DNA from: Mayamaea pseudoterrestris
Lineage: Eukaryota
Direction: 5' to 3'
DNA: 64,000 nucleotides
NCBI GenBank assembly: GCA_027923505.1
Contig: BROI01000014.1
Location: forward strand, 372,001-436,000
Shown here: piece by piece, positions 1-64,000 of the stretch
Layout: the number at the start of each line of letters is the position of its first letter
Numbering within the stretch: the stretch's first letter is position 1
The notes under the pieces: model-generated
What the model was told of the DNA's origin: nothing
What the model saw: only the letters and a program-made list of their open reading frames with translations
Database searches by the model: none
Made by a program: the position numbers and the translations under genes

Positions 1-277
1 CCACCGCCACTAGCGACCTTGGAGCTGCTTCCGGCGTTTCAGCAATGTCATGGGCTTCGTCCAGGTCCAAAGTGGCGTCGGCAAAGAACGGGGATGAATG
101 ATTTCCGTAGCTGTATTGACTGTGACTTCGATTGGAATGATCGTCCATCTGCAGCGAGTTGACATTGGTATTGCTGTTCACTGGCGTTAGCAAGTCAGGT
201 TGAAAATTAATGGAGCTTTCCTCAAAACCAATCAAGTCATTCTCAGTAGTGTCCGTAGATGGTGAAGTTTCCGCCAT
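1..277 (-). CDS. Partial CDS (N-terminus of an unknown protein, runs off the window start)
   Basis: ATG at 277 and an open frame to position 1: MAETSPSTDTTENDLIGFEESSINFQPDLL...EAAPRSLVAV. Divergent from the gene at 493. Confidence 0.6.
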   Translation of the reverse strand, partial: MAETSPSTDTTENDLIGFEESSINFQPDLLTPVNSNTNVNSLQMDDHSNRSHSQYSYGNHSSPFFADATLDLDEAHDIAETPEAAPRSLVAV

Positions 278-492
278 GGTGCGTGTGACAGAGACAAAAA
301 AGTGGAAACTGCCATGGTGGCGAGGCAAGACGAGGTGTGACGCTTGTCTGTCCGTCCCTCTGGCACTTAGGCGTGTTTGAAAACTCACGTACGACATGGA
401 AAGCGCGACTGACGGCGATCGGCCATGGCGCGCCATTTCCGTCGTCATTTTCGTTCCAAGCTCCAAGCGCTCAACCCGTTCATATTCCTACG

Positions 493-1230
493 ATGCAAGA
501 CCAAGAAAAACATCAACAGAAACCACAGCAACAAAATCATAAACATGGAGTGCCTCCAGATGGCATGGAATGTCTCTGTACGATGGAAGACATTACGGAA
601 GAGAATTATGGTGAGTATGCATGTACATAGGATTTTTGCTCATGACAGCTGGCGACGATGAGTGATGCTTGTTGTCGGTGCAAGGAGACTGAGAGTATTA
701 TATGTAATGCTGCAAAGAGGCCCTCCTATTCTTGTCATCTGCGCGACTTTTAAACCTCATTGGCCATCAATTCTTCCTTCATTCTCAATCTGTTTTTCCA
801 TCCTCGCTCTTTCAAATAATACGTAGTTGAATACCAATCCTACCCCAGCCTCAAATGGTCACCGGCACTGTATGAGCAGTCAGTCGTGGAGGAATTGCTC
901 AAGACGCAGTTTCACGACTACGTGCAACGACTTGGAACAAGCAACTGTCAAGCCGAGCTACGACGCATGCTTGGCAAGGGACCACCCATTTATATAGAAG
1001 ATGTTAACGCATTGCCACTACCAGATGGCGATGAGTATATATGTCAGTTATACTACAGTTCCGATGGTCAGGAGCGATCGGCCATGCTGGATGGAGCCGT
1101 GCAAGGAGACGAACGACAAGCTCTTTGGGACGAGCTCAAGCGATTCATTGTAGTGGAAGGCAAGGAAGAAGGAGATGATGATGACGACGAAGAGAATGGA
1201 TATGTCAATAATGATAACAATAAGAGATGA
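493..1230 (+). CDS. Hypothetical protein, 2 exons (493-610, 827-1230)
   Basis: Intron 611-826 (GTGAGT...ACGTAG) joins ECLCTMEDITEENY to VEYQSYPSLKWSPALYEQSVVEELL in frame. Acidic C-terminus. Confidence 0.75.
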
Positions 1231-1320
1231 TTATTACAAGACGTGTCATGTTTATGCGACTACAATTAACGTAGCTGCGTCATGAATAATGCACCACTAC
1301 CAGTGGCAGCAGTAGCAACA

Positions 1321-2283
1321 TTACACCACTGACAAGCAGTCGCCTTGCTGCACTAGCAATCCGGACATGCCTCGTAAGCTAACTTGCTTCAACAAGTCCA
1401 TCATGGTTGACGACATGCTACGAAAACATGCCTGCATTTGCTTTTGCAGCGACGATTGAATGACCTTTTTCGTGCCACGTTCGAGTACATCCACAACAAT
1501 CTTGTGCTGATCGTACAGCCACCACCTGCTGTTGGAGCTGCTGCCCTTGTCTACTGCAATAGAAGTACGTGCTGCAGTAGTTTCCTCTCGCCCAGTACTA
1601 GAAAAGAAGGCTTCCAGTTCCTTCCACATGGTTCGAAAGTAGGCGTTCCAAAGCTCCGCCACGACTATCCGCTTGACCATCTTGTAGCAATGCGGCAAGA
1701 CTGTATCCATAACATAGACACGAGCGTTTCCGTCTAGAACTATACTCGTCAGGGGCGTCAATAGCTCGCCAAGACTCATGCCAGGCTTGATCCAGGCCAA
1801 CCAATACAAGCTCATGCTTGTCGACACAACTTGCTCCCATGTAAAGAACGACATGACGGAACTACTGCCGAAACTAGTCGTCGCAACCAGCAAAAGCATT
1901 CCTCCCGTAATTCCCCAAAAGATGACTTGCTTTGCCGATCGTGGAGTTTGCTTCTGTCTCGTTGAATTGCTTGTTTCAAGCAAGGCTTGCTCCTCGCTGC
2001 GCAATCGCTCCAAAAAGTCCGAGTCCAATTCACCAACAGCAAATGACTCCATGCGTTCCGAAAGCTTGTTTGGAACTCCTTTGAGATGAATTGGCTTTTG
2101 TCGACTTGGAATGGAAGGTAATATATTTGGTAGGGACGAATTGGAATCTCCTATAGCTGCTGCTGCATCTTGAGGCGATTGCTGCTTGGTCGATGAGGAG
2201 GATGCTGCAGTTGCTGTCGACGTTGAGATTGCTGCAGCGGCAGCACAACATAGAACAATCTTGCTACTTTTAAGTTTCATCAT
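1321..2283 (-). CDS. Hypothetical protein with N-terminal signal-like peptide and internal hydrophobic segments
   Basis: Long ORF. Likely start MMKLKSSKIVLCCAAAAAISTSTATA. TM-like segment VIFWGITGGMLLLVATTSF. Confidence 0.65.
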   Translation of the reverse strand: MMKLKSSKIVLCCAAAAAISTSTATAASSSSTKQQSPQDAAAAIGDSNSSLPNILPSIPSRQKPIHLKGVPNKLSERMESFAVGELDSDFLERLRSEEQALLETSNSTRQKQTPRSAKQVIFWGITGGMLLLVATTSFGSSSVMSFFTWEQVVSTSMSLYWLAWIKPGMSLGELLTPLTSIVLDGNARVYVMDTVLPHCYKMVKRIVVAELWNAYFRTMWKELEAFFSSTGREETTAARTSIAVDKGSSSNSRWWLYDQHKIVVDVLERGTKKVIQSSLQKQMQACFRSMSSTMMDLLKQVSLRGMSGLLVQQGDCLSVV

Positions 2284-2702
2284 GGCAGAAAACGACAAGC
2301 TGCAGTGTGCTGCTTTTGGTGCGAACAATGGTTGCCAAAGAAACTGGAGCATCCAATGTCGCCGACTCGCGTTTCGCCGCACCACGTTTGAAATTGTCGC
2401 AGCGCTATAAAGAAAAGCGGTATGATGATGGCGGGATCTCTGTAATAATCAACCTTGTCACCACGAATCTGAACCTGCTACCGCAAACCGCAGTAGGTGC
2501 TTGACAAAGTAGTTGCTGTAATGGATACAGGCTATGAGTAGGATGAACGTGGGCGTGGTGATACTAGCTCCCTTAAGTGACTAAGTATGTCGACTTAAGC
2601 TCAGTCAAGCTAAGCTAAGCTAATCTATCCTACAACGGTCTTACCCTTGTCGTTGTAGCTCCAGCTGTATACCGCTTCTAGTAAATATTTTGACAAGGCT
2701 TC

Positions 2703-4739
2703 TTAATAGTGTCCCCGCCGGACGCAATGCTCATCCAGTGCCCCCGCCGATCGAAATACCTTATGACAGTGGTCGCACACGAGCCCATGTTTGCGACGAC
2801 AATGGTCATCTCGTTCCTTCGTGCTCCGAAATGATCGATAACACTCAAGGCAAGTAAGCTGCTGCTTTAAAGCGCGCTTTTCTTCCTGCTTTTCAGCTTC
2901 TATTTCTCGTTGTATGCGTTCAGCTTCTTGTCGGTAAGCAATTTCCTTAACTTTTTGATTGACGAGAATGCTGATCTTCTTGTTGGCTTTTTCGAGCTCG
3001 TCTGCCCGCTGCTTCCGCTGTTGTCTACGTAAAATTGCATCATGTGACCGCTGATAATCATATTGCATAACTTTCTGTCGAAGTTCGTGCTCCTTTTCCT
3101 TTAGTCGATCCATTTCTTTCTCAACGTCCAGCAGTTCGTTTCGGTAACCCTCTTCTTCAGTACATGAATTGTCCCCGGCAGGATCGGCTGAGTGCCCAAC
3201 AAGCTGCGCATTATTGCGTCTTCGTCCATATCGCCGTTGCGAACCAGCATCCAAAGGAGGATCAACAAAAATATGCCCGAGTTCCTCATTGGAGCAGTCT
3301 AGACAGAAGAGCTGCGTCTTGCCGCGCTCAGGGTCATCCATGGTTATGCCAACTGTCCGGGTGGCAAAGTAAACATGAAGTCTAACACCCTTGCTCGTTT
3401 GGAATGTAATTGCTTCGTGTTTCTCGCTACAGACCAATTCCTGTATGCCTCCGACGACTGCTGCTGCGCCGCGTACAAACTCCACAGTCCATCCTGCATC
3501 AGAAGATGTTGCCTTGGTCGATGACGCTAATTGTTTGTTGACCACGTGCACCAACTTTTCGCCCGTTGATGCACGATCAACGATCCACCCATTGGCGTCC
3601 TTCACTCTGTAAAAATTGATGTCGCCATTCGTCAGCTTGCGATCACAATCAAGATTGGTCCCAGGCACATAGTTTTTATCACTGCATTGCATGTCATTGA
3701 GTCGAGACGCATGCGACTGGCGCGGCAGCGAAATGCGCACTTCGTCGTCAGTAAGTGTCACCCAATAGTTGTTGGTTTCCCTCTGGTGCTCGGTGGCAGC
3801 GTCTTGTCGCTGATCATCTTGCTCGAGTGATTCTTGACAATAATGACCCACTGGCTGGAGGTAAAGCATGATACCATGGGGTGGATTTAGAACAGATACG
3901 GTCCACTGACCGGACTCGACAGTGATTTGTTGTAGAAGCTGCTCCTTATTCTCGTTTTCCATGACCCAACCCCACCCATCTGTCAAATGAATGAAGGGAC
4001 CACAATTACTTGCATTCACGGAGTGTGGGCGGTAGACAAAATCCGCGACACAAATGTCACCTCGTCGTATTCGTCTTCCCGTCAGACTTTCCGTACCCCG
4101 CCTTGGCAGTGCACGTATGACAACGTCAGTCAGTGCTTGAAACGCAAACAAACCAGCTTCGACGCAATGCTCCTCAATCAGCATTTCGCCAGCATCTTTA
4201 CGCGAAGAGCCAAGTCTCTTTTCAACAAGCCATCCATTTGTACCTTGGACTCGATAGAAGCAAATGCCATTTTGAGGGTTTTGAACCTTGCAGTCGCAAT
4301 ATACCTTTTGCAACGGATCGTAGATTGTCAGCTTCTTCTTCCTGTCTCTGCTGCTTCGACTATAGTGACACATTTCGGCTCGATCCGTCGGATGTTTCAA
4401 CAAAACCTGTCCCTCTGGATAATTGCCAATGTAAAAGGACCAGAGTCCGCTCTGCACTGCCACTCGTTGCATGGTTTGTTCCAGTTCCTTGCGCTCAAAC
4501 AGCCATCCAGTAGCATCCGCTAATCGAAGATATGGACCGCCACTGATACTGCTACTATTTGATATATCATCAGTAGAACTGCACAATATACGATCCATGG
4601 CCACCATGTCGCCTGGCATGTAGAGTTGACCAGTGCGAGAAACGTTGCAGTCGCTCGGCTTGTATCGAACCTCAATTGGTTCGTCGCCAATCACTTGGTA
4701 GACGAAGCAGCCATCTTCTGCGTGCATTGAGTGGTCCAT
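2703..4739 (-). CDS. Multi-SH3b-like repeat / coiled-coil / C2H2 zinc-finger protein (paralogue A)
   Basis: 678-aa ORF with four repeats ending in GW motifs (LADATGWLFE, VQGTNGWLVE, LTDGWGWVME, VKDANGWIVD), a coiled coil, and two C-terminal C2H2 fingers (CLEC..H..H, CDHC..H..H). Confidence 0.8.
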   Translation of the reverse strand: MDHSMHAEDGCFVYQVIGDEPIEVRYKPSDCNVSRTGQLYMPGDMVAMDRILCSSTDDISNSSSISGGPYLRLADATGWLFERKELEQTMQRVAVQSGLWSFYIGNYPEGQVLLKHPTDRAEMCHYSRSSRDRKKKLTIYDPLQKVYCDCKVQNPQNGICFYRVQGTNGWLVEKRLGSSRKDAGEMLIEEHCVEAGLFAFQALTDVVIRALPRRGTESLTGRRIRRGDICVADFVYRPHSVNASNCGPFIHLTDGWGWVMENENKEQLLQQITVESGQWTVSVLNPPHGIMLYLQPVGHYCQESLEQDDQRQDAATEHQRETNNYWVTLTDDEVRISLPRQSHASRLNDMQCSDKNYVPGTNLDCDRKLTNGDINFYRVKDANGWIVDRASTGEKLVHVVNKQLASSTKATSSDAGWTVEFVRGAAAVVGGIQELVCSEKHEAITFQTSKGVRLHVYFATRTVGITMDDPERGKTQLFCLDCSNEELGHIFVDPPLDAGSQRRYGRRRNNAQLVGHSADPAGDNSCTEEEGYRNELLDVEKEMDRLKEKEHELRQKVMQYDYQRSHDAILRRQQRKQRADELEKANKKISILVNQKVKEIAYRQEAERIQREIEAEKQEEKRALKQQLTCLECYRSFRSTKERDDHCRRKHGLVCDHCHKVFRSAGALDEHCVRRGHY

Positions 4740-5096
4740 GTTCCAAACAAATTAGATCTGTATTGCTTGCTTACTGATCCTTGCTAGAAACGTTTCCGGA
4801 TTTGTTGGAAGGTACGTCGCTTGCATGGTGGCGCGAGGGCGAGGGTCAAGGTTGGCGTCGAAGAACAAACGCAAATTGGCGATGCGTAAGTATCGTAGCG
4901 GTAATGGACTACCTTTCCGTCGTCCGTCATTCTGGTAAGGCAAGGCCTTAAATCTACGATATAATGAACAACGTCTCTTTAAATCAAAAGAATTGATTGA
5001 TGCTAACGACAAAAGGCTTAAGGATTTTAACTATGCACGAAACGCGGCAGATCACCGCGTAGAAACGAGAGGCAGCTCTGAGCGTCGAGTTTCCTT

Positions 5097-6233
5097 TTAC
5101 ATGACGCAACTCGGATAGTGACTACTCGTCACACAAGTACCTCCAGCATAGCTTTCATCCAACACATCCAAGTCTTCGTCTCCAACCACCATGCCGCATG
5201 TCGATGCATGTACGCCAAGCCCAACGCCTCCTCGTACACTCGGCTCATCCAGCTCGCGTCCATAGTGCCGCTTGGTATGTTCATGGCTCGAGTCATTGTC
5301 CGAAAGCACAATGGGGCTCACCACCTTGCAGTCAGGACATAGGACAAACTCGGCGTCGCCAATGGTGACGAGGCACGAGTTGCACACCAAACAGTCACAA
5401 ATGGTAACTTGGCCTAGCTCAATGGCGCGCAGAGTTTCCTCGCTGCCGCGCAAGCGCTCGTAGACACCCGGCGTAATTTCAATGGTGGGGTAGCGAAAGT
5501 AGGGTTGCTGCTGTTTTCGATGATTGGGATAGTCGGACGTTACCAATGGAGGGGCGGAAATGCTGGCAGGATTGTCGCTGCTGTTGCTTCTTCCAACGCC
5601 GCGGAGCGAAATGACCGTCTTGGCGGGTGACATGGCGGGATCAACCTGCATGGATCGTGAGCGACCGATACCTCGTTTTACAGGAGCGCCCTTTTTGTCC
5701 TGACCTAACAATTTGGTAGGAAAGATGCTCTTGAGCTGCTCCTCCGACCCGTCGTAGGTCATGCGGACGGCTCCAACGCCAGAGTTGATTCGCTGGACTC
5801 GCCTCTTTTGCTCCATGTGACTACTAGCGCTCATGACTTTGTTAACGCTTTGGGTAGAGTCATGGCTATTTGTGCGATTGATATTTCGGCTTGAATGGCC
5901 GTTGCCTTTGGTGAGGCGGGCCTTGGAAAGAACCTGCTGGGGATCAAGATCCTTGATGGAAAGAACGGCAATCGTGGAAGGGTAATTATTTCGTTGCGGA
6001 TATTGTTGCTGCTGGCGTTGACTATCTTGTTGTTGCTGTTCCACTTGCTCTTGCCTTGTTTGGCTCACCAGATTGGAGAGGTCAACGAACCTTCCGCAAT
6101 ACTCCATGCAAAGCAAATCGACTGGGTCTTCTTCAAGTATACATCCGCTAATGCCAGACTCGATGCTTCCTAGTAGGCTATCAACGGTACGATTGCTTTT
6201 CTTCATGCTTGAGCGGTGCATGGAAGGTCTCAT
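5097..6233 (-). CDS. Low-complexity protein with C-terminal CxxC-x14-CxxC zinc ribbon (LSD1-like spacing)
   Basis: 378-aa ORF. Motif EITPGVYERLRGSEET...CLVCNSCLVTIGDAEFVLCPDCKVVSP...GGVGLG. Confidence 0.75.
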   Translation of the reverse strand: MRPSMHRSSMKKSNRTVDSLLGSIESGISGCILEEDPVDLLCMEYCGRFVDLSNLVSQTRQEQVEQQQQDSQRQQQQYPQRNNYPSTIAVLSIKDLDPQQVLSKARLTKGNGHSSRNINRTNSHDSTQSVNKVMSASSHMEQKRRVQRINSGVGAVRMTYDGSEEQLKSIFPTKLLGQDKKGAPVKRGIGRSRSMQVDPAMSPAKTVISLRGVGRSNSSDNPASISAPPLVTSDYPNHRKQQQPYFRYPTIEITPGVYERLRGSEETLRAIELGQVTICDCLVCNSCLVTIGDAEFVLCPDCKVVSPIVLSDNDSSHEHTKRHYGRELDEPSVRGGVGLGVHASTCGMVVGDEDLDVLDESYAGGTCVTSSHYPSCVM

Positions 6234-6904
6234 GATGTATAAATGTTTCGTTTCAAACGGAGAAACGAATTGGCAGTTGCAAGTCGCTGGCTTCTTTTGG
6301 CAGGATCAGAAACGCCTTGCTGGCTGCCCCGCTGCTGCCAAGATCACACTTTCGCCGCGACAGCGGAGGTCATCGAATTTTTTCGCTGGTTTTAATCGTC
6401 AATGGACAGCGTTGATCGCGAGGGCTATGCTTGATTGGTCGTACCATCCGTCGAGATTAGTTAAGCCTGTTCTTATGCCTTGTAAGAGTATTTAACCCTA
6501 CGACTTCGTCATGATACATTTGCCCTCCCACCGCGGGATCGTGAATCGCCACTGTTTATCGGATAGTAGACCGACACGCCAGTTCCTTGATCCGCTTGAC
6601 TCACGTCATTGAAGTTTGCTGACTACTGTAACATGGTTTTCAAGACGTAAATGAAGGGACAAAACTCCTCGACAACAAGAACGACAGTACGAAAATGCGC
6701 CGAGGTGACTCGTTCTTGCATCTGATGCTGTCACTGGATGGTTTGACCGAGCGGCGATTTCGCCTCGGCGAGTAATTTCAAGTGTATCAGCGTGTCATCT
6801 CCGACTACTACTTCGAGCATCCAAAACACTGGATAGCAAGTCAAAGCCTATGGCCTCCCAACTTTACAATGAATAGCAAAACTGATTCATTGACCTGCCA
6901 ATAT

Positions 6905-7048
6905 ACAAGCCCAAAGTCACGTGCGATACCTTACATATCGACGGGAAGATATCTGGCTCACTGGATTACACTTGCAGCGATACACAAGCCCAAGATCACT
7001 ACTTCTTGGGTGCACAACATATTGACGGGAAGATATCTGGCTCACGTG
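6905..7048. repeat. Imperfect intergenic direct repeat (29-nt core, 84-nt period)
   Basis: ACATATCGACGGGAAGATATCTGGCTCAC (6933-6961) vs ACATATTGACGGGAAGATATCTGGCTCAC (7017-7045). ACAAGCCCAA precedes each copy (6905, 6984). Confidence 0.9.
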
Positions 7049-7526
7049 ATTCATCCATATCGTTGTGAGACAATGACGCAAGACGCAACAATGACATGCA
7101 TGTGCGCTCGGCAGAGAAAGGTCAATTATCCCGTAGTACACCATTGCAAGTTGTGAATGCTCGCAGGAGAAGGACAACAACAGGTCTAGTAAGTAGACAC
7201 TTTCTGTGGGTGGCTACGCATCACAGATAATGGGGCACGGCCAAATATTCTCTGTTTCAGTTGTATACCGGAACCCCCGGCTCTTCTGATCATGAGTTTC
7301 GCTAATCTTTCAGCGAGACTTATCAGCCGATGCATCAACTATCAAGTACCATAGACCATAGGCAATAAATGGTCCGCAGTCGCCCTTCAGAGCTAGCCAG
7401 TATTCTATGCGTACGCACACACATAACAAACTACTATGACGTGTATCTACCGTAGAATATGGCGTACTGTATTGAATATAATATACTGGTAGAGCAGCAC
7501 GCCGGAAAGACGGGCAGACAGCCAAA

Positions 7527-9884
7527 TCATTGGTTAATCATTTGCCGACTGCTGTCAACAAACGCATTTCGGTCTGTTCGGGTTGTCGTTAACCAATTCG
7601 TGATAGAGCGGCCCATTTGGATGGGAAGCTCGTCATGAGGACAATGACCAGCCTGCAGCGGGTCCAATGCAATTCCTTTTCGCAAGGAACCAAACCGATT
7701 CATTCGATCAGTAGCATCATTAAGAGGATCAAGCACTCCTTGTGCAATTAGTACTGGTCCGGTAAAAACCGATTCCTTTATCGGGCAATCGACGCTTTCT
7801 GGGCCACCAAAGTCCGCCAATAGCAGCTCGTTGGCGGTTCTCGGAGTAGGTAACTTGGCGCCAGCCATCATAACGTTGATGGCTCCGGGGTCCAGTGAGT
7901 CGCGAAGAATGCTGCCGCAGAGCGCATCGTCAACGGCAGATGGATTGGTTGGATAGAGATTTTTACAAATGGATTGAATCCGAGGCCGAAGGTATCCAAG
8001 CAAAGCTCCACCAATCGCTCGAGCAAGTGGTCGGCTTGGTGGTTTGCAAGGCGGGAGAGCCTTCAACATAGTGGCTTGCGCAATCGATAGAGACTGTACA
8101 TTCTTAGTGTCGCGTGCCATCTTTTCAATCTCAACTCGCGACATTAAAGGCCCAGCCGAGTTCATCAGTATCAACCCACTGCATCGACTCGAGCCCGGTC
8201 CACCTGTAGAACTAATTTCGCCTGCGTCAATGGTTGCAGTGTCGCATGCAGCCAGCTGTAGACTTGTGAAACCTCCAATACTATTGCCTCCAACAACGTA
8301 AGACTTCCAACTGTTTTTGTGAACAGCAACCTCCTTGACAAAATCCAGCATCTGGGAATCCCACATGTAGCCCGTATAAGATATCGCTGGCTTTTCTGAT
8401 TGACCAAAGCCAATCAAGTCTGGTGCCATCCCTTGACAGACTTCTGAACTTGAATCGCAAAGTGAATGCATTAACTTGTTCCATTGCGTGCCGGATGCGC
8501 CAAAGCCATGAACCAGCAGGACGCCTTCGTTCATATTGTCATTGACACCCAAGTCCGTTTGGGCATACCGACATAAAAAGCCCTGATACCGCCAATATTT
8601 GTAAACTGTTTCACCTTGACCTTGATACGCAGCGTCAACCTGCATGTTTCGCGCCGCCAATAAATTATGCCATTCCCTCGACTCGACAAGGGTTCGCAGT
8701 GGACTTGGGAAGAACGCTGACCCGCCCTTGGACATGTGCCAAATGCGTCGGGGCGAAACAGTTCCAAACATGAGCGGCGCCGCCAGATACCGAACCATGG
8801 ACTCACCAGCCAGCCAGTTTGTATCGAGCCGCGCCATGTCATCACGACCATCGCCCCGCAACTGCCACTTCATGCTGGCATGCTCCAAGCTCCTTTCGTT
8901 CGCTGCGCATCCTTTCAGATGAAAAAGCGGATGGCGCAACCAATAGGCGTCTTGCTCTTGGCAATCTTGCGTATAGGCGCGTAATAGCTCAAGCACCCTT
9001 GACGAACCAATCGTTTGGGCACTCATGCCGCCCCAGTGTGATCCAAAAATGCCGCTGCAAGCTTCCGCGTCAACGCGTGCACTTTCCAAGCCAAGAAGAC
9101 TAGTCATGCGGGCAGTAACTTCTTCGTCAGTCGGAATGTTTGACGATGATGATAGCTGTATAAACGTCTTTTTTGTCGTCATCTCGCCAATATTCACTGG
9201 CAGTCTTGGCGTCTGTCCCTTGACATACTGCAACTCGTATTCGGTGAATCGATCCGAAAGTGTAGCGACATTGCCCCAAGGCTTGTCGCGTAAATTGCTG
9301 GACCATGGCCTGACGTCAATGCGAGCATTATCAAATTTTGACAGCGCCGAAAAGGCTCCATAGTGGAGCGCATTGTCGACTGGGCCAAGGTCGCAAACAT
9401 GGACTGTCACCTTTGAATAGTCGTCGTACTGCACAAGGACAGATTCGAGTGTACTCGTCAGACTCTCACCCGAAACTACTTGCAATGGAGCTTTCACTGT
9501 TGCCGTTAACGCGTCATTCAAATCATGCAAGGCAGATACAAGCATCTGGGCCGTGTCCTTGGTGTGAGCGACTGCCCCTGGAATATTGGAAATCGTGTCG
9601 TCCGACATGACGAAGAGCGGCAAAATGGCAGCGTCCGACAAATCGGTCAAAGCGTCATGCAGTCCTACATGATCGTCGACGCGCAAGTCGCCCACGCCAA
9701 ACAAGACAACGTGGAGGCGACTTGCAGAATCATGGGCAGCAGTTTCGGATACAGTCGTTACAGTCGACTGAAGCCTTGTCTCGTCGTCAACATTTCGTTG
9801 TTTCAGCAAAGGGAAAGACTGAAAGGCATTCGCCGATAGTCCCAGCAGGAACAGGGATAGTAGAGCTGACAGGCCGTGCCTCAT
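7527..9884 (-). CDS. Plastid-targeted photolyase-like domain + alpha/beta hydrolase (pheophytinase-related) fusion protein
   Basis: Signal peptide ending SANA-FQ. Photolyase N-terminal motif GDLRVDDHVGL and core-like LMFGTVSPRRIW. Hydrolase motifs LLVHGFGAS, PDLIGFGQSEKP, GNSIGG (nucleophile Ser) and GHCPHDE. Confidence 0.8.
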   Translation of the reverse strand: MRHGLSALLSLFLLGLSANAFQSFPLLKQRNVDDETRLQSTVTTVSETAAHDSASRLHVVLFGVGDLRVDDHVGLHDALTDLSDAAILPLFVMSDDTISNIPGAVAHTKDTAQMLVSALHDLNDALTATVKAPLQVVSGESLTSTLESVLVQYDDYSKVTVHVCDLGPVDNALHYGAFSALSKFDNARIDVRPWSSNLRDKPWGNVATLSDRFTEYELQYVKGQTPRLPVNIGEMTTKKTFIQLSSSSNIPTDEEVTARMTSLLGLESARVDAEACSGIFGSHWGGMSAQTIGSSRVLELLRAYTQDCQEQDAYWLRHPLFHLKGCAANERSLEHASMKWQLRGDGRDDMARLDTNWLAGESMVRYLAAPLMFGTVSPRRIWHMSKGGSAFFPSPLRTLVESREWHNLLAARNMQVDAAYQGQGETVYKYWRYQGFLCRYAQTDLGVNDNMNEGVLLVHGFGASGTQWNKLMHSLCDSSSEVCQGMAPDLIGFGQSEKPAISYTGYMWDSQMLDFVKEVAVHKNSWKSYVVGGNSIGGFTSLQLAACDTATIDAGEISSTGGPGSSRCSGLILMNSAGPLMSRVEIEKMARDTKNVQSLSIAQATMLKALPPCKPPSRPLARAIGGALLGYLRPRIQSICKNLYPTNPSAVDDALCGSILRDSLDPGAINVMMAGAKLPTPRTANELLLADFGGPESVDCPIKESVFTGPVLIAQGVLDPLNDATDRMNRFGSLRKGIALDPLQAGHCPHDELPIQMGRSITNWLTTTRTDRNAFVDSSRQMINQ

Positions 9885-10640
9885 GTTAGAGTGAGCGTGG
9901 AAGAGGTTTGCATCGAAGAAACGTCGAATCCGAGAGAAACCTAGCGTATACCGCTACGACGTGTAAATGACTCAGCGATCATGAAAATGACTCGGCAGTC
10001 GCGTCAGCCAGTCGTGCATGACGGACGAGCTATCAGGCCAATCCTTGGCACCATGGAGACGTGAGGCTTTTAACCTACGGTAATAGGCTACCGTTTGCTC
10101 CATGAAGATGCACAAATATGTGTAAATTACAGAACTGTTTGTTGCGTCGATGCCTGCTCACTGGTTGTAGCCCCTCCACTCGTTGAGGAATCACCGTTCT
10201 GGGACGCTGCGGTGTGTTGCCAGATGCCTACGTACTGGTAGAGCTCACGTAAGATGACGTCGCTTTCTACCGGTATGTTCAAGTGCCTATGATATAAATA
10301 CAATCAAGGAAAGGGTAGAAGTAGTGCGTATGCTAGCCTGCTGCAAAAGAGTCGCTGGCAGTTTCGCTGACGGTCATTCTCAAAGCGAACCTGTGGGTTT
10401 CCATCGTCACACCGCGCTGACTCGGAATGCGTGGCACCGTTCCACGTAGATCAGTACCGGAACCAGCGTAGAATTTGAAAATGTCGCATGACGTGACGAA
10501 TGCCTTCTGCGTGGGCCAAAAAGCAATGACGCTGCATCACGAAATTGACAGCAGGCCTGAGGCACAGCGGGAACTTGAGACGAGAGACTTACTGCATCAC
10601 AATTCACCGGATAATCTTTCTCTCCAACATTAGAGCCGGC

Positions 10641-11570
10641 ATGACCATGTCCAACCCCATTGCAGCTGCAGCATCGTTGTTGGCCGACTTTCCGTCCGCG
10701 TACAAGCGCTCCTTTGAAGACTTTTGCGTCGACAGCTTCCACAGTGTGGCGACGCCAAGTTCCGATGACGACGAAGAAGATTCCATCTGCGACGATTCCG
10801 ACGAGGAGCGGGAGGAAAACAGCATGGTGCAAAGCATTGTTGCCGCAGCCATGGCGCAGCCAAAAGGTGGACTGGCTCGACTCTTGGACCAGCAACTTGT
10901 GAGAGGCGCCAAGAGGCAGCGCATGACGGAGCAGCATAAACCGAGGCATTTGGGGATTCACAGTGAATCTGCACCTGAACTTAACTTTGCGAATCTTGAA
11001 TCGAAACCAGTGACGCAGCAAACGGCAAACGTTGACTTTGAACGATGCAATCCCGACCAGAGACTGCAGTCCATGCTGCGGCGGCACGGCGTCTCCTACA
11101 AGACGGAGCCATCACTCAGTTTGACCAACTTTTTCACCAAACCATCCGAGTCCTATGACTTAAGTCTCATCCAAGCCGTTCGTAACCAAGACATTGACAC
11201 GCTTCGCCTCAAGATGAACCTTGGTCAAACGATGCAGTGCGCCAACACCTTTGGGCATACCTTGCTGCACACGGCGGCGCGCCGCGGCGCCACCGAGATT
11301 GTTCGCTTCTTTTTGACGGAGGCCAACGACGTGACGCCAAAGGTTGTTTGCGACATGGGACGAACGCCATTACATGACGCTTGCTGGACGGCGCAACCAA
11401 ACTTTTGCATTATTGAAATGCTGTTGGATGCTTCGCCGGATCTCTTGTTTCTGACAGATAAACGCGGTTTCACGCCAATGGCCTACGTGCCAAAGGAGCA
11501 TTGGCCAGACTGGTGCGTCTTTTTGGAGCAACGCGGCGTCGACAAGCTGCGACCGAGTGAGATTTTCTAA
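10641..11570 (+). CDS. Ankyrin-repeat protein
   Basis: Ankyrin motifs GHTLLHTAARRG, GRTPLHDACW and DKRGFTPM. First ATG at 10641. Confidence 0.85.
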   Translation: MTMSNPIAAAASLLADFPSAYKRSFEDFCVDSFHSVATPSSDDDEEDSICDDSDEEREENSMVQSIVAAAMAQPKGGLARLLDQQLVRGAKRQRMTEQHKPRHLGIHSESAPELNFANLESKPVTQQTANVDFERCNPDQRLQSMLRRHGVSYKTEPSLSLTNFFTKPSESYDLSLIQAVRNQDIDTLRLKMNLGQTMQCANTFGHTLLHTAARRGATEIVRFFLTEANDVTPKVVCDMGRTPLHDACWTAQPNFCIIEMLLDASPDLLFLTDKRGFTPMAYVPKEHWPDWCVFLEQRGVDKLRPSEIF

Positions 11571-11728
11571 AGACGTTCTTTTAGTAGTAGATGCGGTCCA
11601 TGGGTCGTTCATTGGGTATAGAAGCGAAAAATGTTCCTGAACATAGTGTAAATAACATCGCTAGCCAAAATTTTAGAGTCACGACTGTAATCAGTCTTTA
11701 ATCTTTAGTAAAAAGTATTGATACTCAT

Positions 11729-14008
11729 CTACCAGTGATCGCGGTCATCGCGATGCGCATGAAGCTTCACTTTCGTTTCGAACACTGCAGTACAAAAGTT
11801 GCAGCTCAAGAGGCCATGTACATCAAGGCAGTGCTTTCTTCGTTCACGAGGGTAAGTGAATTCATGATGGCACACTCCACAAACGAGATTCACCTCGCTC
11901 GCGATAACGGGTTTACCACGATGCGGTGTAGTATCCACCGACGACGACGTTGCGCCGTACGAGACGGTGCGGCTTCCTTCGGTCGACGCCAAACCACCAG
12001 CATGGTCAGCTAGGCCAAAATCTCGAAGCGTACTCGCCGATAACTTCGTCGCTGAAACATCACGAGACGGAGGAAGACTACCAGACTCTTCCCTTTCCAG
12101 CTGTTGAATGGCCGATTCCAATTCTCGCTTGCGCGCCGCGTGGTGAGCCAGTTGCTCTTCCACATCGGTTAGCTGGGAATGAAAAATGCTCTTGACGGAC
12201 CCATCCGATTCATTCCTGGAACTGGTTGACGAAAATGGGGCGGCAAACCGCACGGGCGGAGGAATCTTCATTGGAATGGCGCTCCTTGTCGTATTGGCAG
12301 ATGCATGCAGCGGATCCGAAAGTATTATGGACAGTTGCTTGGACGTGCACTCTGGGTAATTGGTGGAACTGTGCTCGTTGGCGCGAACAGTCACGAATCG
12401 AGCGCGACATTCAATCTGAATCGTCACTTTATTCTTCATGTACACAAGCTTGCCAGGCTCCGGTGCAAGCTTGGTCGTCAAACCTTCCATCAAGGACGCT
12501 ACGCCACGCACAAAGTCCTCCGTCCAGCCGTCGTGTTGTGTACTTTCACTACTAGTCGAGCGTTCGTTCAAGTCGCGTTCGGACGATTTCTGCACAGACA
12601 CCGATATCTTTCGTTCGACTCCAGTATCATTTGCGTGACACGTCCGCACGACTTCTAGCTGCCCGTCTTGCTCATTCGCTTGACATATCCAGTGATGCGG
12701 TCGGTCCGTGACGCGATAGTAGGTTGCTCCGTTAGACGCGACGCAAACATCGCTCGACAGCTCCGTGCCAGCGGCATACAACGTGGGTTCATCATTGTTT
12801 GCGTCATTCTTGTCTCGTAAAAAGTATCTTTGAATATTTTGGTTGGAACGTGAGGCGCAAAGGACTGGTCCAAGGCAAGGGTAGACTCCTTGGCTTTGAA
12901 CGTTCAGCGTCCATGCACCCTGTGCAACGCCAAGCTTTTGCATGATTGGTCTTCCCGCTTTATACTCAAAGACCCATCCCAGCCTTGGCAAGTAGAGAAA
13001 CGGTCCATTGGTTGGTGCATTGTCGGTATATGCTTCATACTCGTCGCTGCGTTTCTCCCGCACAACGACAGTGGCAAGCGTCACGTCGTTCGTTTCAACA
13101 ATGACACCCGTGCGACTCGCGTTTGAAACTGTGGGAGACGCGCGAATGGCGATTGGTTGCAGGGCAACATAGGCGAACAAACCAAACTGGATGCATGACT
13201 CTGGAATCAATGGTTCGTGTTCCAAGTTTAATCGATCATGTTGTCGTGTTGGACTGCTTTCGTCGTCAAGCTGCTCGTGAGTACTCATGCCATTGTCGTA
13301 ACTTTCATCCGCATTAGTGTCACTCAAAGCCTGACGCGTCACCCATCCTTGCGTTCCGTCGCTTAGCCGCACGTGATACCAGTCTGTATCCTTGTGTTTC
13401 AATTTGATTTCGCAAATCACCTTTTGCAGTGGATCCAGCGTGCGCAGCATTGCCGAAGAAACGTTTGGATGCGTCCGCAGCTCCACCGTTAGGCTTGGAT
13501 GCACGTAACATATTGAAGATGCTACCGGTAGTCGCGTCACGGGTAGCTGTTCGCAAATGGTTTGCAGCAACGTTCCGGCGCCGACGGCCTTGTTTTCAAA
13601 AATGTAGCCACTGCCATCGGCTAGTTTCAAGTAGGGACCCGTCTTGTATTTATGATTGGTACTAGTACTAATAGTCAGTGATTCATCAGTCACATGTTCT
13701 TTCACTGGATAGGCTGCCACAAGCTGACCCTTTGGCAAAATGTAGTCGTCGATCCGCGCATGTTCGCATGGCTCGCTGCGGACCTGGACGTGACGGGCGG
13801 TAATCTCGTAGACGCCAAGTTGACTGCTGCCGACGTCATTGCAAATTTCTGGAACGACATGACTCATCTGCTTGACATTGTCAGGTTCATGCAAGTGGCT
13901 GCTCATGTTCAGGTCCCAGCAATCAATCGGTTGCTTGGTGATGGAGGCAGCATCCATCAACTGCGAGAGCTTTCGTGTGAGCGAAACGGGTGAGTCACGA
14001 TGTGACAT
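11729..14008 (-). CDS. Multi-SH3b-like repeat / coiled-coil / C2H2 zinc-finger protein (paralogue B)
   Basis: 759-aa ORF sharing GPYLKLADG, DPLQKV, GLFA, GPF and GWTEDFVRG with the 2703-4739 gene. SH3b-like LRTHPNVSSAMLRTL...DWYHVRLSDGTQGWV. Two C2H2 fingers at the C-terminus. Confidence 0.8.
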   Translation of the reverse strand: MSHRDSPVSLTRKLSQLMDAASITKQPIDCWDLNMSSHLHEPDNVKQMSHVVPEICNDVGSSQLGVYEITARHVQVRSEPCEHARIDDYILPKGQLVAAYPVKEHVTDESLTISTSTNHKYKTGPYLKLADGSGYIFENKAVGAGTLLQTICEQLPVTRLPVASSICYVHPSLTVELRTHPNVSSAMLRTLDPLQKVICEIKLKHKDTDWYHVRLSDGTQGWVTRQALSDTNADESYDNGMSTHEQLDDESSPTRQHDRLNLEHEPLIPESCIQFGLFAYVALQPIAIRASPTVSNASRTGVIVETNDVTLATVVVREKRSDEYEAYTDNAPTNGPFLYLPRLGWVFEYKAGRPIMQKLGVAQGAWTLNVQSQGVYPCLGPVLCASRSNQNIQRYFLRDKNDANNDEPTLYAAGTELSSDVCVASNGATYYRVTDRPHHWICQANEQDGQLEVVRTCHANDTGVERKISVSVQKSSERDLNERSTSSESTQHDGWTEDFVRGVASLMEGLTTKLAPEPGKLVYMKNKVTIQIECRARFVTVRANEHSSTNYPECTSKQLSIILSDPLHASANTTRSAIPMKIPPPVRFAAPFSSTSSRNESDGSVKSIFHSQLTDVEEQLAHHAARKRELESAIQQLEREESGSLPPSRDVSATKLSASTLRDFGLADHAGGLASTEGSRTVSYGATSSSVDTTPHRGKPVIASEVNLVCGVCHHEFTYPRERRKHCLDVHGLLSCNFCTAVFETKVKLHAHRDDRDHW

Positions 14009-14165
14009 GTAGTGGGTAACGGGACGACAGACTCACAGCGTATCGCATCGGTTTTCGGGTCCGTTTCCTAATTGACAACTGTCACCATGGAAATTCCTCG
14101 CCAGTGAATGCAATCGAGAATTGTCTGTACTACCATATATTCCAGTCAATCTTGTATCACCGACC

Positions 14166-15298
14166 ATGTTGTCGACTGCTTCTCGCTTGCTATCAGCCGC
14201 TGCTCGACAAAGAAACAGCAGTGGCTCGATTACATGGTGCAGTGTCTCGTCGATTCGCTTCATGTCGCAGCATACGAAACAAACGGTCCTGGTCCTTGGT
14301 TCGAGCGGCGCGTTGGGCTCGGTCGTTTCCAAGCATTTGAGCAGTCACATGACTGTGGTGGGAGCTGATGTTGTGGAGATTCCAAGTTCCTTTACGGGAG
14401 ACTGGGAGGTGAGTGATGAAAAGTTGTATGCTTCTGTCGTTGTTTGTCATCAATGTAGAATGCTCTTGTCATCAATGCATGCAATCCGTCTTTGCTTGTC
14501 AAGATCGACGTTCGAGTTTAAGCAAGTCAATAAAGACTTGTTCTAACGAATTCACTCTTTATTAACCACAAGCTCGATGGATTTATCACTCTGCCACGCG
14601 ATGGCGACTTGACGGAAATGACGCTGCAACTAGTTCGAGGTGTCAATCACTTTTTGAATGGCAGCAGCAGCAGCAGCAGCAGCTCGCAATCCGGTCTTGA
14701 CGCCATTGTCGTGGCTAGTGGTGGCTGGAGCCCCGATTTAAAGGAAGATGCGCAACGCCAACCAACAACGGAACAATTGCTGGAAGATAATGTCATTGCA
14801 TACTGCTCCACCATTGACGACATGCGACGCAAAAACTTGAATCCATGCTTGGCGAGCGGATACGTGGCGCAGCACTTCATGAATCCATTTGGTCTATTCG
14901 TCGTCATTGGAGCCACGGCAGCCTTGCAGCCTTCACCCGGCATGCTAGGCTACGGCCTCAGCAAGGCGGCGGCTCACTACTACGTGCAAACGCTGGGCGC
15001 GTGCACGAAACAGTCACTCGACAGCAAGTCGGTGCGCAAGGTGGGCACCAAGGCGCGGCAAGGCAAACACACTGATACACTGTCAGTAATTGGTATTTTG
15101 CCAACGACGATTGACACGGATGCCAACCGTCGAGCGTTTCCGCATGGCGACTATAAAGACTGGGTGCGGCCCGTGGACATTGCCACGAAAATTGCAAGCT
15201 GGATCGATGAACCGGCGTTGCGACCACACTCTGGAAGTCTCGTCAAGGTCCGACCCGCGGAGCAGCAGCAGGGTGCTTCGTTTGAACTCGTGCGATAA
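14166..15298 (+). CDS. QDPR: Dihydropteridine reductase (QDPR-like SDR), 2 exons (14166-14408, 14573-15298)
   Basis: Rossmann motif VLVLGSSGALGS, then VASGGW, GATAALQPSPGMLGYGLSKAA (YxxxK) and ILPTTIDTDANR, all typical of DHPR. Intron 14409-14572 is GT..AG and keeps the frame. Confidence 0.85.
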
Positions 15299-15392
15299 TG
15301 ATGATAATAAAAAAATCTCGTCAAGGTCCGACCCGTGGAGCAGCAGCAGGGGGCTTCGTTTGGACTAGTGCGATAAAGATGATAATAAAAAA
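15238..15392 (+). repeat. Tandem duplication (78/77 nt) of the QDPR 3' end and A-rich tract
   Basis: 15238-15315 and 15316-15392 both read TCTCGTCAAGGTCCGACCCG...GCGATAA.GATGATAATAAAAAA, differing by 5 substitutions and one A. Confidence 0.95.
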
Positions 15393-15441
15393 TTATAGTA
15401 GGAAAATGTACATATACCGTAGAGCAAGTTGTAAGCGTGGA

Positions 15442-18384
15442 CTACTTTGCCTTTGATGCAGCTCGGAGTCGCTCCAATGCTCCCTGCGCTGTAGACTTCG
15501 TTTCTTCTTCGCTTGTCTTCCTCATAACAACAGTCTCGGCAAGCACGTTAGGCGTATTTTTTATATTTTCTTCCGCAGCAGCGCCTTCTGCTGCCGCCTG
15601 TTCAATTTCAGCGTCCAAGTCGTCCAAATCAATATCAATTTCGGCATCATCGCGAGTATCATCTCTAACGTCACTAGCCTCGTTACTAACGGCCGTAGCT
15701 TTCCTTAACTTTGCGACGCGATCCTCAACGTCATCCAAGCTGGCAGCTGCCGCGGTGCGCTTGGCCGAAACAAAACCGGCAATGCCTGTGGAGGCCGCCG
15801 GTTGGTCGAGGTCAAGACCTTCTTGGCTGGCAATCATTTTCATCGCTTCCTCATCCGTCAAAGTACTAGTCTTGTCCGACATTCCTGCAGCATTATAGTT
15901 GATTGTCGAAAAGGCAGCTTCAACACTTCGTTTAACTCGAAGCATTTCGCGAAAGGTTTCCTCATTACCATGCGCAATTTCAAACTCGTTCCACTCCTTC
16001 CAGTACTCCGGCATGCGTCGAGGGTCCGCCATTTGAGCGCCATACGCAAGAATAACCCGAGCACGTTCCGTCTCCTGGAGTGTTGTCTCCATTTTGAAGA
16101 AATCAATGCATATTTTGGCTGCATCCTGATCCTTCAACTTGTCAATCGCATTCTGGTAAATGTCTCGCGTCGCCGTTAGACCCATATATTTGGTAGTCTT
16201 GGCAATGTATAGCCGAAAAGCTGTCAGCTTTTCAGATTGGGGTACTTTATCACACATTCGTCGATAGACTGACAGTGCGCGTTTCAACAGCCCATGCTCT
16301 TCTTCAAATTCACCATTCATCAAAAAGAAGGGCGTACATTCTTCCGATGGACACGTTTCTAGACAGCGCTGGAAAAGGTCGCGTGTCCTCTCCACTTTTG
16401 TGCCTATATACCGATCGAGAAACGCCTTCAAGTAGGCTTTCCAAATCAACTTGGCACCTGGATTGGGAAAGGCAAAAAGCTCAACGCCTCGTTCATACGC
16501 AGAAAATGACTCTTCAAAGTACTTGTGTTCAATGAGAAAGCCGCCAAAGTTGAGCACATGTTGCGCAGTGGCAGCTTTGATTTCCAAAACGCGGTTATAC
16601 GCATCCTTCGCAGTCTGAACCGTTCCCAAGCTTTCTTCCAGATCGAGCAACAAGTCCCACAGTTTTAATGATCTATTTAAGCGAAGCGTTCCCTTGCCTC
16701 CAGCGGCAGGCGCTCCTGGACCAGGAGCAACAGACTGCCGAGCCAAGCTAAGTGCTGTGTCCCACTGTTCCTGGCGCAGCTCAAACTCGATCCACGCCAC
16801 CCAGCAATCTGCCAAGTCATCCGCATTGCGAAATGCATACACGTGTTGGTTGCAAATGCGATCGAACAAATCACGCGCCATGGAAGCTCCCTCATGCTCG
16901 TAATTGTGTTCGTATGCTTCAGCAAGTTTGATGACAATCTGCGAGGGAGATCCATTCACAGCACGCGTCGCATCCACAGTCTTGAGTGCTTCTTCCAACG
17001 TATGACAAGCCTGGTTCGGCTGATTCTGATCCAAATACAGTTGAGCTCGCGTGAGCCATTCCTGTACGTTGTTGGGATTCTGCCGAAGCAACACGGCGTT
17101 TAGAAGCAATGGGCGACGGCTTGTCAAATGCTCTGCCCGTGCCAGTGCCCACTCCATGTCAGCAACAAGCTTGCTGCTGTTCGTCTTGTTTGCATCCTTC
17201 GACGCGTACAACAAAATGTCCCAGTCTTCATCGTCTTCCATGGACTCGCCAGCCGCATCACCACTATTTGCGTCCTCCTCCAAACTGGCCGACGCAGCCT
17301 CCAACAAGCCTTGCTCAAGCTCCAAGTAAGCTTCAAACAAGACTGCAAAGTCAGCGACGCGATCCACTGCCATGATTCCTTCCTCGTAAATGCTACGAGC
17401 AAGCTCAAACTGACCCTGGCGGATATACGAGTCGGCCAGCTGCGTCCACAAGTAGCCCTTCGATAGAACTTGCTGTTGCGCCTTGTCGGTGGTTGCAGCA
17501 TCGCCCGCCGCCGGTGCCTGCTTGGTTGGTTTTTCATCCAACGCTGCGCGCACAATATCGCGCCAGGGAATATCGGATACATCGTTGGGATGCTGGCTGC
17601 ACACTGTCACAAACGAACTCCAAACTTGCTGGTATGTTTCATCGCCGCTAATTTCCGACTTGTTCAAAAGCTGCTGATACAACTGCGCCGCCGCTTGCCA
17701 CTTTGAGTGATTCACATAATAGTCGGCAACAATCTCCATGCGCTCACTGAGACTGGCAAACTGGGAGTAGCGTTGCAGCAAGCAAACAACGGATCGGATC
17801 GGCAGTATGCATTCCTTGTCTCTGATAATGGCAAGTATGACTGGCCACAACTTTTCGTGCTGCGTGACAGCCACTGCCTGCAAGGATTTGTTGATAGTGC
17901 GGCGCAGCAATGTTGCCGACGTTGCTGTCGACTTTGCCAACTCCTCCAAGTACAGCATCCAGACGCGTGGATAAGCATGCAGGGTCCAGAGTGCTCGCTC
18001 CAAGCACTTGAGCAAGCGCGACGAATCATGAGGTGCAGCGATGCGATCGGTTTGCTGGCGCTCCCATGCCATGAGAAACTCCCACTGTCGCTTCCAGAGT
18101 TTGTAGCTGCGCGACAGCAACGCCAGCGCTCGTCTACCAATCCAGTCGCGGAGCTGACGATACGACTGTAATCGCTGCGCCATGTCCGTTTGCTTGTTCT
18201 TGCTGCTCGAGCTGCTGCAATCCATGATGATTTCCTCAATGGCATCCATGTATTGACACCAGTACGTGACGCTATAGGGCTGCTTCGTCACGGCATTTTC
18301 GTGCGAGTGCAGTGACTCGTTCGAAGCCAGCAAGTCAATGCAGGCTTGCTGCCAAGACGACGGCGCAGCTGCGAGAGACGTCAT
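15442..18384 (-). CDS. SYF1: Pre-mRNA splicing factor SYF1/XAB2 (HAT repeats)
   Basis: RSYKLWK, RRPLLLNAVLLRQNPNNVQEW, SLKLWDLLLDLEESLG, FEESFSAYERGV, FEIAHGNEETFREMLRVKRSV. Confidence 0.95.
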   Translation of the reverse strand: MTSLAAAPSSWQQACIDLLASNESLHSHENAVTKQPYSVTYWCQYMDAIEEIIMDCSSSSSKNKQTDMAQRLQSYRQLRDWIGRRALALLSRSYKLWKRQWEFLMAWERQQTDRIAAPHDSSRLLKCLERALWTLHAYPRVWMLYLEELAKSTATSATLLRRTINKSLQAVAVTQHEKLWPVILAIIRDKECILPIRSVVCLLQRYSQFASLSERMEIVADYYVNHSKWQAAAQLYQQLLNKSEISGDETYQQVWSSFVTVCSQHPNDVSDIPWRDIVRAALDEKPTKQAPAAGDAATTDKAQQQVLSKGYLWTQLADSYIRQGQFELARSIYEEGIMAVDRVADFAVLFEAYLELEQGLLEAASASLEEDANSGDAAGESMEDDEDWDILLYASKDANKTNSSKLVADMEWALARAEHLTSRRPLLLNAVLLRQNPNNVQEWLTRAQLYLDQNQPNQACHTLEEALKTVDATRAVNGSPSQIVIKLAEAYEHNYEHEGASMARDLFDRICNQHVYAFRNADDLADCWVAWIEFELRQEQWDTALSLARQSVAPGPGAPAAGGKGTLRLNRSLKLWDLLLDLEESLGTVQTAKDAYNRVLEIKAATAQHVLNFGGFLIEHKYFEESFSAYERGVELFAFPNPGAKLIWKAYLKAFLDRYIGTKVERTRDLFQRCLETCPSEECTPFFLMNGEFEEEHGLLKRALSVYRRMCDKVPQSEKLTAFRLYIAKTTKYMGLTATRDIYQNAIDKLKDQDAAKICIDFFKMETTLQETERARVILAYGAQMADPRRMPEYWKEWNEFEIAHGNEETFREMLRVKRSVEAAFSTINYNAAGMSDKTSTLTDEEAMKMIASQEGLDLDQPAASTGIAGFVSAKRTAAAASLDDVEDRVAKLRKATAVSNEASDVRDDTRDDAEIDIDLDDLDAEIEQAAAEGAAAEENIKNTPNVLAETVVMRKTSEEETKSTAQGALERLRAASKAK

Positions 18385-18636
18385 GGTGAATTGTGTGTCG
18401 GGAAATCGAAACGCGATGGTGGTGGTGCATGTCGGAGTAGAGGCATTTCATTACCGCTTCTAGTGTCCGTGACTCGACGTCACGAAGAGCGCGCGGCGCA
18501 CCCATTTCAGCGAGCGCTCCGGGCAACGCATCGAGCGCACCTCCACCACGTCGCTCACAACATTCCGGCTGCTCACAATTTCAAATTTCGCGATCCAACC
18601 TTTCGTCTCCCTCCAACCGAAACTAAAGATTCTACC

Positions 18637-19761
18637 ATGGCGACCAGCAACCGCAAGCAGCAACTAGACTACCAACAGCGCATGAACCAGTCGACAAGCA
18701 GTTTCGGCAATGTCAATGCCGCCTCCAAGACACCCACCAAGTTGCGGTCCTCCTTTTCGAGTGTCAAGACGAGGGGAGCTTCGGCGCTCAAGTCCGTCCT
18801 TTCATCCAAGAAGGATGCACCCAGCAGTCCAACGGTTGTGTCCGTCTCGGAGAGCTCCGTCGAAGTGGAGGCCCGTAGCGATGCTCCCTCCACAAGGCTC
18901 CAGTCGTTGACGAACAAGCAGCAGCTAGGCAACGGTAATGCCTTGACCAAGGCAGCTCGCCGCATGTCGGCTCCATCCAACGTTACCAACAAGCAGCCAT
19001 CTGCCGCTGCTGCTGCCAAGTCCAAAAAGACAAGCGAGGATGAGTCCAAGATGAAGAAGCAACGTCGCGCGACCATCAACGCTGCGACTGCAACCATGCA
19101 AGCCGCCAAGTCCGCGGCCAAGGTTGGCACGCGACTCAGTCGCCGCGCCTCCACTGGCGCTGCCGCCACCGTTGACCTCACCGAGTTTGTCCAGCTCGAC
19201 AAGACCAAGCGCCGCGAAACCTTGGCCATCTTGGATCCCCAGCAGGTGGAACACTTGTTTGTGGAAAGCTCGCGCAAGCTCTTGGCCAAGAAAACCTCGC
19301 TCCAAAAGCAACTCGACGAACTGCAGGAGCAGCACGTTTCCGAAACCCGCCGCCTCCAGGAGCAACTGGTCGACGCCAACATGCGTCTCAAGCAGCGCGA
19401 GCTGGTTCATGCGCAGCGCCAGGCCAACCAGTCGAGCTCGCTGCAGCAGGAGCACCAGCGGCTGCACCAGGAAATGGTGGCGGCGCAATGCAACTTTGAC
19501 AAGCAAGCGTCGGAACTAGAGATCAAGTCATTGACATTGATGGAGCAGATTGCTGAGATGAAGTACATGATTGAGCATGTTCAAGAGTATGAGGACCAAG
19601 CTGACGAGGCCACGTACATGTCGTTTCAGCTCATGATGCTCCTGGCAGTGGGTGTGGCAGCCGTCTGGGTGCCAGTGGCCTGCGCTGCTGCAGGTGGTGA
19701 TACTGGATTGCTTCCCTCCCTTGCCACGAGCTTACCCTCCCTTTGGACCTTTGGAGGGTAA
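18637..19761 (+). CDS. Basic/disordered N-terminus, coiled coil and C-terminal TM helix (tail-anchored-like) protein
   Basis: ATG at 18637 (MATSNRKQ). Q/E-rich heptads. Hydrophobic segment FQLMMLLAVGVAAVWVPVACAAA near the C-terminus. Confidence 0.7.
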   Translation: MATSNRKQQLDYQQRMNQSTSSFGNVNAASKTPTKLRSSFSSVKTRGASALKSVLSSKKDAPSSPTVVSVSESSVEVEARSDAPSTRLQSLTNKQQLGNGNALTKAARRMSAPSNVTNKQPSAAAAAKSKKTSEDESKMKKQRRATINAATATMQAAKSAAKVGTRLSRRASTGAAATVDLTEFVQLDKTKRRETLAILDPQQVEHLFVESSRKLLAKKTSLQKQLDELQEQHVSETRRLQEQLVDANMRLKQRELVHAQRQANQSSSLQQEHQRLHQEMVAAQCNFDKQASELEIKSLTLMEQIAEMKYMIEHVQEYEDQADEATYMSFQLMMLLAVGVAAVWVPVACAAAGGDTGLLPSLATSLPSLWTFGG

Positions 19762-20107
19762 AACTACAAGTGATTTGTGTGTTTAGTGGAGTGATGCCAC
19801 GGGTGAACCATGTAAGCGTGTGTGGCTATCCCGTGTTCATGTTGATTCAAAAGGTGCTTGCCATTGGCGCACTATAGATGTTTTTGAGGCCAACGATATA
19901 TAACGCTTATATAGAGAGAAAATGTGCTATTTGTAACATCAACCGCATGTGTGAATTATGTCTGCTTTTCCAGCAGGCATACTCACCGTAGCTGAGTGTC
20001 GCATGCGACACGCACCCTAAGCCATCGATTGCGCAGATATTGAATTTTCGACCATGGTCACTTTGATTTGTTCTGTCAAACTTGTACCTTAGATCCTAGA
20101 GGCAACC

Positions 20108-21397
20108 ATGTCAACGAGCACTATCTTCTCTTTGGACGAGCCTAGTGAACTGTCATTGCAGGAGTACCAAGATTTACTCTCGCAAATCCCAGAGCTGACG
20201 CTGGAGGATCGACAGTTGGAGCTTTGGGACGCTGCTCGTTACAATGACATTGACGTCGTGCGCGCCATACTAAAGGCTGCTCAGACTGAGAATACTAGCG
20301 ACATTATTAATTCAAAGCATCCAGAGACGGGAAACACTGCCCTGCACATGGCCTCGGCTAACGGAAACGTTGATATTGTAAAGTTGTTACTGCACCACAA
20401 TGCAAACGCTCAAATTACCAACGCTTCCGGAAACACTCCACTGCACTGGGCCGCATCCAATGGACAGGAGCAAGTCTGCCGCGTGCTACTGGAAAGCAGC
20501 AAGAGCATGGACGTTTTGCAGCGCAACGAGTTTGGTCGCAGTGCGCTGACCGAAGGCTTTGCCAGTGGACAGGAAGCTGTCATTCAGAGTCTTTTAGAGC
20601 ACGAGTCGGCGAGTGAGGAAAAACTGCTAAGTACTAGTGGTGGAAATGGCAACGCGGAGGCTGAAGGCAAGGAGCAGTCGGTGACTCATGAAATGGTGTT
20701 TGGGTCTGTCAAGCTAAAGGTGCGCGAGCTGTCCATGGCGGATAGCATTGACGATGCCATTTTGGGATCGGCCGACGACGATACAACTGGCCTTGGAGTA
20801 TGGCCGGCGTCGCTCGTTGCGGCACAGTGGGTGGCGCGTCATCAAAAATGGAGCAAGAGCGGAACGGTGCTTGAATTGGGTGCTGGATGCGGCGTTCCGT
20901 CGCTAGTGGCAGCATCTCTGTCGCTAGGGCAAGCAAAAGTATACGCGACTGATTGGAACATGAGGGCTTCAGAAAATCTCCAGTACAATGTGAATCTCAA
21001 TGAGCTAGCGATAGCGACGCAGTGCATGGACTGGAGCGATAGAGCAACATGGCCGCAGGAAAAGATTGATCTTTTGATTGGCTCCGATTTGATTTATACA
21101 ATTGAAAGTGTGCCCTTACTTGTTTCGACCGTTCAAGGCTTGCTGTCGCCATCTGGTCGCTTTCTGTATACTGCACCCGCTTCTTTGAATCGACAGGGGA
21201 AGGATGAATTCATTAAGCAAATGCAGGAGCACTTTGACATGACATCCGAGAAAGCTCCAGCCGATTATGCAGTGAACCCTTTGGCGAGTGGCGACGATGA
21301 TGAATGCTTTCTTCATTTTAACGAGCTGCAGACAACTGCATACATGCTGTACGAGTTTATTTGGAAAAAGGACACAATGGATATGGATGAGTCATAG
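20108..21397 (+). CDS. Ankyrin-repeat (Yar1-like) + family-16 SAM-dependent protein methyltransferase fusion
   Basis: Ankyrin motifs GNTALHMASANG and GNTPLHWAASNG. Methyltransferase motifs TTGLGVWPAS, VLELGAGCG, YATD and DLLIGSDLIY. Confidence 0.85.
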   Translation: MSTSTIFSLDEPSELSLQEYQDLLSQIPELTLEDRQLELWDAARYNDIDVVRAILKAAQTENTSDIINSKHPETGNTALHMASANGNVDIVKLLLHHNANAQITNASGNTPLHWAASNGQEQVCRVLLESSKSMDVLQRNEFGRSALTEGFASGQEAVIQSLLEHESASEEKLLSTSGGNGNAEAEGKEQSVTHEMVFGSVKLKVRELSMADSIDDAILGSADDDTTGLGVWPASLVAAQWVARHQKWSKSGTVLELGAGCGVPSLVAASLSLGQAKVYATDWNMRASENLQYNVNLNELAIATQCMDWSDRATWPQEKIDLLIGSDLIYTIESVPLLVSTVQGLLSPSGRFLYTAPASLNRQGKDEFIKQMQEHFDMTSEKAPADYAVNPLASGDDDECFLHFNELQTTAYMLYEFIWKKDTMDMDES

Positions 21398-21853
21398 AAA
21401 TGATGGACAAGCGTTAAGACTGTTGTTTCGCAATGTCGGTGGCGAGCATAAACCTTCCAACAGAGACTTGAAAATCGTGATTACCTACCAACGGTTTGAT
21501 AGTCTGTTTCGCTGGATCATATCTTTTTCTAGTACTACCGAACCGAAGCTTGGGAGTTTTTGTTGCTGCGGCGATGCCGATGCTGATTGCCCTTAAAGGA
21601 GAGCACATCTCGATATCGTGGTCTTTACACTACCGAATGTTCGCAAACGGCCGTTGTCACATGAAACAAAATTTTAAGCCAAACACAGAAGCACACGCGC
21701 GTTCAGCGATGAATGAGGTGCGGAAGAAAATTCCTGGCACAGCCGCACCGTTCTTTACCCCAAAGCATGAGTGAGACGATTGTTTTCTTCGAGTTTGCAG
21801 ATTTACTTTTTGCAATTCTCAAACTTTTTCATGCAAGCAAGCTCATTTGCACC

Positions 21854-23344
21854 ATGATCGTCGTACGCAACTCCAAAGAGGGCCAGCGCAATGGTCAATC
21901 TTCGCAGCCCAACTCACCAGCCGTCTACATGCATCCGCCTGTGCGAGCAACACATCCTGGAGCGAGTCCAGGCGCTAACGGGATATTCAAGGAAGGTTTG
22001 GGAGATGGTTCGAGACTTTCTCGTGAAGCATTGGGTCAAACGCTTCGAAATGACGGTCGCTTTTCAACTGACACTGATCGACTTGTCGGCATTGAACCGC
22101 CTGAAAGAAGCAGCAATTACAATGGCCAACTTGAACAGCAGACTCGGCCATACACCCATCGAACTGGGTTCACTCCACGCCCACCTCGTCCCACTATCTG
22201 GAGCAGCAGCAATAGTCACTACACTCGTCACCACCGACTCACACCCACCGCTCCGACTCGATGGCACCATCCGGCGACAGCGACTCCACGCGAGGCGCGA
22301 CGCACCACCCAGCAGCAGCTTTGGCCGGACAATCGCGCCTCCATCTCGGCATCAAGTAGTCGTCGTCCGACCTTTGCTGGTCACTCCACCAGCATTCCCA
22401 ACGGTAGTCGCCCGTGGGAATGGAAAAGCCAATCAGCATCACGAAATGGGCCACCGCCAGCACAATATGAACATCACTGTTCTCGACGAGAATGGAGCGC
22501 TGGTAAGAACAAAAGTTGGCTCACTGAAGGCCATGGCACATCTGCCTTTCCAAAAGAAAGCATTTTCGTTAGGCGAGATGCACCTGTGAATGAAGGCAAT
22601 GATTCTTCCATTACACGAGTAATTCCTCAGACTGACAAGCAGGTACACGAACATGAGACGAGAGAAGAGCGCATACAAGAGGACTCAGCGAAAGCCTCTG
22701 CAAAACGATCGAATGGGCTGGACATGCTCGGCCTATTATGCCAAGCCACTTTGGACGTAGGTCCAATGCAAGATAACCCAACGGGATGCAGCTGCCCCAA
22801 GTCAAAGTGTGTGGCTTTGTATTGCGACTGCTTCAAGGCTGGCCGGCGATGCGACGAACGAAATTGCGGTTGTGTGGGCTGCAAGAACACTTTGGCTGAG
22901 AGCGGTGCCGACGGAGCACGAACAAAAGCTATTCGTTCCATTTTGGCACGAAATCCGCGAGCGTTCTTGATGGCGGGTGTTTCTGCGGCCGAGAAGCGTG
23001 CTCCTCCAGGAGAGAATGCGTGCAATTGTATTCGCTCCCACTGCCTCAAGCTTTACTGCTCGTGCTTTCGCGTTGCTCGAACGTGCACGCAATCATGCAC
23101 ATGCGTTGGTTGCTCAAATAGGGATGATGACAGCGATCGAAAACTTGCTGTGCAGCTAGCTCTTGAGCGACGCTCTGACTGTTTCGACGTGCGAGTGCGC
23201 GAACCAGGTCTTGGTTGCGCTTGCAAGAATAATCGATGCATCCGAAAGTATTGTGAATGCTTTCGCAGCAACTTGGCATGCACAGGCAAGTGTACATGTC
23301 GGCAATGCGGAAACCGGACTTCGACTTTGTTGGAAGATGTGTGA
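21854..23344 (+). CDS. Tesmin/TSO1/LIN54-like CXC (CRC) domain protein with three CXC repeats
   Basis: CSCPKSKCVALYCDCF, RNPRAF linker, CNCIRSHCLKLYCSCF, CACKNNRCIRKYCECF. Start codon uncertain. Confidence 0.85.
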   Translation: MIVVRNSKEGQRNGQSSQPNSPAVYMHPPVRATHPGASPGANGIFKEGLGDGSRLSREALGQTLRNDGRFSTDTDRLVGIEPPERSSNYNGQLEQQTRPYTHRTGFTPRPPRPTIWSSSNSHYTRHHRLTPTAPTRWHHPATATPREARRTTQQQLWPDNRASISASSSRRPTFAGHSTSIPNGSRPWEWKSQSASRNGPPPAQYEHHCSRREWSAGKNKSWLTEGHGTSAFPKESIFVRRDAPVNEGNDSSITRVIPQTDKQVHEHETREERIQEDSAKASAKRSNGLDMLGLLCQATLDVGPMQDNPTGCSCPKSKCVALYCDCFKAGRRCDERNCGCVGCKNTLAESGADGARTKAIRSILARNPRAFLMAGVSAAEKRAPPGENACNCIRSHCLKLYCSCFRVARTCTQSCTCVGCSNRDDDSDRKLAVQLALERRSDCFDVRVREPGLGCACKNNRCIRKYCECFRSNLACTGKCTCRQCGNRTSTLLEDV

Positions 23345-23478
23345 GATGCTACAAGTATACCGGAAGTGGCGGAAAGAAGCATCGTTGTCGATTGTAAAAA
23401 GGATTTATAAATTTACTTGTAGAATTGCTTGATCGGTTGGTCAATTGTTAACCAATTCGTTACTTCACTCATGACAAG

Positions 23479-25062
23479 TTAGGTTGATGCGACTGCGGTA
23501 TCATCCGTGGAGTCGGGAGCTTCAAAAGTTGTAGCCTCATTCTTCACGTCACTCCCGACCTCCGACAAGATTCCACTTGGTTCGGGCAAGTCTGCAACGC
23601 TCCAACCCCGCTCGTCTCGCATTCGTCTGATTAACTGCAAATGATTGTTGGAATATTCGTCATACACTTTGCATCGCATTTGTGCTTCAATCTCCATTGC
23701 ATGTTTTAAAGCTTGCTGGTGCTCCTTCCTTGCAAACAGCTGAATCGCAGCTTGCCCCACGCGCAACGCCTCCTGCGGATCCAATGGAGGCAAACACAAG
23801 CTTGATACTGGTTGCAACATCTTTTTCAAGTGCGGCGGCATTTTGCGTGGCGGACAAATCCAGTACGGCCCAAAATTGGCATGCACACTTCCTCCCAAGT
23901 AAATGCTGGCAGCCGGATAGTAAGTTCCATGCTCAATGTTACTAAAGGCTTCTCCACCTTCCCGCTTGCCCCGCGCAATGACAAAATTTCCAAGCCCTTG
24001 TCCATTTTGAAAAAAGCGAATATGATTGTCAGTTCCATTTACTAAAATGGCACAACCAACAACATCATGTTGATGCAACTGATTCTCCGTATCATGCTTG
24101 CCTGCATACAACTGGTTCCAGTCCGCTTGTCGCTTGCTGGCGTGCACAATGCCGCCCGCGCTGCTAATGGCGTAGCTCCACTGGTCGTAGCCGACGGGGG
24201 CCTGCACGTCACCCGTCTTTTTGGAGAAGCCCAGGCGCACGTGGCCGCCAATGCGGCAGTAGTTGTTATTGCGTTGATTGTTGTTGTTGGTGTTGCTGTT
24301 ACTACTTGATGACACTTTGAGTTTCTTGCTTTCCGGTTCATCGTCATGCTCGCGCTGCTCCTGCTCGTCCACTTGCAACGCCGCTCGCAGGTGCTCCTCC
24401 AACTTTGGTCCAAGCCGTACGTTGGGCGGCAAGTTGGCAACAATCTCCTTGGCCGTTGGAAACGTTCCAATGACGCATTCAAAGTAGTACATGTTTGAAA
24501 CAGTTGCTGGTGCAGCAGTAGTATTCTTGTTACTGTGTGACGCGGCATAATGATGATTCATAGTATTCATATTAGTTTGCGCATTTTGCGGCTTGACGCC
24601 ATGCGACGCCTTGGCCATGCGATAACCTCGATACTGCGACGTTGTCAAATGCAGCTTGGTCGCAACGTCCGTTTTCAAAGGCGGACTGGCCATGTCGTGC
24701 TTGCTCCAGTGCACCCAGGGTGGATGATCCGTCAGCGATTTTTGGCTGGCGATTGATACGGTGCGTTGCAAGGTTTCAATTGATTGATCGAGTAAAAAGT
24801 TGACGGATGATTGCTGCTGCTGAAGTATACTTGATACTCCAGGAAAATGATTTGCTATCAAGGGAATCGCTTGTCGAACGCTCGATAGCGTGTTCGGATC
24901 AAGGGGAGAGGCTTGGGCTGCCTTCGATCGGCCCTTGGTAAAGTACTGATGTGCAGGTGCAGATGCAGAAGGCGCTGCTGCTGGAGGCGCAGCTGGAGCT
25001 GCATGAGTTTCTGGTTGTGACGAAGCTCTTGAGGAGGCGGATACGCTTTCATTGTCGTTCAT
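23479..25062 (-). CDS. ASH2: Set1/COMPASS subunit ASH2/Bre2-like SPRY protein
   Basis: GYRMAKASHGV, YYFE, GHVRLG, QAPVGYDQWSY, IRFFQNG, YYPAASIY, ANFGP. Confidence 0.85.
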   Translation of the reverse strand: MNDNESVSASSRASSQPETHAAPAAPPAAAPSASAPAHQYFTKGRSKAAQASPLDPNTLSSVRQAIPLIANHFPGVSSILQQQQSSVNFLLDQSIETLQRTVSIASQKSLTDHPPWVHWSKHDMASPPLKTDVATKLHLTTSQYRGYRMAKASHGVKPQNAQTNMNTMNHHYAASHSNKNTTAAPATVSNMYYFECVIGTFPTAKEIVANLPPNVRLGPKLEEHLRAALQVDEQEQREHDDEPESKKLKVSSSSNSNTNNNNQRNNNYCRIGGHVRLGFSKKTGDVQAPVGYDQWSYAISSAGGIVHASKRQADWNQLYAGKHDTENQLHQHDVVGCAILVNGTDNHIRFFQNGQGLGNFVIARGKREGGEAFSNIEHGTYYPAASIYLGGSVHANFGPYWICPPRKMPPHLKKMLQPVSSLCLPPLDPQEALRVGQAAIQLFARKEHQQALKHAMEIEAQMRCKVYDEYSNNHLQLIRRMRDERGWSVADLPEPSGILSEVGSDVKNEATTFEAPDSTDDTAVAST

Positions 25063-25287
25063 TGTTATTATTCAATTGTTGTGATACGTGAATTGAGTCG
25101 TCCAGCAAGCAAGCAACAAACGCTGCGAAAGAAAAAATAAATGAGCGCGCCATGGCGGGCTTTCGCGGTCACCGTCTGTCCGTCGTCATGAGCAAACCCG
25201 GAGGTGAATGACGTCGACAGGGAGGATCTTCCACTCGCGCCTCTCGTCATCCCCAGCAAGCCAACTTCACACCATCCTCCTTGCACC

Positions 25288-27003
25288 ATGGCGCTGCGTC
25301 TATCCCTCCGCAAGGTATGTCGAGAATGAATAGGAGATTGTAATAAGGGGCAAATGGAGCCTTTGAAAATTTAATAGCATGTCGCGCTGCCTTCGAGTTC
25401 TAGCAGCAGCCGACTCGCCGATCGGTCACTCGGTTTGACTCCAATTTTCACTAACTTTATCTTCACTTGCAAAAAATTAGCTCCCTTTCGGCAAGGCATC
25501 GTCCTTAATTAGCGCCGCCACTACAAGTCATGCATCATCATTAACCCGCGCACTCTCCGCTGTTGCTTCCGCCGACTTTCCCGACTATGTGCTCCGCGCT
25601 CCCACCACGGACGTGACGACGCTAGACAGCGGCCTCCGCGTCGCCTCGGAAACGGTCCAGGGCAGTGAAACGGCCACGGTCGGAGTGTGGATCGACGCGG
25701 GAAGTCGATACGAGACGGCGACAACGAATGGCGTCGCGCACTTTCTCGAGCACTTGGCCTTCAAAGGAACGCAGAAGCGAACGCAGCAACAACTCGAGGT
25801 GGAAATTGAAAACATGGGTGGACATTTGAATGCCTACACGAGTCGGGAGCAGACGGTTTACTTTGCCAAGGTGTTCAAGAATGATGTCGGCAAGGCTGTG
25901 GAGATTCTATCGGATATTTTGTTGAATAGCAAGCTTGATCCGGCGGCGATTGAGCGAGAGCGCGAAGTCATTCTGCGGGAAATGAGTGAAGTCAACAAGG
26001 AGCAGGAGGAACTAGTATTGGATCACTTGCATGCGACGGCGTTTCAAGGAACTGGTTTGGGACGTACCATTCTTGGACCGGAGGAAAATATTCGTAGTTT
26101 GAAGCAGAATGATCTGGTCAATTACATTCAACAGCATTACACGGCGCCGCGCATGGTCATTGCTGGCGCCGGAGCGATCAACCACACTGAACTTTGTGAG
26201 CTAGCGGACAGGCACTTTGGTCAGCTACCAAAGACACCGTCGAGTGGAGTTGACTTTGCCATGGAGCCGGCTGTGTTTACGGGAAGTGACTACTGGTAAG
26301 TTGCAATTCGTCGCTAGTCTGTTGAGAATGCACAACATCGTGTACGACTCTAACTTACTTTTGAATTTGACATCACCTTGTTTTCAGCGTCAAGTTCAAC
26401 TCTCAGGACACTGCCTACATTGCGCTCGCGTACGAGTCCGCCTCATGGACCTCGGAGTACGCCTTTCCGCTCATGCTCATGCAAGTCCTCTTGGGCTCGT
26501 ACAACCGCACCGAAGGTCTCGGCAAGAACCATGCCAGTCGCATGTGCCAAGAAATTGCCGAAAACGAGCTCGCCTACTCTGTCAGTACGTTCAACACTTG
26601 CTACAAGGACACTGGCTTGTTTGGAGTCTACATGGTTTGCCCCGACTTTAAAGTGGACGACCTCATGTGGCACGTGACAAACAACTTGGTCCGCCTCGTG
26701 CACAATCCTTCCGACGAGGAAGTGGAACGCGCCAAGCTCAACCTAAAGGCAATCATGCTCATGGGCCTCGACGGACATTCTAATGTAGCGGAAGACATTG
26801 GCCGACAATTGCTCACCTATGGTCGTCGCATGACACCAGCGGAAATCTTTAGCCGGATCGACGCCGTCACCAAGGATGATATTCGAGCAACCGCCGCCAA
26901 AGTTATCAACGATAAGGACCATGCGTTGGCCGCCGTGGGAGGTATTCACGAGTTGCCCGATTACCAGTGGATTCGTCGTCACTCGTACTGGCTGCGATAC
27001 TAG
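25288..27003 (+). CDS. PMPCB: Mitochondrial processing peptidase beta subunit, 3 exons (25288-25314, 25481-26295, 26388-27003)
   Basis: HFLEH (HxxEH) zinc motif, [23 protein letters not shown]-terminal YWLRY. Two GT-AG introns restore the frame. Mitochondrial-type presequence. Confidence 0.95.
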
Positions 27004-27020
27004 AATGGTAAAAAGTTTAA

Positions 27021-28001
27021 TTACTTTACAGGTAAATAAGGTAGGTAATACCGATAGGCATATGTCACTGTTAAGCATACAACGTTTTTACATAAATATT
27101 CCGGATGTCTGCCCTTGAATGGGTTTCCTTCCTGTTCCTGCCATGTGAAAGTATCCTCGACAGCAACTTGCGACAGTAGTTCAAGGTACTTTTGCTGATG
27201 CAGTCGTCTCTTGTTCCAACGTGAAAAGTATTGAGGGAACTGCCACTTCCATCTATCCTTGTCAGCGTTCCAACTAGCACGGTGCATGTTGTTCACTGTC
27301 GCAATTTCAATGGCGTACCTACCATGCCCAACTTTCTTCACATGCGAGTGCACTTTCGCCTTTTCTTCCAACCAGTTGGAATCGTTTTCTTTCTCCAACC
27401 TTTCAAAAGATGTAACGTGATAGTAATCCCAGTTCCTATAATGATCACAACTTGGACAGCATATTTGTATCTCGCCAAAAGTATCAATGGCTCGACGCTT
27501 CTCAATGTTTTCCAAAACATTTTGCCTGCGACCAGCAATGGCTTTGGCTGGACGCAGCGGGTGCACTTGAAACATCTTGGCAGCGTCGACAAAGTCGAAA
27601 CCGCTTTTGACAATCTTTTTTTGCAATTTATTCAAGTCAGAGCTCTTGCTGCCGCGACTTTTGTTATTGTCCGCGCCCTTTTCGGTTTGACTGAATAGGT
27701 AGGAAATTGTCTAATAAGCAAGTAGATCTTCGCAAGGGTCCGGATGAAAACCAAGCATGTCTTTTGTAAAATCGGCCAAGTTCTTAGGTACGGGGGGTAG
27801 CCGACGGTATGCGATATATTTCCGAAGCCTCTCGTACATAGTCACGAGAATAGTTGTTACGCCAGATCTGAGAACGATGCGATTTAAACATCGCAGCGTT
27901 GCTCGCATGCGTCCTTTTGAATGCAGAGTCATATAGCTTGCGCGTTTCTTCACATTCACCTTTTTCCGTTCCTTTCCGAGCAGCATAGTTGTCTTAGTCA
28001 T
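27021..28001 (-). pseudogene. Unknown coding-like frame interrupted by one in-frame TAG (possible pseudogene or unresolved spliced gene)
   Basis: ORFs 27711-28001 and 27021-27635 are in the same frame, separated only by TAG at 27711-27713 and 25 sense codons. Confidence 0.4.
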
Positions 28002-28355
28002 TCGTTCCGTTGAATCAAAAGCCGAGAGGATGTGAAACGCAAGTTCAGAATGCGATTCGCTTGGTTGCTGCTATAGATTTGTGGCCGGAAACCTGTTCCA
28101 AGGCGGCGAGTACTGCTGCAGTAAGCACAAACATACAAGGCTCTACGAACTGAGCTCCCTTTATATATGTTCGTCACCCTCCATGGTGATCGACGGATTT
28201 TTGTGCGAGTTCCCATGTTCAAGAAGCGAAGCGTCGCGACCCATTTCCGATCGATTTACTGTCGCACTGGTTTAAAGCGATTCCGATCAACACAACCTGC
28301 TGCTGTGAACCACATCATTTGTTTCAACTACGATAGCAAACAACAGCACAACACC

Positions 28356-30248
28356 ATGTCATCTTCTTCTTCATCGTCGTCACTCCTATCAATTCCAGCA
28401 GCCGACGTTTTGCGTCTCGTGCAGGCGCACTTACTGGAGGCGGGCTTGACGAAATCGGCACTCGCGCTTTCACAAGAATCCGGCGTTGGCTTGGCCGGGT
28501 CGCTCCAGCCACCGCAAAACTGGATCTTTCACTGCGAGTCAGGCAATTACGGCGTTGTGTTGGAGCAATTGAGTTTAATGGATCGCACCAGAACGAGAAT
28601 TAGTAACGATCTAGTGGCAGCCGTTCACGAGATGGCGATACTGGAGGTGGCCGAGGCGGGCGACTATCAGGTTGCGACAAGCATGCTGCGCGTCATGTAC
28701 AGTGAACTGCAGGACAGCATGGTGACTGTCACAAATAGTAGTGATGACTCTGTCAGCAGCATTTCGCGCGCGCGACTGCTGGAGCAAAAGCTGGCCGATT
28801 TGGCGAGTCGTCGTTCCAAACATCCAAACGCACCCGTTCCCACCGATTGGTACTACGCCGGCACCAAGCAGCAAATGCGTCAAGCGCTCGGCAAGAGGCT
28901 GGCCAAGAGCGTTCCACATCAACCGACCAAGCGATTGACGACGTTGCTGCAGCAAGCCATTCAGTGGCAAGCTTATACTGGAGAATTGCCGCAGATCAAG
29001 CAGTGGTGGGACGATGATGAAGATGAAGACGAGCAAGACAAGGAGCCAGCTGCGCAGCCGTCGCCGCCAAGGAAAAGGAAGCGAAAAAAGCTGTTTGATT
29101 TTGTGCTTGGAAATGTGTCGGTTGATCCAATGTCGTCTGTAGGAGGCGACGCCTCTACAAGCAACAGACTGCCCGGAAAACTGGAATCATGCGTCAAGGA
29201 TCCATACTCCGTCATTAAGCTTGGCAAAAGCGTGACTTGTGGATCCGCCGTTTTTCTTCCAGACTTATCTGGTCTAGTCACTGGGTCATCGGACGGTCTG
29301 ATTGAAATTTGGGACGCAGCGCAAGATTACTCGCAGCTAAAACTCGACTTGCCCTATCAGCGAGAGGAGCTCATGCTTGGACAAGACGCGGCAGTGACGG
29401 CGCTGGTTGTTTCCAACGACTGTCTCATGCTGGCCAGTGGCTCCGCGCAGGGGCGCATTGCCGTGTGGAGGATTGACACGGGCAAATGCCTTCGCACCAT
29501 GGTGGCACATGAGGCAAGTATATCCAGCCTTGCCTTTTCGCCGGATGCAAGCCACGTTCTGGCATCCAGTAGTAACGGTTTGGTGCGAGAGTTTGGGCTT
29601 CGGACGGCGCGCATGCTCAAGGAGTTTAATGGGCATGGCTCGTATGTTAGCCACGTTTCCTATCGGTTGGTTGGACAGCAGCTACTTGTCGTTACGGCTG
29701 GTGGTGACGGAATGGTGCGTCTCTACGACAGTTCGTCGCAGGAAGCGCTACGGATTCTACGGCCAATTTCGATTGGCGGATCCATGACCAAGACGGGGGC
29801 CTTGATTGTTGCCGACGAGCAGCAAGTTGGCGCTGCGGGGTCGACGGGGATCCATACTGTCTTGCATCTGCACACTCCAGCGTCGACCATGATTTTTGTA
29901 CCCAGAGGTCAACGAGCATTTCTGGTGAGCTACCAAGGGTTGGTGATGCGCACGTTTGAAGCTGCTGGCGTTGCTGACGATAAGGTTTTTGTGGCGGCGG
30001 CGTTGAGTCCATCGAATCAATTGCTCTATTGCACCAGGGAGGATGGCGTTTGTTGCATATTTGCCGTGCAGTCCGGTGAAATGGTGGAAACAATTAACGA
30101 TTTTGGTGAGCAATCTACTCGAGCGCCCAACGGTAGCTTGACTTTGCCCGAAATTTCCAGCATGCTGAGCCATCCTACCAAGAACATAATTGCTGCGTAC
30201 AGCAATGACGCTGGCCAAAGCCGAGGTCAGATCGTGCTATGGAAATAG
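28356..30248 (+). CDS. SMU1: WD40 splicing factor SMU1 (LisH/CTLH + WD40)
   Basis: ADVLRLVQAHLLE..LSQESGV (LisH), RLTTLLQQAIQWQ, GSSDGLIEIWD, MLKEFNGHGSYV, HPTKNIIAAYS..LWK. Confidence 0.9.
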   Translation: MSSSSSSSSLLSIPAADVLRLVQAHLLEAGLTKSALALSQESGVGLAGSLQPPQNWIFHCESGNYGVVLEQLSLMDRTRTRISNDLVAAVHEMAILEVAEAGDYQVATSMLRVMYSELQDSMVTVTNSSDDSVSSISRARLLEQKLADLASRRSKHPNAPVPTDWYYAGTKQQMRQALGKRLAKSVPHQPTKRLTTLLQQAIQWQAYTGELPQIKQWWDDDEDEDEQDKEPAAQPSPPRKRKRKKLFDFVLGNVSVDPMSSVGGDASTSNRLPGKLESCVKDPYSVIKLGKSVTCGSAVFLPDLSGLVTGSSDGLIEIWDAAQDYSQLKLDLPYQREELMLGQDAAVTALVVSNDCLMLASGSAQGRIAVWRIDTGKCLRTMVAHEASISSLAFSPDASHVLASSSNGLVREFGLRTARMLKEFNGHGSYVSHVSYRLVGQQLLVVTAGGDGMVRLYDSSSQEALRILRPISIGGSMTKTGALIVADEQQVGAAGSTGIHTVLHLHTPASTMIFVPRGQRAFLVSYQGLVMRTFEAAGVADDKVFVAAALSPSNQLLYCTREDGVCCIFAVQSGEMVETINDFGEQSTRAPNGSLTLPEISSMLSHPTKNIIAAYSNDAGQSRGQIVLWK

Positions 30249-30531
30249 TTTGTCAACATATTTTGTTTTTGTATATCGTCCGCCATCTTTTTAAATATGT
30301 CTACTCGTACATTTAATCTCGGTCGCTAAGTAAAGGAAGAAGGCACTGAATTCCCCCGGCTAATAGTCGACAAGACATCATGTTTTTGGCAGCGATGCAT
30401 GATTGTTCAAAAAATTTCCCGATTTTTGGTAAATATGATTGCTTCCTTCGGTATCACGGAGTTGCTTCACATATGCAAGGCTAACAGTTACTGTAGCAGT
30501 TACGTTAATAAGTTGTTTTTGTAGAAAGAAA

Positions 30532-32014
30532 TTAAATGTTATCGCGATACGTAATTCCATCAGTACTAAACGGCGGATCAACCTTTATTACCCTTGCTCC
30601 TTCATTTGAAACCTGAGATATGACCAGCTGTCCCTTGATACCAGCCTCCTTCGCCGCTTGAAGCATTGCCCGAGCAACAGCACGATCCGATCGCTCCTTC
30701 TCGTGCTGTGCAAATATATCCCCACTCGCACCAGCCGTAATGGCCATGACCGTCGGCCCAGCGCCGCTCAAATATGCACATGCTGCGCCAGCCGCTTCGG
30801 CGGCCGCAATCATTGGATAAAGATAAGTGTACAGCTTGTTGCCACGTTGGGGCTGATGCATTCGATCTTCCACCCCATACTTTAAGTTGTCGAGATTTCC
30901 CATACATAGCGCATGCACCAGAAACGCAACTCTGCCAATGTTGAAAGCAGCATCCTTTCGACTAATATCCGCATTCAAAACGTTTCGCGCGTCACTGGTC
31001 TTGCCAATAAAGTCGGGAATGAACATGACAAGCTGAAGACCAGCCGGGCAAGGAACGCGTTCCGTGACCCATCGGGTGCCGTTGTGAATACCTACCTGAA
31101 TGCCTCCGTAAATAACGGGAGCAACATTGTCGGGATGGCCCTGCAAATTTATAATTTGAGGATGTCAGACAAAAGGTCTCAACCTAAGCACGCCTGCCTC
31201 AGTCACATGCACCGTCGACATTCGTACCTCGATCTCAGATGCAATCTGCAACAGCGCCTCGGATCCCCAACACGGCAAGCGATGCCCCGCAAGCACGAGA
31301 CCACCTATAATACCGGCTACAATGGCGGCTGATGAACTCCCAAGTCCACGTGCATACGGAATTCTTGAAACCACATGATACTTGAGCGTGGGCATTGGCT
31401 TATTGGCAGCCTCAAACGCCGCTTTGCATCCCACAACGAGGTAGTTGCTGTCGTCAATGGGCATTTGGTCAGCGCCTTCCCCTTCTCCCGTGATTCCAAA
31501 CTTGTCGGAACGTTCAATCGTGACTTCAGTCCATAGATCAACGGCCATGCCGAGTGTGTCGTCTGTGTGACATAAATAGCAAAATGAGCGGAACGAGTCG
31601 CACGAACATCTGGCACTCATTTTCCTCGTCATTTCCATATTCAAAAATCGTTTATAAACAAATCTCTCTCTTATACTCACATCCCGGACCCATGTTGGCC
31701 GACGTTGCGGGAACTCGGACTGTCACAGAATTTCGCGGCAAGGAGTTATCCTCCTCCACCGCCTGCCGCGCCGCCACCTTGATGCGCATCTTTTCCTCGT
31801 GGTTAAACGGATACAGTATGCGTTGACCGTCATCGCCTTGCGCGAATATTTGGAAACTCTGCTGGCGCTGTGGGCGACCATGGTGGGATTGATGTTTCGG
31901 CTGCTCGTCACGCTTGCCGTAGAGTTTCAAAAGAGCGACAGCCGCCAGACCTCCGGCAATGGCGGATCCAGCGGCTGTGACTAGCAGTTTTGTGTTTTGA
32001 TTATTGGATGACAT
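30532..32014 (-). CDS. thrB: Homoserine kinase (GHMP), 3 exons (32014-31681, 31562-31228, 31140-30532)
   Basis: VRVPATSANMGPG/YDTLG across intron 1, IPYARGLGSSSAA, IE/GHPDNVAP across intron 2, DRMHQPQR, LSGAGPT. Confidence 0.95.
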
Positions 32015-32372
32015 GATGTGCTTTTGATACAGCTGCGTTAAGATGGAGCTACCTGTAATTTCAAGGCAGCAAAACAGGAAGGTTGTGTGTGACGGATGGA
32101 GGCGGCCTCGATGTCAACGATGAGCAAACTTTTGTGTCGCATGCGACACTGACGTACTTGATTGTAAACCGGTACGACTTCCAGAGGTAGTGCCCTTAAA
32201 GTGGTTTCGATAACGGTGCGACACGCAAGATTTTCGTCTCGACTCTCTTCCGTGCAAATCATGATGGACCAGAAGAACTTTCGATTGCAACCCAACGAGG
32301 CATTATAATCTATACAAGAAGTTCACACAGAGCATTCCATAGGTATTGTCAAACAGACTCACACACTACATC

Positions 32373-33888
32373 ATGGGATCCGATGGCAACGGCGCCGTCA
32401 CAAAATGTGGTCCACTCGAACTCGTCATCTTTATTGCTGCCATTGTCACGGGGACGGCCTGCTCGGTTTGCTCCAAGACCATGATGCAGCTGCACGCAAT
32501 TGGGTCAGAAGGAGAATTGGAACTGTTTGAAAAGCCAATCTTTCAAACCTTTGGAATGTTCATTGGCATGACGTTTGGACTTGTCATGCACTTGGCCGTG
32601 CTGCGATTCAGCATTCCCTTTCCTGGTTACGTGCATGAGCCCATCGTTGCCGACGCTACCGTCACCAAGACTGGTGCCGTCAAGATTGTGGCAACGGAGG
32701 AAACGTCATTATTGCCGCAGAGACGAAAGTCCATACTGGATCGACAAAAGTCGAGCATGAAGGAAACGCCGCAGTGGATGTTTTTGTTTCTCGGCGTCCC
32801 CGCATTCTTTGACCTTGGAGCAACGGCGCTCTGCATGCTGGGACGTAAGTAAAGAAAGTTTGACTTTTACAATCCAATATTGTCAATATCATCTGATTAA
32901 TACTCAACGCCAATTTCTCATTTCTTGTCTTCTCCCAACAGTCCGCTACATTGACGTTAGCGTCTACCAGTTACTGCGAGGATCCGGCATTATCTTTGTC
33001 GCCCTCATGAAGCAATACGTATTGGGTCATCGCCTGTACAACTTTCAGTGGGTCGGCGTCGCCTTTAATCTGGTGTCTGTCTTTTTAGTGGGATCCACCG
33101 CCATTTTGAATTCCGGCAGTGACGATCGCACCAACGAGCCAAGTGACGCCTTGCTGGGTGTTGTGTTGGTCATGGCGGGAGCGTTTGTGCAGGCGCTGCA
33201 GTTTGTCTTTGAGGAAAAGGTCATGACACTAGACGATGATGCGGCGCCGCCGCTCTTGGTGATTGGCATGGAAGGATTGTGGGGATCCTTTTTGTGCCTC
33301 GTGTTGGTGTATCCTGTGGTGTACTTGTTGCCGGGAGGCGATCACGGAAGCTACGAGGATCCGTTCAACACGTGGTACATGCTCACACACTCGGCGACGC
33401 TGCAGTGGGCGTTTGGCATTTACTTTATTGCCATTTTTGGATACAATCTCTTTGCCGTATTGGTCACGTATTCACTAAACTCTGTTTGGCATGCAATCCT
33501 TGACAACTTTCGACCCATTACGGTGTGGGGCGTTGACATGTTTATCTTTTACGGCATGCCGAATTTGAGTGGACATGGCGAACCATGGACGCCATATAGC
33601 TGGGTGCAGCTACTCGGCATGTGCGTGTTGCTCTACGGAACGGCGATCTACAATGCCCCAAACGCTGGATCTGTCAAGCTGGAAGGCAAATGGTGGCATG
33701 TGTGGATTAACATGACGAGAGAATATTCAGAGATTGAAGTGGAAATGGAGGAAGCTGCCGCGCTCATTGAGTGGGAGGACCGACAGGCAGAGTTCAAGCA
33801 ACGAAAAGTGAGTTCGTTTGCCCAACGATCACCCATGGTGTCGGTACATACGCAAGCGCTTCATGGACTTGGGTCGCATAATATTTAG
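32373..33888 (+). CDS. SLC35F6-like / DMT nucleotide-sugar transporter family protein, 2 exons (32373-32844, 32942-33888)
   Basis: FEKPIFQTFGMFIG, PAFFDL, SVYQLLRGSGIIF, QFVFEEK, GMEGLWG, AILDNFR. About 10 hydrophobic helices. Confidence 0.85.
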
Positions 33889-34092
33889 TACTATTCATTC
33901 TAATGTATCCGTGTCGTATCGTACAGTTGGCAAGGCAACATTGCCGAGATACGATGTAGCTAACTTGTGCTCATTGATTGGTGACGCGGTGTGTCGCGGT
34001 GCGACGAAGTCCGTTTCGACACACCATAATATTGACCATGGCATGGCCATCACTTTGCGCAGCACACACTACCTCACACATGATCTCTGGGA

Positions 34093-35586
34093 ATGGGATT
34101 AGGATTCATCTGCAATGTATTGGCTGGGTTTGCCACTACCAGATTTGCTCTGCAGCAGCAGCAGCAGCAGCCCCCAGTCGTGACGACACAATTGTTTTAT
34201 GCCGTTCCGTCGCATCATCAAGCAACTCATTTACTCACTAATATTGCACGGAATGAACCTGCTACTGCTGCTACTGGCCTCTACATTCATATTCCGTTTT
34301 GTCGAAAGCGATGCAGGTACTGCGACTTTGCGATTGTTCCAGTGGGACCAGAGGCCATGAACGAACGGTCATCCTTTTTGCAAATGGCTCGAAACTACAC
34401 CAATGCTGTGCTTTCGGAGCTCAGTCACACCAAAACGAAGTCTCCTGTGCAATTGCAATCCGTGTACTTTGGTGGCGGAACACCAAGTCTTGCTCCCATT
34501 GATTCGATACAAGCACTGGTTTCAGCCATTCGTTCCAATCGCAATTTTCAGATTGCGCCAAATGCCGAATGGACCATTGAAATAGACCCTGGAACGTTTG
34601 ATTTGGAAAAACTTTGCAGTCTCAAAGAACTCGGATTCAACCGCTTCTCACTCGGCGTGCAGTCCTTTGACGATGCTACACTTGCGTCAATCGGAAGGAC
34701 GCATCGTCGCCAAGACATTTTTGATTCCATTGCCATGCTGTTGCAAGTCTTTGGCGAAAACGTTAATTATTCCATCGACTTGATATCGGCACTGCCTGGA
34801 TTGTCACTGGCACAGTGGACGCATACGTTGGAGACTGCAGTCTCGCTGCATCCGCGGCCGAAACATTTGAGCGTTTACGACTTGCAGATTGAACGTGGCA
34901 CCGTCTTTGGCAACTGGTACAAGAACGGTGATGACGATACAGGTCAAACCCCAACTCGCTTACATTCAGATTTGCCTAGTAGTCGTCGACAGCTCGCCTT
35001 ACCGACCGACGCCGACGCTGCCTTTATGTATCGATACGCATCAGGCTACCTTGCTGCTCGGGGATACGAGCACTATGAAGTCAGTTCCTACGCCATGCTG
35101 CCCAGTGACAAAAATAAACAACCGCAATGGAGAAGCAAGCACAATCAGATTTATTGGGCAGTCCATGGTCAATGGTACGCCTTTGGCTTGGGCGCCACTA
35201 GCTTTGTTGATCATCAAACGCAGGCTCGTCCGCGCACATTGTTTGACTACTACCAATGGGTGAAGGAACTTTCGTGTAGCAACGGTGGCGACAGTGCCAA
35301 TAATGATGACGCAAGCAACCGCTCGTCGGATCTGGATTTGCTGCAAGACATTTGTTTGAAGCGTTTGCGGACAATGGAAGGACTCGATCTTGACTGCGTG
35401 CATGACCGCTTTGGAGGCAAGCGCACCGTCGACGCCATTATGAAAGGCGCTGCACTCGGCATTGAGATTGGAATTGCGAAACGAGATGGACAATTTTTGC
35501 GGCTGACGGATCCAAATGGCCTCTTGTTCTCCAACACTATCATTTCGAGTATCTTTGTCGAGTTGGAAGAAGTGTTTGACGACTGA
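34093..35586 (+). CDS. hemW: Radical SAM heme chaperone HemW/RSAD1 (HemN-like)
   Basis: YIHIPFCRKRCRYCDF (CX3CX2C), YFGGGTPS, RFSLGVQSF, HYEVSSYA, and the HemW-type HNxxYW motif (HNQIYW). Confidence 0.9.
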   Translation: MGLGFICNVLAGFATTRFALQQQQQQPPVVTTQLFYAVPSHHQATHLLTNIARNEPATAATGLYIHIPFCRKRCRYCDFAIVPVGPEAMNERSSFLQMARNYTNAVLSELSHTKTKSPVQLQSVYFGGGTPSLAPIDSIQALVSAIRSNRNFQIAPNAEWTIEIDPGTFDLEKLCSLKELGFNRFSLGVQSFDDATLASIGRTHRRQDIFDSIAMLLQVFGENVNYSIDLISALPGLSLAQWTHTLETAVSLHPRPKHLSVYDLQIERGTVFGNWYKNGDDDTGQTPTRLHSDLPSSRRQLALPTDADAAFMYRYASGYLAARGYEHYEVSSYAMLPSDKNKQPQWRSKHNQIYWAVHGQWYAFGLGATSFVDHQTQARPRTLFDYYQWVKELSCSNGGDSANNDDASNRSSDLDLLQDICLKRLRTMEGLDLDCVHDRFGGKRTVDAIMKGAALGIEIGIAKRDGQFLRLTDPNGLLFSNTIISSIFVELEEVFDD

Positions 35587-35892
35587 GAAATTTGTTGGGT
35601 GTTTTAGTGCGTGGAGCAAGTTCTTTTTTAATATCGCATTTGATTGAGAAAGAGACGCGAACTATAATGTCTCATTTGCTTTCGCCTGGGTCGCAAGATG
35701 AAAGCGACAATGCTACTACTACATCGATCGGAAACATGGGCTGGCTGGAAAGTTGATCACAAGGGTTCGACCTGCCGGGATTCCCTGTACTCGACTGCAC
35801 AGCCACGAGCGTATTCAACAGTGATATGGGAAGCAAGTAAATTTTTAACACATTTCTAATCAAACATTTAGTTACCAATTTAACTGCATTGA

Positions 35893-37272
35893 TCACTGTC
35901 TCTGTCGACTCGCCGCTGGGTTACCCTTGCCAGTCGCTTCCGATATGATGCTCGAGTAGTACGCCATGTCAGCCGCAGTCATGGGTCGAAACGATTCTGA
36001 CGACGATGACGATGCTGCATCCGCGCCTGACGATGACGAAAGCAAATGAAGCTCCATGCCTCCCTTGAGCGCCAGGCCAGCCGCCAGTAGCGGAAGCACA
36101 ATCTTGGCAACAATCTTGGTCAGTTTGCCTCGCGAGCTACTAGACTTTTTCTTTCCAGGCAGATACCAATTGTTGGGAAGCCCCTCGGTGGGTTTCTGGA
36201 GCTGCTTGTCAATGGCGATTGCTGCCACCGATGGCTTCATGCGCGAAATGTCGTCGCGACTATATCCCAGTTTGCGCAGTTCGTCCTTCATGACGTCCGT
36301 CATGACTTGCGGCGCAGTAGCAGCAGCGGCACTTGTTGACGAGTCGTCGGATGCAGCCGCGTTGGTCGCTTGTTGCGAGTCGGCTGAAGCATCCTGTGCC
36401 GCGACGGGCTTTTCCGTCGGCTCAACTTGCGGAGGCTCGGGCACGGACGTTTCTTCGGATACTGGCGTTGCATCAGGAGATTCTTCTTTTTTGGTCTCTA
36501 CTGGATAAGTCTCCACTTGCGCTTCTGGTGCGGCTGCTGCTTCCGTCGGTGGAGTTACTGGCGCTGCTGCATCGTCTTGAGCCACGGGTGCAGCTTCCAC
36601 AGCAGCATTCGCATCATGTTCAAAGCTCGTCGTTTCACCCTCATCGTAGGCATCGGCAAGCTCCATGCGATCGACAAAGGCCGAGCTGTCGCCGTCGTTA
36701 TCAGCAGCAAGGACGGGGGTGAAGCTTTCCGCAGCGAGCGTGGATTCGACGGACATGGGGCTTGGAACAATTGCTTGTAAGATTGGTTCCGACCCTCTAT
36801 TGTCAACTTCTTCACTCTCCGTTTCCATTTCCACCATGACTTGAATGTCAGCTCCAGCAGCTTCCTCCACGGCTTGTTCCTCCTTGTTCCACTCCTCCTC
36901 GTCGGGAACTTCTATTTCAATGTCGGCATTGGAGAGTGAAGTCATGTTGTTTTCTTCGTCAGCTGTAGCCGTCCCTTGGTGTTCGTCGTCGTCTTCCTCT
37001 TCATCCTCATCGTACTCTTCCTCCTCCTCACCTTCTGGCGTTGAGTTCATTGCGCCGCCGCGAATCTCCACAGCAAAGTCACGTTGCGTTGTAAGGCCCC
37101 ACGTATTACGTCTACCGATACTTGCCAAACGACCCTCCAGGGAACACCTTTGGGGCGCGACGAGCCAATTCTTGCTGCTGCTGCTCCATGGCACGTGATC
37201 AGCGGCCTTGGCGAAACAAACATGCAGGAAACATGACTGCAGAAACAGCCTCATTGCTGACGGATGGTGCAT
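35893..37272 (-). CDS. Acidic low-complexity membrane protein with signal peptide
   Basis: Signal-like N-terminus, EIRGG followed by an E/D-rich tract, ELRKLGYSRDDISRMKP motif, TM segment IVAKIVLPLLAAGLAL. Confidence 0.7.
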   Translation of the reverse strand: MHHPSAMRLFLQSCFLHVCFAKAADHVPWSSSSKNWLVAPQRCSLEGRLASIGRRNTWGLTTQRDFAVEIRGGAMNSTPEGEEEEEYDEDEEEDDDEHQGTATADEENNMTSLSNADIEIEVPDEEEWNKEEQAVEEAAGADIQVMVEMETESEEVDNRGSEPILQAIVPSPMSVESTLAAESFTPVLAADNDGDSSAFVDRMELADAYDEGETTSFEHDANAAVEAAPVAQDDAAAPVTPPTEAAAAPEAQVETYPVETKKEESPDATPVSEETSVPEPPQVEPTEKPVAAQDASADSQQATNAAASDDSSTSAAAATAPQVMTDVMKDELRKLGYSRDDISRMKPSVAAIAIDKQLQKPTEGLPNNWYLPGKKKSSSSRGKLTKIVAKIVLPLLAAGLALKGGMELHLLSSSSGADAASSSSSESFRPMTAADMAYYSSIISEATGKGNPAASRQRQ

Positions 37273-37483
37273 CCTTGTCTATAGTATATAGTGAGAGAGA
37301 CTGATGGGTGATGTTCATGGTGGAGGATCGACTTGAGGAGTTTTCGAAAAATTGTGTGTCGCAGCATCAATCGTCATTTCACGCGCGCCATCGCGCCATC
37401 TTCGCGAGCATCACATTTTCGTCGCCTCGACAACCTCTGAAGTCCAGCAAGCTCTCTCTCTAGTAAGCAATCAATTACAATCC

Positions 37484-38479
37484 ATGCTGGTTCACTCGGT
37501 TGCCGATGCAGCATTGCTCTTGCTGATGCTGGCATCGATTTGTGATGCCCTTTCCCATCATCCAATAATACCAGCCGCCTCATATTCGCGTCGAACGTTC
37601 GTCGGCACAGCCATCACGGGCGCAGCAGCAGCAAGCAGTCTTATAAGCAATCCTCTACCAACCAATGCTATTACTCCACAAGTATCATTGTCAAACGCCG
37701 ACGCCAAGAGTCTCTTCACGCAGGCGCGCGCCTACGAGCAGCAAGGCAACCTGCAAGCCGCGCAGCGCTTGTACGAAAAGATTGTCGTGGTGGCACCCGA
37801 TTTTGTCTACGGATGGTCCAATTTGGGAAACACGCAAACGGCGTTGCAGCAGTTGACGGAAGCGGAAATTAGCTACACCAAAGCTATCAACCTGTGTACG
37901 CAACTAGAACAAAATAGTGGTGGTGCATCGCCACAACCCTGCAAGGACTTGTACTTGCTCTACTTGAATCGCGGCTCTCTGCGTCTCAACACGCAGCAAC
38001 CACAGTTAGCGCTGCAAGACTTGCGCCAAAGCAACTCACTCCGCGGCCGACCCGACGACGTGATACTGCCAAACTTGGCGCGCGCCTACGAAGTCAACGG
38101 CCAGTACCAAGCCGCATCCGACGCTTATGTAACATCCATTCGCATGGCTGGCAACGCCGTGGCGCCCTACTGGTTGCGGGCCAGCTTGGTGGAGTTTCAA
38201 CTAGACAATGGCATAGATGGATACGCCTTGCTGCAGCGGGTGCAGAATCGCTTTCCGGATGCGCCAGAGGTCAAGGCGGCGTTGGCTGTGTACTTGTGGG
38301 AGGTGCGTAATGAGCAGGACCAGGCGCGGCAAACGTTTCTGCAGATTCCCAACAAGCAGCGACTCAAGTATAGCTACTGCAGTGATGAATCGAAGGAGTA
38401 TTTAGACAACGTCATTGCGTGGCCGCCGAAAATGAAGGAAGCAGTTCAAGTCATTGCCAAAGGTGTGGGTGACTGTTGA
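37484..38479 (+). CDS. TPR protein, probably thylakoid-lumen targeted
   Basis: Signal peptide LLLLMLASICDA, twin-arginine SRRTFV followed by a hydrophobic stretch and PTNA cleavage site. TPR motifs WSNLGN and YLNRG. Confidence 0.8.
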   Translation: MLVHSVADAALLLLMLASICDALSHHPIIPAASYSRRTFVGTAITGAAAASSLISNPLPTNAITPQVSLSNADAKSLFTQARAYEQQGNLQAAQRLYEKIVVVAPDFVYGWSNLGNTQTALQQLTEAEISYTKAINLCTQLEQNSGGASPQPCKDLYLLYLNRGSLRLNTQQPQLALQDLRQSNSLRGRPDDVILPNLARAYEVNGQYQAASDAYVTSIRMAGNAVAPYWLRASLVEFQLDNGIDGYALLQRVQNRFPDAPEVKAALAVYLWEVRNEQDQARQTFLQIPNKQRLKYSYCSDESKEYLDNVIAWPPKMKEAVQVIAKGVGDC

Positions 38480-38852
38480 TGAATAGCGATTTTGGAGCCA
38501 TACGGATTGAATTGTATTCAAAGTTAGCTCACTCGAAAGAAATGAGAGTGGTGTGCATTGCAAGAGCAATGGATACAATGAGGTTTGCTACGTATTCTGT
38601 CGTTTATTATGTATATAAACATTGTTTTCAAGGTTTACGTAAATATTCGCGACTTAGCCTTGCAGTGACATTATAATTTGGTGCATTTGTGTCAAAGCGC
38701 TTCTGGATCGTCTCGCGATTACCGCGCAGACGATTCCTCGATTACGCGGTTGCCGCACGAAAGCTCTATTGCATAAGTAAAGCTGCTTTAATGAGGCTCC
38801 TAAAGTAGTCTTACGCTATATCGTGATAGTATAAATTACACTCCCTACAGTC

Positions 38853-39644
38853 TCATCGCTTCAACACTTCGACTCGCAGGGGAATGTTATAACCGCCGCG
38901 CAAGCTAATGCAGGCTAGAAATTCTCCAAGTTGCTTCACTTGGGTAGTGCTTGCTTGATCCGACGCAAGTGCGTCAATAAGAGACTGTAGCTCGGTAGGA
39001 TTGTGATCAAGCTCGGCATGGTTCACAGGCTCTGCTCGCAAAGTAATAGTTTCATGCGGCTCAAGGTCGATTCGGAGCTGCTTGGAAAGCTTCTTTCGAA
39101 TATACTTGGCATCGACAGATCCAGAGGTTAATGAACCGGTGGAAGCGTCAGCATTGCGCCATAGTTTGAGCTGTGATCGTGGAACAAGAAATCATAAGCA
39201 TTTCGAGCGAGATAAGACGTAGAACTCGAGAAAAAAGACAGCAAGCATCTGAAATCGACGTACACTTTTATTTCTCAAATAATGCTTGAGAATATCAGCA
39301 GCTTTGAGATCCAAATCTTCTCCATGGCTAGCCTCCTTGGCAAGCCGATCGCGTCGCTGCTCGGTCGTTTCCAAGTCGGGATCCTGCAAACCAAACTTTT
39401 CAAAGTTTTGCCGCGTCGCATAGACGACCTTCTTTTGCGGAATCAAATAGTTGCGCGCAAATCCCGCCTTGACACTGAGAATATCGCCCTCGTAGGCTTT
39501 GGGAGGAATATCCGCGCGAACGATGACGCGGACCGTGTGGGCGGAGCGTACTGCTTGGCGTTGCTGCGGCGCAGTGATCGTACTTTTAACGATAAGCAGA
39601 CTAACTTCATTGCGACAAAGATTTTTGGTGATGAAGAATGACAT
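38853..39644 (-). CDS. rplI: Mitochondrial-type ribosomal protein bL9, 2 exons (39644-39264, 39170-38853)
   Basis: [25 protein letters not shown] (L9 N-terminal signature). Intron 39171-39263 is GTACGT..CAG. Confidence 0.9.
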
Positions 39645-39874
39645 CCTTTGAATTAAACTGGCGATTGTTCTTCCCTTTTATGACTTCGGGTGGATGCGTT
39701 TTGAAAGGCGTCGTCCTCATGGTCGTCGTCTTTTGCCGCTACGACATTACAAGTACCGGTACGATGACAGAAACTGATCTCAGGATTGCCGCGCCGCGCC
39801 GCGCCGCACTTTACGCAAACTTCGAACTCCAGCAGCAGCAGCGGGAACTTTGTACCGTCAGGAATATCAGAACC

Positions 39875-41134
39875 ATGGCCGAGACTAATCAGCATCCAAC
39901 GGATGAAGAGTACCAGAAGGTAGTTGTCTATGGCGCTGGTATTGAAAATGCCAATGGCGAGTATCGTCTTGTTGGGCGGGGCGATGGCGATTCTCCCACG
40001 TACGAGAAGGAAGGACGTGGAGACGTAGCAACGTCCTCAATTAAATGTTGCGGGGGGACCTGGACTATTTACACGAATGGAAAGGCTTGTTACCAAAGTA
40101 ATGAATGTCCTTCTGTTTCACCGCCATCGAGACTCTGGTGGTGTGTTGGATCGGAAAGTAACGTGCTTGAATCACTACCCCCGCCGGTGCTTGTCTTTGA
40201 TAATAAAACGATGCTTGACTGGCGTCAGGAACCCTCTGAAAGCTTTTCTGATTACAAGATATTGATTGCTGGTGGAGGCAACGACAACCTGACTGAGTAT
40301 CACGTTCACAAGCTTATCATTGCGAATGGATCTGCTTATTTCCATAATTTACTCAATCATAATTTCATTGAAGGCGAGGAGAACGCAAGCTTGATAGAGC
40401 TAAATGAGCAAATGGCAGCAGTGTTTCCGCATTTATTGGACTACATGTATTGGATGTTTTCAGACCAAGGACGTGTCGGACAGGTGCAAGTGCCTTTACC
40501 AGCTACACATGTCAGTCTTTACAAACTTGCGGATTACTTCGAAGTGCCACATCTTTTGCGTGACTTGAATCTTCACCAAATTTATGATAAAAGAGGCTTT
40601 GTCTGGGAATATTTGATTCCTGCACAGGCGCAAGGCGTACAACAAGTCATTGACGTCGCCTTAGAATACTGTGCACCGTTGTTATGGAAACTAGGACATC
40701 GTCAAGACATCAAGCTTGTCACTCGAAACATGACTACCCCGACGCTGTCGATCTTGATCCAACACCCAAAAGAAAACCGGAAGAAGCTTGAAAGTGACTT
40801 ACAAGCCAGTCGCCTGCTCGCAGCGTTTTGCGAAGAACATGAAATAGATGCGGATACCTTTTCTACTTTAACCGATGCAAGTGTGATGCAATCTATTTCT
40901 CCTTGTGCGGCGTGGCCTTTGCTCAAGAAGGAATCGGAACTGATTGGCCGAGATACCATCTTAACAGACCTTCAACGACGCTGCATCAAGTCTTTGTCCG
41001 AGAATTTCGTTAAGCTGCAATTTAGCGACATGGAAGCAATTGCATCTCAGCCTCTCCTTTTTCGTGAAGCGTTTTTCAACGCGGTGCAGCAGCACGTTCG
41101 TGAGAGTTCTCAAGTCTCAGATCCTGATGAATAA
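39875..41134 (+). CDS. BTB/POZ domain protein with N-terminal GAG-NG-Y...PP..W domain
   Basis: SFSDYKI..YHVHKLIIANGSAYFHNL..FPHLLDYMY..LADYFEVPHL (BTB). Confidence 0.85.
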   Translation: MAETNQHPTDEEYQKVVVYGAGIENANGEYRLVGRGDGDSPTYEKEGRGDVATSSIKCCGGTWTIYTNGKACYQSNECPSVSPPSRLWWCVGSESNVLESLPPPVLVFDNKTMLDWRQEPSESFSDYKILIAGGGNDNLTEYHVHKLIIANGSAYFHNLLNHNFIEGEENASLIELNEQMAAVFPHLLDYMYWMFSDQGRVGQVQVPLPATHVSLYKLADYFEVPHLLRDLNLHQIYDKRGFVWEYLIPAQAQGVQQVIDVALEYCAPLLWKLGHRQDIKLVTRNMTTPTLSILIQHPKENRKKLESDLQASRLLAAFCEEHEIDADTFSTLTDASVMQSISPCAAWPLLKKESELIGRDTILTDLQRRCIKSLSENFVKLQFSDMEAIASQPLLFREAFFNAVQQHVRESSQVSDPDE

Positions 41135-41310
41135 TCTCTATCGGAGCTGCTTGTCGATACGAGTAAGCGTTGACCGAGCAATAATTGCACAACAAGCTTT
41201 GTAAGTCGGCGGAACCTTGATGTAGCGATAATGCACAATTGTACATCACAAGGTACTTCGCATTAGATACGAAAAAAGCTCTAAATTTAAATGCATTTTC
41301 TTTACTACTT

Positions 41311-42115
41311 TCATGGAGCTAAGTCTCCGTGTTGTTGCTGCTGTCGACTCTGCTTCTTAGCCAGCGTCTTTTGCTTGATCAAATCCTCATATTCTCGTCG
41401 CTCGCCCCAATTCTTCTTGGCCTTTTTCCTCCATGCGACAAAGCCAATCATTCCAAGTACATTGGTGTAAAAGCCCATTAGAAACGACCGAACCGAGTAA
41501 AACTTGCCACTGGCGGTTGTCGCCTTGGACTTGATTTCATTGACAATGACCACGTATTCGGATCCTTCGGCAAGATCGGCTGGAACGACTGTTGTACAGG
41601 GTCTTATCCATTTGCCGTTGCATCTGCGGAAGGAAAAGGTTATTGAATGAGTTAACTTTTCGTAACAGAATTACGAGTTCTAACGCCCCATTCGCATCCA
41701 TTACATTCCTTCATCAAGCCTGCGATACTCACAATGCTTCACACGTTCCACATTCACCCTTGCCGCAACCATATTTAATGAATTGACCCGCCTGCAGCGC
41801 CACGTCTCGCAGCGGCTGCCCGGGTCGCGCCAAGTACAGTTTGGTCGAGTTGCCCTGCTGGAATCGAACGTTGATGGTGCCTTTAATGCCCTTGCCTGCC
41901 AAGTCTAGTGGAGGTCCCTGTTCGGCCAATGTTTGCTTCTTCTTCCACTTTGGATCGTAGGTTTTGCGGCCTTCGCCGGATAATATGGCAGAAAGTTGTG
42001 GCGAACGGAGTGCGCCGCGCCTCGAGGATGCAGCAGTTTGTGACGAAATGGAAAAGGCGGATGTCACGGCCAAAAAGACGGCGATGAATAGAATGAGCGT
42101 ATTACGGCAAGTCAT
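41311..42115 (-). CDS. Plastid-targeted 2Fe-2S ferredoxin-like protein, 2 exons (42115-41733, 41623-41311)
   Basis: Signal peptide ending VTSA-F. YGCGKGECGTCEAL/CNGKWIRPC across intron 41624-41732. C-terminal hydrophobic helix. Confidence 0.85.
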
Positions 42116-42424
42116 TTTTATTGTTTTGTATTTCTGTTGGTTTCAGCAAATGTCGAATGAAGCAATCAAGCTTGTCGCAGGCAATTTTCGTCGAATTGGA
42201 TGATGGCCAGCCATCAAGTCGGGTTTCGCAAGATGGTTTCCGTATCTCTGAAGGTTCAACAACCGGGTTGCTTCGAGATTGCGTTCATCAAGTCTGTTGA
42301 TAAAAGTCATAAAAGATACCGAACGCAGATGCCTGACAGACACAAAAGAGACACGGAGAAGCCTTTTTCGCGCGCACTGGATCTTCCTTTCGCACTATTT
42401 TTCCCCAACCAGCCAGCCATCAGG

Positions 42425-44261
42425 ATGATCAAGTTTGTGTCGCTGCTGCTTGTGTTGGCGTCCATAGCGGACGCCTTTCAGTTTATGAAGAATTGGAAAA
42501 TGCCGTGAGTGATGAATGGCTTGTAGTTATTGGCTTGGTTGCTGTTCCAGTCGATCTTGTCACGTGTGCGAACGAATCTCATCACCCATCACTGACGCCA
42601 TTTTTCTTCATAAACGCTTTGCAGGACCTATGATCCCAACCAGGAGGCAATCGCAGACCGCTTTGGTGACAAGAGTGAGTAAACGCTGGTAGTAGATACT
42701 ATCCATAGGAATCCGTTGGTTTCAATCGTCTCATGCACCTCCATTCTCTCTCGCTCCTACCACTATAGAACTCGTCGTCTTGACTGGAACATCCAGTGGT
42801 CTCGGCCGCAAGACTGCCCTTGCGTTACTGAATACTGGAGAGTACCATGTCATTGGAGCTGTCCGAGACCTTGATAAAATGGAAGCCGTCGCCGAAGTTG
42901 ACGGCTTTGACATGAACAACTTTACGCCAATGTACTGCGAAATGAACTCGTTTGACTCCGTCTGCAAGTTTTGCGACAACGTTTTAAAATTCGCATTAAC
43001 CAAACCGATTGATCGATTAATGTGCAACGCCGGAGTCTACCAACCGTCGCTTCCATACGCCAAGTGGTCGGTGGACGGACATGAGCAAACGATGCAAATC
43101 AACTTTTTGTCGCACTTTCTCATGATATCAAAGCTCATGCCGTCCCTCATGCAGAGCAAGGATGCTCGCGTCGTCATGGTCGGAAGTGTCACCGGAAACG
43201 ACAATACGGTCGGTGGAGGCGGCGTGTATCCCGTGGCGGACTTGCACGAGCTGGAAGGCTTCGAAAAGGGTTTCACCAAGCCAGTGGCCATGGCGGATGG
43301 TTACGGCTTCATTGGCGCCAAGGCTTACAAGGATTCCAAGCTGTCACTCATGATGATGGCCAACTTTTTGCATACCAAGTATTACAAGTTGACGGGTGTT
43401 TCCTTTGCGTCAATGTATCCGGGTTGCATCGCCGAGAGTCCGCTCTTTCGCGAAAAGCGAGCGTGGTTTCGCAAGTACTTTCCCTTGTTCATGAAGACTA
43501 TTACTGGTGGATTCGTTGGAGAGCACGAAGCTGGTCAGCGGCTGTTTCAGTTGGCGCATGACCCTCGTTGCGCCAAGAGTGGTGTCTACTGGTCGTGGAA
43601 CGGAGGTCCGCGTGAAGGACGTGGGGTGGAAGCCTTGGAAAAGGGTGGACAAATCTCTGGTGGCGGCGGTGCTGGAGGAGGTTGGGATTCCATTTATGAG
43701 AATGACCAGAGCGCCAAGGTTTTGGACATTGACACGCAGCTCAAGCTATTTGAGACTGCCACTCAAATTACAGGGGCCGACTGGCCAGACATCAAGCAGG
43801 TGGTAAGTCCATGCCCGACTCTCAAGGTCATCACGGCTGTCACCAAGGGCATGGTCAAGCGCGAGGAACTGAAACGAATGCGTGAAATGGGACGACCGGG
43901 ATTGGAACAGGAAGCAGCTGTAGTAAAAATTAGCAAGGTGAAGAAAGTTGTCGCTGTCACGGACAAGATCGCCACTGGCGTACTGTCAAACACAGTTGGA
44001 CGAGTGGCTCGATTCGCAGGCAAGCGGGTACTTGGCGAGTTTCCAGAGGAGGCTGTCAAGGGATCCTTTGATGCGACTAATGCTGACGCACACCTTGCGT
44101 CGCTGAAAGAAGGTGCCGCTCTCTTTGACGAGGAAGTTGCGGCCCAGCTCGCTCAGGACCGAGTGGTTGATGTAGAAGACGAAGCACTCTTTCAGCAATT
44201 GTACGAAAAGGCATCGGACGTTAAAGTTAGCGTCACTACCAAGACGTCCATCAGTGCGTAG
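42425..44261 (+). CDS. POR: Light-dependent protochlorophyllide oxidoreductase, 3 exons (42425-42504, 42625-42674, 42769-44261)
   Basis: Signal peptide ending ADA-FQ. TGTSSGLG, CNAGVYQP, VGSVTGNDNT, KAYKDSK (YxxxK), YPGCIAESPLFRE, SGVYWSWN. Confidence 0.95.
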
Positions 44262-44506
44262 ACGCGGGTAATAGTGCATCGACTTACTAGCGCGCCAAAA
44301 TGGTAAAAACCAAACTTTAATACATGATTTAATAGCTACCGCGTAGTTCTATTCAAATATGGACATATAAACGTTAGTGTCTATCACATCAATTGGTAAA
44401 AGGCTGCAACTACAGCGATGGTCTACACATGCATTACGCCATATCTCATCGTCAAGGCGCCATAAAGTTCACACGCCACCCACGCGTGTACTCGTTGCTT
44501 TAATCG

Positions 44507-45626
44507 TTACATCATTTGACGATGCGGCAAGTCTCCTTCCGTTAAACCATCGCATATAGCCCGCCAGTCTCGCATGGTCAAAGTCAAGACGGATTGCTTG
44601 TGAGGGCAGGCCTCTTCGTTGGTTTTGGCGGCAGACGACGCCGTCACATAGATTCCACCACGCTTGCGCACACCTCCAAGTCCGGCGGCTTCCTCGCGAA
44701 GACAAATCTTGGCTTCTCCCTTTTTAATCAAAAAGCTAAAGTGGAAAATGTTTTCCACTGTTTGGGTGAAGGAGCAAGGGTTGCAAAGGTACTTGACGCC
44801 GTCAATGTCATTTCCCAACCCTGATTTTTGATTTTCCTTGATGCGCTTCTTGAGTTGCTTCTCCATTTGCTTGATTGTCTTTTCCGTCGCGCTGAGCTTG
44901 TTTGGGTCGCCCTGTTGCTCTCCTTGTTGAATCTCTTGCGGCTTGACTGCTTCCGTCAAGTCAGCGTCTTGCTTCTTACTGCGCTGCTTGGGTGCCTTGC
45001 GCTCTTTAATAACTGGCTCGGCCGCCAGCGGTCCAGACAAAAAGGTGACGCGCTCCGGAAGGGCATTGAAGCAAACGCCAGCCTCCTTGCCGAGCATGAG
45101 CCAGTTGAAGCGACCGTCCGTCGAGCACTTTTGCTTGAAGCGGTAAATGAGCTTGCCAGCGTCATAGCGAGGAACCTGGAAAGAGTGAAAGCGAGGCAAT
45201 GAGAATTGATTAGGTCGAATCGCTATACAAATTGATAAAAGCTTCAATCATTCACGCATACAAAAATGACGGGCTCGAATCATAACGTACCTGAACAAGC
45301 GACTCGACATATTGCTCCATCTTTTGCGCATGCAAATGCACATTCTCGGCATCCAAGACTGCTTCGCGCGAGTATTTGACTTTTGCCTTGAAGAGTTCGT
45401 TGTTGCGCAGCGCAAGCGCGCCCAGCTGGTCGGGAGCAGTGGCCGACTTGAGTCGTTCATTCAGCGTTCGCTGCTCCATGCGAGTCTCTCGACGAATCTC
45501 CTTGGTGAGGCCGCTGTCCTCAAAGACAGTTACTTGCTTGCGGCGCTTGCGACTACGATGCGTTTCCATCGTTTCGTCGTTCAAATCGACCAGGTCATGG
45601 TCGTGGGCGTGAGGAGACGGCGGCAT
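44507..45626 (-). CDS. NSE4: SMC5/6 kleisin NSE4, 2 exons (45626-45291, 45175-44507)
   Basis: N-terminal SREAVLDAE and Nse4_C motif NPCSFTQTVENIFHFSFLIKKG. Intron 45176-45290. Confidence 0.85.
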
Positions 45627-45973
45627 GGCGAAGGAAGCGTTGCTTGTGTTTTTGGAAATGGATTGTAGTGTGTGAAGTGATGGAGCTGCAGCGATAATCG
45701 CCACGAAGGTGGGCACGGCGGCCTCGGCAAGAACTTCATTGAGAGTGCGACTTTTAAATTTAAAGGACGCGCCTGTCGAGCCTGCCGCCAATTGTTTTGG
45801 CGCGCGATTCAACGGGCACCGTTTGCTAGCTATTACTAGCCACCCTGCAGAAATTAGCGCGGCAACGAGAAGCACTTCTGTACTTTTTTTCAGAAAGTGA
45901 TCACTGAATTCGGTATCTAATGCCTACTTTAAGATATATCAATGCTACATGCAACAACACTTATTTAACTTAA

Positions 45974-48341
45974 CTACAGAGCCTTTGCCTCCGGTTGCAA
46001 AACGCTTGCATCCTTCAAAGAACTCGCCACCGTCCAAGGTCCGTAGTACCACAGCAGACCAGAGCTTACAGCAAGCCCGGCCTTGACGAGACTCTTGTAT
46101 TCTGTTCCGTACTCGCCGTAGTAAATGCCGAGACCAAGGAGCGCTCCGCAGGCAATCACCCTCTTGGTCTGCATTCGTCGTTGCACTATTGCGCCAGCAT
46201 CTGTCAGCAACGAAATCTTTTCGCAAATTTGCTTAGTTCGCTCAAACGTCGGGTCAATCACACCATTGCTTCGCGCTGTTTTGGCCTTGTTGATAATGGC
46301 TTGCGCAAACGAGTAGAATGTATTGTGCACCTCGGCAATGTTGTTGGTCCGAAGCAACAGCTTGCACGAGAGTCCCTTGCGGATCTTGACAACGCCAGTG
46401 AAGACATCAAGGTTGCTGTAGCACTTCGCCAATGTAGCAATGGCCATGACTTGCGGAATGGCGCAGAACCGAAAGACTTCGGCGCACTCCAGCTTGTCCA
46501 TGTATGCCAAACAATCTGGTACCAGTTCGAGCGCGTCAGTGACCAGTTCGTTCAAGCACTCCAAAGCCTTGGCTTGCACTTCGGGAGTAGTGGGATCGGC
46601 AAAGTATCCAAGCTCTCCAGTCGCCGAGTACTTTTTCCATATTGACTGCGGCCAGAAGGCCCGCTTGTCGACGTAGTCTTCAAGGTAGTCGCGAATAATG
46701 TTTGTCTTTTGCAAAAAGAGACCCATTTGATCACTCAGCTTCAACTCGCCCGCCAGTGATGGCTGCTCCAAACCCGACGCCGCAAACAGCCGACTCAAAC
46801 CTTCTCCAACAAGACCAGCGACAAAGTGACAGTAGCGATTGTATTCAGTGACATCCTTGGTACCTTGACCAAGATCCTTGCCAACAAACTCGGCCATGCC
46901 TTGCGCCATGCGCTGCGTAATGTCGCGAATGACTTGCTGCGACGCGGGCTGTAAACAAGCAAAAACAGCATGTGCCTTGGGAAACTCTTGCAGCAAGCGT
47001 CGCTCGTCGTTCTCACCGACGCCGTCCATGCGCCACGTTTCGTCGCCGAGAGCATTCTTGGTGAAGTCGCGCAAGTGCTTGATTTTGATCGCATGACTTT
47101 CAAACGCCTTCGTATCATCCTCAATGGTATCGAGTGCTCTCAAAACCAGGTAAAAGATGAGAATGTCAACCAACAGAGTTGGTGGAAGCTGTTGAATGAC
47201 GGCGGCAAAGGACCGCGACACCTTGACGAGAATGTCATTGCAAAAGGCCAGCTCCTCCTTTGGAAACTTGGTTTGAATGTAAGCCTTGTCCAAGTTGGAT
47301 GCCAAAGGTTTTAGGTAGAGAATGGTGAGCGCCGCAAAGACTTCGTCAACGTGGACAAGTTGCACCAGCGTTGACTCCTTGTGAGTCGTGACCTTGCCGT
47401 AGGCTCCTTGTTTCTTGCTGAGACGATGATCATTGCGAATGTGAGATATAAATGTAACATTGTCTATAAAACATCATTTCGTTAATTAGCATCACTCACT
47501 TTACATCTCCCTTGGATGTTTTTGTAAACAATGCTTGCGCATTGCCGGCGCCGCCAAAGTGTTCCGCCGGTGGATCAAACTCACAAATCGTTTGATAGTC
47601 GTCATACCTGCCAGCCATGGTGGCGTCCAAGTTGGACCACCAGTTCCAAAGCCACTTTTCACAAATCAAACGAAACCATGGACTAAAAAGTAACTTTTTG
47701 TCTTGAAACATATGCTTCAATTCATCCATGCTCACCCACTTGCAGTTGGATACTTCATCGTCGTTGGGATGCAGCGGCATGACATTCTTCGCATTGTCTA
47801 CACAAACAAACAGCACATAGTCAATCTCATGCTCACCCCAGGGACTGTTTGGTCCGTGCGTGACAGTATCGGCCGCCCAGTAGTGAAGCCGCGTCACAAA
47901 GTGAAAATCTGACACGCTCAATCCACGAATGCCCAATTCATGCTGCAGCTTGCGAATCGCCGCATGCTTGACGCCATTCACTTGTCCCTTGATTACACTT
48001 TTTGGCAGATCCACTTCACTTTGCTCCATGCCGTGCAGTGGATGCGAGCAGCACGTGTTCGTCCAAACGTTGGGAAAGGTAATCTTGTGCGATGCGCGCT
48101 GCTGCAGGAGCAACTTGTTGGTCGACTTGTCGAACAGAAAAACACTAAAGGCGCGATGCAAGACTCCGTGCGGCTGCTGATTGCTAAACACGTGGGAGTT
48201 TTGCTTGGAGGCGGATCCAATGATATTGTCGTTATTGTCAACGACTAACACGGAGTCCTTGAGCATGAGGTCGGTTTGCGACAAGCCGGATGCCCATGGA
48301 GTCGATGATGGAGCAGCGGCGGCGGATGACGAGGAAGCCAT
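45974..48341 (-). CDS. IDISQS: Isopentenyl-diphosphate isomerase - squalene synthase fusion (IDISQS), 2 exons (48341-47500, 47417-45974), 761 aa
   Basis: IDI1 motifs LHRAFSVFLF, WTNTCCSHP and WGEHEIDY. SQS motifs VSRSFAAVI, YLVLRALDTIEDD, YCHFVAGLVGEGL and GLFLQKTNIIRDYLED. An 82-nt GTGAGT..CAG intron joins them in frame. Confidence 0.92.
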
Positions 48342-48663
48342 GGTAGTATCGACGTGTAGTATCAGCAGCAGTATCGAGTAGTAGTAGAGCAAGTAGAACC
48401 AACCGCACCTTGGCTGCCAGTGGTTCATGGTTTGTCCAAGGTCGACGAAGCAACGAAAGTGGGTGGAAGCAGCAGCTTGCTTCCGCATTGGTCTGGAGGC
48501 GCGCTGGCGCGCGCAAAAATGAATCAGCGGCACTGAAAGAAGCTGATGCGACATGACAGCAACGCGCCGCGCCACCAACCATGACGAACCAAGCCGCTCG
48601 CGTTTGTTCCATTTACAGGTTTAATTCACACCAGCAACTATATACAACTACAGATACAAAATA

Positions 48664-49387
48664 ATGGAAGCTCAACCCACAACTGAAAAAACTGCTGCTG
48701 ATCACCACGAAGACCAAGTCGCCGACGATGACGACGACGACGAAGACTTGGAGAAGCTGCAGGCCGAGATTGCTCGCATGGAGGAGCAGGCTGCACTCAT
48801 TGCCAAGGAAAACGAAGAACTCCAACGGAAGCGACAGCAACTGGTTGGCACCAAAGCGGATGAGTCTGCTGCAAAAGCGGGAAGCGAAAAGACGCAGCTG
48901 CAGCGCGATGGAAACAGCATCTACGTGGGACAAGTGGATTACTCGACCACGCCGGAGGAGCTCTTGGCGCATTTTGAAGCATGCGGATCGGTGGAGCGAG
49001 TCACGATTGTTTGGTATGTGCGAGTGAAAATGCAGGAATGTGTGTCGTCAGCCTCGATATAGCTTTATTCATTCTCATTTACCCCCTATACCTTGCAGCG
49101 ACAAATTCACTGGCCGTCCGAAGGGTTTCGCGTACTTGGAGTTTGACAATGAGGCCGCCGTTGAAAACGCCATGAAGCTTGACAATTCCGAATTCAAGGG
49201 CCGCAACCTAAAGGTAACACCCAAGCGTGTCAACCAGCCGGGCATGGGTGCGTCGGCGATGCGCGGCGGTGGAAGAGGTTTTCATCGGGGTGGCGGACGA
49301 GGCGGTGGCTTTCGGGGTGGAGGTCGCGGACGAGGTAGAGGAGGATTTCGTGGCGGCGGCGCGCGAGGATATCATCCTTACTACTAA
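48664..49387 (+). CDS. PABPN1: Nuclear poly(A)-binding protein PABPN1/PABN, 2 exons (48664-49013, 49099-49387)
   Basis: [39 protein letters not shown] tail and terminal HPYY. Confidence 0.93.
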
Positions 49388-49631
49388 ATATTGTGAAAGC
49401 ATATCTGAAACGAAGCAGTGAAATTGAACGAGAATGTAAGTGAAGTCCATTTGCCGACGAGACAGTGAGAAACAACAACGCGATTGCGCTGGCCGAGACA
49501 ATTGATTCCTCATAGAGAACATGTATTATTATTAAACCTTTCATAAAGCAGACAATAAAGTGTACATTCGTAGTCATTGGATCACGTAGTTACAAAAACT
49601 ATAAAGTACGCTTCTACACACATGCTGCGTT

Positions 49632-51096
49632 TTACTTTCGCTCAACAAAGAAGGCCTTTTCCGTTTCCTCTGGTGAGCTATAGGATGCTCCATTCACCTT
49701 GGCGCCTGCTGCCACCCATTCCTTTAATTCCTCTGGAATCGTCACTTTACCGTCTGCGGATGTCACCTTGACCCATGCTTCCGAGTCGGTGCGAAGTGGC
49801 GTTCGCTCAATAAACGCGTGGAACCTTGCCTCCTCAATCAAATTGTCCATGGTTGGTCCCAGCTGAATGCCTGCCTCCGCCGCTGCGCGACGCTCCTCTG
49901 GTGTCATGGAGTCAAAGTCCTTGTCATCGGCCAAGGCCGTTTCCCAATAGTCTGGAAGGTTAATTTTCGGTGGGTTTGCCTTGAAGTACGCCTTGACAGC
50001 CAACGACTGCGTCAAGGTGAAAATGTTGCTCGTGAACCAGTAAATTGTCAATCCAGCCGGCACTTGCAGCGAGAAGAAACCAATCATGAGTGGCAAGAAC
50101 TTGAGCACCGTTTGTGACTTTTCCAAGGTTTCCTTTTCGTCGTCGCTCATGTTTTCATCCACTGGCGGTTGCAGAGCACGCATGGTAACACTTTGAAGCG
50201 TCACCAGCACCACGGGCATGATGAGATACGCAATCGTTGTTTCCCATCCCAAGGATGGCGTCGGCAAGCCTCCTCCCACGGCTGCCTCCCAGTTTTGAGT
50301 CAACCAGTCCAAGCCGCGATAATCGGGAGGAGACACTGGTCCCTCCAAGGATGGAATCCAAAGGAAGGGTTCCGATATCTCGCCATCCAACGCCAGCAAC
50401 CGTACTCCGCGATATAAGCCAAGAAAGATTGGAAGCTGAACAATGCTAGTCAAGCATCCCGCCAAGGGATTTTGATTGGCGTCCTCGTAAAGTTTGGCAA
50501 CGGCTTGATTCTGAGCGCTTTGGTTATTCTTAAATTTTAACTTAATCTCGGCGACATACGGCTTGAGCACTTTCATGTACTCTGCCGACTTTGTTTGTTG
50601 AAGTGACAGTGGAATCAAGAGGGAGCGACACACTAACGAAAGAGTAGAAAGTGTATAGGTGAGACATGGATTTCGACGGAAAACTCGCGCACCAATTCCA
50701 ACGCAAGACTCGCTGCTTTCTAAACTCACTGGCAGTAAATATGGCAATGGATATTCCCCATGTTTGTTCCACTCCGATATTCTTTAATGGTTGATCAATA
50801 ATGCTATGAACCCCCAGCAACGTATTCTTGAATATATTCAAGTAGCTCTGCCACCATCCGCCGTCGTCTTGCGCAGCAGCTGCAGCCGCATCGGAAAGCA
50901 ACTGCGAAGGCAGCCAGTCGGAATGTTGCGCGAGTGCATTTGATATATCAGTCAAGTATTCCGGAGAAAATACTTGAAGTGGTCGAACATGCTGTAGCGT
51001 TCTGGTCGTTGGCATTCGTTGCGTTGTGAAGCCTGTCACGCTCGTGGTGGCGCCTGAAAGCAGTAGAAAGCTTGAAAATTTCATGATATTTAACAT
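49632..51096 (-). CDS. ALB3: Plastid ALB3 (YidC/Oxa1/Alb3 insertase), 2 exons (51096-50730, 50632-49632)
   Basis: Signal peptide ending VTG-F. NPLAGCL, QLPIFLGLY, FLWIPSLEGP, FLPLMIGFFSLQVPAGLTIYWFTSN. Confidence 0.93.
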
Positions 51097-51418
51097 TTTG
51101 AAATTCTTTATTTATGGTAGAAAGGCAGTCTCGTTTAGTTGTCTACTTGACCGTCTGTAGTCTTGACAATCGATTGTAATGCGATGTGTTGATGGGTCGA
51201 AGATCCTCGGCAATCGATGAGGTTGAAGTTTGCATCGATCATCAGTCTGGCCGTCGACCGCTCGCGCCGATCTTTGCGATCTTCACAATGTTTTGCGCTG
51301 CGCATGATAGCTATGCTATGCACGGCTCGCAGTGTGCTCCCGGAAGCACAACAGTAAGCTTCCATATGTAGTTGGAGACTAAGCTTGATTTACAACTTTA
51401 CTGATTTGACTAAAAATG

Positions 51419-52432
51419 TTACGGAAAGACAACATCAAGCTTTCCCAATGCCAACAAAATGAGCCACAAGACTCCAATCAATACGCTGAGCCCAGCCGAA
51501 ATGACTTGTATCAAGTACTGCCGATGTCCACTGACACCGCCCACCTTGCTACTCAGCGCGCCATACACAAGGGCAAAGGTACCCATGGTGATGATTGACA
51601 TGATGCAAAAGCATCCCAAATACAAGGTGGCGAGTCGCCAATCATGCAACTGAACAGCTGGAATGACTCCCAAAATGCCGCCAGGTCCAGCCAAACCATG
51701 AATTATGCCAGCCAGTAGCGCCATGGTTCCTGTGGAAATCTTGTCGACTAGCCGTGCACAGCAATGCTTGGGTGGAGACGTTTCTTCGTCGTCATTGCTG
51801 TCGAGAGAATTTGTATTCTCTGCTAATTCCTCGTCGCTACATTGAGCGACTTCCTCGTCTACTAAACCAGTGTCACGATGCACATCATCGTTAGCAGGAG
51901 CATCGACCGACTGCAATAGTTCTTCGTCAAATTCCGCAATAGACTTGTCATCTACAACCTCTAGCTCTCCACCACTATTTATCACTTTCCGTCGAATCGT
52001 CCTAGCTCTCCAAAATCCATATGCTCCCAATAGTAGCATGAATACTCCCACCAAGCTCTCAAAGAATGTCGAAACAGCATGAGGAATCTCAATTTGCTTG
52101 CTGTTGCTGTCCTGCGTGATTGCAATGAATATACCTCCCACGACGATTAAACCGAGCGAGTGGCCCAAGCCCCAGCGCACGCCGAGCCACACGGCTTGCA
52201 GCGGCGGAGCGTTGGAACTCAGCGTCGCCAGCGCCGACATGTGGTCGGGTCCAGTCAGGACGTGCAGCATGCCAAGGACCTGACAAATGGATGAGGTGCG
52301 GGGCGTGAATGAATGAGCAAATGCAACGAGCATGCGGTATTTCACGGTCAATCCATTGTCAAGACACTAATGTATATTGCACAAACTCACCATTCCGGTC
52401 CCGGCCAATGATCCCGTCTGTGTAGCAACCAT
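51419..52432 (-). CDS. Nickel/cobalt transporter-like (UreH/SodT/NiCO family) membrane protein, 2 exons (52432-52391, 52279-51419)
   Basis: HVLTGPDHMSAL, WGLGHSLG and GIIHGLAGPGG motifs. About 6 TM helices with an acidic loop. Confidence 0.8.
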
Positions 52433-53169
52433 GATGCAGAGATTACTCTCGATGCTTGCCTTTCGTCGGCACCAAGAGATGTGTGTGTTGTCACGCCGTC
52501 CAAAGATCGCTCTCGAGTACCGGTACGATGGATTAGAACCAGTGCGACTTTTTGGTGTGTAGCGTAGCGATGTTCTTTCCTAACTGAGATGATAAAAAGC
52601 TGTAGAGCCCAATCTCCTTTTATCTTTATCTTTGAATGACAATGATGTTTGTGCAATCAACGCGTGCGTGACGTGACGCAGCCAGAGGCTGGCGAGAGCC
52701 AACAATGATGTTGGATGTTGGGAGGGTGGTGTGTTGATATTGGTTATGTTGTGTGTGGGGCGGCATGAGGCGCAAGCGCCATCACACCTGGTCAAAAATT
52801 ATACAGAGACTCAGCGCTAGTGCACTGAGTGATGCGGGATCACGTACAGGCAGAGTGTATGGCCCAGCTCCTCCGCATCCCGACCGACCTGCTGGATCAT
52901 CGGCCTGAGTCCGCAAGGTAAGTATGGTTGCATCACGAGAGTTGAATGCATTCGATTCATCACACCCTCCCCAACTATGATGCAAAGCCTTGTTAGGGCC
53001 ATAATATTAATCTTTTCTCGTCTACCGGATGACGTCGCTTCGGTATTGAGATTGGCCGACTCATTCCATGCCATCACCATGATTGACTCATGCATCTTTC
53101 GTCCATTTGCTACAAGAATTTGACAGCAAGGCACTACTAATTTAAGTTTCCTGTCCCCACTTGTAGAGT

Positions 53170-55740
53170 ATGATGCTATCTTTGTTACGGACCTATTGCT
53201 GGTTGACGTTGCTTGTTGCCGCCAATGCATTCCATTCTGCGAATCGTTTTCGCTCCTTCACCAAACACTTGGCAATTGACGCATTCGCAAGCAAGACAAC
53301 TTTACATGTCGCGACGGCTCCCGTCGCAGAATCTTCTCGCTTACGCAAAGCCAAGCTGCTACTAGAACAGCTGAGTGAAAATGAAGACTATCAAGATTTG
53401 CTCGAAACGACGGCAACAACAACAGCAGCAACCACTTCAACTACTCCATCTCCAGCAATCATTCTACCCGATTCCGTCTTTTTCAATGGCCACTTGACTG
53501 CCAGCAGCAGCAGCAGCAGCAGTAGCTCCACTGGCACCAAGAGCAGTCAAAACTACGTGACACGCTGGGCCCGCGGCGTCAAGGTGGCCGAACCCTTGGT
53601 GAAATATGATCCAATCCAAGCCGAAACGTTGCTCTTTCGGCAACCAACAAAGTGGGTGGTGCGCAACTTTCAGATTGCACTTCCGATTGGATGGTGGGCC
53701 GTGGGTGTCGTTACCGACTACGTGCTGGGGCAGCGCACCCAGCGCCATCGGCAGGCGCGGGCAAAGCAACTGCGCCAGGCCATTAGCGACTTGGGACCGG
53801 CCATCATCAAGGGCGGTCAAGCGCTGGCCAGTCGGCCCGACTTGCTTCCGGGCGAGTACTTGGTGGAGCTGCAAAAGTTGCAGGATGATGTGCCGCGTTA
53901 CAGTAACGAGTTGGCGTTCCAGACGGTGGAGCAAGAGTTGGGGCAGCCGTTTGAAAGTGTGTTTGAGCTGCTGGAGGATGAACCGGTTGCTGCCGCGTCA
54001 ATTGGGTAAGACAACTAATAGTCGAATGAGATGATGAAAAGGTAAAGATTGATATCATATATTATTGCTGACTCATCCTTCGCTCGCGCTTAATCCCAGA
54101 CAAGTGTACAAGGCGCGGCTCAAGGCGAATGGCGACACGGTGGCACTAAAGATTCAACGACCTGGGTGCGAGGAAGTCATTGCTCTTGATTTATACGTGT
54201 TACGATGGTGGAGTGGAGTATATAATCGCATCTTTGAGTTGTTAAATAGAAGCATTGATGTTCAAAATATTATTGACGATTTTGGGACGCTCATTTATCG
54301 GGAAATCGATTACGTGGCGGAAGCTGCCAATGCCCAACGCTTCAACGAGCTATACGCCGGTGTCAAAGATATCTTTATTCCAAAGATATACAGTGAGCTG
54401 ACAACTAGCAAGGTTCTAACAATGGAATGGGTTGATGGCTTTCGGTTGACGGATGTTGAGACGCTCCGGCGCTACGGATTAGACGAGACTAAGCTGGTCG
54501 ACATTCTTGTGCAAAGCAGTATGCAGCAAATTCTGCAAAATGGGTTTTACCATGCTGATCCACACGCTGGTACGTAACAACAAAAAAGTCTTCGTTGTTC
54601 TTGTTTTGCTATGCGCTTGCCATCTCATCTCACATACGACTAATAGGCAACATTTTGGCGTGTCCTGACGGCAGACTGTGCTACTTGGACTTTGGGATGA
54701 TGAGCTACGTCGCCAGTCACCAGAGAAACGGTTTCTTGCTCGCCGTGGTACACATTGTTAATCGAGATTGGCCCGAGCTTGTACGGCTTTATCAAAAACT
54801 TGGTTTCATTCCAGAAGGAACTGAATTGAAACCGATTGAAGATGCTTTGGAGCGAGCCATGCCTGATGTTCTGAACGCCGATATTACGGAGTTGAATATT
54901 AAGAACATTTTCAATAAGTTGGGCGATATCTTTTACAAATATCCCTTCTCTCTTCCTCCCTTTTACATTGCAATTATCCGATGCCTGGGTGTACTTGAAG
55001 GATTGGCCATTCAAGTTGATCCCACTGCTAAAATTGTGAGTGGTGCTTATCCTTACGTAGCCAGCCGAGTTTTGACTGATCCACAACCCGAGTTACAAGA
55101 AGCCCTGCGACGGCTTGCGTTGAATCCAGACGGGACTATCAGGTGGGGCCGACTGGAGGGCTTGCTGGAAGAGGCACAAACGTCGCAAGGGTATGATCCC
55201 TCGGCGGCACTTGATGTACTTTCAAATTACCTGCTTTCGCCAGACTCTGACAACCTAATTGAGGATCTCTTGCAGCAAGTCGTAAACGCCGCCGATAGCT
55301 TGGGCACCGAGTCCATTCGTTATGTGCTGGATGCTTCTCGAGCACTTATTATAAATGATGAAGTTGCAGCGGTAAGGGCATTTCGCAACTTGCAAGATAT
55401 TGTTGAGGCTGCACGAAGCGAGAACGCCGTCAAAGCCGTCAGAAACAAGGTAGGAGAAGACCTTCGAGACGTCTTGCCAGAGCCGACACCTTCAATGAAA
55501 CGGTTCTGGAAGATTATCACCCTGCTTAGCGCCAGAAACGGCCAAAATGATGTCGCCAACTTTATTCCAGTAATAAGGAAACTCGCACAGGAGCCGCGGA
55601 TACAACGTGCAGCAAACGAGATCGCTGCAAAACTTGGCGAACGCTTGCTCAGTCGGGGACTACGGGCAGCCTTTGGCCTTCCGCCTCCTACATTTGGTCG
55701 AAGTAGTCAAGCTTCGACAGTCACGGAAGATAATGTATAG
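53170..55740 (+). CDS. Plastid ABC1/UbiB atypical kinase, 3 exons (53170-54005, 54100-54569, 54647-55740)
   Basis: Signal peptide ending ANA-FH. LGPAIIKGGQALASRPDL, AAASIG/QVYKA, VALKIQRP, HADPHAG/N, LDFGMM. Confidence 0.92.
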
Positions 55741-55783
55741 CGATAGTAAATTTGTCTATTTTGATAAAATAGAAGAATGCTGA

Positions 55784-58700
55784 TTATATTGATGCGCGCC
55801 CTTTTTTGCCCTTTTGCTTCTTTTTAGACTTTTTCTCACTCTGAGGAGGGAGTGTGCCATCCTTCTCCGCTTCACGTTGCATGGCAAGTTCGTCCACAGC
55901 CTTGCGCTTCTCGCGGACACTTTGGATCTGAATTGTCCCAGACGCTCCTACGTCCTTATCTTTAAGAGCCTTCTTCCATTGTTCACTTGATCCTTTTACA
56001 ACATATTGCATGAGCTCGCGGTCGTTGGCGATTTCAGGAGGCAGGTCCGCCTGTTGATCACCGCGCAAAACCTTCATGGCTTCGTCTGCTGCGTCAGCCA
56101 CATCCTCCTCAAGTGTTTGTTCCGTAACTTCTTGCATCTTCCGTGCCGAATTCTCGATCTCGCCTCTCTTTTGTCCAGCAAGCAGCGATTGCTTCTCCCG
56201 CCCTTCGACAATCAGGTCAAGGGCGATCGAGATTTTTCTGACTGCCTTGTTGAACATCGCCAAGACTTGATTGGAAGGGAGGCCAAGTTCTACAGTCAGG
56301 TCATCCACTGTTCGATTTTGCAGCCCAATGCCACACAGTAACGCAGCCTGTACGCTTGAAAGACTAAAGTCCGGACCCATGCGGTCCGCAAAGTATAAGC
56401 GACTGATGATTGACATGAGATCAGTCACGAGATGGTGATCACAAAGATTGCGACCGTACTGCTCCAAACGTTTCAGATCATGAGGCGTACACAGGAAGTC
56501 GAGCTCGTCAGCTGTGATCTTGCTAGACTGATTCGTCTTAGACTCATGAAGGGTGTCCAGCACGGACACCGACAGCCGTATGTCAAGATCGCGAAAGGCT
56601 CCGGCTAGCAGGGAGATGAAACGACGCTTTACATCCTGCGTAAATGAAGCGATCCATGCGTCGTCAACTCCGGTACGTCGAGGTAGTGCGCGAGCCATAA
56701 TGGCCGAGTACTCGCCTGTAAGTTCATTCTTAGTCTGTCGCAAGTAGAGCATACGCATACCTGTTCGACTCCAAAATTTCTGCAGCTCGAGTGTCAAGCC
56801 AAATGATGTTCCAATCCAATCAAGCTTGGGCGACTCGACCTCCGTCAATGGAAGCAGTAAAGGAGGAAGCTCTTTTCGGGGCTTTAATGACTCGGCATGA
56901 ATACCGCTTCCCTTGTTGCTCGTTCCCTCGTCATCGCTACTCAATTCACCGCCGCCGTCGTTCGAGTCGCCATCTTCGTCCATCTCATCGTTCAAAGACA
57001 CCATCTCTCCGTTGTAAAATCGAAATAAAAGCTGAACTGCTTTGGACCCATATCCCATGCCTTGAACTGAAGGATGCACCGCAATACGAACAATCCGAGC
57101 GCCACTAAGCTGAGCAAACTTTGAGTCTCCAAATTGCTGCGAGATTGTCCAAGGAATTAAATCACCCGCAGAACGATGGCCTCGCGCAAGTTGTGCCTCC
57201 ACTGTCTTTCGAGAGATTCGACCTTCCAATGCAACCTGTACAACGGCCAGAATGTCAGGAAGGGAGTTACCATCTTTCTCAGCAGATGGTGAGAGCAGCA
57301 CGAACACGTGGTGCGCAGGAGCATCCGAAAGCATTTGCAAGTCGTTGGGAGTATTTTTGTAATGTGCACTCGTGTATAAGCCCATAAGCTTTTGCAAAAA
57401 AGATTCTGAAAGCTTGTGATACGAAAAGAGTGCGTCTCGATCAACATGATAAAGCTCACAATCGTCGGGTGCAGGTGCACCGCCACTCAGCTTCAAACTT
57501 GCAGCAGATCCACAATCCAAACATAACAACTTGTTCAGCCATGTCTCCACTGGATCAGCAGGAGCGTAACGAATGGGCGTCGACAGCTCAATTTCGCGGA
57601 GTGCACCAAAAAGCTTCTCGGAAGATCCTTCGACAGCAGCCGCCGCTGCCTTCCACCGTTGCTCGTGCACTTTCGATTCGCCCTTTTTGGCCCTGGGTCC
57701 GGAAATGGCGTCTGCAGCAGCGCTGGCCGCTTGCATTTCCGCTTGTCGGCCGCCCTTGGACTCGCGTAACTCCTTGATCAGCTTGAGACTCAGGGCTCTA
57801 CCCGTTCCTTCATATCCCGTAATAGTGGAACTCATAAAGGTCAATCGATCCGGCTGTTTCATAAGCGTCCGCACGACGGGGAGTGGAATCGCTGCCGCTT
57901 CGTCGATAGCCACAATTTCGGCCGTCGCAAACTTGTCCGTCTCGGATGGAGCAATGTATTGAATCACTTGGCGATGCGTCTTGTGAATTCGAATGGACAG
58001 GACGCATTTGGTTTCATCTCTTCCCTTGGCACTATTGTATGCTACAGTGTAATCCAAATGCTCCTGGTACTTTAGCGCCTGCAAGCCCCGTCGCACAAAG
58101 TCAAAGACGGCGACCAAATTCTCTGGTTCCGGTGCCGTCACTGCCAGTGTTGAATATCCCAATGACACGGCGCCCGCCAAGCACAAGCCAATGGCTGCCG
58201 ATTTTCCACGACCACGACCAGCCGTCATGGCAACCGTGGTGTTGTGACTGCCAGCATTCGTGTCCGAGCAAGCCTCCAAAAACACCAAGACTGCCTTGGC
58301 TTGATCCAGCGTCTTGGTGAGTTGCACCAATGCGCCAACGTGCGGCGTTTCCGCCAAGGACTCTTGCAGTTGCATCAACTCTTGCTCCTCCGGAGTCTCT
58401 CGCACAATGACAGTTCCAGCTTCTGCTTTGGGGATTTTAGTGGCACTCAACAATTCCGCGTGACGCTTGGAAATGGGCAAAACATTCAACTCATCGTCAC
58501 ACACCAGGGCCACGGGACAGTTGGCCAAGCTCAGCAAGAACCGCTCATTGAACCGCGGCACTATTTCCGCCGCCGACTCGGTGCGATACCGCGCGTGAAC
58601 GTCCATGGTGAGCGTGTACAGCTGCTTGAGCGACTGGACGGATCGCAGCAAAAAGACGACGAGTCCACCGCCTTGAATCGTTTCAATCGTTCGCGCCATT

Positions 58701-59095
58701 AAGTTTGGCGTGAGCGCCTCAAAGTCCTGCAAGACGAGTACGCCAAACGTTTGTCCTAGTATGCGATGCGTGTCTTTGTAGTAGCACCACGTGATATCGG
58801 ATTGCGTGACAAAGAGTTCAAACTGGTCACCCGTTTCCGCGTCGAGCAATCCTCGCTGCTTGTCTCGCTTGAGTTTCTTGATGCGCTTCTGTCGGTGCGT
58901 ACTAAAGCCAAGCTCCTTCTTGTAGCACCACAAGACTGACGGGCGTTTGGTGGTTGTCTTGGACAAGATTTGACATAAATGTGGAACCTGGTCCTTGCCG
59001 CGATCTCCAACCAGCAACAGCAAGGAGCGCTGGTGGGTGCCAACGGCGGCTTCCAGCAAGTGGCGGACGCGGTCATCGAGCTTTTTGCGGACCAT
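55784..59095 (-). CDS. NAT10: RNA cytidine acetyltransferase NAT10/Kre33
   Basis: MVRKKLD, VLWCYKKELGFSTH, LQDFEALTPNLMARTIET, GRGRGKSAA, DEAAAIP, SAHYKNTPNDLQ, RIVRIAVHP..GYGS. Confidence 0.97.
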   Translation of the reverse strand: MVRKKLDDRVRHLLEAAVGTHQRSLLLLVGDRGKDQVPHLCQILSKTTTKRPSVLWCYKKELGFSTHRQKRIKKLKRDKQRGLLDAETGDQFELFVTQSDITWCYYKDTHRILGQTFGVLVLQDFEALTPNLMARTIETIQGGGLVVFLLRSVQSLKQLYTLTMDVHARYRTESAAEIVPRFNERFLLSLANCPVALVCDDELNVLPISKRHAELLSATKIPKAEAGTVIVRETPEEQELMQLQESLAETPHVGALVQLTKTLDQAKAVLVFLEACSDTNAGSHNTTVAMTAGRGRGKSAAIGLCLAGAVSLGYSTLAVTAPEPENLVAVFDFVRRGLQALKYQEHLDYTVAYNSAKGRDETKCVLSIRIHKTHRQVIQYIAPSETDKFATAEIVAIDEAAAIPLPVVRTLMKQPDRLTFMSSTITGYEGTGRALSLKLIKELRESKGGRQAEMQAASAAADAISGPRAKKGESKVHEQRWKAAAAAVEGSSEKLFGALREIELSTPIRYAPADPVETWLNKLLCLDCGSAASLKLSGGAPAPDDCELYHVDRDALFSYHKLSESFLQKLMGLYTSAHYKNTPNDLQMLSDAPAHHVFVLLSPSAEKDGNSLPDILAVVQVALEGRISRKTVEAQLARGHRSAGDLIPWTISQQFGDSKFAQLSGARIVRIAVHPSVQGMGYGSKAVQLLFRFYNGEMVSLNDEMDEDGDSNDGGGELSSDDEGTSNKGSGIHAESLKPRKELPPLLLPLTEVESPKLDWIGTSFGLTLELQKFWSRTGMRMLYLRQTKNELTGEYSAIMARALPRRTGVDDAWIASFTQDVKRRFISLLAGAFRDLDIRLSVSVLDTLHESKTNQSSKITADELDFLCTPHDLKRLEQYGRNLCDHHLVTDLMSIISRLYFADRMGPDFSLSSVQAALLCGIGLQNRTVDDLTVELGLPSNQVLAMFNKAVRKISIALDLIVEGREKQSLLAGQKRGEIENSARKMQEVTEQTLEEDVADAADEAMKVLRGDQQADLPPEIANDRELMQYVVKGSSEQWKKALKDKDVGASGTIQIQSVREKRKAVDELAMQREAEKDGTLPPQSEKKSKKKQKGKKGRASI

Positions 59096-59375
59096 GATTC
59101 GTTTTATTGGATAGTGTGTAAACAAGCAGCAGGTAGAGTAGGTTTTAGTAGGCAATGAGCAAGCGATGGGATAGATTTGAATCCAATGTTCTGCGAAAGA
59201 TGAATTGGATGTTTGCTTGGCGCTCATGAGGTAGTCGTACCGTTACCCAGTCGGTCCACGGCCAGACGCGTCGCGCCGCGCGCCAAACGTTCGCACTCGT
59301 TTCCACGCAATTCGATGAATGCATTTCAAAGTTCAAGCCAAGGCTCTTACAAGTAACATACACTGAAACGCAACC

Positions 59376-61505
59376 ATGTCTACCGTAGCGGAACTTTCTG
59401 TAGCAAAGGAATCTGCAGTCTCGCAGAGCAGCAGCAGCAACATGGAGCAGGAGGAGGAGCGACTGCGCGAAAAGCTCAAGGCAAGACTGAGCAAGGACAA
59501 TAAGCAACGCGGCGACGCGGGCAGCCACGACGATGGCAGCAAAGGCTCCGTTGCCTCGTCCAAGCGCAGCAGCGTTCATACATCTACCAGTCGGCAGCGT
59601 GACGGCCAACGTCGCGACCGATCTCGATCGCGTTCTGGAAGTGCGCGCGGCTCGCGAGGAGGTTCGCCTCCGCCGCATGTTCATGGCAGCCGGCACCACC
59701 ATTCGAGACGAGACGATCATTATCATGGGGATTCCTACTACCGCGGCGACGGTCATCGGGACCATCGAGGAGGCGGTGGTCGTCGTGGTCCTCCTCCGCC
59801 GCCAGGTCGGCATTATGATGATCGGTACGACCATCGCGGCGGACCCGATTACCGAGGGGGACGCGGCGGCTACTATGGCGACCATCGAGGACCTCCGCCG
59901 CCACATGATGCACCTTACGGTCCGCCTCATCCAGGACGCGACGGTCATTACTATGACGACTTTGGACGGCAGCGTCCGCCTCCTCCGATGCGTCGCTCTC
60001 GATCTCCAAATAACGATCGCAAGGTAGGACGGTCACGCTCACGCAGTCGATCGCCCCCTCCTCGCCGTCATCGTCGTCGAAGCCGCAGCTACTCGTCGTC
60101 AGGTTCTAGTCGATCGAGCAGCAGCGCCAGTAGTCGCAGCTACTCGTCATCATCGTCGCGCAGCTCCCGGTCACATGACGACGATGACGTTTCGTCGACG
60201 GGCAGCATGGAGCGCGAGTCTGTCATGACCAAGGATCAGCGCACCGTCTTTGTCAATCAGTTGGTGCAAAAGGCCACGGAGCGCGACGTGCGTCTCTACT
60301 TTAACCGCAAGGGCTATCGCGTCAACGAAGTCATTCTGCTAAGGGACCGTCGCACTAGCAAGCACAAGGGATGCGCCTACGTGGAGCTGCGCAAGCTGGA
60401 GCATGTGCAACCGTGCATTTTTGCGCTCAATGATCAAGTTCCCGACTTTCAAAAGTTTCCCATTCTAATCAAGGCGAGTGAAGCGGAGAAGAATTATGCG
60501 GGAACAACGACGAATGTTGTGGCGACTGCTGCGACGGGCAACGTGACCAAGGTTGCTGCGGCAGCTGCAGCCCAAGTCGCTCCAGTCTTTCCACTCGACT
60601 CGTTTGGTAATCCAATCATGTCGCAAAAAGTGTACGTTGGAGGTCTTAACCCAAGTGTCACGCACGACCATTTATTGGCACTGTTTGGTCCGTTTGGTTC
60701 GCTCGTGTCGGTGCAAATGCAGATTGACGCGGCGACGCAATCCAGCAAGGGCTTTGCCTTTTTGCAGTTTGTCGATGCCCGGGATGCCAACTTGGCGATT
60801 CAAAGCATGGCGGGTCAATCCTTGGCGGGACAGGCGTTGAAAACGGGATGGGGCAATCAAGTGGGCGGTGCTAGTGTTGTGACTTCGGAGGAGTTTCCGC
60901 CCGATGCGGCGGCCAAGACGCAGGCAGCGTATAGTGTATTGAAGCAGTTGAACATGGGACAGGCAGTGGCCATGGTAGGACAGGTGGCGAAAACAACTGT
61001 GAGTGCTAATGGTATCGTTCGTGCGACTGTTCCGCAGCCAGGCACAGTGGCGGAGGCGCGAGCGAGTTTGGCAGCGGCTGCTGCAGCAACGACGGTTCCA
61101 CCAGCAGCGATGGTTCCGGCGGCGGTGCTTGCACCCAATGCGGCGAATCAGTCGGCTGGGGCTGCCGGCGGCGCTCCATTAGGTGATGCATCTGCAAAGG
61201 AAATTGGTAATGCGGAGCATCCGTCACGACACATTTTGATCCATAACATGTTTGACAAGGACCAGGAAACCGAGCCTGGATGGGAGGGAGAAATCAAGGA
61301 GGAATTTATCTCGGAAGCGAAAAAGTTTGGAATACTGGAACGATGCGTTGTCATGGCCAAGTTGCCTGGTGGTAAGATTTATGCATCTTTCATGTTGCTG
61401 GAAGGAGCTAAAACTTGTGCGTCAACTTTGGCAGGACGATGGTTTGACAAGAGACAGTTGCGCGTCGAGTACGTTTCGGAAGACGAAGTGCCCAAGGAAG
61501 AGTAA
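59376..61505 (+). CDS. RBM39: RBM39/CAPER-like splicing factor (RS region + 2 RRM + UHM)
   Basis: RS/RGG-rich N-terminus, DQRTVFVNQL, KGCAYVE, VYVGGL..SKGFAFLQF, C-terminal NMFD..EIKEE..GRWFDKR. Confidence 0.9.
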   Translation: MSTVAELSVAKESAVSQSSSSNMEQEEERLREKLKARLSKDNKQRGDAGSHDDGSKGSVASSKRSSVHTSTSRQRDGQRRDRSRSRSGSARGSRGGSPPPHVHGSRHHHSRRDDHYHGDSYYRGDGHRDHRGGGGRRGPPPPPGRHYDDRYDHRGGPDYRGGRGGYYGDHRGPPPPHDAPYGPPHPGRDGHYYDDFGRQRPPPPMRRSRSPNNDRKVGRSRSRSRSPPPRRHRRRSRSYSSSGSSRSSSSASSRSYSSSSSRSSRSHDDDDVSSTGSMERESVMTKDQRTVFVNQLVQKATERDVRLYFNRKGYRVNEVILLRDRRTSKHKGCAYVELRKLEHVQPCIFALNDQVPDFQKFPILIKASEAEKNYAGTTTNVVATAATGNVTKVAAAAAAQVAPVFPLDSFGNPIMSQKVYVGGLNPSVTHDHLLALFGPFGSLVSVQMQIDAATQSSKGFAFLQFVDARDANLAIQSMAGQSLAGQALKTGWGNQVGGASVVTSEEFPPDAAAKTQAAYSVLKQLNMGQAVAMVGQVAKTTVSANGIVRATVPQPGTVAEARASLAAAAAATTVPPAAMVPAAVLAPNAANQSAGAAGGAPLGDASAKEIGNAEHPSRHILIHNMFDKDQETEPGWEGEIKEEFISEAKKFGILERCVVMAKLPGGKIYASFMLLEGAKTCASTLAGRWFDKRQLRVEYVSEDEVPKEE

Positions 61506-62014
61506 GCCGCCAGGAGAAACAGTATATAAAAGGGGATTGGCGATTGTAAAATGGCAGGCGATTACACGCGCATTATTCGAGAATTTTTACAGGTTGGAGG
61601 GACTTGGGGCTACATGGCAAAGTAAATGGTTTGGAGATACATCATTCGGTGAGCGCTCGAGATTTGTTGCCGCAGGCCTGTCTGTCATGCTTGCTTTGAA
61701 CGGATGCTCGCTTTGCTTTCTCTGCAAAACAGGCTTTTTAGGTTGCAGTGAATGGGAATGATAGCATGGCTGCTATTTCTACATAGTTTGGTAAATATGT
61801 AAATGAATAATCGAGAGAGTTACTTGTTAATATGAACTACCGGTAGCAATCGAAGTAACCGTCGTTAAGTCGTCTACAATGGTCGGAACCATTTTTTCCC
61901 TTCTACGCTCATTTAGTTGCCGACATGAGAGCCGCACATGATACATTGTAGCCATTGTAATTGATTGATATATTCTTAACTATTTGCAAATCCTTTCACT
62001 AGGTACATCATCGC

Positions 62015-62496
62015 CTAAATCTCAATTTGCGTGCTTGTCGCTTTCGCTTTCCCGGACGACGACGGTGGCACGGGAGATCGTGGTATGCCAAGAGGCGGCG
62101 CCGGAGGAGGACTTGCTGCAGCTGCTCCGTTGAGTGAGTTTGGACGATGGTTGCCATTGTTCAAAATGGTTTGCTTGTCAATGCCAGCGTCGTCGGCTAG
62201 TTCGCTGACGTGCTGCTCCAGTTCGTCAATCCGTTTGCCAAGCTCATCCATTCTTCCGTTAATCTTGCTTCCAAGTTGTTGGAATCGATCTTGCTGTTGT
62301 ATTTGCGAAACCAGAAGGAATGCTTGTGAGAGGCAAGGTCGAATGTCGGAGGGGCAACTTTTGATGCAAAAAGGTTACGCACCATTTCTTGGAGGAGCGA
62401 ATCGACAAAGGCTGTCAAATCATTGGCATTCTCAATAGGCCTAGCAGCTGCAGTAGGAGAAGACTGCGAAGCTTCTTGGGTGGGAGACTGCGCCAT
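62015..62496 (-). CDS. HSBP1: Heat shock factor-binding protein 1, 2 exons (62496-62383, 62293-62015)
   Basis: DLTAFVDSLLQEM/QDRFQQLGSKINGRMDELGKRIDELE across intron 62294-62382. Confidence 0.9.
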
Positions 62497-62770
62497 TATA
62501 AAGTATAGTACTGTATAGCCTTGGTGTGAATGTAAACAACAAGTGAAGCGTCTGTGTGTTGTAAGGCCGACGCTTTTGGTGCGCTTTGAAAATCAAAGCG
62601 GCACGCGCGCATGTAGTTAAGAAACGTCACTTTGTCACATCGCGTTTGAAAACTCCATCGTGAAGGGCGATCGCTCCGAGGGTCTGGCTCGCCAACCAAC
62701 GGACGGCACAACCCTCGACCTCCAAGCGTCAAACAAACTCTTTACATCACGCTGCAGCAGACTTGAGACC

Positions 62771-63520
62771 ATGGCGGACGACGACGGCAACTACAACTAC
62801 TTTAACGAGGGCAATGTCAGCAATTTGTGTACAAGCTGGGCGCCTATTTTGGGCATGACTGGAATTGTAGCGTCCGTGGCATTGGCGAGTGAGTAAATCT
62901 TGAGGAACAGCCAAGTGGCAGCAATAGAATGCTACTGCTATTGCCGAGACACAAGCGTCTATACTTGTAGTCGGATGTACTGTTAATCTAACAACTCTTT
63001 TTGTCATTGAACAGATCTCGGAGGCGCCTACGGAACAGCCAAGGCTGGCCAAGGCCTCATGGCCATGGGGATTCGATCGCCGGAACTGCTCATGAAGAAT
63101 ATTATTCCAGTCGTCATGGCTGGAGTCTTGGGTATTTACGGTCTCATTGTCGCTGTCATTCTCAATGGAAAATTCAGTCCTCCGACGCAAGGAACTGGCT
63201 ACGCGACATACTCGCAATATAATGGATTTTCGCACTTGTCGGCTGGTCTTTGCTGCGGACTATGCTCGTTGGCGAGTGGCATTGCCATTGGAATTGCAGC
63301 AGATGCTGGAACAAGAGCGGTCGGAGCGCAGAGTGCCATGGCAGCGTCGTGGAAAAAGATGGGATTCACTGGAGATGCTGGAGGTCAAGTGACGAGCAGT
63401 GGAGATGCGCTCTTTGTCGGCACGATTTTGATTCAAGTCTTTGCGTCCAACTTGGGCTTGTATGGACTTATTACGTCTCTCATTTTGTCACAATCCGACT
63501 ACCAATGCCAACCAGAATAA
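62771..63520 (+). CDS. V-type ATPase c-type proteolipid, atypical (no TM4 Glu), 2 exons (62771-62888, 63015-63520), 207 aa
   Basis: N/LGGAYGTAKAG, RSPELLMKNIIPVVMAGVLGIYGLIVAVIL, HLSAGLCCGLCSLASGIAIG, FVGTILIQVFASNLGLYGLI. Confidence 0.9.
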
Positions 63521-63656
63521 ACCGAGGCTTTTACTATTAATTAACAAGTCTCAAATTAAAATTTCTATAATAATTTATCTGTCTGTGATTACAAAAGTGG
63601 ATGGCAACTAACATACAAGCCGCACACGCACTAGCATTGTGCGTTTACCGCTCTCC

Positions 63657-64000
63657 TCAATCATCGTCCTCAACGTCAAAGCGCTTCAAGTACTTTCGTA
63701 GCTCAATCATGGCCTTGCTTCGTTTCGCAAGTGCATTCGAAAATCCCTTGTTGTGGTAATGCAGAGATCCATAGTATCGATGCTGCCGCAATACATCCGT
63801 CCGCGTCACCATGCCAACCAGCTGCTTGGTACCTTCCAAGACGACTGGAATACAGCCAACGTCAGTTTCAAAGAGAAAGGACTCTACCTCGGCCATGGTT
63901 TTTGTAGCTTCCACGGTTTGAACATTGTTCAACATCCACGCCTTGACTGGAGTTCCTAGTTTGCGTTCGTCGGTTACCTTTTGGTCCACAGGGATTTCTA
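63657..64000 (-). CDS. Partial CDS: C-terminal CBS-domain region (runs off the window end)
   Basis: PVKAWM..TMAEVESFLFETDVGCIPVV..LVGMVTRTDVLR is a CBS motif. Frame open to the window edge. Confidence 0.8.
   Translation of the reverse strand, partial: EIPVDQKVTDERKLGTPVKAWMLNNVQTVEATKTMAEVESFLFETDVGCIPVVLEGTKQLVGMVTRTDVLRQHRYYGSLHYHNKGFSNALAKRSKAMIELRKYLKRFDVEDDD

Follow-up and report, generated by a model that had tools for sequence, protein, structure and literature searches.

Diatoms and Parmales appear, from the sequences compared here, to possess an old family of c-type V-ATPase proteolipids that lack the proton-carrying glutamate and occur beside the ordinary Glu-bearing subunit c. Work on the V-ATPase, mostly in yeast, holds that every subunit of the membrane ring must carry its Glu and that removal of a single one stops the pump. 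The protein described here is encoded in a 64-kb stretch of Mayamaea pseudoterrestris DNA (the window; positions 372,001 to 436,000 of contig BROI01000014.1) and belongs to what we call type 1. A second Glu-less family is called type 2, and the ordinary subunit is referred to as canonical c.

An intact, spliced gene for a Glu-less proteolipid

Judged from the window sequence and its open frames, the gene has two exons on the + strand and encodes a 207-aa V-ATPase 16-kDa proteolipid. Its parts are as follows:

62771..62888, + strand: exon 1, the ATG, 39 codons and base 1 of the Asn40 codon; codes for the N-terminal, luminal tail and half of TM1 (the first)
62889..63014, + strand: intron of 126 nt, GTGAGT...AACAG, phase 1
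63015..63520, + strand: exon 2, encoding the remainder of TM1, TM2, TM3, the loop insert and TM4, with the stop codon TAA at 63518-63520

The translation of exon 1 equals residues 1-39 of the M. pseudoterrestris protein GKY97365.1 (207 aa; P0293) and that of exon 2 equals residues 41-207, each at 100%; the accession as a whole equals exon 1, Asn, and exon 2 at 100% and was taken for analysis as the full-length product. Translated, positions 63017-63517 read ...GDALFVGTILIQVFASNLGLYGLITSLILSQSDYQCQPE. Pfam recognizes PF00137 in exon 2 at 5.7e-23 and in the full protein at 1.6e-24, in two stretches each time, which in the full protein are two ATP-synt_C hairpins. A tblastn search found no second proteolipid gene in the 64-kb window.

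Direct joining of 62888 to 63015, with 126 bases skipped and GT..AG ends, was seen in one contig each from sequencing runs X3 and X4. No run listed as RNA was found to carry the gene, and the four runs that do (X1-X4) have no kind on record. Runs X3 and X4 come from one study; the case for expression rests on the spliced joints and not on depth. The X3 contig extends to 63484, across the Ser codon at 63446-63448, and no difference is listed there, so that no Glu is seen at this site in the sequencing contigs, where the preliminary description had allowed that one might surface. The intron is retained in contigs from X1 and X2, and one X1 contig carries a diverged version of it. All differences among the sequencing runs (6/6) are synonymous, third-position changes. 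Type-1 orthologues are also present among MMETSP transcripts. The gene is thus intact and spliced, and the conserved copy is expressed, judged from the spliced contigs and the orthologous MMETSP transcripts; its earlier portrayal as intact, spliced, and highly conserved agrees with the X3 and X4 contigs and with relatives at 80-99% identity.

Residues that replace the proton site

TM4, the helix that bears the proton-binding Glu in ordinary c, reads LFVGTILIQVFASNLGLYG in the window protein. The following features of TM4 and of the regions that set the protein apart are referred to below:

63398..63490, + strand: TM4, residues 168-198 in the AF2 model
63446..63448, + strand: Ser184 (TCC), in place of the proton-carrying Glu (yeast Vma3 E137)
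63434..63436, + strand: Gln180, at -4 from the lost Glu; Leu in canonical c
63449..63451, + strand: Asn185, at +1 from the lost Glu; Ala in canonical c
63422..63424, + strand: Thr176, Met in canonical c; first rung of a polar i, i+4, i+8 ladder, T176-Q180-S184
63326..63403, + strand: TM3-TM4 loop insert of ~25 residues, protein residues 144-169, AQSAMAASWKKMGFTGDAGGQVTSSG
62813..62821, + strand: N15-V-S17 sequon in the N-terminal tail

HMMER alignments place Ser184 opposite the TM4 Glu of solved V-ATPase c/c' chains (window protein row 'lfvgtiliqvfaSnlglyg'), and together with the sequence itself they bear out the original observation of a TCC serine at the Glu position, followed by Asn and preceded one turn earlier by Gln. 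For comparison, the TM4 of canonical diatom c was read directly and carries the Glu. Position -4 is Gln in 100% of 61 type-1 and 100% of 40 type-2 sequences and Leu in 100% of 38 canonical ones, and position +1 is Asn in 100% of both Glu-less families and Ala in 100% of canonical c. Thr occupies position 176 in 97% of type 1; Met does so in 97% of canonical c and 95% of type 2. From their spacing, Thr176, Gln180, and Ser184 would share one face of TM4. Residues 185-187 contact the neighboring subunit in the complex model described below.

No substitute carboxylate was found elsewhere. TM2 (NIIPVVMAGVLGIYGLIVAVIL) has no acidic residue, and the only acidic residues within the modelled helices, D136 and D170, lie at the cytoplasmic ends of TM3 and TM4. 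The membrane core therefore holds no acidic residue and the protein has no proton-carrying carboxylate; another acid at the proton site, raised beforehand as a way in which the reading could fail, was looked for in the AF2 model without success.

Two further features lie outside the membrane core. The N15-V-S17 sequon, its Asn conserved in 92% of 61 type-1 sequences and its Ser in 90%, is a candidate N-glycosylation site, which would put the N-terminal tail in the lumen. The TM3-TM4 insert is a gap in 89% of 38 canonical sequences, and most of its positions are 97-100% identical in 61 type-1 sequences (consensus AQSAMAASWKKMGFTGDxGGQ... in the 61 full-length members). In the AF2 model the TM3 helix runs on, on the cytoplasmic side, through the first half of the insert, and the loop at residues 155-167 has low pLDDT. 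Given this modelled continuation and the membrane topology of c subunits, which is well established, the insert is predicted to project from the cytoplasmic face of the ring. The insert (63326-63403), the second Glu-less paralogue family, and the yeast evidence of PMC7541076 were all absent from the preliminary description.

Fold and class of the protein

The AF2 model, based on a 139-row alignment, has helices at residues 24-58, 70-91, 107-154, and 168-198 with a mean pLDDT of 80.4, and no membrane helix is modelled in the first 23 residues. Its top Foldseek matches are c subunits, with TMt 0.88-0.96 and rmsd 1.2-3.5 Å against those of yeast, mammals, and citrus. Among solved chains the best sequence matches are c (2.2e-33) and c' (1.3e-28), followed by c'' (7e-16) and Enterococcus NtpK (8e-4). 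A Protein Atlas comparison returned generic V-ATPase proteolipid clusters only.

Like subunit c (yeast Vma3, ATP6V0C, plant VHA-c) and fungal c' (Vma11), the window protein has four helices in two PF00137 hairpins; it is 40-45% identical to solved c, with TMt up to 0.96, and conserves the TM1-TM2 loop, TM2, and the GLYG end of TM4. Although c and c' are its closest relatives in both sequence and fold, it lacks their essential TM4 Glu (Vma3 E137, Vma11 E145), which is Ser here and Gly in many relatives, and Gln, Asn, and Thr replace Leu, Ala, and Met. It differs also in the 25-residue insert that extends the modelled TM3 into the cytoplasm and in a longer N-terminal tail with an N-x-S sequon. 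The motifs QVFASN and SWKKMGF and the TM2 sequence AGVLGIYG are all present and mark the window protein as type 1.

Subunit c'' (Vma16, ATP6V0B) offers a partial parallel, as a ring-type paralogue with no Glu on its TM4 equivalent and with uneven spacing of proton sites (PMC7541076). However, c'' keeps one essential Glu on its TM2-equivalent helix and has an extra N-terminal helix, and the window protein has neither. A c'' identity was ruled out by the weaker match (7e-16 vs 2.2e-33) and the lack of a TM2 acid, and the original assignment to the c/c' type rather than to c''/Vma16 holds. By descent, then, the protein is a paralogue of subunit c; by the criterion of the TM4 Glu, it stands outside the proton-carrying proteolipids.

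Type 1 is conserved without its glutamate

A word-indexed protein search gave 6289 matches at E<=1e-5, of which the best 120 were listed, at 80-99% identity. Every one of these best 120 of 6289 carries the motif Q[VI]F[AG][SG]N (120/120), with Ser at the Glu position in 67 and Gly in 53, and none carries the canonical F[AS]E (0/120); the insert motif SWKKMGF is found in 119/120. The named organisms among the best 120 of 6289 are all diatoms, both pennate and centric, of the genera Fistulifera, Seminavis, Epithemia, Attheya, Odontella, Cylindrotheca, Craspedostauros, and Cyclophora, and several of the matches are MMETSP transcripts.

Selection was assessed on exon-2 coding sequences by the Nei-Gojobori method, with the window and 44/80 metagenome loci (45 sequences, 990 pairs). 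The loci used were those of L001-L045 with one uninterrupted match, L025 being left out; L046-L080 were left out as well, their matches being interrupted or partial or at 54-76% identity only, which probably makes them other paralogues. The median dN/dS was 0.06 and the maximum 0.14 among the 387/990 pairs with finite dS, and restriction to the 18 pairs with dS<1 gave 0.08; mean pS was 0.75 vs a mean pN of 0.13 over the 45 sequences. By these values type 1 is maintained under strong purifying selection, the point that the preliminary description had proposed to test for a Glu-less clade, and the relatives share the loss of Glu. The codons at the Glu position in the 45 sequences were GGT (25), GGG (2), GGA (1), TCC (9), TCA (6), and TCT (2), with no GAA or GAG. 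A Glu codon can turn into a Gly codon in one step, and two steps or more separate Gly codons from those of Ser (TCN), so that Gly is probably the older state at this position and Ser the younger.

The same data bear on trivial explanations. That this is a decaying or mis-assembled copy without function is barely credible: the loss of a key residue would be expected of such a copy, but nothing further points that way, and the intact frame, the spliced contigs, the dN/dS of 0.06, the identical state in 120/120 best-listed relatives, and the synonymous nature of the allelic differences all speak for a working gene. A pseudogene was refuted by the spliced contigs, the dN/dS of 0.06, and the Glu-less state in the best 120 of 6289 relatives. 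A sequencing or base-call error, which the preliminary description had discounted, was ruled out by the spliced contigs, the 120/120 Glu-less sequences among the best-listed relatives, and the dN/dS of 0.06; Glu occurs in 0/120 of the best-listed homologues, and the 45 coding sequences are free of GAA/GAG.

A second Glu-less family and the age of the loss

Type 2 was seen through an exhaustive search of representatives, and the Aulacoseira protein P0128 was then taken as the query. The family has Asn in TM2 and, in TM4, Gln at -4, Gly at the Glu position, and Asn at +1, together with a variable basic insert. Among the P0128 matches listed, 113/120 combine the TM2 sequence AGVNGIYG (Leu to Asn) with the TM4 motif QVF[AGS]GN and a variable Lys/Arg/Gly-rich insert; the other 7/120 are three incomplete or gapped sequences, three tandem canonical fusions, and one type-1 protein. 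Type 2 is present, among the matches listed, in Aulacoseira, Ditylum, Cyclophora, Fistulifera, Eucampia, Astrosyne, and Odontella, and Phaeodactylum tricornutum has two type-2 genes (XP_002184835.1 and XP_002176957.1). In the Parmales, type 2 occurs in Triparma and a 'scaly parma', and type 1 in Tetraparma.

Canonical Glu-bearing c is nearly frozen in diatoms, at 96-100% identity, and was seen in Nitzschia, Amphora, Skeletonema, Fragilariopsis, Fragilaria, Epithemia, Aulacoseira, Rhizosolenia, and Chaetoceros. Canonical c occurs together with type 1 in Epithemia clementina and together with type 2 in Aulacoseira, and the two Glu-less families coexist in Fistulifera and in Cyclophora.

Trees were built by a 'quick' method from 67 rows and then from 59 rows with the trait columns removed, the eight omitted rows being those on long branches (P0204, P0267, P0258, P0135, P0227, P0188, P0196, and P0245); both are unrooted and have no c'' outgroup. 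A branch with SH-aLRT 82 in the first tree and 84 in the second (not starred) set type 1 and type 2, from diatoms and Parmales, apart from the other rows, and the window protein grouped with 14 type-1 rows at SH-aLRT 93 and 91 in the two trees. Compared with canonical diatom c, both Glu-less families have much longer branches. Because both families include diatom and Parmales members, the duplication and the loss of Glu appear to be older than the diatom-Parmales split.

Similar forms turned up elsewhere. A form from the haptophyte Prymnesium parvum, LIQGTASALGMYG, shares the Gln at -4 and has Ser in place of the Glu; its grouping with the stramenopile families was not rejected (p-AU 0.59, 59-row tree). 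The protein P0258 of the nematode Acrobeloides nanus has AGVNAIYG in TM2 and LIQAFASV in TM4 and lies on a long branch among animal c subunits; it represents either convergence or contamination. Recurrence of Gln at -4 with Ser at the Glu position in haptophyte and nematode sequences suggests a constrained solution. A silica-specific origin is weakened by the existence of these Glu-less haptophyte and nematode forms.

A possible place in the c-ring

Across 61 type-1 sequences TM2 and TM4, which are the outer helices, hardly vary, nor does the TM1-TM2 loop, and the same is true of canonical c. Such conserved outer surfaces would fit a subunit that still packs into a ring and comes into contact with subunit a. 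A complex model with type 1 between two canonical diatom c subunits showed ring-like packing, with a score of 0.75 vs 0.00 for the best control, past a mark reached by 51/78 solved complexes and 2/108 mismatched pairs; this pass may reflect family likeness only, c-rings having already been solved. No fewer than 93% of contacts are shared between the runs, with a partner pLDDT of 77 or higher.

The role that we consider most likely, although tentatively and at a little below an even chance, is that of a subunit which joins a hybrid Vo c-ring without a proton site of its own and lowers H+/ATP. The type-1 protein would take a place in the Vo c-ring beside ordinary c subunits, as a proton-blind blank. 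Its small residue at the Glu position and its Gln and Asn amides would form a permanently neutral polar patch that mimics a protonated Glu, and this patch could offer hydrogen-bond acceptors to the stator arginines of subunit a during the passage of the blank. In type 1, Thr176 would extend the patch into an i, i+4, i+8 ladder, and in type 2 the TM2 Asn would add to it. With each blank, fewer protons would be moved per ATP, and the pump could then hold a steeper pH gradient. The invariant cytoplasmic extension of TM3 would give the blank a fixed place or a partner, e.g., subunit d or the N-terminal domain of subunit a; this long extension is predicted to rise at the site of subunit d, and it could equally prevent normal assembly.

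By analogy, a ring that lacks a site can work, as a bacterial rotor demonstrates: the hybrid ring of A. woodii comprises nine one-site c subunits and one V-type c with only one site (PMC9171764). Like the window protein, this F/V-hybrid subunit c1 (PDB 4BEM) is a double-hairpin protein with a site-less hairpin set among site-bearing subunits (PMC9171764). The two differ in that c1 keeps one of its two ion sites and is bacterial, F-type, and Na+-coupled, whereas the window protein has no carboxylate in either hairpin and is blind in both. The c1 chain 4bem_J is a weak fold match (TMq 0.57). The residue in place of the missing c1 carboxylate is reportedly Gln. In its working, the window protein would be closest to the ion-blind hairpin of hybrid or duplicated rotor subunits, but with the whole four-helix subunit blind.

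Engineered yeast subunits offer the other comparison, c' altered at E145 and c'' altered at E108 also being eukaryotic V-ATPase ring-type subunits without a carboxylate. With either single Glu mutated, proton pumping was completely lost, and in the authors' reading a Glu-free gap of three or four helices is too long even for ATP-driven rotation (PMC7541076). This evidence counts against a blank in the ring, because a fully Glu-less four-helix subunit makes such a gap. Unlike these mutants, which are dead pumps (PMC7541076), the natural family is ancient and selected and has polar residues and an insert.

The yeast phenotype could instead be taken as a likeness of what the Glu-less subunit does in nature. 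It would enter the c-ring and halt at the stator, leaving a proton-tight, non-pumping Vo that might regulate pump number, form a sealed reserve pool, or act as a structural or fusion platform; we consider this rather unlikely. In its favor, the c' E145 and c'' E108 mutants pump nothing and a longer '0-glu' gap was calculated to be rate-limiting (PMC7541076); the ring-compatible surfaces are conserved, packing in the model is ring-like (with the caveat of family likeness given above), and a partner could be drawn to a Vo of this kind by the invariant insert on its cytoplasmic side. A plain block, however, needs no specific residues, yet two families keep Gln at -4 and Asn at +1 in 100% of sequences, and the pairing of Gln at -4 with Ser at the Glu position recurs in other lineages. 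Two families kept since before the diatom-Parmales split would be much conservation for an inhibitor, and the substitutions made in the yeast c'/c'' Glu mutants were reportedly not the Gln/Ser/Asn polar triad.

Loss of the defining carboxylate, the 25-residue invariant insert as a new interaction surface, and branches longer than those of the nearly frozen canonical diatom c would also suit a protein that has left the rotary pump for an oligomer of its own or another membrane complex, as a scaffold or pore. This we regard as distinctly unlikely: the fold is unchanged, all four helices and the TM1-TM2 loop (GAYGTAKAG) remain near canonical c, overall identity to canonical diatom c is 56-59%, and the V-ATPase-independent roles proposed for proteolipids elsewhere are still disputed.

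It is conceivable, although very improbable, that the site itself was re-purposed, with a pocket of Thr176-Gln180-Ser/Gly184-Asn185 that binds a cargo other than H+ or Na+ to be carried or sensed by the rotor; an anion or a small neutral solute, such as silicic acid or bicarbonate, would be a candidate ligand. The polar residues are invariant and have the i, i+4, i+8 ladder spacing, and type 2 adds Asn78 in TM2, which in our own alignment lies four residues after a Met and three before a Tyr that match yeast M59 and Y66, residues described in PMC7541076 as contacting the Glu in the yeast structure. The known rotary ATPases nevertheless carry H+ or Na+ only, both of which need a carboxylate, according to PMC7793690. 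A lowered H+/ATP ratio, a brake, and a Q/S/N site with a different job had all been put forward in the preliminary description as candidate roles. With each of these readings weighed, a proton-blind subunit of a hybrid ring is still the role that we favor.

Relation to earlier literature

A paper by Bussard and Lopez reportedly deals with V-ATPases and pyrophosphatases in diatoms and may bear on the novelty of these observations. The literature searched yielded no account of V-ATPase proteolipids without the Glu, whether from diatoms or from any other eukaryote, and no paper in that literature was found to name B7GCN4, B7FR01, XP_002184835, XP_002176957, or GKY97365. A 2026 preprint on rotary ATPase evolution and a paper on E. 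huxleyi ESTs do not address Glu-less proteolipids.

Biological implications

Acidification by the V-ATPase is at work in the silica deposition vesicle of diatoms. It also acidifies the space around the diatom plastid, according to a preprint (10.1101/2022.05.26.493626). The link with the silica deposition vesicle or with plastid membranes that was put forward in the preliminary description is conjectural. The occurrence of both Glu-less families in Parmales, which are silicified, is suggestive; however, the haptophyte Prymnesium parvum also has a Glu-less form with Gln at -4 and Ser at the Glu position.

Two Glu-less ring-type families appear to have been kept by major primary producers since before the divergence of diatoms and Parmales, with strong selection on type 1. 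The question of what they do is directly testable, because the genes are small, are present in transformable diatoms (Phaeodactylum tricornutum), and are easily tagged or knocked out. If rings turn with blanks in them, these organisms would have a natural eukaryotic gear change in H+/ATP by which steeper pH gradients are reached, and a hybrid c-ring with fully proton-blind subunits would be a natural gear shift new for eukaryotes. Were the subunit to halt the rotor, cells would be making locked Vo complexes deliberately, and were it to act outside the V-ATPase, the proteolipid fold would have acquired a new job. If the site binds a ligand, the rotary ATPase ring of diatoms and Parmales, and perhaps that of haptophytes, would carry a second cargo or have a sensor built into it. 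Each of these outcomes would be informative for the mechanics of rotary motors and for the cell biology of diatoms.

Other Glu-less proteolipids

Besides type 1, the family of the window protein, diatoms and Parmales have another family of proteolipids that lack the Glu. This family, type 2, is represented by database proteins P0128, P0347, P0375, P0401, P0370, P0384, and others, all of them from outside the window. In type 2, TM2 reads AGVNGIYG, i.e., Leu is replaced by Asn, TM4 reads QVF[AG]GN, and the loop carries a variable insert rich in Lys, Arg, and Gly. Phaeodactylum tricornutum has two type 2 genes (XP_002184835.1 and XP_002176957.1).

A Glu-less proteolipid with the motif LIQGT[AG]SALGMYG was also found in the haptophyte Prymnesium parvum (P0147). 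The same motif, likewise lacking Glu, is present in P0289, a member of the P0147 cluster, and in P0145, which belongs to a separate cluster. The P. parvum form resembles the diatom family in having Ser in place of the Glu and Gln four residues before it (position -4), and a common origin of the haptophyte and diatom Glu-less forms was not rejected in the tree test (p-AU of 0.59).

Several other divergent proteolipids were observed. A UniRef protein from the nematode Acrobeloides nanus (P0258) is Glu-less too, with AGVNAIYG in TM2 and LIQAFASVLGLYG in TM4; its very long branch is placed among animal c subunits in the tree, and its loss of Glu may represent convergence, a decaying copy, or contamination. 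Two more Glu-less forms, P0204 and P0267, sit on long branches and read SFAGA..LYGF. Another proteolipid clade (P0140, P0278, P0162, P0282, and P0168) keeps the Glu (FSEALALYG) and is marked by a Trp-rich TM1-TM2 loop, SNWGSAWGTWKSG, and a long, acidic/Gly-rich insert between TM3 and TM4.

Many matches in the representative-protein search are truncated or mis-spliced and seem Glu-less only because TM4 is absent. Many database "proteolipids" of 300 to 330 aa (P0380, P0388, P0394, P0127, and others), which come from nematodes, dinoflagellates, and plants, consist of two canonical c subunits fused in tandem; neighboring genes have probably been merged into a single model.

Genomic context and intron variant

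The open frames flanking the gene have no evident link to the proteolipid:

62018-62374, minus strand, HSBP1-like protein, upstream neighbor (PF06825, 1.5e-12)
63660-63998, minus strand, CBS-domain protein, downstream neighbor, continuing past the window end (PF00571, 8e-9)

In one contig of sequencing run X1, 108 intron bases are replaced by 111 other letters (window 62895-63004). The replacement has the appearance of another allele of the intron that has diverged. Six synonymous differences in exon 2 among the sequencing-run contigs point the same way.

Predicted luminal features of type 1

Column conservation among 61 type 1 sequences brought out an N-terminal tail sequon and one Cys near each chain end:

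62813-62821, N-x-S sequon (Asn, 92%; Ser, 90%)

Both C20 and C204 are 100% conserved; the pair is common also in type 2 and canonical stramenopile c subunits. Both Cys residues would face the lumen, a location suggestive of glycosylation and possibly of a disulfide.
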